Source: Octopus bimaculoides
Lineage: Eukaryota
DNA: 64,000 bases
Assembly (NCBI RefSeq): GCF_001194135.2
Contig: NC_068990.1
Location: 78,683,258 to 78,747,257, forward strand
Reading direction: 5' to 3'
Notes under the pieces: generated by a model
What the model was told of the DNA's origin: nothing
Databases searched by the model: none
What the model saw: only the letters and a program-made list of their open reading frames with translations
Part shown: positions 1 to 64,000 of the stretch, piece after piece
How the letters are laid out: each line of letters opens with the position of its first letter
Numbering within the stretch: the stretch's first letter is position 1
Position numbers and translations under genes: made by a program

Positions 1-268
1 TCAGAACAGGCCATGGGCCCAGCCTCTCCTCTTCTCCCTTCTCTGCCCCCTAAGAAATCTTGGGAGGGTCAGAACAGGCCATGGGCCCAGCCTCTCGTCT
101 TCTCCCTTCCCTGCCCCTAAGAAATCCTGGGAGGGTTAGAACAGGCCATGGGCCCAGCCTCTCCTCTTCTCCCCTCCTTGCCCCCTAAGAAATCCTGGGA
201 GGGTCAGAACAGGCCATGGGCCCAGCCTCTCCTCTTCTCCCTTCCCTGCTCCCTAAGAAATCCTGGTT
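1..268. repeat. Minisatellite, 67-68 bp unit, 4 or more copies (cut by the window edge)
   Basis: Units start at 1, 69, 136 and 204: TCAGAACAGGCCATGGGCCCAGCCTCTCCTCTTCTCCC...CCTAAGAAATCCTGGGAGGG. Confidence 0.95.
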
Positions 269-1129
269 GTGTGGAGATCCTTTGGCTGATTCCTTTGTAT
301 GGAATTTGGTTCCTCAGATAAATAGATTCATTTATGTCACTATTTTCTTAAGAAAAGGCATAAACATCACCACTTCCTATTTTTCCTTCTGTGTAATTCA
401 TTCCTACAGCAATCAGTTCAAATGTATGATTTGGCAACAACACAAACATTTTATTTTAATCACATGAATGGAAGAGAAGCACCATTTTAGGTCTTTTTTA
501 TTTTCTATTTTGTTGTGTGGTAGTGACATGATGATGATTATGATGATGATGATGATGGTGGTGATGGTGATGGTGGTGGTGGTGGTGGTGGTGGTGAGGC
601 AGTAGCAGTGATGATAACATTGATGACAGTTGTTATGGTGATGATGATGATGATGGGGACATTGTTGATTAGTGAATGGTGGTGGCGATGACTGTGTTGG
701 GCTGTTATGGTGGGTGGGTGGGTGTTTGCATTTTGAAGGGTGATTTCGTAGTCAGTACAATAACAATAGCAACAACAAGAATCAAAGGCAGTAGCAGCTA
801 CAACAACAAGACAAACATCACAATATTTAACAAAAGAAAAAAAAAAAACTGAGCTTTAACTACAAAAGTACCCAGCTTGTCTCTCCTCTACAATCTTCAT
901 CTCACCACCCCAACCCCTATTCACAAACCTATCCACTCCTCCATCTAACAGCAGATCAATAAATCAATAATTGATCTTTCCTGCTGTAATCTGTTTTTGG
1001 AGAACTATGACCTGGGTTGGTGAAGCAATCACGTCACAGGCCTTGTGTATGTGTGTACATATATATATATATGTATGTGTGCATGTATATGACTATGTGT
1101 GTGTTTCATTATTTTAAATCTACTTCACT

Positions 1130-1970
1130 CAGCTGCCATCAGTTGGATGAGCCTGTTGTATAACCAACCATCAACCATCAACCACCTTAGTCTTTCATCC
1201 TCTCCCCGATGAGACCAAATTTCCTCAGATCAAATCTTACTCCTTTTCTTCCCACATCTTCCACTTCTTTGAGGACCCTTCACTCCATACACATCCCACA
1301 TCTACATACAAACACTTACCTCTCCTCTCGACTTCATCTGATCCCTTTAATTCTTTCTCACTTTTAGCTTCTTATTTAGCTCCTTAAATGCACTACTTTA
1401 TGAATCCAAACAAAATCACACATCCAAAACACTCAAATTTCTTTTGTACAGTGGACTTTCTTCATTTCCTGAATTAACACTGCAATCTCATTCTTAGGTC
1501 TTTTTAGCAGTGGAGTCCCCTCTGCTGCAGGGATTCAAGTCTGGTCCCTAGTTTGAGTACACCTTTCTCTTTTTCTTTTCCCTCCAACAAGTCTTGGAGG
1601 CCTTGAAAGCACTTTCAAAACCCTAACATCTTCTTTCTTTAATGTCCCTGTCTCAATACTGTGCAGTCTGTGACAAATTCAGTCCATCTTTTGCATAGCC
1701 AACACATTGAAATCTTGCTCCTCTGTCTGCATCTCAGAGATTCCACTGCAGTTTTTATATAACCAATACTTACGTAACCAATGACTCAGTGTTATGTTCC
1801 TACACATCAAGAAAGGTCACCTCCATATGGTATTGCAGTGTAACTAACATATTAGTCTTTGCCATGTTGATATTTAGGCCTTACAACTCGAGACAATGCT
1901 TCCATGTTTGGCACATTTTCTGCAGCCTTTTAACATATTCTGTTATGGGAATTGGGTCAAAAGTGTATTG
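1130..1970 (-). mobile_element. Decayed RTE-type LINE remnant
   Basis: Minus strand MCQTWKHCLEL*GLNINMAKTNMLV followed by CSGI-like and C-terminal RTE-like segments; parallels the copy at 21.3-22.1 kb. Confidence 0.6.
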
Positions 1971-2402
1971 GAACTCTAAAGGACAACCAGTTGTAAATGT
2001 TATAGACTTAACAACCACAAGAATTCAGGATAAATTCATTACAAATATCTCGATATAAATTAAATGTCTAAACTGTATAAACTAAATTGCCAAAACTAGA
2101 ATTGTGACTGGCATTTTAGTATTACATTACATAACTCTTGGAAACTAATCACCAAGATCAAGTTTATTGGACACACACAAACACATCCTCATCATTTAAC
2201 ATCCATTTTTCATGATGGCATGGGTCGAACCATTTGGTAGGAGCTGCTGGTAAGGCTGGGGTTTGCACCAGACTCCATTTTCTCTTTTGGCATGGTTTCT
2301 ACAGCTGGATGCCCTTCCAAATGCCAAATATAAGTACACATATAACATGTAAATACAATAGATATAAGAATATTTTGTGTATGCATGTGTGTAAATAACG
2401 AT

Positions 2403-2480
<78 letters not shown>

Positions 2481-3667
2481 AGCTGAAAATTAAAGTTGAA
2501 AATAATCACTGAGACATATGACTAACTGTTTACAAAACAATTAATTATTATGATAAATTATTATTAATTATAGTAAATTATATGATTAAATATAATTATC
2601 AACCCCATTTCTAATGCACTTCACTGTTTCTTCTCTCTCAAAAAGTTTCCCTCCTAACTTAGACATTTCTCACAGAATCTTTTCTCAGGGTTTAACCCAT
2701 CAATAAAGTTGCAGATATTTGGATGACTGACACTGATTGCCTGATTCAGGGTGCAATGCAAGCATTTACAGTTTGAGTGAGGAGAAGGAGGAGTCCTTGT
2801 CAATCATTAGTCAGAAGCACATTGCAAGTAATTAATGGAAATCAAGTTTGCAGGGCGCCACAGCCTTTGGCTGCTCTCTTTACAGGGTCTGAAAGAATTG
2901 CTCTTAAAATAGAACACAATAGATTTGGCAACAAAGCTGTCACCTGCTTGGTATGAGAATGAAGATGATGACAACAGCAACAACAACTACAACAGCAACA
3001 AGAAGCTAAGTCTACCTCCAATCCCATTAACAGGTCAGAATACAAAAGCAATGAAACTGCACACTTTGAGACTGAAACTGTTGTCATTTCTTAGATTTCA
3101 AACCTTTTGGTACAAGTTTTTAACCCATTTGACCCAAGCAGCATCAAAAATTTGACTTTGGAAATAATTAGAACCCATTATGGACTGCTTTTTGAAATTG
3201 GAATGAAATCCTTTTCAAGTAATCAATTTATATTTGTTTATCATTTGTGTTGAGTATTGTCTGCAAGTAAGGTGAAAATAGTCAAACTAACATTAAAACT
3301 GTTAGTTTGACTATGAAGAACTTATAAGCAGAGAAAATAGATTCAAATAGCAGCATGTTTTGTATGTTCCATGTTGTGACCAGTTCTTGTACTGTTTCAT
3401 CTGTCAAAGAGATTCATCATTTGTCTGCCAATATTCCTGTTCTCTTCCATTCTTTTGTCCCATTGTCACACTGTAAGAAACTTTATATCACTGACAATAT
3501 AAGGGAATTGCCCTGGAATAGAAAACCCAATATTTGTAAAGGAACAAAGACGATGGACTGGATGCAATCAACTTGGCTTCAGTATTTAAATATTTCTATT
3601 AAAAGGCCAATTAAAAATATACATACATTTGGACATACTCTCACACTTACACATGTCTGCATACCTA

Positions 3668-3758
3668 CATTAATCCATACACATTAATCCATACACATTA
3701 ATCCATACACATTAATCCATACACATTAATCCATACACATTAATCCATACACATTAAT
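3668..3758. repeat. 14-bp tandem repeat, 6.5 copies
   Basis: (CATTAATCCATACA)n. Confidence 0.95.
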
Positions 3759-3990
3759 TTCATAGCTAAATACAACCCTGTTGTCCATAAGCTCATACAA
3801 TGTAAATGCTGTCCTCCATATTTTTGCAACTTGACAAGTTACAAAAAGAATCATTTCTTATTTTTCTTTTTTGTCCATTAACCAAATTTCTGTCTTAGGA
3901 TTATTTTCGTATTATGGATATCTTTCAATGTCCAGTTAATCTCATCAGCATCTTCAGACAACATTCAACTAATCAATTCCTTCATATTCT

Positions 3991-4223
3991 TATTTCTTTA
4001 TTGTCCACAAGGGGCTAAACATAGAGGGGACAAACAAGGACAGGCAAAGGGATTAAGTCGATTACATCGACCCCAATGTGTAACTGGTACTTAATTTATC
4101 GACCCCGAAAGGATGAAAGGGAAAGTCGACCTCGACGGAATTTGAACTCAGAACGTAACGGCAGACGAAACCCCGCTAAGCATTTTGCCCGGCGTGCTAA
4201 CGTTTCTGCCAGCTCACCGCCTT
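3991..4223 (-). mobile_element. tRNA-derived SINE family A, young copy with TSD
   Basis: Head GGCGGTGAGCTGGCAGAAACGTTAGC, B-box GAGTTCAAATTCC, core CTTTCATCCTTTCGGGGTCGATAAATTAAGTACCAG. 13-bp TSD TCCTTCATATTCT at 3978-3990 and 4224-4236. Confidence 0.88.
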
Positions 4224-6432
4224 TCCTTCATATTCTATCATATTCCTTCATATTCTGTCAACCTAACCAACAGACTGAGGTCTTTATTATCAACAGTTGC
4301 TGTGACTGATGGTTATCTTAATCTTAACATAATTAATGTTGTGAGCATCAAAACTCTAATTAGAAATAACAATGAAATAAGGACAAAACAATAATTTACT
4401 CAGTGACTAGTTTTGTAATTATGGCAAGAGAAACAACTTGGGGGCATGTTTCAGTTTTATGAGTCCTCTTTAGTAAAGCATACACTCCATTGTCTTCGTA
4501 GAAATAAGGATTTATCTTTTAAAGAATATGTTAGATATTTATGTCTAAACACAAACAATATAATATAATGAGTTAATAGAGTCTAACATCGTTATTTTGG
4601 TAAATATAAAGAAATTTGTGTTAATTCAGCAGTAACCATATGTAGAGTTATTTCTCATATTAGTTGAAATGATTCAAGAAATATGAAAGATTGAGTTAAT
4701 ATTGTCTTTTTCTCACAAAATTATCATTTCTAATTGTATTTTTGATGCTGACTCAATTGATTATTTTAACACTAACTTCACTCTTGTTTTTCATTCAGAC
4801 AGTATCTCTGGTTAATTATAATTAATCTTAGAGATGTCATTTATGAAATATGATTGTAAACATCGTAAACATTTCTGTTATCAACCTCTGCAGACACATT
4901 GCAACTAATAAGTCAACAACAACTCTCTCTCTCTCGCTTGCTCTCTCCCTCTCTCCCCCCCCCCTCTCTCTCTCTCTCTCTCATTAATGTTCACTGTTTG
5001 TGTTGATTCACTCCACATCTACTAAGTATATGTCTCTAGTTAAGATCTACAGATTGGTTTATTTGGTCAATATTTACAAACTCCGGTCCATTGATAGACA
5101 GTGATCAATGGAGTCGATAACTTTAGATTGTGATCATTCCACCAACCAATAACTGAAGACTTTGTCTCTTCAGCCAATATTTATTGATATTATATTTTGT
5201 ATTTATGGAGGTACTATTTACAAACAGCCTGAATCTGACAGAAACAAAGAAATAAAATGCTTTTTAGGGCATGAAAACCCCAGAGTGAAATATTATTTTA
5301 TGTCAATAGAAATACGTTTATTAAGAAGTAACCCAATATTTGAAAATCATCCAACCAAGTTTTTAGCTCAAGGTTACAACTGGGAAGTTTCTAAGCAGGT
5401 TTTACTTTCTCAGAGCTGGGATTACATGCAAACACAAACAATGTAAAAAATGTTCTCACACACACACACATACACACACACAGCACCCTAATTATGTTTT
5501 ATTTAATCACTTGGTCAAAGGTTGAAGGGCAATGCCCTTGACCATTTTTCATGGCCTCGAACACAGCTGGTAGGGAGGAAAGAGGTCATTCTCAAACCAG
5601 AAATCTGGCTCAAATACTGTCCACATAACAGACTCCAGTAAATGCAGCCATGTTCCAGGTGAGGGTTTTAAACAGGTGGGGGTGGGGGATGAATTAAGTT
5701 TAACACACACAAACACACACACATTACTGTCAGTGCAACCATGTACACACACTAACTCTAACATGTCGTCTGCACTAACCGGTATTTATTCACACACACA
5801 CACACACACACATGCCCACACACTATGCATATATAATACCTCACACAAGATAATAGTATTTCTCTGTTAATGTAAAGTGAAATGTTGTCTTGTGTAAAGG
5901 GACAGCTGGTATTTGATATAAAAAAAAGAGATGTAAAGACAAAAACTGTCCTCTTTTTACACAAACACCAAACACACAAAGAGATTGTCCCCCCCCCATG
6001 CACAAATACGCAAACAAACATATATGCATTCATATACATACTCACAAACACACACACAAATATTTTATCCCTACACTCATTTAAGACACACATACACTCA
6101 TTTAAGACTGAAGAACCCTTAGTGTCTTTGCAAAGATTTCATCCCTTTTTAGCTCAAATGTTACAGTTGGGTGGCATATTGAGAACCCTGTGCCACTTCT
6201 AATGTCACAGCTCTGTGACACATTTGGAAGCTTGTGTCACAGCTGTGTGACATGTTAAAAACTTTGTGTCACCCTTAATGTCATGTGACTGTGACTTAAG
6301 AGGAGACACATTATAAAAAGATGTGAGAAGACACTGAAAGAGATTTAATCTTTAATTTGTACAATTCCACTTGATATAAAAAGGATATTTTAGGTTTGTG
6401 TGGAAAATGAACCCATCGTTTATCTATCTACA

Positions 6433-6518
6433 TCAGTGGTTCTCAACTGGGGTCATCATGACCCTTGGGGTTCATATAAGATTTTGTTGTTAAGGGTTTG
6501 GTGAAATAATTTGGTTAT
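6433..6518 (+). mobile_element. hAT-like MITE 5' end truncated by a LINE
   Basis: Begins CAGTGGTTCTCAACTGGGG (hAT/Charlie-type TIR) and abuts the LINE remnant; no matching 3' TIR seen. Confidence 0.5.
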
Positions 6519-6519
6519 T

Positions 6520-7335
6520 TTCCCTCCCAAAATGCATGGCAGTACACCTGTCCACAGCCAGCTTAAGTTGCTGGTCCATGATCCATTGTTGCATTGTGTC
6601 CAGGTCCAATTTCAGGAAAGATCTATAGTGTTCAGGATCTGACCTTTTTATCTCAAGGTACAGCTTGATGTCATCTGCATATTTCAGCACTGTGGCATTC
6701 TTTAAGTTGGTATCTATGTTATTAATGTACGCAACAAACAAAAGGGGACCAAGAACAGATCCCTGTGGTACACCAGATGATATCTCATAGGGTGAAGAAT
6801 GCTGTCCTAGAACTGTGACCACCTCTTTTCAGCTGAGAATGGACTCCAACCAGTTTAAAAGATCATCTTTCACACCCATTGCAGAAAGTTTTGCCATAAG
6901 TCTTTTGTGTGGCACAGAATTAAAAGCTTTAGAAAAGTCAAGGTAAACAACATCCACCCATGAACTGCCATCAGTGACTCGGGTGATGTCTTTAAGAAAC
7001 TCAATAAGTTGATCACAGCAGCTAAAGTTAGGGATAAATCCAAACTGTGAGGGGCGGATAAGGCTGTGAGAATTCCAGAAATTCCAGAACAGTGTTTCTC
7101 TGGCACAGGATTCCATTAGTTTGGCAATGCAGCTAATAAGATTGACTGGACGATAGTTGACAAGTGTTGACCGATTTTGAACAGAGGAATGACACTCACA
7201 GTTTTCCACTGCTCTGGAATATCATCACCGTTATTAAGGCAGAACTGAAAGAAGAGTGAAAGCTGGTGCAGAAGAAAGTACCCACCACGTTTGAGAAGCA
7301 GGTACGTAACATTATCAAGACCATGGAGGCATAGT
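6520..7335 (-). mobile_element. CR1/L2-type LINE reverse transcriptase remnant
   Basis: NYRPVNLISCIAKLME, PSQFGF, VDVVYLDFSKAFNSVPH, SGVPQGSVLGPLLF and KYADD, split by frameshifts. Confidence 0.92.
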
Positions 7336-9049
7336 TGCATTTATTCTTAACTAATATTAATTATAATCTAGAATTAGAGGTCAACTTTCAGATATTTTAC
7401 ATGACATGGGAGATAACTCGCATTAAAATTTTGGTAATTTTTCTGTTATCTCCACGAGAAAATGACATTTTTTTTTTTAAAGGGAAAGAAAATGGTTTAT
7501 AAAGACAAATGGTGGCAAGTTATCATTTTATGAATTCATTAAATATTTCATTATTTACTGATAAATAACTTATTTGATGAAAAGTAAAACAAAAATAAAA
7601 TAATTTTATCAGAGCTATATCAAAATCCTTTAAGCTATAAAGGAATATAAAAAAACTATTTATGTAAATGAGTTTTCACTAATTTATTATTATTTGTGGG
7701 CAGTTAATTAGTTTGTGTCATGGAGTTTTAAATCTTATCAACAGATAAGATTGTTATTGTTGCTGTTGTTGCTACTTGACTGCAACATCTACAATAATGG
7801 CTGTGTTCTATTTTCCCTGCTTATTTTCTCAGGTCAGGATTGAAGATCTCTGAGTAACAGAAATACCTTTGAAGAGCCTACAGAAAACATTTTCTGACTC
7901 CTGCCATTATCCTCTCATCTTAGTACTAACCAACTCCCTCAGGATGCTGTTTTCAACGACACCATTAAATGTGGTTTGGATGCAACCAGTTTTCCATCAC
8001 AGGGTTAGACTGTGGAGTGGCAAAAGACTGAACAGCTCCCCGCCCACTCTTCCCATTCCTAGGCAGCAATCTTTAATCTAGAATGTAAACTACGATGAGA
8101 ATTTCTCCAGCAACAACAACAACTGCTGTCATATCCAATCTTTTTTGCTGGATTGGCCGAGGACCTTAACTGGCTGCTCTGATAGGTTTCTTCTTGATCT
8201 TACAACACTAGAAATGTCCATCGTTCTGGGATGCTTACTTAGTTTGATCAGAGTAGCAAGGTTACATGGAGGCTGTAAGGTGTAGTAGCTCTTTTAAGGA
8301 AGCACCTTCCTTGATATTCTTGGGTTAGGAGTTTGCTGTTTTCTTTGCCAGGACCATAAAACTTACCATCCATTCACTGTGATATAATAACCACATAAAA
8401 AAAACATACCAGGATTTTAAAGCTATTGTTTTATTTATTTTATTTTATGGTATCAATAACATAATGGAAGTAGAAGTTATGAAGGATGATATATATTGAC
8501 TATTTCTTTACTGTTTCATTGCCTTTTCTGTTGTGCATCTTTGGTTACCTCTCAGTTTGAACAGCTACTGTCTCTCAATATTTACATTCTTTATATCTTG
8601 TATTATCCTATGAGCTGTAAATATAATTAAATTTAAAGAAGGGAAATAACAGATAATTTATTGCCAAATTGAAGGTTGTTGATAATAACAGATAATTTAT
8701 TGCCAAATGTAAAAAGGCTCTCTTCAAGCTCTGGAATATTTTACAATAAGATTTATAAGGCAGTAATATATAGAGTGACAAATGAAAAATGAAGAAAGAT
8801 TTTCAACTACAAATAACATCACTTCCTTCCATTCGTCCTTGAATTGGCAGCTCAGCTGTAACTGTCCCATCTTTGTGCCTGACATAATGGATTCAGTCTG
8901 TTTTACGTTTTGATTAAAATCTTTTTTTATTTTATTAAATCTAGTAGATAGGTTCCCCTATAACACGTATTAGGAGGGCTGTTCTGTAATACTTGAAAGT
9001 TCAACATCATTCTACTTGACATCTCAATATTATTGTAGTTGCCATCGAC

Positions 9050-9365
9050 ATTGGTGTCAGAAGCAAGGTCATTGTATTTGACATCAACAAAGCCTGTCAC
9101 TGTGGCTGCTACAAGAACCTACTTGCCTGGCTGACATTCAGTGATATTCGTCCCCCTGTTGGGATGTACCATTGCAGTGTGCTCTAATGAGCGTTCTCTG
9201 ATTCAATGTCTCAGTCCTGATGTACCTTATGGCTTGTTTATGTCACTCATGCTATTCCTTCTGTGCATTTACAATTCTTTTTCTTCTAATGACACTTACT
9301 TATGTTCAGATGAAGCCATCTTCATTCCTTTTTCCCTTTCCACATACAGACATCAACCACAGGAA
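9050..9365 (+). mobile_element. Highly decayed LINE RT remnant (Jockey/CR1-like)
   Basis: VIVFDINKA, KNLLAWL, DVPYGLFMSLMLFLLCIYN (resembles GVPQGSVLSPTLFLLFIND), CSDE (resembles YADD). Confidence 0.6.
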
Positions 9366-9408
9366 AACTTACCCTACGCCCATGTTAAACGTGTATTGAC
9401 GCCAGGAA

Positions 9409-9458
9409 ACATCTTCCAATGAGGGACATTTTCCAATGAGGGACATTTTCCAATGAGG
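9409..9458. repeat. 17-bp tandem repeat, 3 copies
   Basis: (ACATTTTCCAATGAGGG)n. Confidence 0.9.
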
Positions 9459-10216
9459 TGATGCTATTACATCTTTCAACAATACCAAAAATAATCAGAG
9501 TTCGTATCGAGGAAACGATGTTATATTCTCACCATCTGTTATCAGGAATAAATTCACAATTAACCCTAACCTCCTATAATTACTACAAATGCAAAGGGAT
9601 TCACAATTAGTAAGGAACTCTTTGGTGTAGTTAAAAAGATGATGATAATGGCTTCTCTCATTGTAGGAAAATAAGACAACCAATGTCTTTTAAAAGTAGT
9701 AATGATACATTCCTATGGTGTAAATAGTCCGTGGAAAGGGAATGGCAAGAGTAAGAGTATGTGTGTGTGTGTGTGTGAGAGAGAGAGAGCCGTTTCACAG
9801 ACAACAAAGTTAGAGGTAATAAGAAAGATTGAAAATTGTTAATTAAGAAAGAAGGCAAAATATGAACGATGATGACAGGCAAGATTTTCGATTAGCTAGA
9901 ATAAGAAAACAGGCCAGAAGAGAAAATATGATTGAAGAGAATAAGGCAAGTTTTTGGTTTGCCAGATTCTGGTATAATGACCCTCCTGCGAATAGAACAA
10001 ACAAAATTACCAAGAGACTAATCAAATGACTTTTGGAGGAAACGATTGGATATTATTACGGAATGGGGAGGTATTAGCGATTGACACTGTACCACGAAAA
10101 TATTTGTGGAGTACCCACGGTCATTTCAAGTTCGACTTAAAATAAAAAATATATAACAAGAAATCTAACTCTGTGCCAGGTTGAAGTCATTAAGAGTTAC
10201 GTCCCATTTCACAGCA

Positions 10217-10228
10217 GAAAATGGCGCC
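10217..10228 (+). promoter_or_regulatory. TISU/YY1-like element overlapping the SUGCT start codon
   Basis: GAAAATGGCGCC matches the TISU consensus SAASATGGCGGC at 10 of 12 positions and contains the YY1-type AANATGGCG. CpG-rich surroundings, no clear TATA box. Confidence 0.45.
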
Positions 10229-10302
10229 AACGTCTCTCCGGCTTTTCAAACTGTTTCCCTCTGTTGGGACCTTTAACCCGTTTCATGTCCGATACTGCTC
10301 AG
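10221..10302 (+). CDS. SUGCT: SUGCT exon 1 (mitochondrial presequence-like)
   Basis: MAPTSLRLFKLFPSVGTFNPFHVRYCS+G, donor G|GTATAT. Contains R/K/S/L/F, no acidic residues. Start context GAAAATGGCG in a CpG-rich zone. Assigned by position and composition, not by homology. Confidence 0.75.
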
Positions 10303-11104
10303 GTATATATACCGGCATTTACTCATCTCTTTTATCAATATAGAAATCAATGTATAGAAAAAAGCCAACTGTCTTGTACCGTCTCAGATTCATCCATAAC
10401 ACAAGATAAACATCGAAGGTTGTTTTAGGGACAACTTGCCGCCAACCGAGACCTTAAATCGGTTTCGATTCCCCAAAACCATTTCCCTTTATTTGTGTCA
10501 CTTAAATAATTATAAAATGTCATCCTTCTTATATGATAAAATCATTATCCCGTTGGAGCCGATCTACAGAATTTATTGATTAGCGTTGTTAATGAAATAA
10601 GTAGGAGCACCCCGCCTCCGGCAATTTCTCGTTCCCTGCAAATTCAAAGCGTTGTCCATAAATAGGGATTCGGGTATAATACTCGAATATATAATCTAGA
10701 TTGCCTTGGAATTTCAGCTTTTAATGAATTCTGTTTCACAAGTATTCTATGAAGGATCCTCTATAAAGTCACTAGACTTGCTAGAAATAGCAGTCAAATC
10801 TCCCTCAAATTACACTCCACCGTTTTGGAAAAGAAATGAAGAATACATTGGATAACAAAGCCTTAGATACACTATTCCTGAAAACCAGACTAGATGTTTT
10901 CTTATGGAATATCTTTAACCATAAGTTTGTTTAATCTCAAACATTAATTACCCTTGAGAAAGACACGTAACATCATCCCTAACCCAAGACATCCGTGGCC
11001 TTGTACCTATTTGCAACGACGTTTTATGTTCTGAGTTCAAATCCTGCCGAAGTCTGGTTTTTATGGTGGGAAAATGAGGGCTGATAAATAATATATTTGT
11101 GAAA

Positions 11105-11318
11105 TGGTTTCCAATTTTGGGACAAGGCCAGCAATTTAGGGGGAGGGGCAAGTCAGTTACATCGCCCCTAGTGTTCAACTGGTACTTATTTTATTGCCTC
11201 CGAAAGGATGACAGGCAATGTCGATTCTGGTGGCATTTGAACTCAGAACATAAAGACGGACGAAATGTTGCGAAGCATTTTGTCTGGCGCGCTAACGATT
11301 CTGCCAGCTTGTCACCTT
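11105..11318 (-). mobile_element. SINE family A copy. Others at about 18921-19130(-), 28975-29135(+), 29830-30044(+), 34915-35035(-), 42226-42438(+), 54280-54420(+), 57855-57958(+), 62755-62968(-)
   Basis: Shared GAGTTCAAAT..GCC.AGGT.GACTTTGCCTTTCATCC...AAGTACCAGT...CTGGGGT.GATGTAAT motifs; boundaries approximate. Confidence 0.82.
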
Positions 11319-11399
11319 ATAACAGTGAAATATTGGTCAATTGTATCAATTCCTTCCTTTAAATTTTGGGGGATAATGCAGAATCGCACCCCTCCTGGA

Positions 11400-12520
11400 A
11401 AAATGCATTTGTTTGAAAAATATATTTCGGATTCCTACGTTTTAGATGTTGGAGATTACAAATATACAAAAAAGAAAATTTTAAAAAAAATTTTTAATCC
11501 CCCCCCCCCACATTTTAAAATTTTGAACTTTTTCGAAATTTTTTTAAAACCACCTTTTCCAAATTTAAAATGCCCACCTCAACCTCCCCTTCCCCCAAAT
11601 TTTAAATTTTTCAAATTTCACCCCGCCTCTCCGGCAGGTGAATTTTTTTCCCCACGAGAGTTCTGGACCCCAGTTATGAACTCATTTGTATGCAGCCAAT
11701 CAGAGCTCAACTACCAAACTAGTATCCACCTAGTCACGAAAATACTCTGGTTGAAAGTTCAGTGGAAAATGTGTGTTATAGCAAAATCTAATTGTTTTAA
11801 ACAGGTTTATAAAGGTGACACATGTGAAATTTAGTGTAAAAAGTGAATGGAGAGCTGCTCCCAGATGATGCCATAAGTGTTGCCAATTTGTGTAATTTAC
11901 CAGAAAATGTAAATGAGTGTAGTTTCCCAAGTTTTTGACTGATTTTGTACCTTCCTAATTCAAAATGTTGGTGTTGATCTGGAAACATCGTAATCAATAT
12001 GGCGTTGTGTCGTATTGCACCCTCCTTGCATATATCAATGGGTACCTGCAGTATCACTANNNNNNNNNNGCATATATCAATGGGTACCTGCAGTATCACT
12101 AATCTCAGTCTGAGCATTGGTACCTAATGTTAGCTCCATATAGAGATGGTGCTCAATTGATCTATGAAAATGGTGGAGGGAGGGATGTGGTGCTTATGTG
12201 AGACCTGCTATGCTGTACTCACAGAGTGGCATACACCATTCTATGCCTGACTGACTGTACTGTAGTAGTACACAGTATGTGGATTTTCAAGGTGAACTCT
12301 GATTGGCTGTATGCAAATGAGTTCATTACTGGGGTCCGGAACTCTTGTGGGAAAAAAATTTCGCCTCTGGTGGACCTGACGCACAGTCATCCCCACCCCA
12401 AAACAAACATTTCCAATTTTATTTTCAGTGGGTTCCTATGTTTTCGATGACGGAGATTCCGAATATGTAAGAAACCACGTTTTCAAAATTTTTAATTCAA
12501 TAAACATATGTACGAGAGAG
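11400..12520. mobile_element. Foldback-like element with ~70-bp inverted arms
   Basis: 11641-11710 is the near reverse complement of 12292-12361; flanking blocks 11425-11490 and 12430-12500 are similar in direct orientation. Confidence 0.5.
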
Positions 12521-15500
12521 AGAGAGAGAGAGATTTGTCATATACATCGTAGCTTTCACTCGCATTTCTTTCTGTTTTGAAAACTTGCCGGTGTCGACTT
12601 TGCTCTTTCAACAAATGAGATTGATAAAATAGGTACTGGGAAACGATTTAGCTTTTCGCTCCCTGAAAAATAATGTTTATATAAATAACAAAAGAACCGC
12701 TGATAATGGGAGTGGTGGGATTAACTTTCTTCAATTTAAGAAGCCCTTTAAAAAAATTTTTTTTTTAAAGAAACCTGTTTCAAATCCTGGATATTCTACA
12801 CTCACGATTAAAGGATATCTTTGTTGTTAATGAGAACGGAATTAAGTGTTGATGGTCTACTTTTTCATTGAATTTGAAAGTAATAAAAGAACACTAATTG
12901 GTTTTATAAAGAAATAGGCAATAATTTTTGAATTCAGGATAACGATGGCTTTTATTTCTGAAGAAAAACTCGAGATTTCTTAACGTTTGTTCATGTTTTA
13001 GAACCAACTGAGTCTATGGCATTATTTTGGCAGAGAGTGAATTCTAGAGGACTGGCGTTCAAAAAAGGCAAGATTGGATCAAAGTGGTTTGGGCAGAAAG
13101 TGACCGAAAGAAATTTTAAACAAACAATTTAAAGATATCACTGGTGGTTATTTTGTTGACTGAGAAAGATAATGTGTTGGTCGCAGTTTCTAGAATATTA
13201 CATCATACAATGATGATGATGATGATGATGATGATAAGGTCATATCTAGAAATGTTGATAGGCCACGTTCTCTGAAATAATGATGTATTTATTAAGTGGA
13301 TAACTATTACCTTTTTGTCTTTCGTTCATTTGTTATTGCCTCATTAAACAAGCCAAAGCGGGTTCCTATGGCATTTAACTCGAGAACAGAAGATCACTGG
13401 AATAAAGACAGCAAAGTGGATATTTAGTGCTGCTAATTCCTGTTTTACAACCCATCTCAATTGACCAAAAATATGCTTAATCTGAATCCTGCGCACAAAT
13501 GAATTTTTAATTGAGATGTTAACGACAGAGTCTAAAACAAAATACATGACTGAAGACCATTCTTAGTAAAAAAATTCACAAGGGTCACTTTTACTCTTCG
13601 TCTCCCTAAATGATATAGAATAATTAACAAATGGATTGGAGTTAATTTAATCGACCATACCTATACATTATGACAGTTGATAAAAGATGATGATGTAGTT
13701 TTTGTAGTGATTGGTGGAGTCGGGGCAGATAGAGGCGAATAGATGTTATAACTTTTATTTTATCAACACCAATAGAATTTGGTCACAGAGTCCCGAAGAT
13801 ATTAAAGAGATTCAGTTTTTAAAATTCTGTTTTATATATAAAACCGAGATTTACAAACAAACAAAGAATGTCATAGAACCCCAAACCTGCCTTATTCATT
13901 ATAATCAACATGTTGCAGTGCTACTTCATTCTTAATTACAAGAAGGATTTTTAAAAAGGTTTATTCAGATTTGTTGATTTATTGGACTCTATTTACCGTT
14001 ACCTATTTTATATGACAGCTGCTAAGTTTGTAACTTCGAAAGTTAACATGACGAACTACTTAACGGTTTGTTTAATCGTTTGATCCAGATTATTGTCTTT
14101 TTGAATACGACAACATTAATAAAGGATAAACTAGTCATTTAGAATATAGTCTGAACAAGTTAAGGGGACAACGTGCACAGCTCGAAGTCAAAATACAAGG
14201 GAAGTAACTATAGATGGTAGCATTTATTTTAAGAATTCATTTGGTCAAGTTCCACAAACCATTTCTATAATGACTTTTTTTTTTAAAAATAAGCACTTGA
14301 GACTTAAACAAAAGGAATTTTGTAGCATTAAACAAATTTTAAAAAAAAAACCCAACCAAACAAACCAAAAAACTTTCTATATTTGAGGTTTTAGGGTACC
14401 AGATAACCAAGTAAATGATGTGAAGTTGTATATCATCTCCATAGCTATGTTTTACCCATGTCAAGACTCCTTCAATTTTCGGCTGCCATATTGTATAACT
14501 CGAAAGAAGTTAGCTACTTATTAGGGTGCTTGAAGTTTAATGAAGACAAAAACCGAACGGACTCTTTGACCGATCCAATATTTTCTCACCTGCCTCCTCC
14601 TCCCATTGTACCTTCCTCTCCTTCCACGCTCTTTATAGTGCAGTAGCGACTGGAATGTTCTGTTTCTCTCGTTTTATCCTATATCCTATCAATGGTTTAC
14701 TCCTACTTTTTTGTGACTGTTTTCTAAAATCAATCTACCTTTTCAAAATGATAGATCTATACATATAATCTAGGCCAGATACCGTCCGTGTAATGTATCA
14801 GGTCTTATACAGTAGCATCAGATATAATAGAAAGTGTGGTGAGAATCGCGAAACCTCCATCAACAAACTACGTCGGATATATTTATCAACCTATACAATA
14901 TATTTATCAATTATTATTATATTGTTAGCGATTGGAAGAGAATCACGTAAAGCTTTAAACTTATTTAACGTTCTTATGGATTCCTCTTTAACGAATTTGT
15001 ATTATACAGTTCAGGGAAATTATCTCCCCTAGACCATTATCAACAAGGGAGATAACTATTGCCATCATGATTTGAATGTGTCAAGGGAACCAGAATTATG
15101 TGTGTGTGTGTGTTTGTCTATACTTTTATTACCGTCAGTGCTTGTGCTGCGACCATGCTGGAGCATCCGTATACGATTTGTTGTGTTTCTACAGAACTGA
15201 ACTTTTAGTGTATGCATGAATTTGATGTTAGTGTCCTTAGTTGCATTTCCCAATGTGTGTCCGTAGTTTCAAAGGATGAGGCACATTCTGAACACGAGTC
15301 ACAAAGACTGGAACAGTCTTTGTTGCATCCTGGCATCGTCCTCCACAGTTTGCTGTGACACAGTCTGCTGTGACACAGTCTCTGTAGTTGGATGTCCTTC
15401 CTTTTTACATTTTATGTTTCACCAGCTCCAGTGAAGTTGCTCTGCAAGTTGGGAGACTAAGGTTCCCTATAACTGAGAGGTGCTGAAGGAGGCGTTACGC

Positions 15501-16549
15501 TTGGAGATAAGATGTCAAAGTATGAAAGAAGAGGCCAGGACAAGGTTAGAAGAGAGCGAGAGGGTGAGAATGGGTGAATATAATGAATGAAGAACAAGTA
15601 GAGGTAGGGAAGAGTAGGTGACAACTGTAAAGATTGGGTTAGGGTTGAGGTGAAAGGTGGGAAGGGGTTGGAGTGAGAAGCAGAATAGTAATGAAATGAG
15701 AGAGAGAGAGAGATAAGTGGCTGGGTAGGTTGTGAGAGTGTCAGTGGGGGAGAGAGAGAAGCAAGCATAATGCATTGAGGAGCAAGAGAGACATATGGTA
15801 GTGAAGGAGGAGAGAGGATTTGGTGGCTTGGGTGGGGTGATCAATGGAGGGGACATTATAAGGATGAAGGATGGATATCAAGTAAAATGATTCTGAGTAA
15901 TGAAGAAGATTAGGATTATTAAGGAAATAAAGGGTGGCGGGAGTGGCGTAGGGAGAAAACTTGGGCAAAGATATCTTTTACTTGTCCCAATCATTAGACT
16001 GTGGCCATGCTGGGGTACCACCTTGAAGGATTTTAGACAGATGAATTGAGCCCTGTACTTTTTTCTTTTTTTAAAGCTTGGTACTTATTCTATCAGTCAC
16101 TGTTGCCAAACTGGTTAGTTATGGGGATGTAAACACACCAACACTGGTTGTCAAGCAGTGGTGAGGGACTAACTCAAAGACCCCCCACTCCCCATATACA
16201 TATGTATGTGTGTGTGTGATGGACTTTGCTTAGTTTCCATCTACCAAATCCACTGACAAGGTTTTGGTCAGCTTGAGGCTGTAGTGGAAAACAGTTACCC
16301 AAGGTGTCATGCAGTGGGACTGAACCTGGAACTATGTAGTTGGGAAGAAAACTTCTTACCACACAGCCATGCCTGCACCTATATATACACACACAGAGAG
16401 CAAGGAGCATGGATGTTAGATGATGATGATGACAGCACTTCCAGGACTTAGTGGGAAGTGGGGATGTGGCTTTATGTTAGGAGGTGAGGGGTTACAGTAT
16501 AAGAGAAGTGCTGTAGAAGAACCATGTGGCTACTCACATTTAGAAGAGG

Positions 16550-16930
16550 GAGTTAGAAGGATTAGGAGGAGCTGCAAAGAGATAACTATATGTCTAAGTA
16601 CCACCTTTTAAGACATGGGATGAGCATAAGTGAATGGGGTCCAGTGGAAATAAAAGTCTGGGTAGCTGGGCACTGGCATAAGAAACAGACGTTTTACAGG
16701 CAACCACTAATGTGTGTATTCTGACAGGTTTTTGATTTAACATTGTTGGAACCAGTCTGTTGGTCACTGTATTTAACATTGTTGGAACCAGCCTGTTGGT
16801 CACTGCATTTACTATGGCCCCTGGCAATGCCAGCCATCAGAGTGCCAACACCAGTGGTATGTGTAACCACTGGTTGAGATTTGTCCTTCCCTGGCCAACA
16901 CACCTCTGATAGGGCCACCACAGCAAACAA
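16550..16930 (-). mobile_element. LINE AP-endonuclease fragment with an internal 36-bp tandem duplication
   Basis: VVALSEVCWPG motif; duplicated unit at 16739-16774 and 16775-16810. Confidence 0.55.
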
Positions 16931-17174
16931 ATGAATTCAGAAGACATCAGGGACAGTCATTCTTCACAGAGAAAACATTCCGGGTCCCCTCCTGATCAGA
17001 CCTCCTCATGTTGAAACAAGATGCTCTACTCCTGATGATGGATGACACCTTTGCACACCTTATATGCTAACAACTGGACATTGACATTTTTCAGCCATAA
17101 GTTATTGCCTCTCTCTCAATATTTGCATTTACACACGTATATGCAATATACACAGTCACAGATATAGTTACATG

Positions 17175-17221
<47 letters not shown>

Positions 17222-17344
17222 CTATAGATAATTTTATTGAAACCGAAAAGCACTTCAGAAACTGTTACTTAAATTAGACAGTTGTGTACACATGCATGCA
17301 CACATGCACACATGCACACACGCACACACACATACACACACACA

Positions 17345-18571
17345 TGAGGGTTGACTGAAACGTTCATAGGCTGACCAAGATGCTCTCATGGAATGTAACC
17401 AAATGAGGTTTATTTTCCAACATTGTCCCCCTTGTGGTTTGCACACTTCTTCCATGAGGTGTTGCAGTGCTTGGATCCTGTTGTTGAAGAAACTTTAAGC
17501 CCTGTTGGTCAAAAAAGTCATCAACAAAAGACATGACATCATCATCATCACTGATGGTTCCCAGCTAAGTGTTCTTTTTATCTTGAGGAACAGATGATAA
17601 TCAGATGGGGTCAAGTCAGAAGATTAAGGAGGGGTGGTCAACCAGTTCAAGGCCACAGTCACGTACAGCAGCCTTTGAAAACCAACGAGTTGTGTGATGA
17701 AGCATTGTCCTAATGAAAGCTTTTTTATAACTCCCGCATCAAACTGGCATAGTACTCTCCATTGATGGTGTGGCCCCTTTTGAAGATAGTCAATAAACAC
17801 AGTGTCTTTTACATTGCAAAAAAAACTGAGGCCATCACCTTCTGTGCAGCTGAAACATTCTTGGCCTTCTTTGGAGCAGATGAGGAAGTCGGTGTTTCCA
17901 CTGAATGTATTGTCTCTTTGTCTCTGACTCAAACTGATGAAACCAACATTCATCCTGGTTCAAGAAAGTTCAAGGAAACCATCTGGATCTGCCTCAACCA
18001 ATATCAGATTTCGTTGTAATGTGATCAACCAGGTGCACCTCTGATCAGGTGTCAAAAGACGTGGCAGCCACTGAGCAGAAGACCTTCACCATGTCAAGTT
18101 CATTGTGCAGAATACTCTCTTAACAGGATATGCTAATAACCTTGGCTATTTGATTTATAGTCAATCACCTGTCATGTGGTGGATCAATGTTTTCCTCAGT
18201 GGTGGCAGTTGCAGGATGTCTAGACCATGCGCCATCTTCAAGACTCCCTTTCTCCTCCTGAATTCCATTGCCCACTTTTGTACTGTTGATGAAGTGTCAT
18301 CCCCTAATGTAGCCACTGTATCAGCATGAATGTCCTTGGGGGTTAAACCCTTTTTTTTTCCTGCAGGTACTTGATAACACCATGGTGATAAATTCTGTTG
18401 ATTTTCGAGAGAAGTCTTTACTTTTAAAATGCTCTTTGAGCAACCAGATGTCAGTTTACCTGGAAAGAAACAATGCAGTTATTAATAAGAAGAGTTCAAA
18501 TCAATGCCTGCAAGATTTCACAGCTCTAGCATCAATTCTTCATAGCTTATGAACGTTTCAGCCTACCCCTG
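17345..18571 (-). mobile_element. Decayed mariner transposon of a different subfamily, in SUGCT intron 1
   Basis: Imperfect TIRs GAGGGTTGACTGAAACGTTCATAGGCT / AGCTTATGAACGTTTCAGCCTACCCCT. Minus-strand fragments HGVIKYLQ, KKGLTPKDIHAD, FESETKRQYIQWKH, VFIDYLQKG, AAVRDCGLELVDHP, DLTPSDYHLF. Confidence 0.88.
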
Positions 18572-18602
18572 AGAGAGAGAGAGAGAGAGAGAGAGAGTGG
18601 TG

Positions 18603-18637
<35 letters not shown>

Positions 18638-19803
18638 TTTGTATGAACTTATACAAATGTAAAAGATAGGAATAATTGCAATTATACAGATGTGTTTCTA
18701 CGGAAGGGCTTGTAGATGTATGCCTACATGTAGTGATGTTGCATAATGATGGGTGTGCAAGAAAATCTACATGAACCTACATGAACAAAGTCTACAAGCC
18801 AATGTGATTTACATTTAAATGAAGAAACACAAATATGGCCATATAAATATATATAGATGTATACATACAACGAATGTAGGTGGGTGAGCGTAGATAAGGA
18901 TAAGATAATATGTAGATTTATTGGTTTGAAGTTTTGGCACAAGATCAGCAATTTCAGGGAAGGGTGAAAGTCAATTACACCAGTCAATGACTGGTACTTA
19001 TTTCAATGACCCTGAAAGGGTGAGAGGCAAAGTCAACCTCAGTGGAATTTGAATGCAGAACTTAAGGACGGACAAAGTGCCACTTAGCATTTTGCCTGGT
19101 ATGCTGCCAATTCTGCCAGCTTACTGCCTTATAAATATATGGCCAGAATAATATGTAAATATATAGCAAAGTAGTTCCTGTTTTTTTTTATATCTAAGGT
19201 AAAGCGAGTGAATATAGTTGCAGACTATCCATAAGTTTATGTAAAATGAGAAAGAATAAAATATGAATTAAATATAAGGAAGAGGCATGAAACGATGAAT
19301 GTCGATATGGTCAGGATTGGTTAGAAGAGAACTTATCAATAATACAATGTGCTGTGTGTCTGTGATATTTGTTAGTTGAGGAGGTTGACTGGTGGACTGG
19401 TGGACTGACCCCTTGGTAGTGGGTAGCAGACTAAAAGACAGGAAGACACATGGGAGATGAATGGCAAGAAAGAAACACTGAGAAAGATGCATAAGAATAG
19501 AAAACGTTTGGGTGAGTGGAAAGGCATGGGTTGAGCTGTTTGAAGAGTAAATATTATTATTTAGTTGTTTGTTGGAGGTTCTTTTTAGCATGACACATTT
19601 GTTTTGGTTTTATGTGAAATTTCTGTGGCCCTAATCAAAACCATTAATTGGAGAAGTTGATCATAAGAACCTTTAAATCAATGAATTTCTTTTTATAATT
19701 TTAGCCAATCAGATACATCCATTCTCTACACACCGTGACAATCTTTTTGAAAGATCTGTGCTTTTAGTTTCTGCCCAGAATCAATTCTCTAAGCAAAAGT
19801 AAT

Positions 19804-19877
19804 CCCAAATTCTCAGTATGCAGTACTGACCCCAAATTCTTAGTATGCAGTACTGACCCCAAATTCTTAGTATGCAG
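19804..19877. repeat. 27-bp tandem repeat, about 2.7 copies
   Basis: (CCCAAATTCTTAGTATGCAGTACTGAC)n. Confidence 0.9.
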
Positions 19878-20969
19878 GATAATGATATAGAATAAAGAAA
19901 TTGATTTCAACAATGTAAGTTAAATATATTTCATATGTTCCAGAGAGGAAGACAATATTCTCAAAAATGTCATTTACAGGCAGAGAAAGATATAAGAAAA
20001 GAAGAAAGGAAAGCATTGCTGTAGAAAATATAAATGTCAATTCTAAAATTTCCTGTAGATTTTGGAAAGAAATAGTTTTGGTATTTTCCAAAAGAGTGGC
20101 ATTGTTTGAAGAAAATAAAAATCCTATATTCCCCTCTCTTTCTCTCTCTCAACAAGATAAAAACAAAAGAACAATTGTACTTTTTCTGCTTCCATTGATA
20201 AACCTGTAAATATGATAGTTTTTTTTTCCCCCCACTAATGTTCCACAAATACTTCTTTGGATTTACAACATAGAAATATCTAGCTGAGTCAGTTGATTTC
20301 TTCAGCAAAGAGGCCACAACTCATTAAATCCACATAAAAAACACTATGTCTTCTGTAGACAAAATGAAATCAGCCACAGTTTTCTGTTCTAGTTAAATTC
20401 ACCAAAAGTTCTTATTTATAAAAGTGGAAATGTCTTGATACATCAGTGGATACATCAGGGATAATTATTACATCCCACCAAGAATAAAGTAACTGTTCAG
20501 TGATATTGATGGAGGTTTCTCATCAGACAGAAACACTGAATTGCAAACAGTGAAGGTTTGTTGACATTCCTTGTCAACGAATTGTCAAATAACTGTATTA
20601 ATGGAGATGAGATAGAATGAAAAGCCCCTCAATTAACAGAGACTATGTGGAAAATAAGAACTCTGAAATGGTCTTTCATGAGACTGGTGTTTAGAAGAAA
20701 GGAGACAATAGATGGAATAACAAATTGACAGAATGGACAGTGCATCCAGAAAAAAGAAAGAGGGGAAGACCATGCAGAAGTTGGCATGAAGACTGCTAAA
20801 TCCTAAATAGGGATGAGAAAAACATCAGATGGTGGTTGATGGAGAGAACATGCTCAGGCTTTTGTCCAGCAGTGGACTGACATGTGTATGGACATATATA
20901 CAACGCACAGCACCTCATGCTTTTAATAATGATAATAATAAATAATAATAATAATCCCTCTCTCTCTCT

Positions 20970-21025
<56 letters not shown>

Positions 21026-21035
21026 GCTTACATGC

Positions 21036-21066
<31 letters not shown>

Positions 21067-21089
21067 TGGTGGTGTTTATTTCTGTGTTC

Positions 21090-21125
21090 CTTTCTGTCGA
21101 AGAGTGTAGGCTCGAAATGTAAAAG
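21090..21125 (+). ncRNA. Degenerate hammerhead-like motif
   Basis: CTTT-CTGTCGA-A-GAGT(gtag)GCTC-GAAA-TG-TA-AAAG. Same architecture as 30809-30854, with core A6 changed and ACGT decayed to ATGT. Confidence 0.4.
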
Positions 21126-21299
21126 ACTTTCTCACTTTCCAAGCATTAAACTAATACATCTGTTTGTTGTTTACACACCTGTCTTCATCTTTTGTTTTTA
21201 TGTAAATTCTCACTATGTATATGGTGGTGTAAGATACAGCTTAGTCACCCGTATAAGTTAATCAGGTTAAACGACCGGTGTAGTACCTTTATAGTTAGC

Positions 21300-22130
21300 T
21301 GTTACCAGGGTAAGGGTGATGCCTTAGAAACAATTACAGAGGTATCAAACTGCTAGACCAAGTCATGAAAGTTACTGAGATTGATTAGGAATAGAATTAA
21401 ACTAGATGCGATGCAGTTTGGTTTTGTACCTCGGAAGAGTATCACAGATGCCATCTTCCTAGTGAGGCAACTGCAGGAAAAGTACTTGGCCATTGTACTT
21501 AGCCTTCGTTGACCTGGAGAAAGCTTTCAACAGAGTTCCCCGCTCTGTTATATGGCAGTCCCTAAGGAAGTTAGGAGTAGAGGAGTGGCTTCTTAGAGCT
21601 GTACAAACCATGTACAGTGGTGCTGTCAGTAGGGTGAGAGTCGGCCATGAATACAGTGATGAATTTAGTGTACAAGTAGGGGTTCACCAGGGCTCAGTTC
21701 TCAGCCCACTCTTATTCATTATAGTCCTCCAGGCCATAACAGAGGAATTCAAAACTGGGTGGGAACTGCTGTATGCTGATGACTTTGCTCTTATTGCAGA
21801 ATCTTTAGCAGAATTGGAGAAGAAATTTCAGATATGGAAACAAAACCTTAAAGTTAATCTAGCAAAGACCAAAGTGGTTGTTAGTAAGAAAGAAGATAAA
21901 ACTCTTTTTCTGTCAGGTAAACAGCCCTGCTCAATATGTAGGAAAGGAGTTGGAAGAAATTCAATTCACTGCACCCAGTTTACACTGGACATATAAGAGG
22001 TACAGTGGAATCACAGGTAGATTAACAGATAAAGTTGTCTTTGTATGTGGCAGATGTGCAAGAACAAAAAGCACCAGGAGCACATGGGACTTAGATTCTC
22101 TCAAATGTCCAGGAGTAAACTGAATGGAAC
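21300..22130 (+). mobile_element. RTE-type LINE RT remnant with Cys-rich (PHD-like) tail
   Basis: NYRGIKLLDQVMK, QFGF, LAFVDLEKAFNRVPR, VGVHQGSVLSPLLF, LLYADD, PCSICRKGVGRNSIHC, FVCGRC. Confidence 0.93.
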
Positions 22131-23196
22131 CTCTGCAGGGGACTATCCATTGAAACCATCTCAGCCTGGGTAGGAATGGTTTAATCCAAATAATTGCAAC
22201 AGACTGAATTCCACTGACAACAAGGACCAAATGCTGGTGTTCACCAAGGCTGTGTGTTAAGTCTACCACTGATTAAAATGAACCAATAAAAGGCCATGGT
22301 ATTCTATTGTAGAAGCGACACTTAAAAGTTCCCAAATGAAAGGGAGCAACAATTTGAAGAGAGACAAATGTATTCCAAGAGGAGACTGAAGCTAAGAAGA
22401 ACAAAGAATGGTTGATGGAGACAAGTGGAAGAGGGGGGGGAGGATATGTGGGCCAACAATATACTTAGGAGTGTCGGTGTAGTTTATATTCACCTAAGTA
22501 TATGACTGGTACTTCTAGTATTGAGAACAGGAAAGATCAATGTCAGACAGCAGGAATAAAGCTTAGAACATAAAGAATTGAAAGTAAATTGCACAAAGCA
22601 TTTTGTTTGATGCTCTACCGATTCTGACATTCACTATCCTATATAGTGAAACACAACGATGATGCAACACATTATATCATATCATTATTTAAGATTGGAT
22701 TTCATCATTACATAACATAATGTATCTTAAAGAGGACATTTGAAGATTAATTATGTTATATAGATCAACAACAAATAATGGCATAAGTCTTGACACAGGC
22801 ACAACACATCATCAATATAGAAACAGCAGACAGCATGGATAAACTATTTCCGGAATTTGGAACTAAATCTGACGTCAATGGTAAGGAAAATGGAATTCTG
22901 ATGACAGCCAATGAAAGCCACAAATAACAGTATTCTGGTCAGTATTAACTCAAAAGGAAAATAATTGTAATATTAAACGCAATGAAAATCAGAAACGGCG
23001 GTGGTGGTGGGGGGAAGAAGGCCTTGAGATAATGATTGTCTTAGAGGGTTTATTATTCCAACAAAATATAAAAGAAATATGAAAAATTCTTTATAAAATA
23101 TCAAAAGTAATGTAACATTCTCTATATCTAAAGAAAAACTGTTAGTCATAACACTCATACACACACACATAGGTGTATGTGTGTGTTCATGTATAC

Positions 23197-23262
<66 letters not shown>

Positions 23263-23618
23263 TGCATATGTGTGTGTGTGTCTTTCAGTTATTTCAGTCA
23301 TTAGACTGTGGTCATACTGGAGTACAACCTTGAAGCGTTTTAGCTGAAGGAATTTATCCTAGACTAATTTTTTTAAAGTTTGTTAATTATTTTGTCAATT
23401 TCTTTTCTCTACCTGCTAAGTTTCTGGCCCTTGTGCCGGTAGAACATAAAAGCACCCACTACACTCTCAGAGTGGTTGGCGTTAGGAAGGGTATCCAGCT
23501 GTAGAAATTCTGCCAGATCGGATTGGAGTCTGGTGCTGCCATCCAGTTCACCAGTCCTCAGTCAAATCGTCCAACCCATGCTAGAATGGTCATTTTTCAC
23601 AGGAATTTTCAATGGCTG

Positions 23619-23679
23619 GATAACTGAAGAGATGGTGGCGTGGGTTCCCACCCTGGCATCCAAAACTTGGAGTTTTATC
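23619..23679 (+). ncRNA. Degenerate hammerhead-like motif (G12 lost)
   Basis: GATAA-CTGAAGA-GATG(...GTGGG tt CCCAC...)CATC-C-AAAA-CT(tgg)AG-TT-TTATC. All three stems pair, but GAAA reads AAAA. Confidence 0.4.
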
Positions 23680-23836
23680 ATGGCTACCGAATAAGTGTCA
23701 CATATTTTTACAGATATATATATATATATATACCGGAGTAAGCACATAAAATGTGCAACAATGTGGAAAAAGAGTACTCAAATACCAGAGGTAGAGTAAT
23801 ATGCTTTATTTAAAAGCAGCAGAAATATAACAAAAG

Positions 23837-23876
23837 ACTGTTACTCTGAGTTTCACGTTCTTGTTCATCGGACAGT
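23837..23876 (-). ncRNA. Hammerhead variant (U4C core) in a (TA)n-flanked repeat
   Basis: Minus strand ACTGT-CCGATGA-ACA(agaa)CGT-GAAA-CTC-A-GAG-TA-ACAGT. Stem I 5 bp, stem III 4 bp around a 1-nt loop, GUA triplet, one mismatch in stem II. Confidence 0.55.
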
Positions 23877-24549
23877 TTTGTTATATATATATATATATAT
23901 ATTTAAAATTAATGTCACATGAAGCAGCTTTGAATGAAGTATTTTCAAGTTAAGTTATTCTTTAACACATTTGATTGTAACTGGACATGATAAGACCTAT
24001 AACTGCAGAAATTGTCTTGGGAGAAAATTCTCCACCTAGACCTGTGTAAATGCAGCATTTTGTTTTGGGCTTTGAGTGACATCATTAGATCACCTGTTTG
24101 AGACTGAGTTAGTGTAGGTAGCTGATGAAGTGGAAATGTGTGCATTCCACAATCTAATGATGCCATTCACTGTCCAAAACAAAACGTCATTTTTACACAA
24201 GTCTAGATGAAGAATTTCCCTCTGGGATTATCCTAGCAGTGATAGGGCTTATGTCCAATTGCCCTCAAACATGGTTAATATGATTTTACACTAATATATT
24301 ATATATAAATATATACGGTGGACACTCTCCCGTTGAAGGCGATGTATAAGCGTTCAGCTCATTGTCTCATTTAAATTAATGTTTACCCGGACAGGTGCAT
24401 GGTGTACTACACATCAGGTGTCAAAGTGATTGCAGAGCAATGTGAGATGAAGTGTTTTACTCAAGAGCACGACACACCACCTGGCCTAGGAACTGAAATC
24501 AGGACTGCTTGATCATGAGTGCAACACCCTAACCACTAAGCCATGTGTC

Positions 24550-24614
<65 letters not shown>

Positions 24615-25081
24615 NNNNNNNNNNNNNNNNNNNNNNNNNNNNNNNNNNNNNNNNNNNNNNNNNNNNNNNNNNNNNNNNNNNNNNNNNNNNNNNNNNNNNN
24701 NNNNNNNNNNNNNNNNNNNNNNNNNNNNNNNNNNNNNNNNNNNNNNNNNNNNNNNNNNNNNNNNNNNNNNNNNNNNNNNNNNNNNNNNNNNNNNNNNNNN
24801 NNNNNNNNNNNNNNNNNNNNNNNNNNNNNNNNNNNNNNNNNNNNNNNNNNNNNNNNNNNNNNNNNNNNNNNNNNNNNNNNNNNNNNNNNNNNNNNNNNNN
24901 NNNNNNNNNNNNNNNNNNNNNNNNNNNNNNNNNNNNNNNNNNNNNNNNNNNNNNNNNNNNNNNNNNNNNNNNNNNNNNNNNNNNNNNNNNNNNNNNNNNN
25001 NNNNNNNNNNNNNNNNNNNNNNNNNNNNNNNNNNNNNNNNNNNNNNNNNNNNNNNNNNNNNNNNNNNNNNNNNNNNNNNNN

Positions 25082-25117
<36 letters not shown>

Positions 25118-26119
25118 TTTCTGCACTTACAAATTTTTCCACCAAGATATAAAAAAAACCAAAAAAAAAACTCTTCACAGCAAATACTTTCCTCTTTGCA
25201 GAGTCTAAGAATGGCTAGAAATAAATGCACACATTTTTGTTTCAATCATCCCTACTTTGCTGACATGAAATCTAGTTTGTTGAGGCTTATCACACCAGCA
25301 AATGTATTGCTGTGTAATACACACACGCACACACACACACACACACACATGGAATGAGAGGGAGAGAGAGAGAGCTGTTGTTAGGTAGTAATCTGGAGAA
25401 ATACTCAAAACAAATACAGTTTATTGAAGCCATCCTAGTGGTTTGTTATGTGGCATTTTGCTCTAAACTGTGTGTGTGTGTGTGTGTTTGTGTGAATGTA
25501 CCATGAGGTTCTTTCAGTTTTTGTCTCCCAAATCCACTCACAAGGTTCTGGTCAACCCAGTGCTATAGTAGAATGCACTTCCCCAAACTGCTGCACAGTG
25601 AAATTGAACCCAAAACCATGTGGGTAGGAAGTAAACTTTTTAACTTTACAGCCATGCTATACCATTTATTAACCGGTTATAGTTAAATGTCTAATCCAAG
25701 ATTCTGCATTCCAACCCATCTTCCTAATGACTTTGAATAAAAATCTTGTATGAAAGGTAGTGTAGATCTTACAGTACAGAATGGTGTAGCTGCTGTGGAT
25801 TTGAATGTAAAACCCATCTACAGAGTATCATAAATCCATGTCCAGTGTCTTATCCATTCAACTGGTTTCTCTCTCAACTCAGTGCATAAACTCCTCAAGG
25901 ATATCAGTGACCATTACTACTTTTATTATACAAAACAGCTTCTGTTGTATCTCAAAACTTTATTATTATTGGTGTTTATTGCCCTATGCAAAGCACCTGT
26001 GTTGGTGCCACACAACAAACACCTGTGCTGGGGCCATGTGTGCTGGTGCCACATAAAAAAAACACTCATGCTTGAGCCATGTATAAAGCATCCATGCTGG
26101 TGTCACATATAAAGCGCCC

Positions 26120-26290
26120 AGTGCCACTTGGTAGAGCAGTTGGTGTTGGGAAGGGCATCCAGCTGTAGAAACCATGCCAAACACAGACAATTGAAACCTG
26201 GTGCAACTTCCTGGCCTTGCCAGCTCCTGTTAACCCATCCAACCCATGCCAGCATGGAAAACAGACATTAAATGATGATGATGATGATGA
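26120..26290 (-). mobile_element. Interspersed repeat family B (CATCATCAT head, GTTTCTACAGCTGGATGCCCTTCC core). Others at about 2190-2330(+), 23455-23590(-), 28715-28880(-), 39175-39345(+), 44395-44460(+)
   Basis: Repeated CCATGCTGGCATGGGTTGGA...GGCTGCACCAG...TTTCTACAGCTGGATGCCCTTCC(T)AACGCCAACC on both strands. Confidence 0.8.
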
Positions 26291-26439
26291 TGATGATTAA
26301 CATCTGTTTCAGTAGTTTTTGTTCACAAGACATTTGGCCCAGTGAATGCTTTTCCCCAGGAAAGGTTTTACCCAATGAAGGCCTTTCCCCAGGGGAATAT
26401 TTTAGGGTCCAACTCCAATGAAATATTCATAAATTATAC

Positions 26440-26717
26440 CAGGGGTTTTCAAACTTTTTGACTTGCGGACCCCTTTATATTTCAGGCTTTACCTTAGGGA
26501 CCCCCTTATAAACGCTTATGGAATTTATACATAAATATTTGCTTAAAATAACATATTTTTACATTTATTTATTTAACAGTATTTAACAAAATAGGTTTAT
26601 TGTCAATTAAAAGATTTCGATTAAAAAACATATATAAAATCAAATTGCCCATAAAAAGTATTTGCTATCCACGGACCCCCTGTCTTGTCCTTGCGGACCA
26701 CAGTTTGAAAACTCCTG
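26440..26717. mobile_element. hAT-type MITE, 278 bp
   Basis: TIRs CAGGGGTTTTCAAACT / AGTTTGAAAACTCCTG (15 of 16 match); perfect 8-bp TSD AATTATAC at 26432-26439 and 26718-26725. Confidence 0.92.
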
Positions 26718-27708
26718 AATTATACGACATTCCTAGGACCCTGCNNNNNNNNNNNNNNNNNNNNNNNNNNNNNNNNNNNNNNNNNNNNNNNNNNNNNNNN
26801 NNNNNNNNNNNNNNNNNNNNNNNNNNNNNNNNNNNNNNNNNNNNNNNNNNNNNNNNNNNNNNNNNNNNNNNNNNNNNNNNNNNNNNNNNNNNNNNNNNNN
26901 NNNNNNNNNNNNNNNNNNNNNNNNNNNNNNNNNNNNNNNNNNNNNNNNNNNNNNNNNNNNNNNNNNNNNNNNNNNNNNNNNNNNNNNNNNNNNNNNNNNN
27001 NNNNNNNNNNNNNNNNNNNNNNNNNNNNNNNNNNNNNNNNNNNNNNNNNNNNNNNNNNNNNNNNNNNNNNNNNNNNNNNNNNNNNNNNNNNNNNNNNNNN
27101 NNNNNNNNNNNNNNNNNNNNNNNNNNNNNNNNNNNNNNNNNNNNNNNNNNNNNNNNNNNNNNNNNNNNNNNNNNNNNNNNNNNNNNNNNNNNNNNNNNNN
27201 NNNNNNNNNNNNNNNNNNNNNNNNNNNNNNNNNNNNNNNNNNNNNNNNNNNNNNNNNNNNNNNNNNNNNNNNNNNNNNNNNNNNNNNNNNNNNNNNNNNN
27301 NNNNNNNNNNNNNNNNNNNNNNNNNNNNNNNNNNNNNNNNNNNNNNNNNNNNNNNNNNNNNNNNNNNNNNNNNNNNNNNNNNNNNNNNNNNNNNNNNNNN
27401 NNNNNNNNNNNNNNNNNNNNNNNNNNNNNNNNNNAAATCTGTATGTGTGTGTGTGTGTGTGGATGTTCCCCACTATGTGGGCAGTATTTTGTGCAGTGCA
27501 TGGTAAGGTTTTGTGTGTGTGTGTGTGTGTGTGATGCAGGAGTGATGAGGAAGAAAGAGTGAGACATAAATGCAATTAGAAAGAAATTGGGGAAGAAGAG
27601 GTGGGGGTGGAATAGTCGAGAAAAAATGCTAAGAAGGAGAAAGAGAGAGAGTAAAAGAGAATCAAGTTAGGATGGAAGAAAGCTGAATAACAGAGATAGT
27701 AGTAGTAT

Positions 27709-27743
<35 letters not shown>

Positions 27744-28903
27744 ATAGTAGTAGTAGTAGTAGTAGCAGTAGCAGCAGCAGTAGCAGCAGCAGTTGATGAT
27801 GATCTAAAGGCTGAGTGTCCAGTTGGGGATGCAGTGGACGCCATGCATGTCCACCTTTTGACCCTCTTGATACCAGCTGTCCACTTGAAGACCCTGGGAC
27901 ACTCCGGGTGTCCATCCATCTTTGACCTTTCGTCAAAGTTTGCTGCTTTACCACCACAAGGTGAGGAAAGAATTGTTTTGAAATGGAAGAATGCCACTTT
28001 AGTTTTCCTTTCATGGAAATCTGCTGATGTAGCTTTGGCCCATGCTGGAGCATAAAATATAAGGATGTTAATTAGAAACAATTTGAAAGCCTGATTTTGA
28101 AGAGAGTAGAACTGATGGTTGAATAGAAGGGAAGATGGTGGCAGAATGAATGGAGGAGTTGAGATTTGTTCTGAAGTGTTTTGGAAAGTTTTGATTTCAC
28201 TAAAATAATTCTTTGCTGTTAATTATAATACTTAAGTATGATGGACCCCTAAGCTCTGGAACAGGGGTGGCGGGGTTCAGGGGCTGCTCTTGTTCTCCCC
28301 TAAAATATTTTGTGATGCAACGAAAACACTTTGAACATCCTGGGTTGGATCTGGACTTAAAACCCCTGAAATAAATTTCATTCCTGCACTTTATGGATGG
28401 ACCACACAAGAACGGACTGTTGTTGTGATGTCATGTGACATAGTTGTGTTAATCTTCTGTTGTTGGATTGGTGACAATAGTTAATTGGCAGAGACATGGA
28501 AGGCATCAAACAAAATACTTTGTGACATTTCTTCCAACTTTTTGTTTTGAGTTGACATCCTACCAACATCAACTTTGCCCTTCGTCTTTCCGGTGTTGAT
28601 ATCACAAGTACCAGTTGCACATTGGGGTTGATGTAATTGTCTTAACCCTTCTCCTGGAATTGCTTGCCTTGTGCCAAAATTTGAAATTATTATTCCTATT
28701 ATTATTATTGCTTCACCCACTACACTCTCTGAGTGGTTGGCGTTAGGAAGGGCATCCAGCTGTAGAAACTCTGCCAAATCAGATTGGAGCCTGGTGTAGC
28801 CATCTGGTTTCACCAGTCCTCAGTCAAATCGTCCAACCCATGCTAGCATGGAAAGCGGACTTTAAACGACGATGATGATGATGGTGATGATTATTATTAT
28901 TCC

Positions 28904-28972
<69 letters not shown>

Positions 28973-29182
28973 GTCAATGATCTGGCAGAAGTGTTAGCAT
29001 GTTGGACAAAATGTTAAGTGGCATTTCTTTCATTCTGAGTTCAAATTCTGCCAAGATTGACTTTGCCTTTCATCCTTTTGGGGTTGATGAGATAAGTACC
29101 TGTTGATCACTGGAGTCAATGTAATCAACTTGTTGAAACCATTATTATTGTTGTTATTTTTGTTGTTGTTGTTATTGTATAG

Positions 29183-29256
29183 AATCCTGGCTGGGCCTTA
29201 CTGTACAATGATTCTGGCTGATATGGGAGCAGAAGTCATTAAAGTTGAGAGACCAG
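29183..29256 (+). CDS. SUGCT: SUGCT exon 3 (74 nt)
   Basis: tatag|A ATC CTG GCT GGG...AGA CCA G|gtaa = (R)[24 protein letters not shown](G). Confidence 0.97.
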
Positions 29257-29329
29257 GTAAATTGATTTTTGTTTCCATTTTCAACATTTTGTATCTTTTT
29301 TTTTTTTTTTGTACGTTTTTGTGAATTTG

Positions 29330-29745
29330 TGGAGGTGCAAACGTGGGTCTGTGGTAAGAGGCTTTGTTCCCAGCCAGATGGCTCCAGGTTCAATTAAACT
29401 GCTTGGCATCTTGGGCAAGCCTTTGGTCAACCAAAACCTTGTGAGTGGATTTGTAGACAGAAACTGAAAGACGCCTGTCATATATATATATATATATATA
29501 TATATATCTATCTGAGTGTGTCTTTGTGTCTGTTTGTCCCTTACCACTGCTTGGCAGCCAGTGTTGGTGTGTTTACATCCTCATCACTTAATGATTTGAC
29601 AAATGAGACCAATAGAATAAGTACCTGGCTTAAAAAAAAAAAGAAAGAAATATCTTGGGTTCGATTCATTTGACTAAGAATTCTTCAAGGCGGTGCTCCA
29701 GCATGGCCACAGTCAAATGACTGAAACAAGTAAAAGAATAAAAGA
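29330..29745 (+). mobile_element. SINE family C, bipartite with an internal microsatellite. Others at about 15975-16385(-), 23280-23410(-), 25505-25650(-), 35745-35935(+), 37400-37790(-)
   Basis: tRNA-like head GTGGTAAGA..CTT..TTCCCA.CCA.ATGG.TCC.GGTTCA; CCTTGTGAGTGGATTT..AGA..GAAACTGAAAGA; SSR; tail GAGACCAATAGAATAAGTACC...CCAGCATGGCC.CAGTC.AATGACTGAAACAAGTAAAAGA. Confidence 0.82.
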
Positions 29746-30085
29746 GAACCAACTGACTGTTATTACAAATTTTGCTGTGTTGTGGTTGCTGTTGTTGTTG
29801 TCATTATCATTATTATTATAATTATTATGAAGGTGGTGTTCTGGCAGACTCGTTAGCATGTTGGACAAAATGCTCAGCAGTATTTTATCTGTCCTTACAT
29901 TTTGAGTTCAAATTCTGCCGAGGTTGACTTTGCCTTTCATTCTTCCGGGGTCAATAAAATAAGTACCAGTCATGTACTGGGGTCGATGCAATCGACTTAC
30001 CCAGCTCCCCTGAATTGCTGGCCTTGTGCCAAAATTTGAAAGCCTTCTTCTTCTTCTTCTTCTTCTTCTTCTTCTTCTTCTTCTA

Positions 30086-30167
<82 letters not shown>

Positions 30168-30172
30168 CCAAG

Positions 30173-30258
30173 GTTGTGGAGATGACACAAGGACATGGGG
30201 TCCACCATTCCGAAGTTCAGAGAGTACCTACTTCCTCTCAGTCAACCGGAATAAAAAG
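30173..30258 (+). CDS. SUGCT: SUGCT exon 4 (86 nt)
   Basis: ccaag|GT TGT GGA GAT GAC...AAA AAG|gtttg = (G)[28 protein letters not shown]. Confidence 0.97.
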
Positions 30259-30808
30259 GTTTGTATTTGAGAGTGTATATCTTTCTACCTGTCTGCCTAC
30301 CTGCCTGTCTGTAATGAGCAGGTAGATTAGGGATGGAATTAATGTAAAAGGGAGCTACTTTATCAAAGATCTCTTTATATGGGAACAGGTTAGAGGTTCT
30401 GTTGTGGATAAAATGTCTGGGTGGCAGGAATATTTCTTGATGTTTCAGAAGGTTTAAGGCAATAATGTGTGATTTGATAGAGATTGGATTGCTATGTCTG
30501 GAAGGTTGAGTGACCACGAAGGAATTCCTTTGTGTGAAATATACCAGGTAGAATGCTTTGGTAGAAAAGAGATCAAGGAACCAAGTAGAGGTTATCTCAC
30601 TGACTTGAAATACCAAGGCAGAGAGTTTTGTCAGCACTGACAAAAACACACACACACACACACTCACACACACAAAAGACGCCAGTTCTCTATCAGTTAT
30701 GACAATGAGGCTTCCAGTTGATCCAATCAAAGGAACAGCCTGCTTGTGAAAGTGAAATTAATGTGCAAGTGGTTGAGGAATGAGAACCCAGGTTCGAAGT
30801 TTCCCCAA

Positions 30809-30854
30809 GACACCTGATGAAGGCTGGAGGGTATATCAGCCGAAACGTTGTGTT
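30809..30854 (+). ncRNA. Minimal type I hammerhead ribozyme in SUGCT intron 4 (sense strand)
   Basis: GACAC-CTGATGA-A-GGCTG(gagggtatat)CAGCC-GAAA-CG-TT-GTGTT. Stem I 5 bp (one G-U), stem II 5 bp, palindromic ACGT stem III, GUU triplet, one extra A after the core. Confidence 0.72.
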
Positions 30855-31086
30855 AACAACAAACAAGATGAGGACAAATATCCGTCAAATGTAAATAATG
30901 TGAAGAATTAAGGTTTTGAAATTATGCATTAAATGCAGTATCAAAACCTTGCTTCAGGGTAAGTCCTTGGTTGTGCATCCGTGGAGCACATTCACCATTT
31001 ATGGCTGCCAGGTGTCATTAGTGATATTTTGCATTAATCGTTGGATCAACTTGCAGGAATTCCACTCTCCATCTTATCTATTAATC

Positions 31087-31127
<41 letters not shown>

Positions 31128-31343
31128 NNNNNNNNNNNNNNNNNNNNNNNNNNNNNNNNNNNNNNNNNNNNNNNNNNNNNNNNNNNNNNNNNNNNNNNNN
31201 NNNNNNNNNNNNNNNNNNNNNNNNNNNNNNNNNNNNNNNNNNNNNNNNNNNNNNNNNNNNNNNNNNNNNNNNNNNNNNNNNNNNNNNNNNNNNNNNNNNN
31301 NNNGTGGTTTTTTGAAGTTTACATAAATGGTTTTTCTTGGCAG

Positions 31344-31394
31344 AGTATTGCTGTTGATATAAAGACACCTGAAGGCAAAGATTTAATCAGAAAG
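31344..31394 (+). CDS. SUGCT: SUGCT exon 5 (51 nt)
   Basis: ggcag|...|gtagg = SIAVDIKTPEGKDLIRK. Confidence 0.96.
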
Positions 31395-31512
31395 GTAGGT
31401 GGTTGTTATTGGACTTCCTTTTTCCTTTGTCCTTATTTAGGATGTAAAATTATGTAAAATTCATGGGACTTCCGTTGTCTTACCAAACCTTAGAAAGGAG
31501 TACATTGCTTCA

Positions 31513-31583
<71 letters not shown>

Positions 31584-31716
31584 TCACAAAGGACTTTAGG
31601 AAAACCTTGATCATAAGTTTGGTCCCTCTCATTTCCTTTAATGTATATAAGTCTTCATGTTTTTTTCTAAGAAATTATATCTGAAGACAATCAGACAGTC
31701 TTCTATTTTCCACCAG

Positions 31717-31837
31717 CTTGCCCAGACCAGTGATGTGTTGGTAGAGAATTACTTGCCCGGGAAACTAACTGAAATGGGTCTTGGTTATTCAGAAATGGCT
31801 AAGATTGCCCCACACCTGATATATTGTTCCATTACAG
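31717..31837 (+). CDS. SUGCT: SUGCT exon 6 (121 nt)
   Basis: accag|...|gtaag = [40 protein letters not shown](G). Confidence 0.97.
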
Positions 31838-32572
31838 GTAAGCTTTCTTAATGACCCCCACCATATCATCTTTTAGTTTTAAATATTTCAGTAGATAACC
31901 TTTCCTCTATATTCTGTTCAGTAGTAACAGCTTTCTTTGTGAGCTTTCTTGGTGACCAAACTTAATCTTGTATCTTCAGATATTATTATGAAGATTATCA
32001 TTTTCTATGTGTTTACAGATGTAGTTCTCACTGACCAAATATCTCGTTGGTTCTTTCATAATTCCCACTCATTCGGTCAACTGTTTCTTAATAGCTAAAG
32101 TATTTTGAGGACCAGTTGTGGTCTCAGTTATTCAGACCAACAGTAAAACAATACCTCAACCCTTCTGTTATCCTACTTCTGTTGAAATAACCTACTTCTG
32201 TTGAATAACCTACTTCTGCTTCATTTAATTTTTAAAATAATGAAGACTTCAGTAAAATAACTTTGTCATCATTAAAAGAAACTATACAGATACCCCTATC
32301 ATCACTCCACTGCTCCCTTTGTCCTCAGTACCCATATAAAATCCCTCTGTCTACCCTAGGGCACCATACTGCTCGCTTTGAGAAGCACCATTTTTGGGCA
32401 TTGATTCATTAGAGATAAGTTTTCTGACTGATCCAACAGAGTCTCAGATATTCACACCTGGCTAAGAGTGTCCTCTCTCTCCATCTTCGTCTGTTATAAC
32501 TTTAAGTCTGGGTTCTTTGTAAACTGATGTTGCTATAGTGTATACATATATATATATATATATATATAAACA

Positions 32573-33814
32573 TTAGGTCGTCAAATATTAAATTTGTAGT
32601 AAGGTATATGGTAAACTTTGACAGCTGCTCATTTTGTGCCATTATTTTTTGTTAGAAAGCTGACACATCTATTTCTTTATTCTAACTTTCTAACTCATTT
32701 TGCACTTTATAAAGTATTTATGTATCATTTTTTGCTATTTTTGTTTAGAGATGGATAAGTCGGAAATTCGTACAGTTTTGAAATATGAGTTCTCTCTTGG
32801 AAATACAGCATCACAGGCAGCTCAGAATATTAATCGAATATTTCATTCTAATGTTATTACACAGGAGACAGTATCAAATTGGTTTGCAAAATTTCGTTCT
32901 AGTAACTTTGACCTCACAAATGAGCAGCATGGTCGACCAGAAACAAAGGTGGATAATGACGAACTGAAAGGCACTGTCGAGTCAGATCCATCTCAAAGTG
33001 TCCTTGAATTATCGTTGTTGTTTGGTGTTAGCAAGCAAATAATATTGATTCACTGAGTTCAAATCGGTAAAGTGAAAATCAGAAACAGCAATGTTTGGAA
33101 GTCTGCATTATGCTACTTTCTCGTCACAAAAGTTAATCATTTTTTAATCGAATTGTAACATGTGATGAGAAATGGATCAATTTCAACAACCGTAAACGTT
33201 TAGCACAATGGTTGGACAAAGACGAGCAACCAAAACACAGTCCAAAAGGCAAAATTCATCAAAAGAAGCTGATGGTGTGTGTTTGGTGGTCTGGCGCAAG
33301 TGTGATCCATTATGACTTCATTAAACCTGGCTCATCAATCACGGCCGCAGTATACTACAACCAACTGGACCAAATGATGCAGAAACTTAGAAAGAAACAA
33401 CCTAGATTAGTCAACAGATCCACTCCTATTTTATTGCACGACAACACCAAACCACACATTGCAAAAATGACATTGGAGAAACTGCAGGAGTTGGAGTTGG
33501 AAGTTCTCCATCATTCACCATACTCACCTGATCTTGCCCCCACGGACTACCACTTCTTCCAGAATTTTGATAACTGTTTGATAGGAAAAAAAAAAATTAA
33601 ATTCCGATGATGCTGTAAAACAGGCCTTCCAGGATTTTAATGACCCCTAGATTGCCAGGCTTTTACAGTTCTGGGCTGGACAAGCTACTGCTAAAATGGT
33701 AAAAGTGTATTGACAATATTGGTGCATACTTTGATGAATAAAACTATTCCTTGTATTTATAAAACATTAGCAAACTTTTTTTCTTTTCTACAAATTTCAT
33801 ACTTGACGACCTAA
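32573..33814 (+). mobile_element. Full-length decayed mariner (Tc1/mariner, DD34D) transposon in SUGCT intron 6
   Basis: 27-bp TIRs TTAGGTCGTCAAATATTAAATTTGTAG / CTACAAATTTCATACTTGACGACCTAA (2 mismatches), TA at 33815-16. Broken transposase 32751-33741 with HTH, TCDEKW, HDN and YSPDLAPTDY; contains stops and frameshifts. Confidence 0.95.
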
Positions 33815-34425
33815 TATAATAATAATAATAAAATGAGAGAATAGCGAGATAATTAATAAGTTATTGTTTATTAATTAAAATATTGACAAACATCCCTTAC
33901 AGCTGTTTCAATTCAGACCCTCAGAAAATTAATTAATTAAATTAAAAATTATTTGAAAGAGATTCAACTTTCAAAGGACAGCAGCAGCACAATGGGGTGA
34001 GAGGATGGGGCTGGGAGGAAAGCCACACTGCTGCTAAAATCTATGACATACACACAAACATACACACACATACATATACACATGCGTGCACGCGCACATG
34101 CACACAAACACAGACACACACAAAGAAGGAGACACAAACGCATGCGCACATAAGGATACATATCTTAGAACAACAGAATGGAGTAAGTGGAGCAAGAACA
34201 CACATAAAAATGAAAAGTATTGCTGAAGAGGTCACAGATGTGTGACAAAAGATTTCTGGACCATGGACATGAGTTAAAATAATGAAATAAGAACAGTAAT
34301 AAATGAGTCAAGAAAAAATCTATAAAAAGAAATGACCATCTTGAAATACAAGAATATCTGTTTCAACACAGGATTTCACATCAGGAATCTTGCAAAATGA
34401 ATTGATTATGATGATGATGATGATG

Positions 34426-34467
<42 letters not shown>

Positions 34468-34671
34468 ATTTATATATATATGTATATATAGGCCTATCTT
34501 TCTGCTTTGTCTTTGGGTTATCTATCCACCTGTATATCTGTCAATTTATCTGTCCACCTGTTTAGTAGCCAATGGCCAGTTACTGACCATTCACCTGACA
34601 TCAACCAGTCACTTATTGCTCTTTCTGGAGACTGGCTTTCTCGTATTATCTTTCAGTTTCTCTGTCTTCAG

Positions 34672-34763
34672 GTTATGGTCAATCTGGTCCATATGCCAAG
34701 CGACCTGGTTATGATATTATCGTGGCTGGAATTGGTGGTTTAATAAATGCCACGGGACCAAAG
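34672..34763 (+). CDS. SUGCT: SUGCT exon 7 (92 nt)
   Basis: ttcag|...|gtgag = (G)YGQSGPYAKRPGYDIIVAGIGGLINATGPK. Confidence 0.97.
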
Positions 34764-35564
34764 GTGAGATAAAATCTTTTTATAATCCTCCATGCTACAA
34801 TTAATGTTTCATTAACACTGATTTTATTTTTCCAAAGAGTCTTACAAGTGCAGGAAAGGACATTGTTCTTTTGTATCTCTATTGAATCCATGGCAGTAAC
34901 AACAACAATGATAATTCTTCCTAATTTTGGCACAAAGCCAAAAATTTTGAGGGGAGGTGCAAATCAATTACATTTACCCCAGTATTTGACTGGTACTGAA
35001 AAGTAAAGTTGACTTCAGCAGTATTTGAACTCCTCTGCCAGTCCTGATGATAAGGATTCGTTATAATAAACTCCATCTCACAAAAACAAAGGAAATACAT
35101 TTCTAATACTAAAATTAAAACTCTGTTTGTTTGTGATTTCTATAATTTTAGTGAAACAGCAGCATAATGTTGTAATATATTCCCTTAAACACGAGGCCCT
35201 TAGCCTGAAATAGTTTCAATAAACTTTTGGTTACTGGAACTCCCAAAACAATGAATTTATTGCTTCATACAGCTTTACAGGAAAGAAATTTTTTGTCATT
35301 TATGAAATGGAGAAAATTCTAAATGGTGTCAACACACACACACATACACACACATGCACACACATACACACACAGATGTGCACACACACACACACACAGA
35401 TGTGCACACACACACACACACACACATGCACACACACAAATTTTTGTTGCTTTTCCAAATACTTTCATTAAGACAGAAAAGTAATTTTCTGTTATTCATG
35501 AAATAAATTCATACATGAATGACCTCAACAGATACACACACACTTGATATATGTATGTATGTAC

Positions 35565-35740
35565 CTCTCTTTCTCTCTTTTCTCTCTTTCTCTCTTTTCT
35601 CTCTTTCTCTCTTTTCTCTCTTTCTCTCTTTTCTCTCTTTCTCTCTTTTCTCTCTTTCTCTCTTTTCTCTCTTTCTCTCTTTTCTCTCTTTCTCTCTTTT
35701 CTCTCTTTCTCTCTTTTCTCTCTTTCTCTCTTTTCTCTCT
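35565..35740. repeat. Compound (TC/TTTC) purine-pyrimidine array inside a SINE C copy
   Basis: Higher-order repeats of TTTCTCTCTTTTCTCTCT; source of the spurious REKRE and SLFSL ORFs. Confidence 0.9.
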
Positions 35741-36689
35741 GTGCACCTTTGTATTCCCTTCCCCCCACCTCACTGCTTGACAACTGGTTTTGGCCTGTTT
35801 GGTAAAAGAGACCAATAGAATAAGTACCAGGCTTAGACAAAGCACTGCGGTTGATTTGTGAGACTAAAACCCTTGGCGGTGATGCCCCAGCATGGCCGCA
35901 GTCCAATGACTGAAACAAGTAAAAGAGTGAAAGACTACAGAGAGAGAGGGAGAGAAAAAGGGAGAGAGAAAGTGAGGGAGAGAGAAAGGGAGAGAGAGAT
36001 CAGGAAGGAGGTATTTTTGTTAATGTTTCTCCTCAGATGAAGACTTTCAAATAAAAATGTTTTCCTGTTTCTGTTTTGTAATCAGCCATTTTTTTTTCTC
36101 TAAATAAGAATTCATGGATGCTCTTTCTTCCATTTACTGATTCCTGATGATGGCAAACCAGTTTGCCAAAGGCAGCTGTTTTCTCAGTCAACAGCTGAAA
36201 GTATTCTGCCAAAGACACTGAATGAAGGAAAAAAAAAAGTGTTCTATGTATTGTTGTTGTTGTTGTTGTTGTTGTTGTGCACCGCATGTTGGTTGTCCAG
36301 TAAAACAAGAGGTCAAAGAGTGACCGAGAAGAGATATTGCTTTGCGACATTGGGTCCTCTATAACAATTTCTTGCCAGGAACTCTTCTGCTCCACTTCTG
36401 CAGCTATTTATGTATATTCAGAGAGTCTTTTCTGAGCTTTACACCCTCATTCCAACCAAAGACAATGTCAGAAGCAATAAAGATGGCTGCTGTTTTGCAG
36501 AAGAACCAATTATGTCCTGTTAATTGCCTGATGTCTCCCCTGTTCATATTTGCTGTTCTTCAGTCACAAACAGCCATACTTTATTTACAAAAACATGATT
36601 AGGTCCAGGGTAGATTAATGAATGGAGGATAAAGGATAACTCCTGTGTCACATTCGTGTTCTACCCAAGGATATTTCAGTCAGTGAGGG

Positions 36690-37250
36690 AGCCCTCTGTA
36701 TGGTAAGTTGATTTGCTAGAAATATCAGCCAAACTCCATTAAATATACTCTATTGTTTTAACAAAAAGTTGAGATGGTTACAGTTGTGACACCTTTCATT
36801 ACAAGTCTACACAATCAGGGTAGAACTGGGGTCAACATCAACTCCCTTAAGGTGAGTCTCTATGCTCCACTTGACTTGCTGAGAATAACAAGTAAATCTC
36901 TTTCAAATTACAACTTACTGTCTTAAAAATTGAAGGACGCATTTGATAATGATGTAGTTTTAGAAATATCAGCCCTCAAAGATGGAAGATCATTATGAAA
37001 CTGTCTTTGATCATCGGCCTGCTGGATTAGGTTGACCTGGGGCTAAATAGCAACAATTCAAAAGCAGAAGTGATGTAAGTTGGGGATCTAGATCATCCCG
37101 AATGCAGTAGTGAGGTGTCCCATCCATGACCATCCTGTCTGTTTTATAAGTAGAGAACCCAGAATCACTTTATCCAACAGATGGTGTGGTACAATTTGAA
37201 AGAAATTTGGCTGCTATTCCTAGCAGGTCAAACCACCACAGAGGCACCGT
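36690..37250. repeat. Cluster of three copies (two direct, one inverted) of a repeat with core CTAGAAATA.CAGCCAAA; also at about 10760-10920(+) and 47085-47130(-)
   Basis: GACTTGCTAGAAATAGCAG.CAAATCTCCCTCAAAT.ACAC-like motif recurs. Confidence 0.6.
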
Positions 37251-37862
37251 TCTTTCTGATGTGAAATTGTTACAACTGGAAATGACAATTTATGCCTTCA
37301 TTTAGCCACTGCCTCTCCTCTCATGCTATTCACCATTTTTTGGCTTTAATGGAACCATCTTTTGTCTTCTAAAATAGATTCCACAACTCATTGATAACTT
37401 TTATCTTTTACTTGTTTCGGTCATTAGAGTGTGTCCATGCTGGGGCACCTCCTTGAGGAATTTTTAGTTGAATGAATTAACCCCAGTACCTTTTTTTTTG
37501 TTTTTCAGTCTAGTGCCTGTCATATCAGTCTCTTTTGCCAAACTGCTAAGTAAACACTTCAACATGGTTGTTAAATGGTGGTAGGGGGGACAAATACCCA
37601 CACAGATATATATATATATATATATATATACAAGACAGGCTTCTTTCAGTTTCCATCTTTGAAATCCACTCACAAGGCTTTGGTTAGCCCGAGGCTATAG
37701 TAGACACTTGCCCAAGTTACTACACAGTGGGACTGAACCCAGAACCATGTGGTTGAGAAGAAAACTTCTTACCCTCAGCCACCCCTGCACCTCTTGGCAT
37801 TAATTAACGAATTTGTAAATAAATAAATCAACATTGAAAATATTTTGTCTTTCATAATAAAG

Positions 37863-38006
37863 GATGGTGAACCCTGTAAAGTTGGTGTGGCTATGACAGA
37901 TTTAGCAACTGGACTCTATGCGCATGGTGCCATTTTAGCTGCTCTTCTCACCCGACAGAAAACAGGAGTAGGACAATTTATTGATTGCAACTTACTCTCC
38001 ACCCAG
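37863..38006 (+). CDS. SUGCT: SUGCT exon 8 (144 nt), contains the catalytic Asp
   Basis: taaag|...|gtaac = [48 protein letters not shown]. The Asp of GVAMTD is the class III CoA-transferase nucleophile. Confidence 0.98.
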
Positions 38007-38076
38007 GTAACAACTTTAACATTTCCTTGACTTTTCTTCCTTCCTTCCTTCCTCCTTCTTTTGCTCTCTCACTCAC

Positions 38077-38151
<75 letters not shown>

Positions 38152-38252
38152 TTGTTGTGCTGTATCAGGCATATTGTGAAGGCTTGATCTTTGTGTGACA
38201 GATTGGTTGGTGTGGAAATGTGGGACTGTTGTGGAGAGTGTAAAATATCAAG

Positions 38253-38294
<42 letters not shown>

Positions 38295-38411
38295 GTATGG
38301 CATATCAGTTATTGAGTGATAAATACAGTATTATACTCAGAGTAATTGGTGTTGGCGGTGTTGCCTGGCAATATTTTTACAGGTTGGACTTTGGTAGGCT
38401 TCATAATGAAA

Positions 38412-38443
<32 letters not shown>

Positions 38444-39989
38444 CCCATGTATGTCTGTCACCATCATAATTTTCATGTCAGTTTTCCCTGCTGGCAAGGA
38501 TGGGACAGTTCTGTAGGTTTCAGTAAGTTAGAGAACCACATCTTTTTCCAATGTTTCATTTTTGGAATGGTTTCTACATCTTGAAGCCCTTCATAAAACC
38601 AACCCCTTAACTTGGGATAATGTATGCTTTCTATAGCACTAGAACTATTGGGGTTGTCTTACCACCAGAAAACTGAAAGAGAGCCCTTAATAATGGAAAA
38701 AAAAGAAATGTATGATGAGAGGTCAAAGTTAAAGAGAGACATCAGAGTTTTACATTGTCTTTGTTTGCAAAAATTGGCCGTAATTGGAGGAACTGAAGAG
38801 CACAGGAGGTTCATACAGAGAGAAACAGTGTGAAAGAAGTAGAAGAGAAGAGAAATAGAATGAGGAAGAGAAAGTTGAGAGTGAAGAGTGAAGGGAAGGA
38901 AAAAGATGAAGGAAAAAGAGGAGAGCTGAAGGATGAGAAAGGATTTATAAAACTAAGAGGAGGAGGTGTAAGAGTAGAAGGATAAATGTTCGTTTAGATC
39001 TGTTGGTGACATGGTGCCAAATTTGAATATGAAATGTTCTCCCCTCCATTCCATTTAGAATGTAAATCCATGGTGTGTAGCAATGCCATATACTGAAGAG
39101 TGATGGAATGGTCTGAAGTGTTGAAGTGTCGGGGGAAAAGTTGACCTGGCATATGTAGTAATATGCTTTAAATCATCATCATCATCATTGTTTAAGGTCC
39201 GCTTTCCATGCTGGCATGGGTTGGATGGTTTCACTTAGGACTAGTGAGCCAGGAGGCTGCACCAGGCTCCAATCTGATCTGGCAAAGTTTCTACAGTTGG
39301 ATGCCTTTCCACTCTGAGAGTGTAGTGGGTGCTTTTATGTGCCACCGGCACAAGGGCCAGTCAGGTGGTTCTCGCAATGACCACGCTCAAAAGGTGTTTT
39401 TTACGTGCTACCTGCATGGGAGCCAGTCCAGTGGCACTGACAACGAAAGTAGGAGAAAGTAGGAGAGCAGTGGATGGTCAATGTTTGGGACCCGGTGGAG
39501 TGCAGGCTCCACAACTGGTCAGGGGTACACTCAATTCAGAAAGAATTATTGCATTTTCTCTCTTTGGGATTCAAAATCTGAATCAATGTTGAAGAGCTGA
39601 TGAAGGTGAAGGAATTGAGAAACTGGTTTGACAGATTTAGCTGCATGGGACCGAGTCAAGCAGTTCTAAATAATATATTTAACTCCTACTAAATGATGTG
39701 TTCAGTGTCTTTTCCTTTTGTTTGTTTATTTGCCTGCACACACACACACATGTATATCCATGCCATACATATGTGTGTGTGTGTGTGTGTGTATAAATAT
39801 ATCTGTATCTATAAATATTGATATTTTAATTCAGTGAATTTTTTCATGTTTTTTTTTTTTCTTAAATGATTGCAACAACCATGAATAATACAAGAGAAGT
39901 TACCATTCATATTGAGACGACGACCACCACCCCCGTCAACCACCACCACCACCATGTCGTCATCACTGTCATTGCCTTTCTGTTTCTCC

Positions 39990-41120
39990 ATGCTTGCATG
40001 GATCTTGGATTAATCGAATCTTCTCCAACATCTCAAAGCTTAATGTGGTCCCTTGCCATCTCCTTTGTGAGAGGTCCAACATCTTAAGGTCAATCTCTTT
40101 GTCTTCTGATTCTTCTGATTCTTCCATTTGAATCAGTTCTTCTTAAACAGTCTCTCATCCTTAATATCCATCACATTCTCTCCTCTTGCATATTATGGCT
40201 GATTCCTTGTATGCCTGGCTTTTCTCTCAGCTCATTTCTGGCCTCAACTCCATTCCTGTGCATAGCATTCTGCCTCCAATCAAGCATGCATTCTTCATTT
40301 CTTTCTTCACTTCATGCATTCTTGTTATTTAAGGCTTAAGCTTTGTTACCCTGCAGTATTACATTCCATACACAAGTATCACACATCTTGTCTTTCTCTC
40401 AAAGACACAAAGAATCCCTTTGTTGTCGGTAGAAGTACTAGTTCCCTCAACCCTTTCTTCCTTGTTCTTATCTGGCTACTCTGTTTTCAGAACACCCATC
40501 TCCATTGCTAATTATGTAACCAAAGCAACCATCTCTACTTCTAATTATGTAACCAAGATAACAAAAGCTGTCAACTACTTCTAAGGATCTTCTTGAGTAT
40601 TCAAAAGGATTCATGTCTTTGACTACTTCTGTGTCTCCACTGGACTACTTCTCTATATTTGCTACACTGTACATCTACTCTTCGACTTGCGTATCTGCTA
40701 GACATGAAATTCTTCTCCTCTGTTAACCTTATTTCTGATCCTGCTGCATGTCTTTTACAGCCTTAATCTTGACATCATGCAACAATTCTCATTTGCTCCT
40801 TTTCTAGATATTAAACATGGCCACTTCCTAGAAAGCAGGAAGGTCCTGTCTTGTTTTCTGCTAAAACGTTTGACTATTTGATTCTTGCTTTCATGTTTGA
40901 AATTTCTTTTCTTCTTCAACAAATTCAGCTGAGAACTTGGTCACTGAAGTTCCTATGGAGAGCCAATCTTAAATTCTTTGCTATGACCTGAAGGACTACA
41001 ATAAACAGGAAGGAACTAAGTACCAAGTCCTCATAGACATCTACTGGAATACTAAATTGTTTTTTGAACTCCTTGCTAAGTCTGTGATGTGTGAGGATTA
41101 GCATGTCAAAGAATGGACCC
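39990..41120 (-). mobile_element. Decayed RTE-type LINE C-terminal remnant
   Basis: Minus strand DTCVWNVILQG...ERNEECMLDW...LREKPGIQGISHNMQEERM*W, resembling the RTE segment YDACVRTAMLHG...LREKLGIRGI...RLRW. Confidence 0.6.
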
Positions 41121-41342
41121 AATGTTCCCTTTGTGTGTCATAAAATGTGACTAAAAGAGGTTGTAGGATTTGTACTGCAACCTTGTAAAGGCCTCACCTG
41201 CAATGACTGTCCAAAACAGACCCCCCCCCCATGAGTTGGAGGGTTGTTGCCTGAAGAGTACAAAGGTGTCATCGGCCAAGAGTAGGGAATCACCAACGAA
41301 TGGTGGATGCAGTATATCACTCTGTTACAGTGCATGCCTTCA

Positions 41343-41421
<79 letters not shown>

Positions 41422-42014
41422 TCTTCTTCTTCTTCTTCTTCTTCCTGAATCTCACCTGTCTGTGGTTTGCGTACTGCTTGCAAAAACCACTCGTCTACTT
41501 TTTAGTTGTCTTAGTAACCACCAGGTTACAGAGCATGGCACCTTGTCAAAGGCCTTCCTCAGCTCATCAAATGCTAACTACAGGGTGTCCACAGGATTAA
41601 CACATACTTTAAGAAATTAATATTTCTTATATCTAATTGTTTATGTTATGATTTTATTTACTCCATGTACCCAGACCTTGTGGACACCCTGTATAATGGC
41701 TCACTCTTTGATTATAACTTCTGTAATTTCTTCCCTTGCAACAGACATCTGTGGTATCACCAGGTTACAAACCTGAACTGTGTGTCAACAAAACTAATCC
41801 CTTTCTTAATTAGTTCTGCTCTAACTAATTCTGTTCCTTCCAAAATTTCGTCCATCACTGTTGTTGCTTCTTTCTAGAACATCTTCTTTGTCCTCGTAGC
41901 AGTAAAACTTGTTGGAGATGATAACTTCTTGTACTATCTCATTGACTTTGCTATCAAAACCACCACTACTACACTATTCAAATTCTGCTCACTTTTTACT
42001 GTGTCTGCCTCCAG

Positions 42015-42110
42015 GTGGCCTCACTAGTCAACCTTGCTTCCAACTATCTGAATGCTGACCTAGACGCCACCCGATATGGGACAGCTCATCAGAGTATTGT
42101 ACCTTATCAA
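42015..42110 (+). CDS. SUGCT: SUGCT exon 9 (96 nt)
   Basis: tccag|...|gtaag = VASLVNLASNYLNADLDATRYGTAHQSIVPYQ. Confidence 0.97.
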
Positions 42111-43683
42111 GTAAGTAAACTTCTCCAAAATTGTCTAAATGTACTTAATGAGGGTTAGTGTGGAAAAAAACAAACAATTAACTAAAATAGAGAATCATTT
42201 ATGTTTGTAATATTATGTGCTACATAAGGGCAGTGAGCTGACAGAATCATCGGCCCAGGATGGGGGGGAATGTTTTGTGGCATTTTGTCTGTCTTTATGC
42301 TCTGAGTTCAAATTTGACCAAGGTTGACTTTCATCCTTTCAGGGTCGATAAAATAAGTACCATTTGAACACTGGGGTTGATGTAATTGACTTACCCACTG
42401 CCCCAAAATTGTTGGCCTTGTGCTAAAAATTTGAAACCAAAATCATGGGTTGCATGTTTGTGGGGAGAAACTGAAATTGTGGGCAAGGCATGAATCTTTA
42501 TTTATCAAGAAGTATGAATTACATATTTGCCTGTAGGTCTATGCATTTGTGTGTATTCCTCACTATAGACACACACACACACACACACACACACACAAGC
42601 ATATATGTTCAGTGTTTTAATATCTAGTTTTTCCTGCTGGCATGGGTTGGAGGTCTGCTACACAACATATCTTTGTCGCCAACCCCCTTTCATCCTTTCT
42701 TAGAGGACACAATTGTCTGACGATGAGTATTGGTTGATCGACCAAATCAATTTCTCTTTCAATTAATATGCAATGTGGTTGAGTGCTCCACAGACATGTG
42801 TGCCTTTAAAGTAATTCCCAAAGAGAACCAGCATGATACAGTGACAAGGCCGGGCTTTTTGAATATCACAGGGGGCTTCCTCATAGTTTCCATTATCCCA
42901 ATTTCTTTTACAAGTTTTGGCTTGGCCTGAAACTCTGGTAATGGACCCTCATCTCAGATGCCTTGTCAGGGATTGAATCTAGAACCCTATGATTGGGAAG
43001 TAAATTCCTTAATCATTTGGCCAAGATAAAGCAACAACACCAATAACACTGTGTAACACGATTTTTGTCCTTGGGTAGAAACTGTTATTTCCTGTTTACT
43101 TATCCTTTGAAAATATGAAAAATGGCTGATATTTCCTTCAAATTTTGCCTTTGTTATGATATTTATTGAAATCCCAAAGAATCCCTCTCAGTACTTGACT
43201 ATGTTGCTCTCTTACTACTCCTGCTCCTGATCAGAGATGCACATATTGTCAACCACTAAGGGACATATACTCAAGTGGATAAGGTCAAACAACTGACAAA
43301 CAAATCTGTGGTATTGAGCAGAATATTTGCTATAACGATATTTCTGCTTCAGCAACTCAATGCTGAATCTGTGTGAAATGTAATGGAAAATAGGTCAGTT
43401 TCAAAACATTGATGTCCAGGTGACAAAAGCAAAGTTTGAAGGGAATAGCAGTCATTTCCTTTGGTTTCTAGATAGAAGCAAAGAGGAAATAATACTTATT
43501 GACTGAAGACAAAATAAATGAATAAAAATGTTGTTACTCTGTGTAATTAACAGAGAAAAATTCAGTTTTCTGTTTCTATAGTTGTTATTTCATTATACAT
43601 CTGACTCCAGATATGACCCTCACCACTTAGTCTCTCTTTAGTTTCTCTCTATTAATATCTGAATCTTTCTCTCTCCATTTCAG

Positions 43684-43755
43684 GCATTTTCAACATCTGA
43701 TGGTTATTTACTGGTCGGGGCTAACAATGACAATCAGTTTAAGGTCCTGTGTAAG
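43684..43755 (+). CDS. SUGCT: SUGCT exon 10 (72 nt)
   Basis: ttcag|...|gtaag = [24 protein letters not shown]. Confidence 0.97.
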
Positions 43756-45288
43756 GTAAGGGATGGCTTTGATAGCTATGTCTTTGTGCACATGTGTGGG
43801 TGGGTGTGAGAGTGTGTGTGAGTGGGAGAGAGAGAGAGAGAGAGAGTGAGTGTGTGTGTGTGTGTGTGTGCACGTGACTTCTCCTCAATAAGATCCTTTA
43901 CAGGTAAACTTTACCTTGACCAATATCTGGCTGGAGAACCAGACGACTGAAGATCAGTTTTGAAACGGAACAACATCAACTCTTGTAAAAGAGGAGGACA
44001 TTACTGCTGGCTCTTCGTTATTTTAGCAGTTTTATTGTTAGAGTGGGGGTGGGCGGGAGTGTGGAAGATTGGTTCACAAAATGGGGGAGTGGGGAAATGC
44101 GCATATAATAAGTTAGAATTGCCTGAAGGATCAGAATAGTAAAAAAAAAANNNNNNNNNNAATGAAGTAAACGAAGCAGCTTCAAGCAATTCTTCAACTC
44201 ACTTTTGGAACATTTTCTCCTTTTTTACATCCAAGCATGTGTGTGTGTGTGTGTGTGTGTGCGTGCGTGCGTGTGTGTGTGTGTGTGTGCGTGTGTGTGT
44301 GTGTGTCTATACATGTATACACACACACATTCAGGTTTATTGCACAACTAGATGGACCTGAATGACTGCGCCTAGCTCATGGTTTACTTTTTCCCCTTCG
44401 TTTTTTACAGCTGGATACCCTTCCTAACAGCAAACACTTTCTGGACTGGGCGAGGTTTTATGTCAGGTCCTCAACATGTCTAAACAGTTTTCACTTTCTT
44501 GTACTTCACAGAATGTACTGGAGATATTTTTCATGGCAGCAGAACTAAAGTGTTAGTCATGTTCTGGACTTGAATAAGGGGACTTCCTGACCCCTTATCT
44601 CTACTTACTCTGCCATCCCCTTTACAAAGTGGTGGGGTGGAGCAAGGAAGAATGATAGTGAGAAGAGGAATGTGTGATCTGTAGGGTGAGTTATGGGGGG
44701 ATGAGCCCCAGAAATGTGGAGAAAATTCATCAGCTTATGCATGAGAATCGATGGAAGACAATCACTGACATTTTGAAGCATTTGAAGGAGGACATTTGGT
44801 GAAAGCAAGCAGATCTGTAGAGTGCAAAGAATTGGATTCTTCAGGATGCTTACGAATTTCTCACCAAAGACAACATGGTCCTATTAGCCAGATTTTGTAT
44901 CTGCAGACTTCCATCTCTTCCCCACCAAGATGAAAATGGAGCTCAAAGGTTGCTGTTTGAACACCATTGTCAAGATCAACAACAAATTGTAGAAGGTTCT
45001 CGACTCGCTTATGGAAAACGACTTCTAGGCCAGATTCCAAAAGTGGAAGGAACGTTGGGACTGGGGTATTGGTGTGCAATTTGACTATTTCAAAGGAGAC
45101 GGGGTTAAAACTTAAGTAAATAAGTTACTTTTTTTATTAAACACAGCTAGTCCGAGCACCTTTTTGATACCACCTTATATGTTTACATATTTACATATTT
45201 ACCTAATAATACACGCAAATATACACCTGTCTGTCTTTCTATGAGACATTTTTCAAGGAGTACGAATCTGTTATTCTTTCCCTGCCAG

Positions 45289-45386
45289 GTTCTACAAGCT
45301 GAAGATCTGGCCCAAGATGACAGATTCAAAAGCAACCAGAAAAGAGTCCTTAATCGAGATGTTCTTATCAAAAGACTTTCAGGAAT
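45289..45386 (+). CDS. SUGCT: SUGCT exon 11 (98 nt)
   Basis: gccag|...AT|gtgag = VLQAEDLAQDDRFKSNQKRVLNRDVLIKRLSG(I). Confidence 0.95.
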
Positions 45387-45489
45387 GTGAGTAACTTTGA
45401 TTCCTTTCATTGAAGACTATTTTGGCAAATTCTTTGTTCAACTTCTCTCATCATTGAAATTCATCTTTTTATGCTTACCCAGATGATTA

Positions 45490-45800
45490 ATGGTGAAGGT
45501 ACGTGGCTTAGTGGTTAGGCTATTCCACACACAATGCATTCGATTCCTGGTGCTGTGTTGTGGCCTTGAGCAAGACACTTCATTTCACTTTATTGCTCCT
45601 GTCCTTTCAGCTGGCAAAAAGAGTTGTACCTGTAATTCACAAGGGGCCAGTCTTGTCACATTCTGTGTCATGCTGAATCTCCCTGAGAACTACATTCAGG
45701 GTATGCATGTGTCTGTGGAGCGCTCAACCACTTGCCCATTAATTTTACAAGTAGGCTGTTCCATTGATTGGATCAACTGGAACACCCGTCGTCATCACCT
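45490..45800 (+). mobile_element. SINE family D. Partial copies at about 24385-24545(-), 30630-30780(-), 50045-50195(-)
   Basis: A-box TGGCTTAGTGG, B-box TTCGATTCC, CCTTGAGCAAGACACTT, tail GGCTGTTCC.TTGAT.GGATCAACTGGAA. Confidence 0.78.
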
Positions 45801-46039
45801 ATGCAGTGTCAAGATGATTAATGGCTGTGTTAGTAAGGACATAACTGGAACCTAAAATTCCAGCTTCTCAGGCCATTGTTGTTGTTATTTAGTCTTAAGT
45901 CAGCCTTGGCTGAGCAGATCTAAGACTGAAAGTGTTCCAGCATGACCTGTTCTTTTTTCTTGGGTATTTCTTATTTAGGATTATACGAGGGGTTTTCATT
46001 AAAGATTTCCTCTGACTCACTTCCAATTATTGCAGGAAA

Positions 46040-46440
46040 TGGAACTTGTACAGGTATAATCATACATGTCTCTACATGTCACATTGTAAATTACAGCTTT
46101 CAGTGAACTACCTTATATATGGCTCTACTTCTCTTAGTTCAACTACTGGTGGTAGTTCATTAAACTCCACCACAAATCCTGGTGGTTCAACATTACATTT
46201 TTCTTTCAACCTACCATACTTTTCCTTGTCAATCAAAATTGCTTTCACATTTTCCCCGTACATCTCCTTGGCTAACTTCACCCTTATAACTGATTTCAGT
46301 TTGGATATCATTTTCTCTGTGTTTACATCTTTGACATACATTACAAAATTCCAATTGTATTTACCCCACTTTCTCGTTTGTTTCCCATCTTCCACTCTTG
46401 GCGTCACTTCTTCCCTTTCAGTTCATGTCGCTGTTTCTTT
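46040..46440 (-). mobile_element. LINE ORF2 linker-region remnant
   Basis: Lys/Glu-rich 99-aa ORF 46407-46108 ending ELREVEPYIR, resembling the endonuclease-RT linker; no catalytic motif visible. Confidence 0.4.
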
Positions 46441-46615
46441 CTGTTGCTGTTATAAATTTATTATGTATGATATACGATATATATATAGTTATAAATAATA
46501 AAATACGATTACAATTATAAAGTGAATAAAAATCTGGAAAGAGAAGGAATTTATGTTTTAAATAAAAAAGGGGAAATTTTCTTGTAATTCTTGTTTGTTT
46601 CATTTCATTGAACAG

Positions 46616-46718
46616 TTTTGGTGAGAAAACAACTGATTTTTGGTTGGAGAAGATGGAAGGATGTAATTTTTCTTATGGTCCAATAAATAATCTGAAGCAA
46701 GTGTTTAATGACCAGCAG
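46616..46718 (+). CDS. SUGCT: SUGCT exon 12 (103 nt)
   Basis: aacag|T TTT...CAG|gtgag = (I)FGEKTTDFWLEKMEGCNFSYGPINNLKQVFNDQQ. Confidence 0.96.
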
Positions 46719-47920
46719 GTGAGTATTTTAGTAATTTGTATCTGTGGAATAAGGCAGGGACATTGCCCATATCTTGAGCAGGGGGAGGGTAGCACCCTTG
46801 GAATATGAATGACAAGATATAGAGTGAGGTGCGTAGAATTAATTGGAATTTTGACTGAAGTATGATATAAAATAATATGTGTTGCATGTAGGGCAGTATT
46901 TAAGCATAGTTTGTATTGAAAAACCTGATAAACATATGGGACACATGGTAGTAGAAATAATTATGGTTGAGCCAGAGGTCAGTCCTGACTGTGAAGGACA
47001 AAGACATTCCAAATGTGATCATTCCATCTTTGTTTTAAGTATAAAGTATCTAGGATTACATTAGTATGGATACATTTATCATCTCTTCTCTTTGTAAGGG
47101 TGTGATTTGAGGGAGATTTAGCTGTTATTTATAGCTGTTTGAAAAATCACAAAAAAAACCCTTTCTTTGTCTTGGACACATGGTTGTTGCAGATAAAGGG
47201 TTTTGGAATAGAAGACATTTGTAGTATTTGCTGAATGGTTTAGGGAAAACAAAGACAGATGTTTTTATAAAAAGTAGAAACAGGTTTAACCTGAAGCAGG
47301 AAATGACTTTTAAAACCATACATGCCCATCACTTAAGAAATATTTGTTGTTATTGGTACCTACAATCAGTTGTGTCCCAGTATATTTATACATGGAAATA
47401 ACCTGTTAGACTGCCTGGGGTCATAGACCTCAATAGAAACATCAAAGGGAGCATTGCATCCTTCTTCAAGTAATGTTTGGATGTCTGCAGTGCCAGGCGA
47501 TAGAATCGGTAAATTATATGACTGCAGTATCATGAGTAGGTGTATGGCAGCTTTAATTTCCTTGTGATCTATTGAGAAAGAATTGGAGATCCAGGATCTG
47601 GAGAAGAAGCTGGTTTTATGGACTAATATGCACTTATTAAAAAAAATTATATATCTGTGAAGTAAATGAAAGAAAGAAGATAGGTAAATATAGAGATAGA
47701 TAGATAGATAGATAGATAGAGAGAGAGGGAAAGAGAAAGTTAGAGAGAGATTTACTCATAGACTAGTTTTGTAGCAGTGTTCTGATTTATTGTTGTATAT
47801 TGTTATCCAATACCAATTCATCCATGACTCTTGAACTTACCAAAATATATTGAAATGGTGTCACTAACTGAACTATTCTAGTAAAATCTGGATTCTGTTG
47901 TTTCTCTTCTTATTTCAAAG

Positions 47921-47984
47921 GTGAAGGCTTGTGGATTAATTCAGGAAATTGACCATCCAACTATTGGGAAAGTTCGTTTGCCTG
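47921..47984 (+). CDS. SUGCT: SUGCT exon 13 (64 nt)
   Basis: caaag|...G|gtaag = VKACGLIQEIDHPTIGKVRLP(A). Confidence 0.95.
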
Positions 47985-50729
47985 GTAAGGAACTGACTCA
48001 GTTCTTCACTTTATTTCCCATATAGGGGCCATTATGATGAAAGCTGATAAGCTTCTAGAAAGATGCGTTTGTGTTTTCATTTTCATTTGATTTTTATTAC
48101 ACAAAACTAATTCTCTTTGGAAAGGTATGACAGTTAGACCGTTATATACAAAAGTATGAATGTTAGGCTACATTATATCCTAAGGTATGTGTGTTAGGTT
48201 GGGGTATATATGAAGGAATCCTTTTCTTTTTCTGATTGTAATATTGACAATTAATGGAAGATTTTATTGCAATGTGTTAGGTTGTGGTTTTTGCCTGACA
48301 TTGAGGATTTGAGACAATAATCCTTGGTTATGATTGATGTGAGAAGATTTTGCTCCTCAGAGGATTGCATTTGTTTAGCTGTGTTGGGTGAATTAGAAAT
48401 GAAGGATAGAAGAGGAGTCAATGTAGAGCTATCTAATCTAGGATTAGTTATCTGGATTAATGTTAAAGAGATATTATTTGATGTTGTGAGAGGAGTTGAA
48501 TTGATTAGGAAATGGTTAGTCGATCCACTGAGGACAGACAGTGGCAGAGGGATTGGAAAGAGAAAGAGAAATGATGAGTATTTGATAATCAGAATATGAG
48601 ACAGGGAATTGAAGAGGGAGATTAGCTTTAAATTTAACTTCTACTATAATGTCTGCTGGCCACAAATGTTTAAATAAATATTAGAGTGTCAAAGATGAAG
48701 GAATGGTTAGTGCCACACTCCTGGAAGAACTAATGCTACAGTTTAGAATATTGTCTTGGACTGTGATTTGGCCAAAAAACTGCCATCAAGTTGCCAAAAG
48801 AAGAATAAAATCTGATGTGATTGAGCGATCTGAAAACTAGGTTGACCGATTCTCTGAAATTCTGAGTTACATCTGTCTTTGGTACATTTTGACATTGAGG
48901 TGCAGTGAAGAACATAGCAAGGGGCTGTTGATTGTTCCCTTATCAAACCAGTCAGCAGTGACTCTATATTGCAGTGAGGAATGGATGTGAAATCACAGAA
49001 AAAGTTGCAATGAGAAAATGTCATATTTTATATAAATTCTATAAATAACAGCTAGATTAATTATTTGATTAATTGACAAATATATTACTTGCATATACTC
49101 ATCACAGTGTATATAACAATAGAACAGTTTATATAATTATAACATAGTAAATACAATGATATACAATGATAGTGCAGTTTATATAAAACCATACGAGAAA
49201 TAACCATGATTTATTCAATATCTTAAATAAAACAATAAATCAAACTCAAAACAAGGAAACCTCATAAAATCAATCAAAAGTCTGTGAGTTTTTTTTGTCT
49301 TGTGTGAATGGTTTCCTTGGCTTCATTTCATTAACCCAAAAGTCTTTGAGTCAGAAGTACTTCTACCTTCTCTCTTAAATTGTTTTCTTTCTACCAAACT
49401 ATTTATTGCAACTAATTCATATTTACCTTTATTTATTTATAAATGTCTTCATGTACACCTTAATTACTTCCATTTCAACATGTTTTCAGTGTAAAATATT
49501 ATTTTAGGATAAGGAAGACCCTCCACATGTGTCTGTCTATCAAATCGCTTCTTTGGCAAATTCCACAAAATCATTTAAAGAAGACAAACGTTTCTCTTTT
49601 CTTTGAGTGGTTCCTTACAAAGCATTTGTCCCTTCTTCCTCCCATGGGACACCAATAAACCTACTAAAAATAGCAACCAAATCTCCTTCAGATTACTCTA
49701 GAGCAATCTACTGAGGAGGTCAAGAGGAAGGAGCAGGGCTCTCCATCAAAAAAGAAAAAAACACATTAATGTCCCTTTTGAAGTTTTTTTTGTCAACATC
49801 AGGAGTGGGGGTGGGGGAGATAATTCTTGAGGGATGATATTCTGGGAAGGAAGGACTGGATGTGGGGCCATGAGGTGGATGGTGGTGGATACTTCAACAT
49901 AGTTGAACAACCAATGTTAGTTAAATGGGGATTCCAAGTACAAGTTGTACTCTTAACCCTTTTGATCCCTGAATCCCAAAATGTGGGTTTGCAACAGCTG
50001 CACTCCTGAGTCCTCATCTCACCCTTGTACACCAAAATCCATCACAAGGTGTGACCCATTTACTGCTGAGTGGACTGGGACAAAGTGAAATGAAGTGTTT
50101 TGCTCAAGAGCACAATGCATAGCTGGTCGTAGGAATTGAAAGCATGCTCTTGTAATTGCGAGTGTAACACGGTAGCCGCTGGGCCATGAGCATTCACCAT
50201 AATAAGGGTGATAGCAGGAAGATAGCCAAGTGAGATGGGATGTGTGAGTGGAGGTGGCACAGTGCCAGATGGTTTTCATGAGCAGAGACCATTATAGTAG
50301 TGGTAGAAAAGGGAGAGAGAGGAGACACAGCATGTTTGTGGGCAAGGTCTGTGAGTGGAATCATATCAGTTAATTAGGTGACCCCTTTTCTGAAAGTAAT
50401 CTGGGATGTCTGCAGCAGCAGCAGCAGCAGCAGCAGCACTGTTCCAAATGTGAAAGAAATGCTCCATTATGAGCTGCTCCTGAGCTTTGTTGAGAATCAA
50501 TAATTATTGCCAGCTGGAGCATCTTCTGTCTGTGTGAAGAGAAGGAGCAATCATTGGGACAGTCATGATAGGAGCATCTTTGATCAGGTTAATCCTGACG
50601 CTATACAACAATCCCTTTCATATTTTTAATTCCCCCTCACACAACCACTGACCTTACTTTTAGACACACAAATGTTATTCAAAGGTAAATTTGGTGAAAA
50701 TACTTAACATGTTTTTGTTTTTGTTGCAG

Positions 50730-50908
50730 CCCCAGCAGTGGAGTACAATTGTGAAGAAAACCAGGTTGACCCGCCGACAGCACCCCCTCTTCTAGGACAA
50801 CATACAAGAGAAATCCTGAAAGATATTTTAGATTTAAGCCATGAAGATATCAAGAGTTTATTATCCAAAGGGATTGTGGAATGTGCTACATTGTCAGATA
50901 ATAATTAA
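50730..50908 (+). CDS. SUGCT: SUGCT exon 14 (terminal, stop TAA 50906-50908)
   Basis: tgcag|CC CCA GCA GTG... = (A)PAVEYNCEENQVDPPTAPPLLGQHTREILKDILDLSHEDIKSLLSKGIVECATLSDNN*. Confidence 0.96.
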
Positions 50909-51792
50909 CATTTAGAGATTAAGCTAAATACAGGTTGTATGGGGGTGGTTGGTAGGTGGGGGTAGAGCTGGTTAACAAGGTTTAGAATCTTGTTTTACCT
51001 GCGTGGAGAGGTATTGATTGACATCTTTGAATATAGAACTGTGATATCATCCATTCTTGTAACCTTGTCGTCTACAGATATAGATCTATCCCCTTTGCTT
51101 AGATCTTTCGATAATCCCAGATCATTTGGGGTTTGTAAATAAGATTTATATATTTACCATAATATGATTCCAATTTCTTACCTAAATATTGCAGCTTTAA
51201 CAAAATCTGACGTTTTCTTTGATTTTTGCCTCAATTTCTGTTGTTTATTCTTCAACTTTCTTTCCATTATTAAAAGCAACTTTTGTAGATCAGAAAGAAA
51301 CAATGTTATAAAACGTGTTTATTTCTTTATTTTTCTATTTTGTCATTTAAAGATTGATTTGTAGAAGTTTTTCAAGAGAAAACTTCAAAATTTTGAATCA
51401 ATTCTAGTTTATTTCTGGTTTATTTCTGGTAATTATTTTATTAATTTTAGAAAGATGAAAGACAAAGAAAATGAAATCAAAATGTATCAAGAATATAATT
51501 ATAATTTTTGACTTCTTGTCTGCTACAATGTCTCATCAGTAACTGAAGAAACAGAATGCATTTGTGTGTGTTGGTACATCATCATCATCATCATCGCAAA
51601 GCATTGGTCAGCCTGGGGCTAGAGACACTGGCACCAAGGTGCCACACATTTAAATTGCTTACCATACTTCAATGAAAGTGCATACTGTAGGGGTTAGGTT
51701 TTTGGCTCATGATTGTAGGATGATGGTGTATGTAACCTTGGGTAAGTTACTTCATTTCAGATTGCTTAGGTGAAAAAGAGTTACATCTGTAG

Positions 51793-51823
<31 letters not shown>

Positions 51824-52023
51824 AGTCAATGTAAAATGCTGTGTTTATGTTAAAAGGTAACTCAACAAAATGGATGGCTGGGCTTTAACTTGGTTGGAAC
51901 CAGTAAAAGACTCAACAACACAGTATGGATATGAACTTCTCACATCATCACGTCAACACACAAACATTTGTTCTATGAGATGTCTATCTCATTCTATATC
52001 TTAAAAAAACAAAAACATTATTC

Positions 52024-52029
52024 AATAAA
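52024..52029 (+). terminator. Candidate SUGCT polyadenylation signal
   Basis: First canonical AATAAA seen downstream of the stop codon; an ATTAAA variant lies at 51269-51274. Confidence 0.3.
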
Positions 52030-54002
52030 TGAAATCAGCAAATTTGTTGATTATTGATCACAAGATTTGGTTTCTTGATTCTATAATTTGATCTCCCAGA
52101 GGCTGCCTAGGACTTTTCTCTATTCTCTGAAAGAAACCATAAAACCAGTTTTACACTCTACACGAACACTTTGGAGGAGTCACACTCACAGGGTAGAATG
52201 CCATAGAATTCCAGTGGATCTTTAACAAGGAATTTAACTTTGATAAAAACAAACGCACAATTCCAGAGAAATAGACTCATTTTTATGTTTGAAGCATAAA
52301 ATATCTTTGGAACACACACACACAGAAATATTTGGATAATAACATCGAACATGTTATTAATTCCAAGGTTTTCAAATAAAATTTTCTATGAAAATAGTGA
52401 CAATCTTTAAAATCAACAGCCAAGTGGAATTTCTTTAAGAGTTGGTTTGAATCTTCATAACAGACGTTGGTTTAAATATTTTCTCCTTCACACCAGATCC
52501 ACCCCACGACATCTATTATTTTTGTTGTTTACATTTCAAATTAAATCTTCAGATATTTACTCTCCTTCACACAACCTCAATTCAATGTTTCCAATCAAAA
52601 ATAAACAGATTCCAAACCATATTTGTAGACGAAGTGTTTTCATTACGGCGACACTTTTCTTCACTAAAATATTTTCGCTGAATGTTTTCAGGCAGCTATT
52701 TTATGTTTTAAGAGTTGCAATAGCCATGAAGGAACGAACAGTTGCGTCTTCCTATCACAGAACTGGTGTTCCTTTGCATTGATGTCTCATAAATCACTGA
52801 GCAACCTAACAACGAATTTGTCAGTGAGGTGGTGGTGGTTGTGTTAAAGGTTGTAGTAGTGCGGTGCTGCCTGCAATTATTTGCTGATGATCGTAGAGAT
52901 GTGATGATGCATTCATTAGTTGGCTAGAAGCAGTCACATTGTGTTCTTGGGCATGTTTCTTAACTCTACTTGTATAATTAAACAAAATAAAATGTTTCGT
53001 TTAACCAATAGTCATATATTCTTGGATGAAATTCTTAACTCTGTTTGAATAATTATATAAAATAAAACAAATATTTCGTTTAGTTAGTAACCATACTGTG
53101 TTTTAGGACGAGTTTCTTAACTCTATCCACCTGTTAAAATAAACAAACTAGAACGAATAAATTTCGTTTAAGCGAAGAAATGCAAAAGCGATCTCTTTCA
53201 CTTTTAAATGGATATAAAAGTATAAGAAAGAAATATGAGATAAAAGAATATTTATATTGACCACATACCTTGATGATGTCTCGTGTTTCACAGGAGTTAG
53301 CGAGAAACTTGGCAAAATAAATTGATTCCATTAATGAGGCCTAATGGTATTCTTGACATTAGGTTGCCTCACAACTTAAAGTCATGACCGTTAACGGCCA
53401 TGACATCAAGATAAATAGAAAAGGTTTTAAATATTGATTGTAAGCAATAATTTGACGTAAAAACAACGTCAGACAATGATAAACTTAATACTCGCCGCAG
53501 TTCCATCAATTGAACCGTGACTGCTGTTTCTTGAAACATCTTGCGAACGGAACTAGTGAAAGTTTACTAATTTCACCGGGTGACTGCTTATCAATGAAAG
53601 TAAAAGCTGGTATAAATGATTTAATTAAACTAAAACAAATTTACATTCTTGGTAATTAGAAAAACAATTGTTGTTTCTTTGATTAAAAGAGTAATACCAA
53701 AGATAATCCCGGAATGGAAATGTTTTATCTATTTATTTCTTGTTTTCTTTAATAATTATGAAGATGTCTGGCAAATGAATTGATCTGAGACCGTGCGTTT
53801 GGAACTAAAACAATTCCAGTCTGGAAGACATAGATTAGCCATTCAAAAAACACGAAAATTAAACTTTAATATTTATTAATTGGTGTCAAAATTTTCCTCT
53901 GAGAAAGGAGCTGGTTTCTAACAAAAATGCAAAGCTCCATCGTTGGAAAGAAGGTAATAAGAATAATGTCACATTTTAAACTTGAGAAAAGTCTTGCATA
54001 TT

Positions 54003-54008
54003 TTTATT
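54003..54008 (-). terminator. Candidate polyadenylation signal of the P4H-like gene
   Basis: First AATAAA on the - strand downstream of the stop at 54535. Confidence 0.3.
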
Positions 54009-54534
54009 GTTCCACTTACAGATTGTATTTGTAATGTGTGAGTTAGTTGATTTCTTTTTCTGAGGACCCTAGCTTATCCAGATCATGCATGCGTGCATGT
54101 ATGTATGTATGTATGTATGTATGTATGTATGTATGTATGTATCTATGGATGGATGGATGTATGCATGTTGTAAAGTGTGTGTTTTGGGGAGTGGGATACA
54201 GTGTGACTGAAGTAAACACAAAAAAAAACCTGATGTAATAGTAGTAGTAGTAGTAGTAGTTTGGTGGTTGCCAGAAATGGTACAAGAAACCGAACTAAAT
54301 ACTTTGTAGTATTTAGTTCCGTCCCTTTAGTTTCAAGTTCGAATCGTTGTGAAGTCAATTTTACTCTCCAATCACTCGGTGTTCATAAAATAAAATATCA
54401 ATAAATTAAAATCGATTGAATTGTCTCTCTCCTTCTCCTTCCCCCTTCCCCATCTCTCTCCCCTTCCCTCTTTCTCTCTCCATTTTTTAGCTGCCCTGTA
54501 CCAACATTAAGGATGATCGTCATCTTTGTTGCTG

Positions 54535-54721
54535 TTAAATGAGTAATCTTTTACCGATAGATCGATACTGCAGAAGGTGATCATAATTCCAGTCATCATA
54601 CCAATGACAACTTCCACTCTCAGACTCGTCACAAGTCACTCGGGGTTGATCCTCGTCACGGATTGGTAGATGTGGCTTGGGAGGTCGTTTCCCCAATGAG
54701 TAGAAACTCTCGTAGTAATAC
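54535..54721 (-). CDS. P4H-like terminal exon (187 nt)
   Basis: tgtag|G TAT TAC TAC...ATT TAA = (W)YYYESFYSLGKRPPKPHLPIRDEDQPRVTCDESESGSCHWYDDWNYDHLLQYRSIGKRLLI*. Confidence 0.88.
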
Positions 54722-55165
54722 CTACATTCAAAGGAATAAAGAATTAAGAAACGATGTTTAGATACACGTCACATGACAGGGAGATCACGTGGCTTGAGTT
54801 TTCTTAATTACTTAATTACTTAATTACTGCTGTCTACTAATGAATGGCGAGAAAAGAAAGAGAGGATAAGTTCTGAGGTATATCTATGAAGGAATGATCA
54901 AAACATGAGTTCTGCGATAGATCTAAGTGGCTCCACAGGTGTAAGTAACGCGAAGAGAATCTAAATTAGATCCCAGATGTACTTCAAATGAGTTTTACCT
55001 GCAATTGTTAAACACACAATGTGAATAATTTAATCATATGCATCTTAGAAATATTCAGGAGGATTTCAAGCCAAAATTGGTATTAATGTTCTGAAGAAAT
55101 TAGGCATCTGAAATGTACTTATGCACACACACACACACACACACACGCACGCACGCACACGCACA

Positions 55166-55196
<31 letters not shown>

Positions 55197-55201
55197 TATA
55201 T

Positions 55202-55353
55202 GTCCCTGAATGCAGGCTGGGCTGGTTGGAGGAGTTTGTCTCCCCTTTGTATGGATAAGGGCACAGAAAGTGTGTCAAGGCCTAATAGGAAGCGGTCTGG
55301 CTTCCTAGGGCTAAACAGCAGTAGTGTATTCCCTTATTGGGACTGTCACGTTA
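55202..55353 (+). mobile_element. Same short repeat, copy 2, lacking the ribozyme 5' part
   Basis: Shares TCTCCCCTTTG, ATAAGG.CACAGAAA.TGTGTCA, CTAGGGCTAAA.AGCAGTAG and GGACTG.CAC.TTA with 62590-62739. Flanked by (TA)n on both sides; lies in the last P4H-like intron. Confidence 0.65.
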
Positions 55354-55370
55354 AGTTGGCAGTATACAAC

Positions 55371-55413
<43 letters not shown>

Positions 55414-55859
55414 TGCATTGTGTGTGTGTGTATGCTTGAGATATGAGTTTTCAGGTGGTTAGATGAGTGATTGTGTGTCATTACTGTTGAAGGATCGAAG
55501 ACTAGCTAATATCGATGAGGCTTTAGTTTCCGTGTCTGCAACAGCAAGAATATGTCTGGAAACTTGCTATTTATGGCTTTCAATAGAATGAAAAAGTGTT
55601 GGACTGACGACTGATCTTTTATAGAAAACAGAAAAACAAGCTCTTTTTTCCTGTTATTTCTGCTGGAGATAAAATCTGGTTTCTTCTCCGTCTCTTAGCC
55701 CTAATGTCTGAACACTTGAGCTAAAATCTGATAAATTACTCCAACTTTACGGTTCATAATCAGACACCAGTCAACATAGATTTACGACGAATATATTTAT
55801 TAAACAATGTTATCATTCATATTTACAACTGGAGCTATTACACTGTAACAATTTTTTTC

Positions 55860-56330
55860 TTTCTTTGGTCAGTAAGTTTTACTTCCTATTTGTTTCTATC
55901 TAGAAATCAAAAGAACTGACTACTGTTCCCTTCAAACTTTGCTTTTGTCACCTGGACATCAATGTTTTGAAACTGACCTATTCTCCATTACATTTCAGAC
56001 AAATTCAGCATTGAGTTGCTGAAGCAGAAATATCGTTATAGCAAATATTCTGCTCAATACCACAGATTTGTTTGTCAGTTGTTTGACCATAACCAGTTGA
56101 GCATGTCCCTTAGTGGCTGACAATATGTGCACCTCTGATCATGAGTAGTTGGGGAGCATCATAGCCATGTGTTGAGAGGGATTCTTTGGGGGTTTGAATA
56201 AATATAACAAAAGCGAAGTTTGAAGGAAATATTAGTCATTTTTCATATTTTCTAGGCTTGAGCAAATGGGAAATAACAATTGCTACACAAAGAGAAAAAT
56301 CGTGTTACACAATGTTATTGCTACCATTTA
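55860..56330 (+). mobile_element. MITE-like element of about 470 bp with imperfect ~70-bp subterminal inverted repeats; second copy inverted at about 43045-43520
   Basis: Long near-identical blocks between copies (e.g. GCAAATATTCTGCTCAATACCACAGATTTGTTTGTCAGTTGTTTGACC); internal IR CCTTCAAACTTTGCTTTTGT / ACAAAAGCGAAGTTTGAAGG. Confidence 0.75.
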
Positions 56331-56443
56331 TGTAATTTATTTTGCAGTACACAGTCAAGTTACAGCTATAATAGAACTTCGAGCAATTAACACTTCTACG
56401 ACATCTAAATCCAAAAATGAAGCTGTGACCTTCTCATACTTAC

Positions 56444-56582
56444 CATCTTTGGAGAATATATTTATTCCCAGTTTTGACAGGATCAGCCAAATGTTGTGAT
56501 AAAGACTCACATTGGCCCCTTTTGTTCATGTTGTTCCATAGCAGAGCCCTTCCTTTCCGGGGACGCACCCATATTCCTAGTT
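56444..56582 (-). CDS. P4H-like exon carrying the distal His and 2OG-binding Lys (139 nt)
   Basis: ctcag|AA CTA GGA...AGA TG|gtaagt = (E)LGIWVRPRKGRALLWNNMNKRGQCESLSQHLADPVKTGNKYILQR(W). Phases match both neighbouring exons. Confidence 0.93.
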
Positions 56583-56850
56583 CTGAGATGATATATCAAG
56601 AAAAATTGTAAGTTATACGTTTTGATTTATGATCAATGTAATCGCAACGATCAGTACGATTGCAATGATGATGATGATGATAATTGCGATGAGGACGATG
56701 GGTATCATTTTTACAATGATTATCGACCTTTCGGTCCGCATGATGATGATGATGATGATGATGATGATATGCCGGAGCTCGACCAATATGGGAAAATGAC
56801 TAAAAATAAAATAAACAAACATTGTTGTAAACTCATTCCCCATCCATTCA

Positions 56851-56887
<37 letters not shown>

Positions 56888-58478
56888 TTCCCCCTCTCTC
56901 TCTCCCCTCTCTCCCCACTAAATTTCTAGAAATCAAGGGTTCACGCTGGTGAAATCAACAATTTTCAACGAATATTAAAATCACGAATGACACTTTCATA
57001 AACTATAACGGCGGTGATTTTAAGCCTAGTTGAAAATTGTTGATTTTTTTCAACGTGAAACCTAAGGTTCTAGAAAGTTAACATAGATTCTATTAAAAAG
57101 AATTGCTTCTCCAACTACACGGTGTTGAATACTCAATCTATCACACACACACACACATATCGTGAGAGAGAAAGAGAGGGTGGGGGTGGGGAGAAAAATT
57201 TATAGTTAAACTGCCTTCGTCTGACTTAAATACTCTCTAATCAACGTTTTTCAAACATAAACTATCTTCACGTCAAAAGAATCCCTCATGTCTAATTGTG
57301 TCACAATCTCTCCTTAATGTCAATACATTTTAAAACATGTCTACAATGAATCAGGCTTTCTATCTTCCATTTTGATTTGTCTCTATATTGTTTGTAAATA
57401 ACCTTGAACGATATCTTAGCAATCAGGTATATATTGGCTTTAGGTATTTAACAAGGATTAACTAGTTTCTTGTTGTTTCATCTTCAGTTTTAAAATTTTT
57501 GCTCAATTCATCAGATACTCAGAACATGTTTATAAGTAGAAGAGTTTGTCACGAAATCATTGAATTTAAGGGAAATTCTTATCAGCGCTTTGATAGTCTT
57601 CCTTTCTTCCTATTTCCGCGTCTCTTCATATTTGTTAAACCTTCAAACAGCATCTTTCAACAAACGCAGGCGAAGTTTTTGTTTCTCTTTGATAAGAATT
57701 TCATTTCAGATTTTCGCAGTTTGTCATTTGAAAACCAAGCCAAGTCCTTGCGGTTCACAAAAACTTTCAGTATCTTTAATACTGTGCACTCTGTGATGTA
57801 ATAGTCTTATCTACAGGTTTACCTTAGAAATCTTATTATTAAGATGTTGAATTAGGTTCAAATGCCGCCGGAGTCGACTTTGCCTTTTATCCTTTCGGGG
57901 TCGATAAATTAAGTACCAGTTACGCACTGGGGTAGATGTAATCGACTCATCCTCTCCCNNNNNNNNNNNNNNNNNNNNNNNNNNNNNNNNNNNNNNNNNN
58001 NNNNNNNNNNNNNNNNNNNNNNNNNNNNNNNNNNNNNNNNNNNNNNNNNNNNNNNNNNNNNNNNNNNNNNNNNNNNNNNNNNNNNNNNNNNNNNNNNNNN
58101 NNNNNNNNNNNNNNNNNNNNNNNNNNNNNNNNNNNNNNNNNNNNNNNNNNNNNNNNNNNNNNNNNNNNNNNNNNNNNNNNNNNNNNNNNNNNNNNNNNNN
58201 NNNNNNNNNNNNNNNNNNNNNNNNNNNNNNNNNNNNNNNNNNNNNNNNNNNNNNNNNNNNNNNNNNNNNNNNNNNNNNNNNNNNNNNNNNNNNNNNNNNN
58301 NNNNNNNNNNNNNNNNNNNNNNNNNNNNNNNNNNNNNNNNNNNNNNNNNNNNNNNNNNNNNNNNNNNNAAACGTAGTATTCGAGGGTTAAGATTCGATCT
58401 AAGAAAAATACAAACGTTTCACTTTATCGATATTTAGTCATCAATTTAATAATTCCTTGAATTATCGAATGTTTTTGA

Positions 58479-58509
<31 letters not shown>

Positions 58510-58855
58510 TACAGAGACAAAGAGTTGAATGATGAAAACACATCTTTACATTATCAATAGAAATAAGACATCGAAGTATCAGTGAAATGATCTTAATCAG
58601 AACAACAGAATTTGATCTGACTACTCTTATATTATACGTTAATCTCTAGTTTTTATAGTTGTTCTCACCCTGTCTGTTGATTAATAAGAGACGGGTGTCG
58701 GTGTGGGGTGGGAGGGACACAACAACAAACACCAACACAAAACGTTGACAATACTAAAACAAAGTTTGAACATTTACGCTTTTGACATTAAAAAATGGCT
58801 TCTTAATTCATTCTACTATTTTGTAAACATTTTTTTCCAATTAAAGGTAATTTAC

Positions 58856-58969
58856 CTGGAAATATTGTCTCGCCACCTTCAGTTACAGTTTCCAAATAAA
58901 TCAGAACCGTAGCAACTTTGTCTCGTTGATCATCGTTACGTTCTTGACAGTCTGTGTGTTTGTAGCAGC
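58856..58969 (-). CDS. Prolyl 4-hydroxylase-like 2OG-Fe(II) dioxygenase, exon carrying HxD (114 nt)
   Basis: ttttcag|GC TGC TAC AAA CAC ACA GAC...CCA G|gtaaa = xCYKHTDCQERNDDQRDKVATVLIYLETVTEGGETIFP(E). Carries the P4H signature ATVLIYL...GGET.FP. Confidence 0.93.
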
Positions 58970-59338
58970 CTGAAAATAACGACTTAATTAGTTTGGGATT
59001 ATGTGACATACAGCAAATATAATCTTACATTCTATACGTAAATATAGAATACGAAGGGTTTAGCTCACTGGTGATCTAAACGAATAGGTACGCTGTGTAA
59101 GTGCTATAATTAGTCATCCGTTAGGTTCCAAGTTCACAGCTGAAGCTGGAGCTCTGATGACGGTGTACGGACATGCTAGCCTATCACTTGGGATATCCCA
59201 GAAACAGCTCCAAGACTTCAAATTCACCTTAACCTTATTATTCACCTTATTCTAAATGACTTGAGACGCTCGTTCCGCCTTGGCTTTTGTTATCCTTTTT
59301 CCTCTAATATAATATATGCGTAAATATATGCATACATA

Positions 59339-59417
<79 letters not shown>

Positions 59418-60539
59418 TAGTAGTTAAACAGACAGAACCATAAACACTGGACACAGATGGAAACAAGTTGAAAATAAATTATTAAGGTGGGAGAGAAAAA
59501 TAAACGGTTTTGAAACAATTAAGTTACATAATGTTTTGAGCGGCCATCATTTTGATAAAGGGGAATTACTACCGGAAGTCAGACATAGAGACATAGATAT
59601 TCGTACATATACATACACAGACACACACACGCACACATACATACGCTCACTCACACAAACACTCACACATGCACACACATTCACACTCACACATACACAC
59701 ACATACAGCATCCATTGTATACACTCATATAAAGCACACACACACACACACACACTTATCAAGCTGCTAATCCGCCTAAAGAAGTGATTATTTATATTCT
59801 GTCAACAAGAAATGGTTTTGATTAGCGTCGAGTGGTTTAGAGTAAGTGGAAAGACGAGTGGTCAAGATACGTCCAAAATCTAATTGGTTCCTCGAGGGAT
59901 GGAACCTAGGAATATGTTGATACAATTATTAACTTCACTTAAGGATTCCGCTTGATTTGCTGGTTGGTTGGTTATTTTTAAAATCAGAAAACCAGATTTT
60001 GTTTGAATTGCCAGACCAGTCCCCTGGTTGCGTAGCGAACCAGTGAACCATTTGGTTGCCGAGTGAAGAAGTAATGTGATGCGATGCTAAATGAGGGGAA
60101 TGGAAAACTGTTNNNNNNNNNNNNNNNNNNNNAAGTGGACACAGGATGAGTGGGTGGAAGTGCCATCGACGTAATGGGCGTGGATGGGGCGGCCTGAAAT
60201 ACAGTTCGAGGAAATGCACGGCATATGAAATGATCTATACGTTGAGACTGGGGTCTGAAAGCCGCCCCCCCACACACATTAAAAGTATATATATAAATAT
60301 ATATCTTCATATATTTAAGCATATATAACTTAAAATACATACAGGCATGTATGCAACTATTGTAAGTTTCTTCATACATACATACACACACATACATACA
60401 TACATACATACATACACACATACACACACACATGCACACACATACATACATATATATACATACACACATACATATATACATACACACAGACATACATACA
60501 TGCAATATCTCACAATGCTTTTGTAGTACCAGTGCTATA

Positions 60540-61460
60540 AACGAACATTTGAGAGATTGGATTGGACACTGGACGAGATACTCTGGCTGGACTTCAAAAC
60601 CAGAAGGTATTAACCGCCAGTGGCAATTTCCACATTATCAGCAACACCGATAGAATTCACGTGAGACGAAGTGATGGCGGTAGATGCATAAGGTCAGCCT
60701 TTGACTGTCGTATTGTATCACTCAGACAATACCTGCTGAGCAGTAAAGAAAGAAATGAGTACATTCCATGCGTACTCGAAAGAGAGAGCAACCACATCTT
60801 CAGAATTGGAGAAGAACTACTGTGCAGATACTCTGAAAAGACAACTGTCTCATGCGACCCAAAGGAGGCTAGACTGGCCTATCTAAACATATCCCTTAAG
60901 TGAGAGGGCAACAACAGTATCAACAGGAAGAGTAGCTTCTCCTGAACCTTTGAAAGATATATTATATCACACTTAGGAGGATATCCACGAACAGCAGAGA
61001 GCTACTAAATACCTGACAAACAAGAGGGACAAAGATACCACCAAATCCCCACGTTGTGGTAAAAAAATATCGGTTCTGCTACACCATTGTGGAAGATATC
61101 ACCCACATCATCATCATCATCATCATCATCCATATGTATGTATGTATGTATGTATGGATGGATGGATGTAAGCATGTATGCATGTTGTAAAGTGTGTTGG
61201 GGAATGTGTGTGTTTTGGGGAGTTGGATACAGTGTGGCTGAAGTAAACACACAAAATGCCTTCGGGATATTACCTATCCCCGAAGCATGATATAGTTGCG
61301 AAGACTATTCGCAATGCTATTTGCAGGAAGGACTACCCTGGCGTATACATCAAAGGCATGTCAGAACCAATAGGTATTCACACCTTTAAAAACAAGGAAT
61401 ACTGATGGAACACTCCAATAAAAAACACCAATTCGATGCAAATATAACAAACTTAATATT
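60540..61460 (+). mobile_element. R4/Dong-like (restriction-like endonuclease clade) non-LTR retrotransposon 3' remnant, interrupted
   Basis: GNFHIISNTDRIHVRRSDGGRCI; zinc-knuckle remnant FC..IVEDITHII; KMPSGYYLSPKHDIVAKTI (RHD-like); degenerate KYNK(P)xIV endonuclease start. Insertion at about 61110-61252. Confidence 0.7.
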
Positions 61461-61599
61461 GTTCTGTGCATACATACATACATACAGACAGACAAACAGA
61501 CAGACATGCGTGCACACACATACTTGCACACACACATGTATACACATGCGTATTTACGCCACCACACAAATCTATGTATGTGTGTTTGTATATGCATGA

Positions 61600-61640
<41 letters not shown>

Positions 61641-62442
61641 TANNNNNNNNNNNNNNNNNNNNNNNNNNNNNNNNNNNNNNNNNNNNNNNNNNNNNNNNNN
61701 NNNNNNNNNNNNNNNNNNNNNNNNNNNNNNNNNNNNNNNNNNNNNNNNNNNNNNNNNNNNNNNNNNNNNNNNNNNNTATATATATATATATATAAGTGCA
61801 TATACATGAATGTGTGTGTGTGTGTGTGCGTGCGTGTATGTGTGCGTTCGTGCGTGTGCTTGACAATGTCGTAAAGTGATGTTAAGCTCCCAGCAAGATG
61901 AGTCTGCGAATCAGACTCATGTCGTTTCACTTCACTTCCTTTCGTCCCCCTTCACCTGTTCCAATTTGCTGGTCAAAGTGGATACCTGCTCATGATTAGT
62001 CCTCGATACACTTTATGAAGGTGACGTGTTCGGAGGGTTAGTGGTGGTGGTGGAATATTTCATCATTATGGAAATTTTTTAAACCAGTTGGAAGTGAGTT
62101 GACCAGATATCTAAATCAATATGAGTCAAACTCGCTCTTTCTCTTTCACTGTCTCTCAAATCGATATAAATCGATAAAATATGTACGTCAAATGTCATTA
62201 TTTAATGGAGCTGCACCACCACCTCATGTCTCTGGTTTATCATTATTTCTCCATAAATCTGGTGAACTGTCGGCGGAGAGCTCCTAGTTGCAGTTCAAAA
62301 CACCGTGTTGCTTGCTTCATAATGTTTACATATGTATACGCACGCACGCGCGCACACACATGTATTTATCTAGATAGAATGTATAAAACACAAAAGCAGA
62401 TACACACACACACACACACACACACAGAGACACACACACAGA

Positions 62443-62493
<51 letters not shown>

Positions 62494-62499
62494 TCACTT

Positions 62500-62739
62500 G
62501 AAATATATATGTTTTCAAAGGCGAATAAGCATCGACAGATAGCAAGCCATGCTACTCCAGACTGATGAAGAGCAATGACTCTGAAACTAGTCTCTGGATG
62601 CTGGCTTTGCTGGGTGGAGGTGCTTATCTCCCCTTTGAAAACATAAGGACACAGAAAATGTGTCATGGGAAACTGGAAACGGTGTTTTCTAGGGCTAAAT
62701 AGCAGTAGCATTCTTCCCTTTCATAGGACTGCCACATTA
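62500..62739 (+). mobile_element. Hammerhead-bearing short non-coding repeat (retrozyme/Penelope-terminus-like), copy 1
   Basis: Follows a (CA)n array, contains the 62542-62610 ribozyme, and 62590-62739 aligns with 55202-55353. Confidence 0.6.
62542..62610 (+). ncRNA. Type I hammerhead ribozyme with canonical core
   Basis: Stem I TCCAGA(62556-61)/TCTGGA(62593-98); core CTGATGA(62562-68); stem II AGAG/CTCT with loop CAATGA; GAAA(62583-86); palindromic stem III ACTAGT; GUC cleavage triplet (cut after 62592); distal stem I GCAAGCCA/TGGCTTTGC. Confidence 0.85.
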
Positions 62740-64000
62740 TATTAACATATATTGGTTTTATATTTTGGCACGAGGCCAGCAATTTCGTGGGGAGAGAGTA
62801 AGTCTATTACATCGCCCCTAGTGTTCAACTGGAACTTATTTTAATGACCCCGAAAGGATGAAAGCCAAAGGCGACCTCAGAGGAATTTGAACGCAGAATG
62901 TATAGGCGAACGAAATACCGCTAAGCATTTTGTCCGGCGTACTAAGGTGCTTGCCAGTTGACAGCCTTTATTTGAACATATACTAACATGTATTTCGCAT
63001 ATATCAATATATAGTAACGTGTCATAACAACTTGAATATAGTAAATATACATAAGAGGATCTTTGGTGAGTAGATACACCAGATCGATTAGGTAAGCGGT
63101 ATTTTATTGGTCGAATGACCAGGTTCATTTGAAGATCCATTATTCCAAATATGCCTTTTTGTAACAACATGCAGTGGGATATTGCTGTGAGTCTTGTGTG
63201 ACAGAGCGATATATTGCAGCTGGCCTTCATAAAACCTGTATTTGTTAGGGTCAGGTACAATAGAAGTGGACATGGTGGGCTACATGGGAGAAACCAAGGC
63301 TGTGTGGTGAAGAAGTTTGTTACGCAATTAAATGTTTACGGTTTCAATCTCAATTCGTGGTTTCCTGAACAATTGTCTTCTCAGTTAAATTTGGTTTACA
63401 GGAACTGAGGGAAATTCTGTCGAAGGTCCGTTAATATTTTTGGATAGTAGACCTTATATCGGTTTAACCCCCACCCCAACTGGTGTCTATGTACGTTTAC
63501 TTGTGTCTGTTATAGTAACAATTGGTTCAGGCTTTTGAAGTGTAAATAATTTCCTCCATTCTTCTCACCAATGACGGTGGCTCTGAAAAGTATCATCCCT
63601 GTTACCCTTCGGCCTTCTCTCTTCACCCAAGATAAACAGACGACATTGTGGTCGTCTGCACGTAATGTTTTGTGCTGATGACCAAACTTAATTTACTTTC
63701 TTTTATTTCTCTAATCGTTTAACTCATCAATTCATTTAGTTCTTAGTTTAATCATTCGTTATTTCTCTTATCTCCTCTTTTACACCCCGCTTCTGTTGTT
63801 TGTCTTCATATTTACTCACACACACACGCACATGCATTCATCTAGATATTGTATACATATACATACATGATACACACACACACACACGCACACACACACG
63901 TACGTACCTACCTACCTACCTACTTACCTACCTACCTACCTACCTACCTACATAAACATACATACATGCGTGTGTATTGTATTGCATTGCTACATATCCA

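What the first reader, a model, noticed from the sequence alone, without database searches (positions are those of the whole stretch)
62542..62610. Complete canonical hammerhead ribozyme with a palindromic stem III
Seen: the full conserved core is present (CUGAUGA, GAAA, GUC triplet). Stem I is a perfect 6 bp, extended by an internal loop and a distal stem GCAAGCCA/TGGCTTTGC. Stem II is 4 bp with a 6-nt loop and an A-U closing pair rather than the usual G-C. Stem III is just the palindrome ACUAGU. Established: Penelope-like retroelements and retrozymes carry minimal type I hammerheads whose palindromic stem III lets two copies pair and cleave as dimers. Inference: this is a self-cleaving RNA of a cephalopod microsatellite-associated mobile element, possibly uncatalogued. 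Loop II and the stem I internal loop could form the usual accelerating tertiary contact.
Basis: partly seen in the sequence, partly recalled or inferred. Interest (0 to 1): 0.85.

Follow-up and report, generated by a model that had tools for sequence, protein, structure and literature searches.

The report
Octopus retroelement copy with hammerhead ribozyme
A complete self-cleaving "hammerhead" RNA motif of the usual animal type sits at the tip of a long hairpin inside a ~270-bp mobile-element copy in an octopus-like genome; it is a real motif, but an ordinary, already known kind of element.

Summary
Window 62556-62598 (+) holds a full type I hammerhead: helix I 6 bp, CUGAUGA, helix II 4 bp with a 6-nt loop, GAAA, the palindrome ACUAGU, GUC, and a predicted cut after 62592. 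The layout matches, element by element, the Schistosoma-derived N79 ribozyme, including the UAC bulge 5' of helix I. A generic descriptor alone is weak evidence (9 of 2000 shuffles). The full canonical layout is far beyond chance.

The motif caps a ~145-nt hairpin in a ~273-bp element (62495-62767) that follows an (AC)45 microsatellite. A second copy (55202-55375, about 75% identical) lies inside (TA)n and starts within 0-3 nt of the predicted cut. The host is Octopus-like.

Best reading: a fossil copy of a short retroelement that depends on Penelope-like elements, of the retrozyme or Sm-alpha type. Its ribozyme needs a partner copy to form helix III.

Caveats:
- Rfam models do not score it, but they also miss a similar hammerhead elsewhere.
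- The 10.1-11.1 pair is A-U, not the conserved G-C.
- There is no tandem partner.
- No further copies could be retrieved, so helix covariation and activity are untested.

Verdict: new member of a known kind, modest interest.

The parts
62402..62492 (.). (AC)45 microsatellite directly 5' of element copy 1 (flank or target)
   Evidence: Tandem Repeats Finder; sequence
62495..62767 (+). Element copy 1, ~273 bp, GC ~43%. It has a 5' hammerhead rod and a 3' domain. Both ends are uncertain by about 10 nt because the flanks are AT-rich.
   Evidence: Extent of homology to copy 2; fold -91.5 kcal/mol, z -6.35; GC
62500..62645 (+). Long imperfect hairpin (rod) that extends helix I, with the hammerhead at its tip
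   Evidence: Self reverse-complement match 62508-62645; minimum free energy structure; weak generic hairpin hit to MIR8742, E 0.44
62542..62610 (+). Hammerhead with distal helix I (the finding's coordinates)
62553..62555 (+). UAC bulge 5' of helix I, opposite the single U at 62599. It occupies the same position as the UAC in the Schistosoma-derived N79 ribozyme.
   Evidence: N79 sequence printed in PMC12550524; alignment
62556..62598 (+). Hammerhead core: helix I 62556-61/62593-98; CUGAUGA 62562-68; helix II 62569-72/62579-82 with loop 62573-78; GAAA 62583-86; palindrome ACUAGU 62586-91; C17 62592; predicted cut 62592|62593
   Evidence: Descriptor scan, the only hit on either strand
62648..62664 (+). 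Hairpin A (GACACA-GAAAA-UGUGUC) in the 3' domain. Copy 2 (55260-55276) keeps it, with A-U changed to G-U.
62675..62689 (+). Hairpin B (GGAAAC-GGU-GUUUUC). Copy 2 (55288-55305, GGAAGC-GGUCUG-GCUUCC) keeps it through one compensatory change (A-U to G-C) and one G-U to G-C change.
62690..62709 (+). Best-conserved box, TAGGGCTAAATAGCAGTAGC; 18 of 20 bases identical in copy 2 (55306-55325)
62757..62767 (+). U/A-rich 3' end (TTTTATATTTT) shared with copy 2, where it runs into (TA)n
   Evidence: Alignment
55202..55375 (+). Element copy 2. It lacks the 5' 98 nt, is about 75% identical to 62590-62767, and begins within 0-3 nt of the position matching the predicted cut. It is flanked by (AT)18 at 55166-55201 and (TA)17 at 55376-55410.
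62768..62990 (+). Unrelated SINE-like repeat inserted at the 3' tail of copy 1 (not part of the element)
   Evidence: At least 7 further copies in the window; no tRNA-like gene found

Best explanation
62542-62610 is a genuine descendant of the canonical animal type I hammerhead ribozyme, the Schistosoma Sm-alpha / newt satellite / non-LTR retrozyme design. It is carried in the 5' part of a ~273-bp non-coding retroelement copy in an Octopus-like genome.

Mechanism (inferred):
1. The element is transcribed.
2. Helix I (6 bp, extended into a long rod) and helix II (4 bp) fold within one RNA. The UAC bulge and the 6-nt loop II dock on each other.
3. Helix III is only A-U plus a CUAG loop, so a single RNA is a poor ribozyme. 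Two hammerhead copies, from a tandem or longer-than-unit transcript or from two transcripts, pair through ACUAGU/ACUAGU. This forms a 6-bp helix III, and each RNA then cuts after C17 (62592).
4. The 3' product (62593-62767) carries conserved hairpins and a U/A-rich end. A Penelope-like reverse transcriptase/endonuclease probably recognises and copies it into (TA)n or (CA)n microsatellites.

Copy 2 looks like such a cut product. The copy at 62495-62767 is most likely a solitary fossil insertion with no partner in cis, not a working host gene.

Shown here: motif anatomy, near-optimal fold, repeated element, microsatellite context, conserved 3' hairpins. Inferred: cleavage, dimer requirement, and which enzyme mobilises the element.
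For: - The core and all three helices are intact, and this is the only such site in the window.
- Helix I of 6 bp, helix II of 4 bp, and helix III of 1-2 bp capped by a palindromic loop is how Cervera & de la Pena define canonical metazoan hammerheads (PMC4209133).
- The layout matches the active N79/Sm1 ribozyme element by element: UAC, 6 bp, CUGAUGA, 4 bp, CAAxxA loop, GAAAC...UC, 6 bp, U (PMC12550524).
- The hammerhead fold is within 1.8 kcal/mol of the minimum free energy structure.
- The whole element folds at z -6.35 with the ribozyme at the tip of the rod.
- A second copy exists at about 75% identity. It has microsatellite flanks and begins within 0-3 nt of the predicted cut.
- The 3' hairpins are kept through compensatory or compatible changes.
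- Size (273 bp) and GC (~43%) fit non-LTR retrozymes, described as ~170-400 bp and under 45% GC (PMC7229834).
- Penelope-like elements show insertion bias for (TA)n and (CA)n (PMC8557442).
- The host is Octopus-like, and hammerhead_1 loci are reported in a squid genome.
- A metagenome contig carries a hammerhead with identical helix I and III strands inside a 1021-nt direct repeat.
Against: - No Rfam hammerhead model reports the site, even at E up to 10 on an 81-nt slice. The same is true for the L001 hammerhead, so the models or their filters seem blind to this design.
- The 10.1-11.1 pair is A-U, whereas G-C is described as highly conserved (PMC4209133). Activity may be reduced.
- There is only one hammerhead in the window and no tandem unit, so there is no partner in cis.
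- No other hammerhead-bearing copy could be retrieved. Helices I and II therefore have no covariation support, and the copy number is unknown.
- The match between the start of copy 2 and the cut site is a single case next to a microsatellite.
- In an anole Penelope-like element, hammerhead mutants did not affect insertion in vitro (PMC11167929).
Confidence: 0.8

Rival explanations
1. This is the same ribozyme, but the 273-bp stretch is not a separate short element. It is the 3' terminal piece (pseudo-LTR region) of a 5'-truncated autonomous Penelope-like element. Copy 2 is then just a shorter truncation.
For: Most genomic hammerheads of Penelope-like elements occur as single motifs thought to be truncated elements (PMC4209133). 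The two copies share their 3' end and differ at the 5' end, as expected for target-primed reverse transcription. Both sit in microsatellites.
Against: Hammerheads of metazoan Penelope-like elements are described as minimal. They have a long helix II (6-8 bp), an extra base after A9, no helix III and no loop contacts. This one has the canonical retrozyme/Sm-alpha design. The long rod that starts right at the 5' end of copy 1 looks like a complete structural unit. No RT/GIY-YIG reading frame lies next to either copy; the RT fragments in the window are more than 40 kb away.
Confidence: 0.2
2. The hammerhead look is a coincidence. The locus is simply a hairpin-forming repeat (MITE-like or microRNA-like) whose internal loop happens to spell the core.
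For: A generic descriptor hits shuffled sequence often (0.28 per window; the strict version in 9 of 2000 shuffles). In a long hairpin, helix I comes for free. Rfam hammerhead models are silent, and the region gives a weak generic hairpin hit (MIR8742, E 0.44).
Against: About 12 specified core bases sit at the right spacing, together with the exact canonical 6 bp / 4 bp / 6-nt loop, the UAC bulge and a palindromic helix III, as in N79. I estimate about 1e-9 per window (own arithmetic). The hammerhead fold is nearly optimal. A-U at 10.1-11.1 still keeps the pair.
Confidence: 0.04
3. A host-domesticated ribozyme or small RNA gene: an intronic regulatory hammerhead, or a C/D-box snoRNA-like RNA using UGAUGA...CUGA.
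For: Weak C/D-box snoRNA-like matches over 62556-62598 (E 6-8, 12-14 bits). Conserved intronic hammerheads exist in amniotes (PMC6155905).
Against: The snoRNA scores are far below the gathering thresholds (35-42 bits), and the stretch is too short for a snoRNA. The locus is a repeat with a diverged truncated paralogue, wedged between a microsatellite and a SINE-like insertion. That is typical of junk insertions rather than a conserved gene.
Confidence: 0.03

Closest known systems
Schistosoma mansoni Sm-alpha hammerhead (Sm1; engineered form N79) in a SINE-like non-autonomous retrotransposon
   Same: Type I topology. It has the same order of parts: distal stem, UAC bulge, 6-bp helix I, CUGAUGA, 4-bp helix II, 6-nt loop beginning CAA and ending A, GAAAC, UC cut, 6-bp strand, and a single U opposite the bulge. 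The carrier is a short non-coding retroelement with the ribozyme in its 5' part.
   Different: Here 10.1-11.1 is A-U, not G-C. Loop II is CAAUGA, not CAAAUA. Helix I continues into a ~145-nt rod. No pol III boxes or tRNA-like part were seen. The host is a cephalopod.
Metazoan non-LTR retrozymes (Cervera & de la Pena 2020, PMC7229834)
   Same: Canonical type I hammerhead with a mini palindromic helix III that works as a dimer. The unit size is about 170-400 bp and GC is below 45%. The RNA is highly self-paired.
   Different: Retrozymes are defined by tandem repeats that give circular RNAs. Here there is one unit and one hammerhead, with no tandem partner. Circular RNA was not testable.
Minimal hammerheads in pseudo-LTRs of Penelope-like elements (Cervera & de la Pena 2014, PMC4209133)
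   Same: Palindromic 15.2-16.2 region, predicted dimeric action, retroelement context, and insertion in microsatellites.
   Different: Those motifs have a 6-8-bp helix II, an extra base between A9 and 10.1, G10.1-C11.1, and no helix III or loop contacts. This one has the canonical design. No RT/endonuclease frame is adjacent.
Hammerhead in metagenome contig Ga0314680_10104106 (L001)
   Same: Identical CCAGA/UCUGG helix I strands, CUGAUGA, GAAACUAGUC and a UAC-containing 5' bulge. It too is missed by Rfam.
   Different: Helix II is GACC/GGUC with an extra G after A9. It is carried in a 1021-nt direct repeat unit. There is no similarity outside the ribozyme.

Membership tests
Hammerhead ribozyme, type I | Conserved core C3-U4-G5-A6-N7-G8-A9 ... 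G12-A13-A14 ... A15.1/U16.1-H17 | tested here: met
   CUGAUGA 62562-68, GAA 62583-85, A15.1 62586, U16.1 62591, C17 62592
Hammerhead ribozyme, type I | Three helices around the core, with helix I as the open one | tested here: met
   Helix I 6 bp, open and extended. Helix II 4 bp, capped. Helix III is A-U plus a CUAG loop, or a 6-bp intermolecular palindrome.
Hammerhead ribozyme, type I | G10.1-C11.1 pair, described as highly conserved | tested here: not met
   A62569-U62582. The position is still paired, but as A-U (conservation statement in PMC4209133).
Hammerhead ribozyme, type I | Score at or above gathering for an Rfam hammerhead covariance model | tested here: not met
   No hammerhead family listed at gathering, nor at E up to 10 on 351-nt and 81-nt slices. 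The similar L001 hammerhead is also unreported, so the test has low power for this design.
Hammerhead ribozyme, type I | Compensatory changes in helices I and II among related copies | tested here: inconclusive
   The only other copy lacks the 5' half. No further copies were retrievable.
Hammerhead ribozyme, type I | Site-specific Mg2+-dependent self-cleavage giving 2',3'-cyclic phosphate and 5'-OH ends | not testable with these tools
   Needs in vitro transcription and mapping of the cut.
Canonical metazoan type I hammerhead (Sm-alpha / newt / retrozyme design) | Helix I 6 bp, helix II 4 bp, helix III 1-2 bp capped by a 2-4-nt palindromic loop | tested here: met
   6 bp, 4 bp, and A-U closing the palindromic CUAG loop (definition in PMC4209133)
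Canonical metazoan type I hammerhead (Sm-alpha / newt / retrozyme design) | Loop 1 and loop 2 nucleotides able to make the tertiary contact | tested here: inconclusive
   The UAC bulge and the 6-nt loop CAAUGA sit at the same positions as UAC and CAAAUA in N79. Three of six loop bases differ, and the contact itself cannot be computed here.
Non-LTR retrozyme | Head-to-tail tandem repeats, each unit with a hammerhead | tested here: not met
   No tandem unit at the locus. One hammerhead in 64 kb. The second copy is 7 kb away and lacks the ribozyme.
Non-LTR retrozyme | Unit of about 170-400 bp, GC below 45%, highly self-paired RNA | tested here: met
   About 273 bp, GC about 43%, fold z -6.35; criteria from PMC7229834
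Non-LTR retrozyme | Expressed as linear and circular monomer RNAs | not testable with these tools
   No transcriptome search by nucleotide sequence was available.
Penelope-like element (autonomous) | RT plus GIY-YIG endonuclease reading frame between pseudo-LTRs | tested here: not met
   No such frame next to either copy. The RT fragments at 6490-7209 and 21493-21996 are distant RVT_1 pieces, and no GIY-YIG hit appeared among the 10 of the 36 long ORFs that were scanned.
Penelope-like element (autonomous) | Insertion bias for (TA)n or (CA)n microsatellites | tested here: met
   Copy 2 lies between (AT)18 and (TA)17. Copy 1 follows (AC)45 and a short (TA)4. The bias is described in PMC8557442.

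The most novel reading that the evidence does not exclude
An uncatalogued octopus family of short hammerhead-bearing retroelements in which self-cleavage defines the 5' end of the RNA that is reverse-transcribed. Copies such as 55202-55375 would be cDNAs of the 3' cleavage product. The family would have a natural A10.1-U11.1 core variant and an unusually long helix I rod. This would give direct genomic footprints of ribozyme activity in vivo in a cephalopod.
Probability: 0.3. Interest if true: 0.45.

Novelty: new member of a known kind. Interest (0 to 1): 0.3.

Why it matters
If confirmed, this adds octopods to the animals known to carry canonical, dimer-dependent hammerheads in short retroelements. 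It would also supply a natural A10.1-U11.1 variant for structure-function work.

A pile-up of genomic copies starting at the cut site would be rare in vivo evidence that these ribozymes process retroelement RNA. That point is still debated for Penelope-like elements (PMC11167929).

There is also a practical point. Rfam models reported neither this hammerhead nor the similar one in L001. Annotation based on Rfam may therefore undercount this class.

None of this changes the general picture. Such hammerheads are already described as widespread in animal genomes.

Tried and rejected
1. Rfam 15 on the whole window at gathering, and on 351-nt and 81-nt slices at E up to 10, gave no hammerhead. The only hits were sub-threshold C/D snoRNA-like and generic hairpin matches, which I rejected as noise. 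L001 likewise gave nothing.
2. To fetch genomic copies I translated the open minus-strand frame of the element (62496-62711). The word-indexed protein search found nothing.
3. The exhaustive representative search gave one hit, P0241 (E 2e-19, 13 stretches). This is the translation of a 68-bp minisatellite in GCA_033675545.1 with no hammerhead. The score is an artefact of summing weak matches over repeats, so I rejected it.
4. I fetched Octopus DNA through RT proteins: L002 (O. bimaculoides) and L003 (O. vulgaris), 41 kb in total. They hold no copy by blastn, nhmmer or descriptor. A 22-nt match at L002:119-140 is chance.
5. L004, an ENA contig, is unrelated to the window.
6. A search with a nuclear-receptor exon, meant to reach large Octopus genes, returned no labelled Octopus protein.
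7. Pattern scans:
   - Genome contigs, run twice: nothing.
   - Viral contigs: nothing.
   - Metagenome contigs: only L001.
8. No tRNA-like or pol III head was found.
9. A first shuffle script timed out because of N runs. I reran it without the Ns.
10. Literature searches for hammerhead plus octopus, bimaculoides or cephalopod found no description of this element. A search for A10.1 variants found nothing useful.

Full report
**Observation.** The sequence at 62542-62610 (+) reads GCAAGCCA-U-GC-UAC-UCCAGA-CUGAUGA-AGAG-CAAUGA-CUCU-GAA-ACUAGU-C|UCUGGA-U-GC-UGGCUUUGC. They are a 6-bp helix I (62556-61/62593-98), the CUGAUGA box (62562-68), a 4-bp helix II with a 6-nt loop, GAAA, the palindrome ACUAGU (62586-91) and C17 at 62592. 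The predicted cut is therefore 62592|62593. A descriptor I wrote (strict core, helix I at least 4 bp, helix II at least 3 bp, both strands) finds this site and nothing else in 64 kb.

**Is it more than chance?**
- The bare sequence pattern is expected 0.21 times per window.
- In 2000 dinucleotide-preserving shuffles the relaxed descriptor gave 0.28 hits per window. Helix I at least 5 bp with helix II at least 4 bp appeared in 84 shuffles. Helix I at least 6 bp, helix II at least 4 bp and a short helix III appeared in 9 shuffles.
- So a generic hammerhead hit is not decisive by itself. A multi-gigabase genome would hold many by chance.
- What is decisive is the fit to an independently published definition. 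Canonical metazoan type I hammerheads have helix I of 6 bp and helix II of 4 bp that interact through loop nucleotides. Their helix III has 1-2 bp capped by a 2-4-nt palindromic loop (PMC4209133).
- The N79 ribozyme, engineered from Schistosoma Sm1, is printed in PMC12550524. It reads GCAGG-UAC-AUCCAG-CUGAUGA-GUCC-CAAAUA-GGAC-GAAAC-(lengthened helix III)-GUC|CUGGAU-U-CCAC. The window motif has the same parts in the same order and with the same lengths. This includes the UAC bulge directly 5' of the 6-bp helix and the single U opposite it.
- From the base composition, I estimate this full layout at about 1e-9 per window (my own arithmetic).
- The hammerhead fold costs only 1.8 kcal/mol more than the minimum free energy structure (-21.5 against -23.3 kcal/mol). 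The stretch folds better than shuffles (z -2.5).

No hammerhead family was reported at gathering on the window. None was reported at E up to 10 on 351-nt or 81-nt slices either. The only matches there are far-sub-threshold C/D-box snoRNA-like hits, which share UGAUGA/CUGA, and a generic hairpin hit. A second hammerhead of the same design, in L001 (see "Relatives elsewhere"), is also unreported at E up to 10. I therefore read the negative as low sensitivity of the models or filters for hammerheads with a mini helix III. It is not evidence against the motif. It remains a failed membership test and is listed as such.

**Surroundings.**
- The ribozyme is the tip of a ~145-nt imperfect hairpin (62500-62645; self reverse-complement match).
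- The whole stretch 62495-62767 folds at -91.5 kcal/mol, z -6.35.
- Immediately 5' lies (AC)45 (62402-62492).
- Immediately 3' (from 62768) lies an unrelated SINE-like repeat with at least seven other copies in the window.
- A second copy of the element lies at 55202-55375, about 75% identical to 62590-62767.
- Copy 2 lacks the 5' 98 nt. It sits between (AT)18 and (TA)17.
- Copy 2 starts at GTC|CCTGAATGC, aligned to GTC|TCTGGATGC. That is within 0-3 nt of the predicted cut, because the GT could belong to the microsatellite, which contains ATGT elsewhere.
- Both copies share the same U/A-rich 3' end.
- Two small hairpins in the 3' domain are maintained between the copies. Hairpin B (62675-62689 / 55288-55305) has one A-U to G-C double change and one G-U to G-C change. 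Hairpin A (62648-62664 / 55260-55276) has A-U to G-U.
- A 20-nt box is 18/20 identical between the copies.
- These are the marks of a structured retroelement RNA whose 3' domain is under selection. The sample is only two copies.

**Host.** The window has N gaps, dense microsatellites, LINE-type RT fragments and a Mos1-like mariner remnant. The best labelled relatives of its RT fragment are Octopus vulgaris and O. bimaculoides proteins (68-73% identity). Its repeats match loci from those genomes at 92-95%. The cephalopod assignment is supported.

**What it is and how it probably works.**
- The literature shows that canonical type I hammerheads with mini palindromic helix III are typical of animal non-LTR retrozymes and Sm-alpha-like elements. 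They are weak as monomers and efficient as dimers (PMC7229834; PMC4209133).
- A 2026 preprint argues that such retrozymes derive from pseudo-LTRs of Penelope-like elements.
- Penelope-like elements prefer (TA)n and (CA)n targets (PMC8557442).
- The present element fits in size (~273 bp), GC (~43%), self-pairing, microsatellite context and ribozyme design.
- I therefore propose a short non-coding retroelement that depends on Penelope-like elements. Its RNA is cut after C17 when two copies pair through ACUAGU. Its 3' product is copied into microsatellites.
- Copy 2 may be the cDNA of such a product. By chance a 5' end would fall within the 4-nt junction interval (0-3 nt 5' of the cut) in about 1.5% of cases for a 273-nt element, but this is one case.
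- The copy at 62495-62767 has no partner hammerhead in cis and is probably a fossil.

**Differences from the known families.**
- 10.1-11.1 is A-U, whereas G-C is called highly conserved. The pair is kept, which argues against simple decay of a G-C ancestor, but activity may be lower.
- There is no tandem arrangement, which is the defining retrozyme feature.
- The ribozyme is not of the minimal Penelope type (long helix II, extra base after A9, no helix III).
- No RT/endonuclease frame is adjacent.
- In an anole Penelope-like element, hammerhead mutations did not change insertion in vitro (PMC11167929). The role of cleavage in mobility therefore remains open.

**Relatives elsewhere.**
- One scan of JGI metagenome contigs used the helix I/III strands and the core with a free helix II. 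It returned a single contig, L001. L001 carries CCAGA-CUGAUGA-G-GACC-UGUAG-GGUC-GAAACUAGUC-UCUGG with a UAC-containing bulge, inside a 1021-nt direct repeat whose copies are 96-99% identical. It shares nothing else with the window.
- Scans of prokaryotic genomes and viral contigs found nothing.
- Attempts to pull more octopus copies failed: translated-ORF searches, 41 kb of Octopus loci, and a host-gene route.
- Copy number and covariation in helices I and II are therefore unknown.

**Novelty and interest.**
- Hammerheads of this design are described as massive and widespread in metazoan genomes.
- 235 Hammerhead_1 loci were annotated in the giant squid genome (PMC6962438).
- I found no paper that describes hammerheads in Octopus.
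- The finding is a new member of a known kind.
- It has two mildly unusual traits, the A10.1-U11.1 pair and the long helix I rod, plus one suggestive footprint, a copy that starts at the cut site.
- I score interest at 0.3.

Noticed in passing
L001 (Ga0314680_10104106) 1-1445; hammerhead at 629-669: A metagenome contig with a 1021-nt direct repeat unit (1-425 matches 1022-1445 at 96-99%). It carries a type I hammerhead whose helix I and III strands are identical to those in the window. It looks like a tandem retrozyme-like or pseudo-LTR unit from an unknown eukaryote. Rfam reports nothing on it at E up to 10.
   Followed up: partly
window 62768-62990; also 4048-4241, 11105-11295, 18905-19094, 29004-29131(-), 29841-30041(-), 42269-42443(-), 57856-57958(-): An abundant ~200-240-bp SINE-like repeat (73-79% identity between copies). 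One copy is inserted exactly at the U/A-rich 3' tail of the hammerhead element. ARAGORN finds no tRNA-like head.
   Followed up: partly
window 6490-7209 (-) and 21493-21996 (+): Broken LINE-type reverse transcriptase fragments (Pfam RVT_1). The closest labelled relatives are hypothetical proteins of Octopus vulgaris and O. bimaculoides.
   Followed up: partly
window 32700-33610 (+): Remnant of a Mos1-like mariner transposase split over two frames (Pfam HTH_48 and Transposase_1).
   Followed up: partly
window 62556-62598 (+): The hammerhead boxes CUGAUGA ... CUGA mimic C and D boxes. They give weak C/D snoRNA-like Rfam matches (12-14 bits, E 6-8), which could cause false positives in snoRNA scans.
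   Followed up: yes
L005 11956-15262 (GCA_033675545.1, JAWDGP010005499.1): A 68-bp minisatellite with about 49 copies is annotated as an 1132-aa protein (P0241). It matched the translated element only because weak similarities summed over the repeats, so the E-value of 2e-19 is misleading.
   Followed up: yes
window 62370-62711 (-): A 113-aa open frame runs antisense through the microsatellite and the hammerhead element. It has no homologue in either protein library and is almost certainly not a gene.
   Followed up: yes
window 24600-25100, 26750-27450, 31130-31300, 60130-60150, 61640-61780 (approximate): Several runs of N (1917 in total), mostly next to microsatellites, show that this is a gapped draft assembly. 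Repeat copy counts in the window are therefore lower bounds.
   Followed up: no
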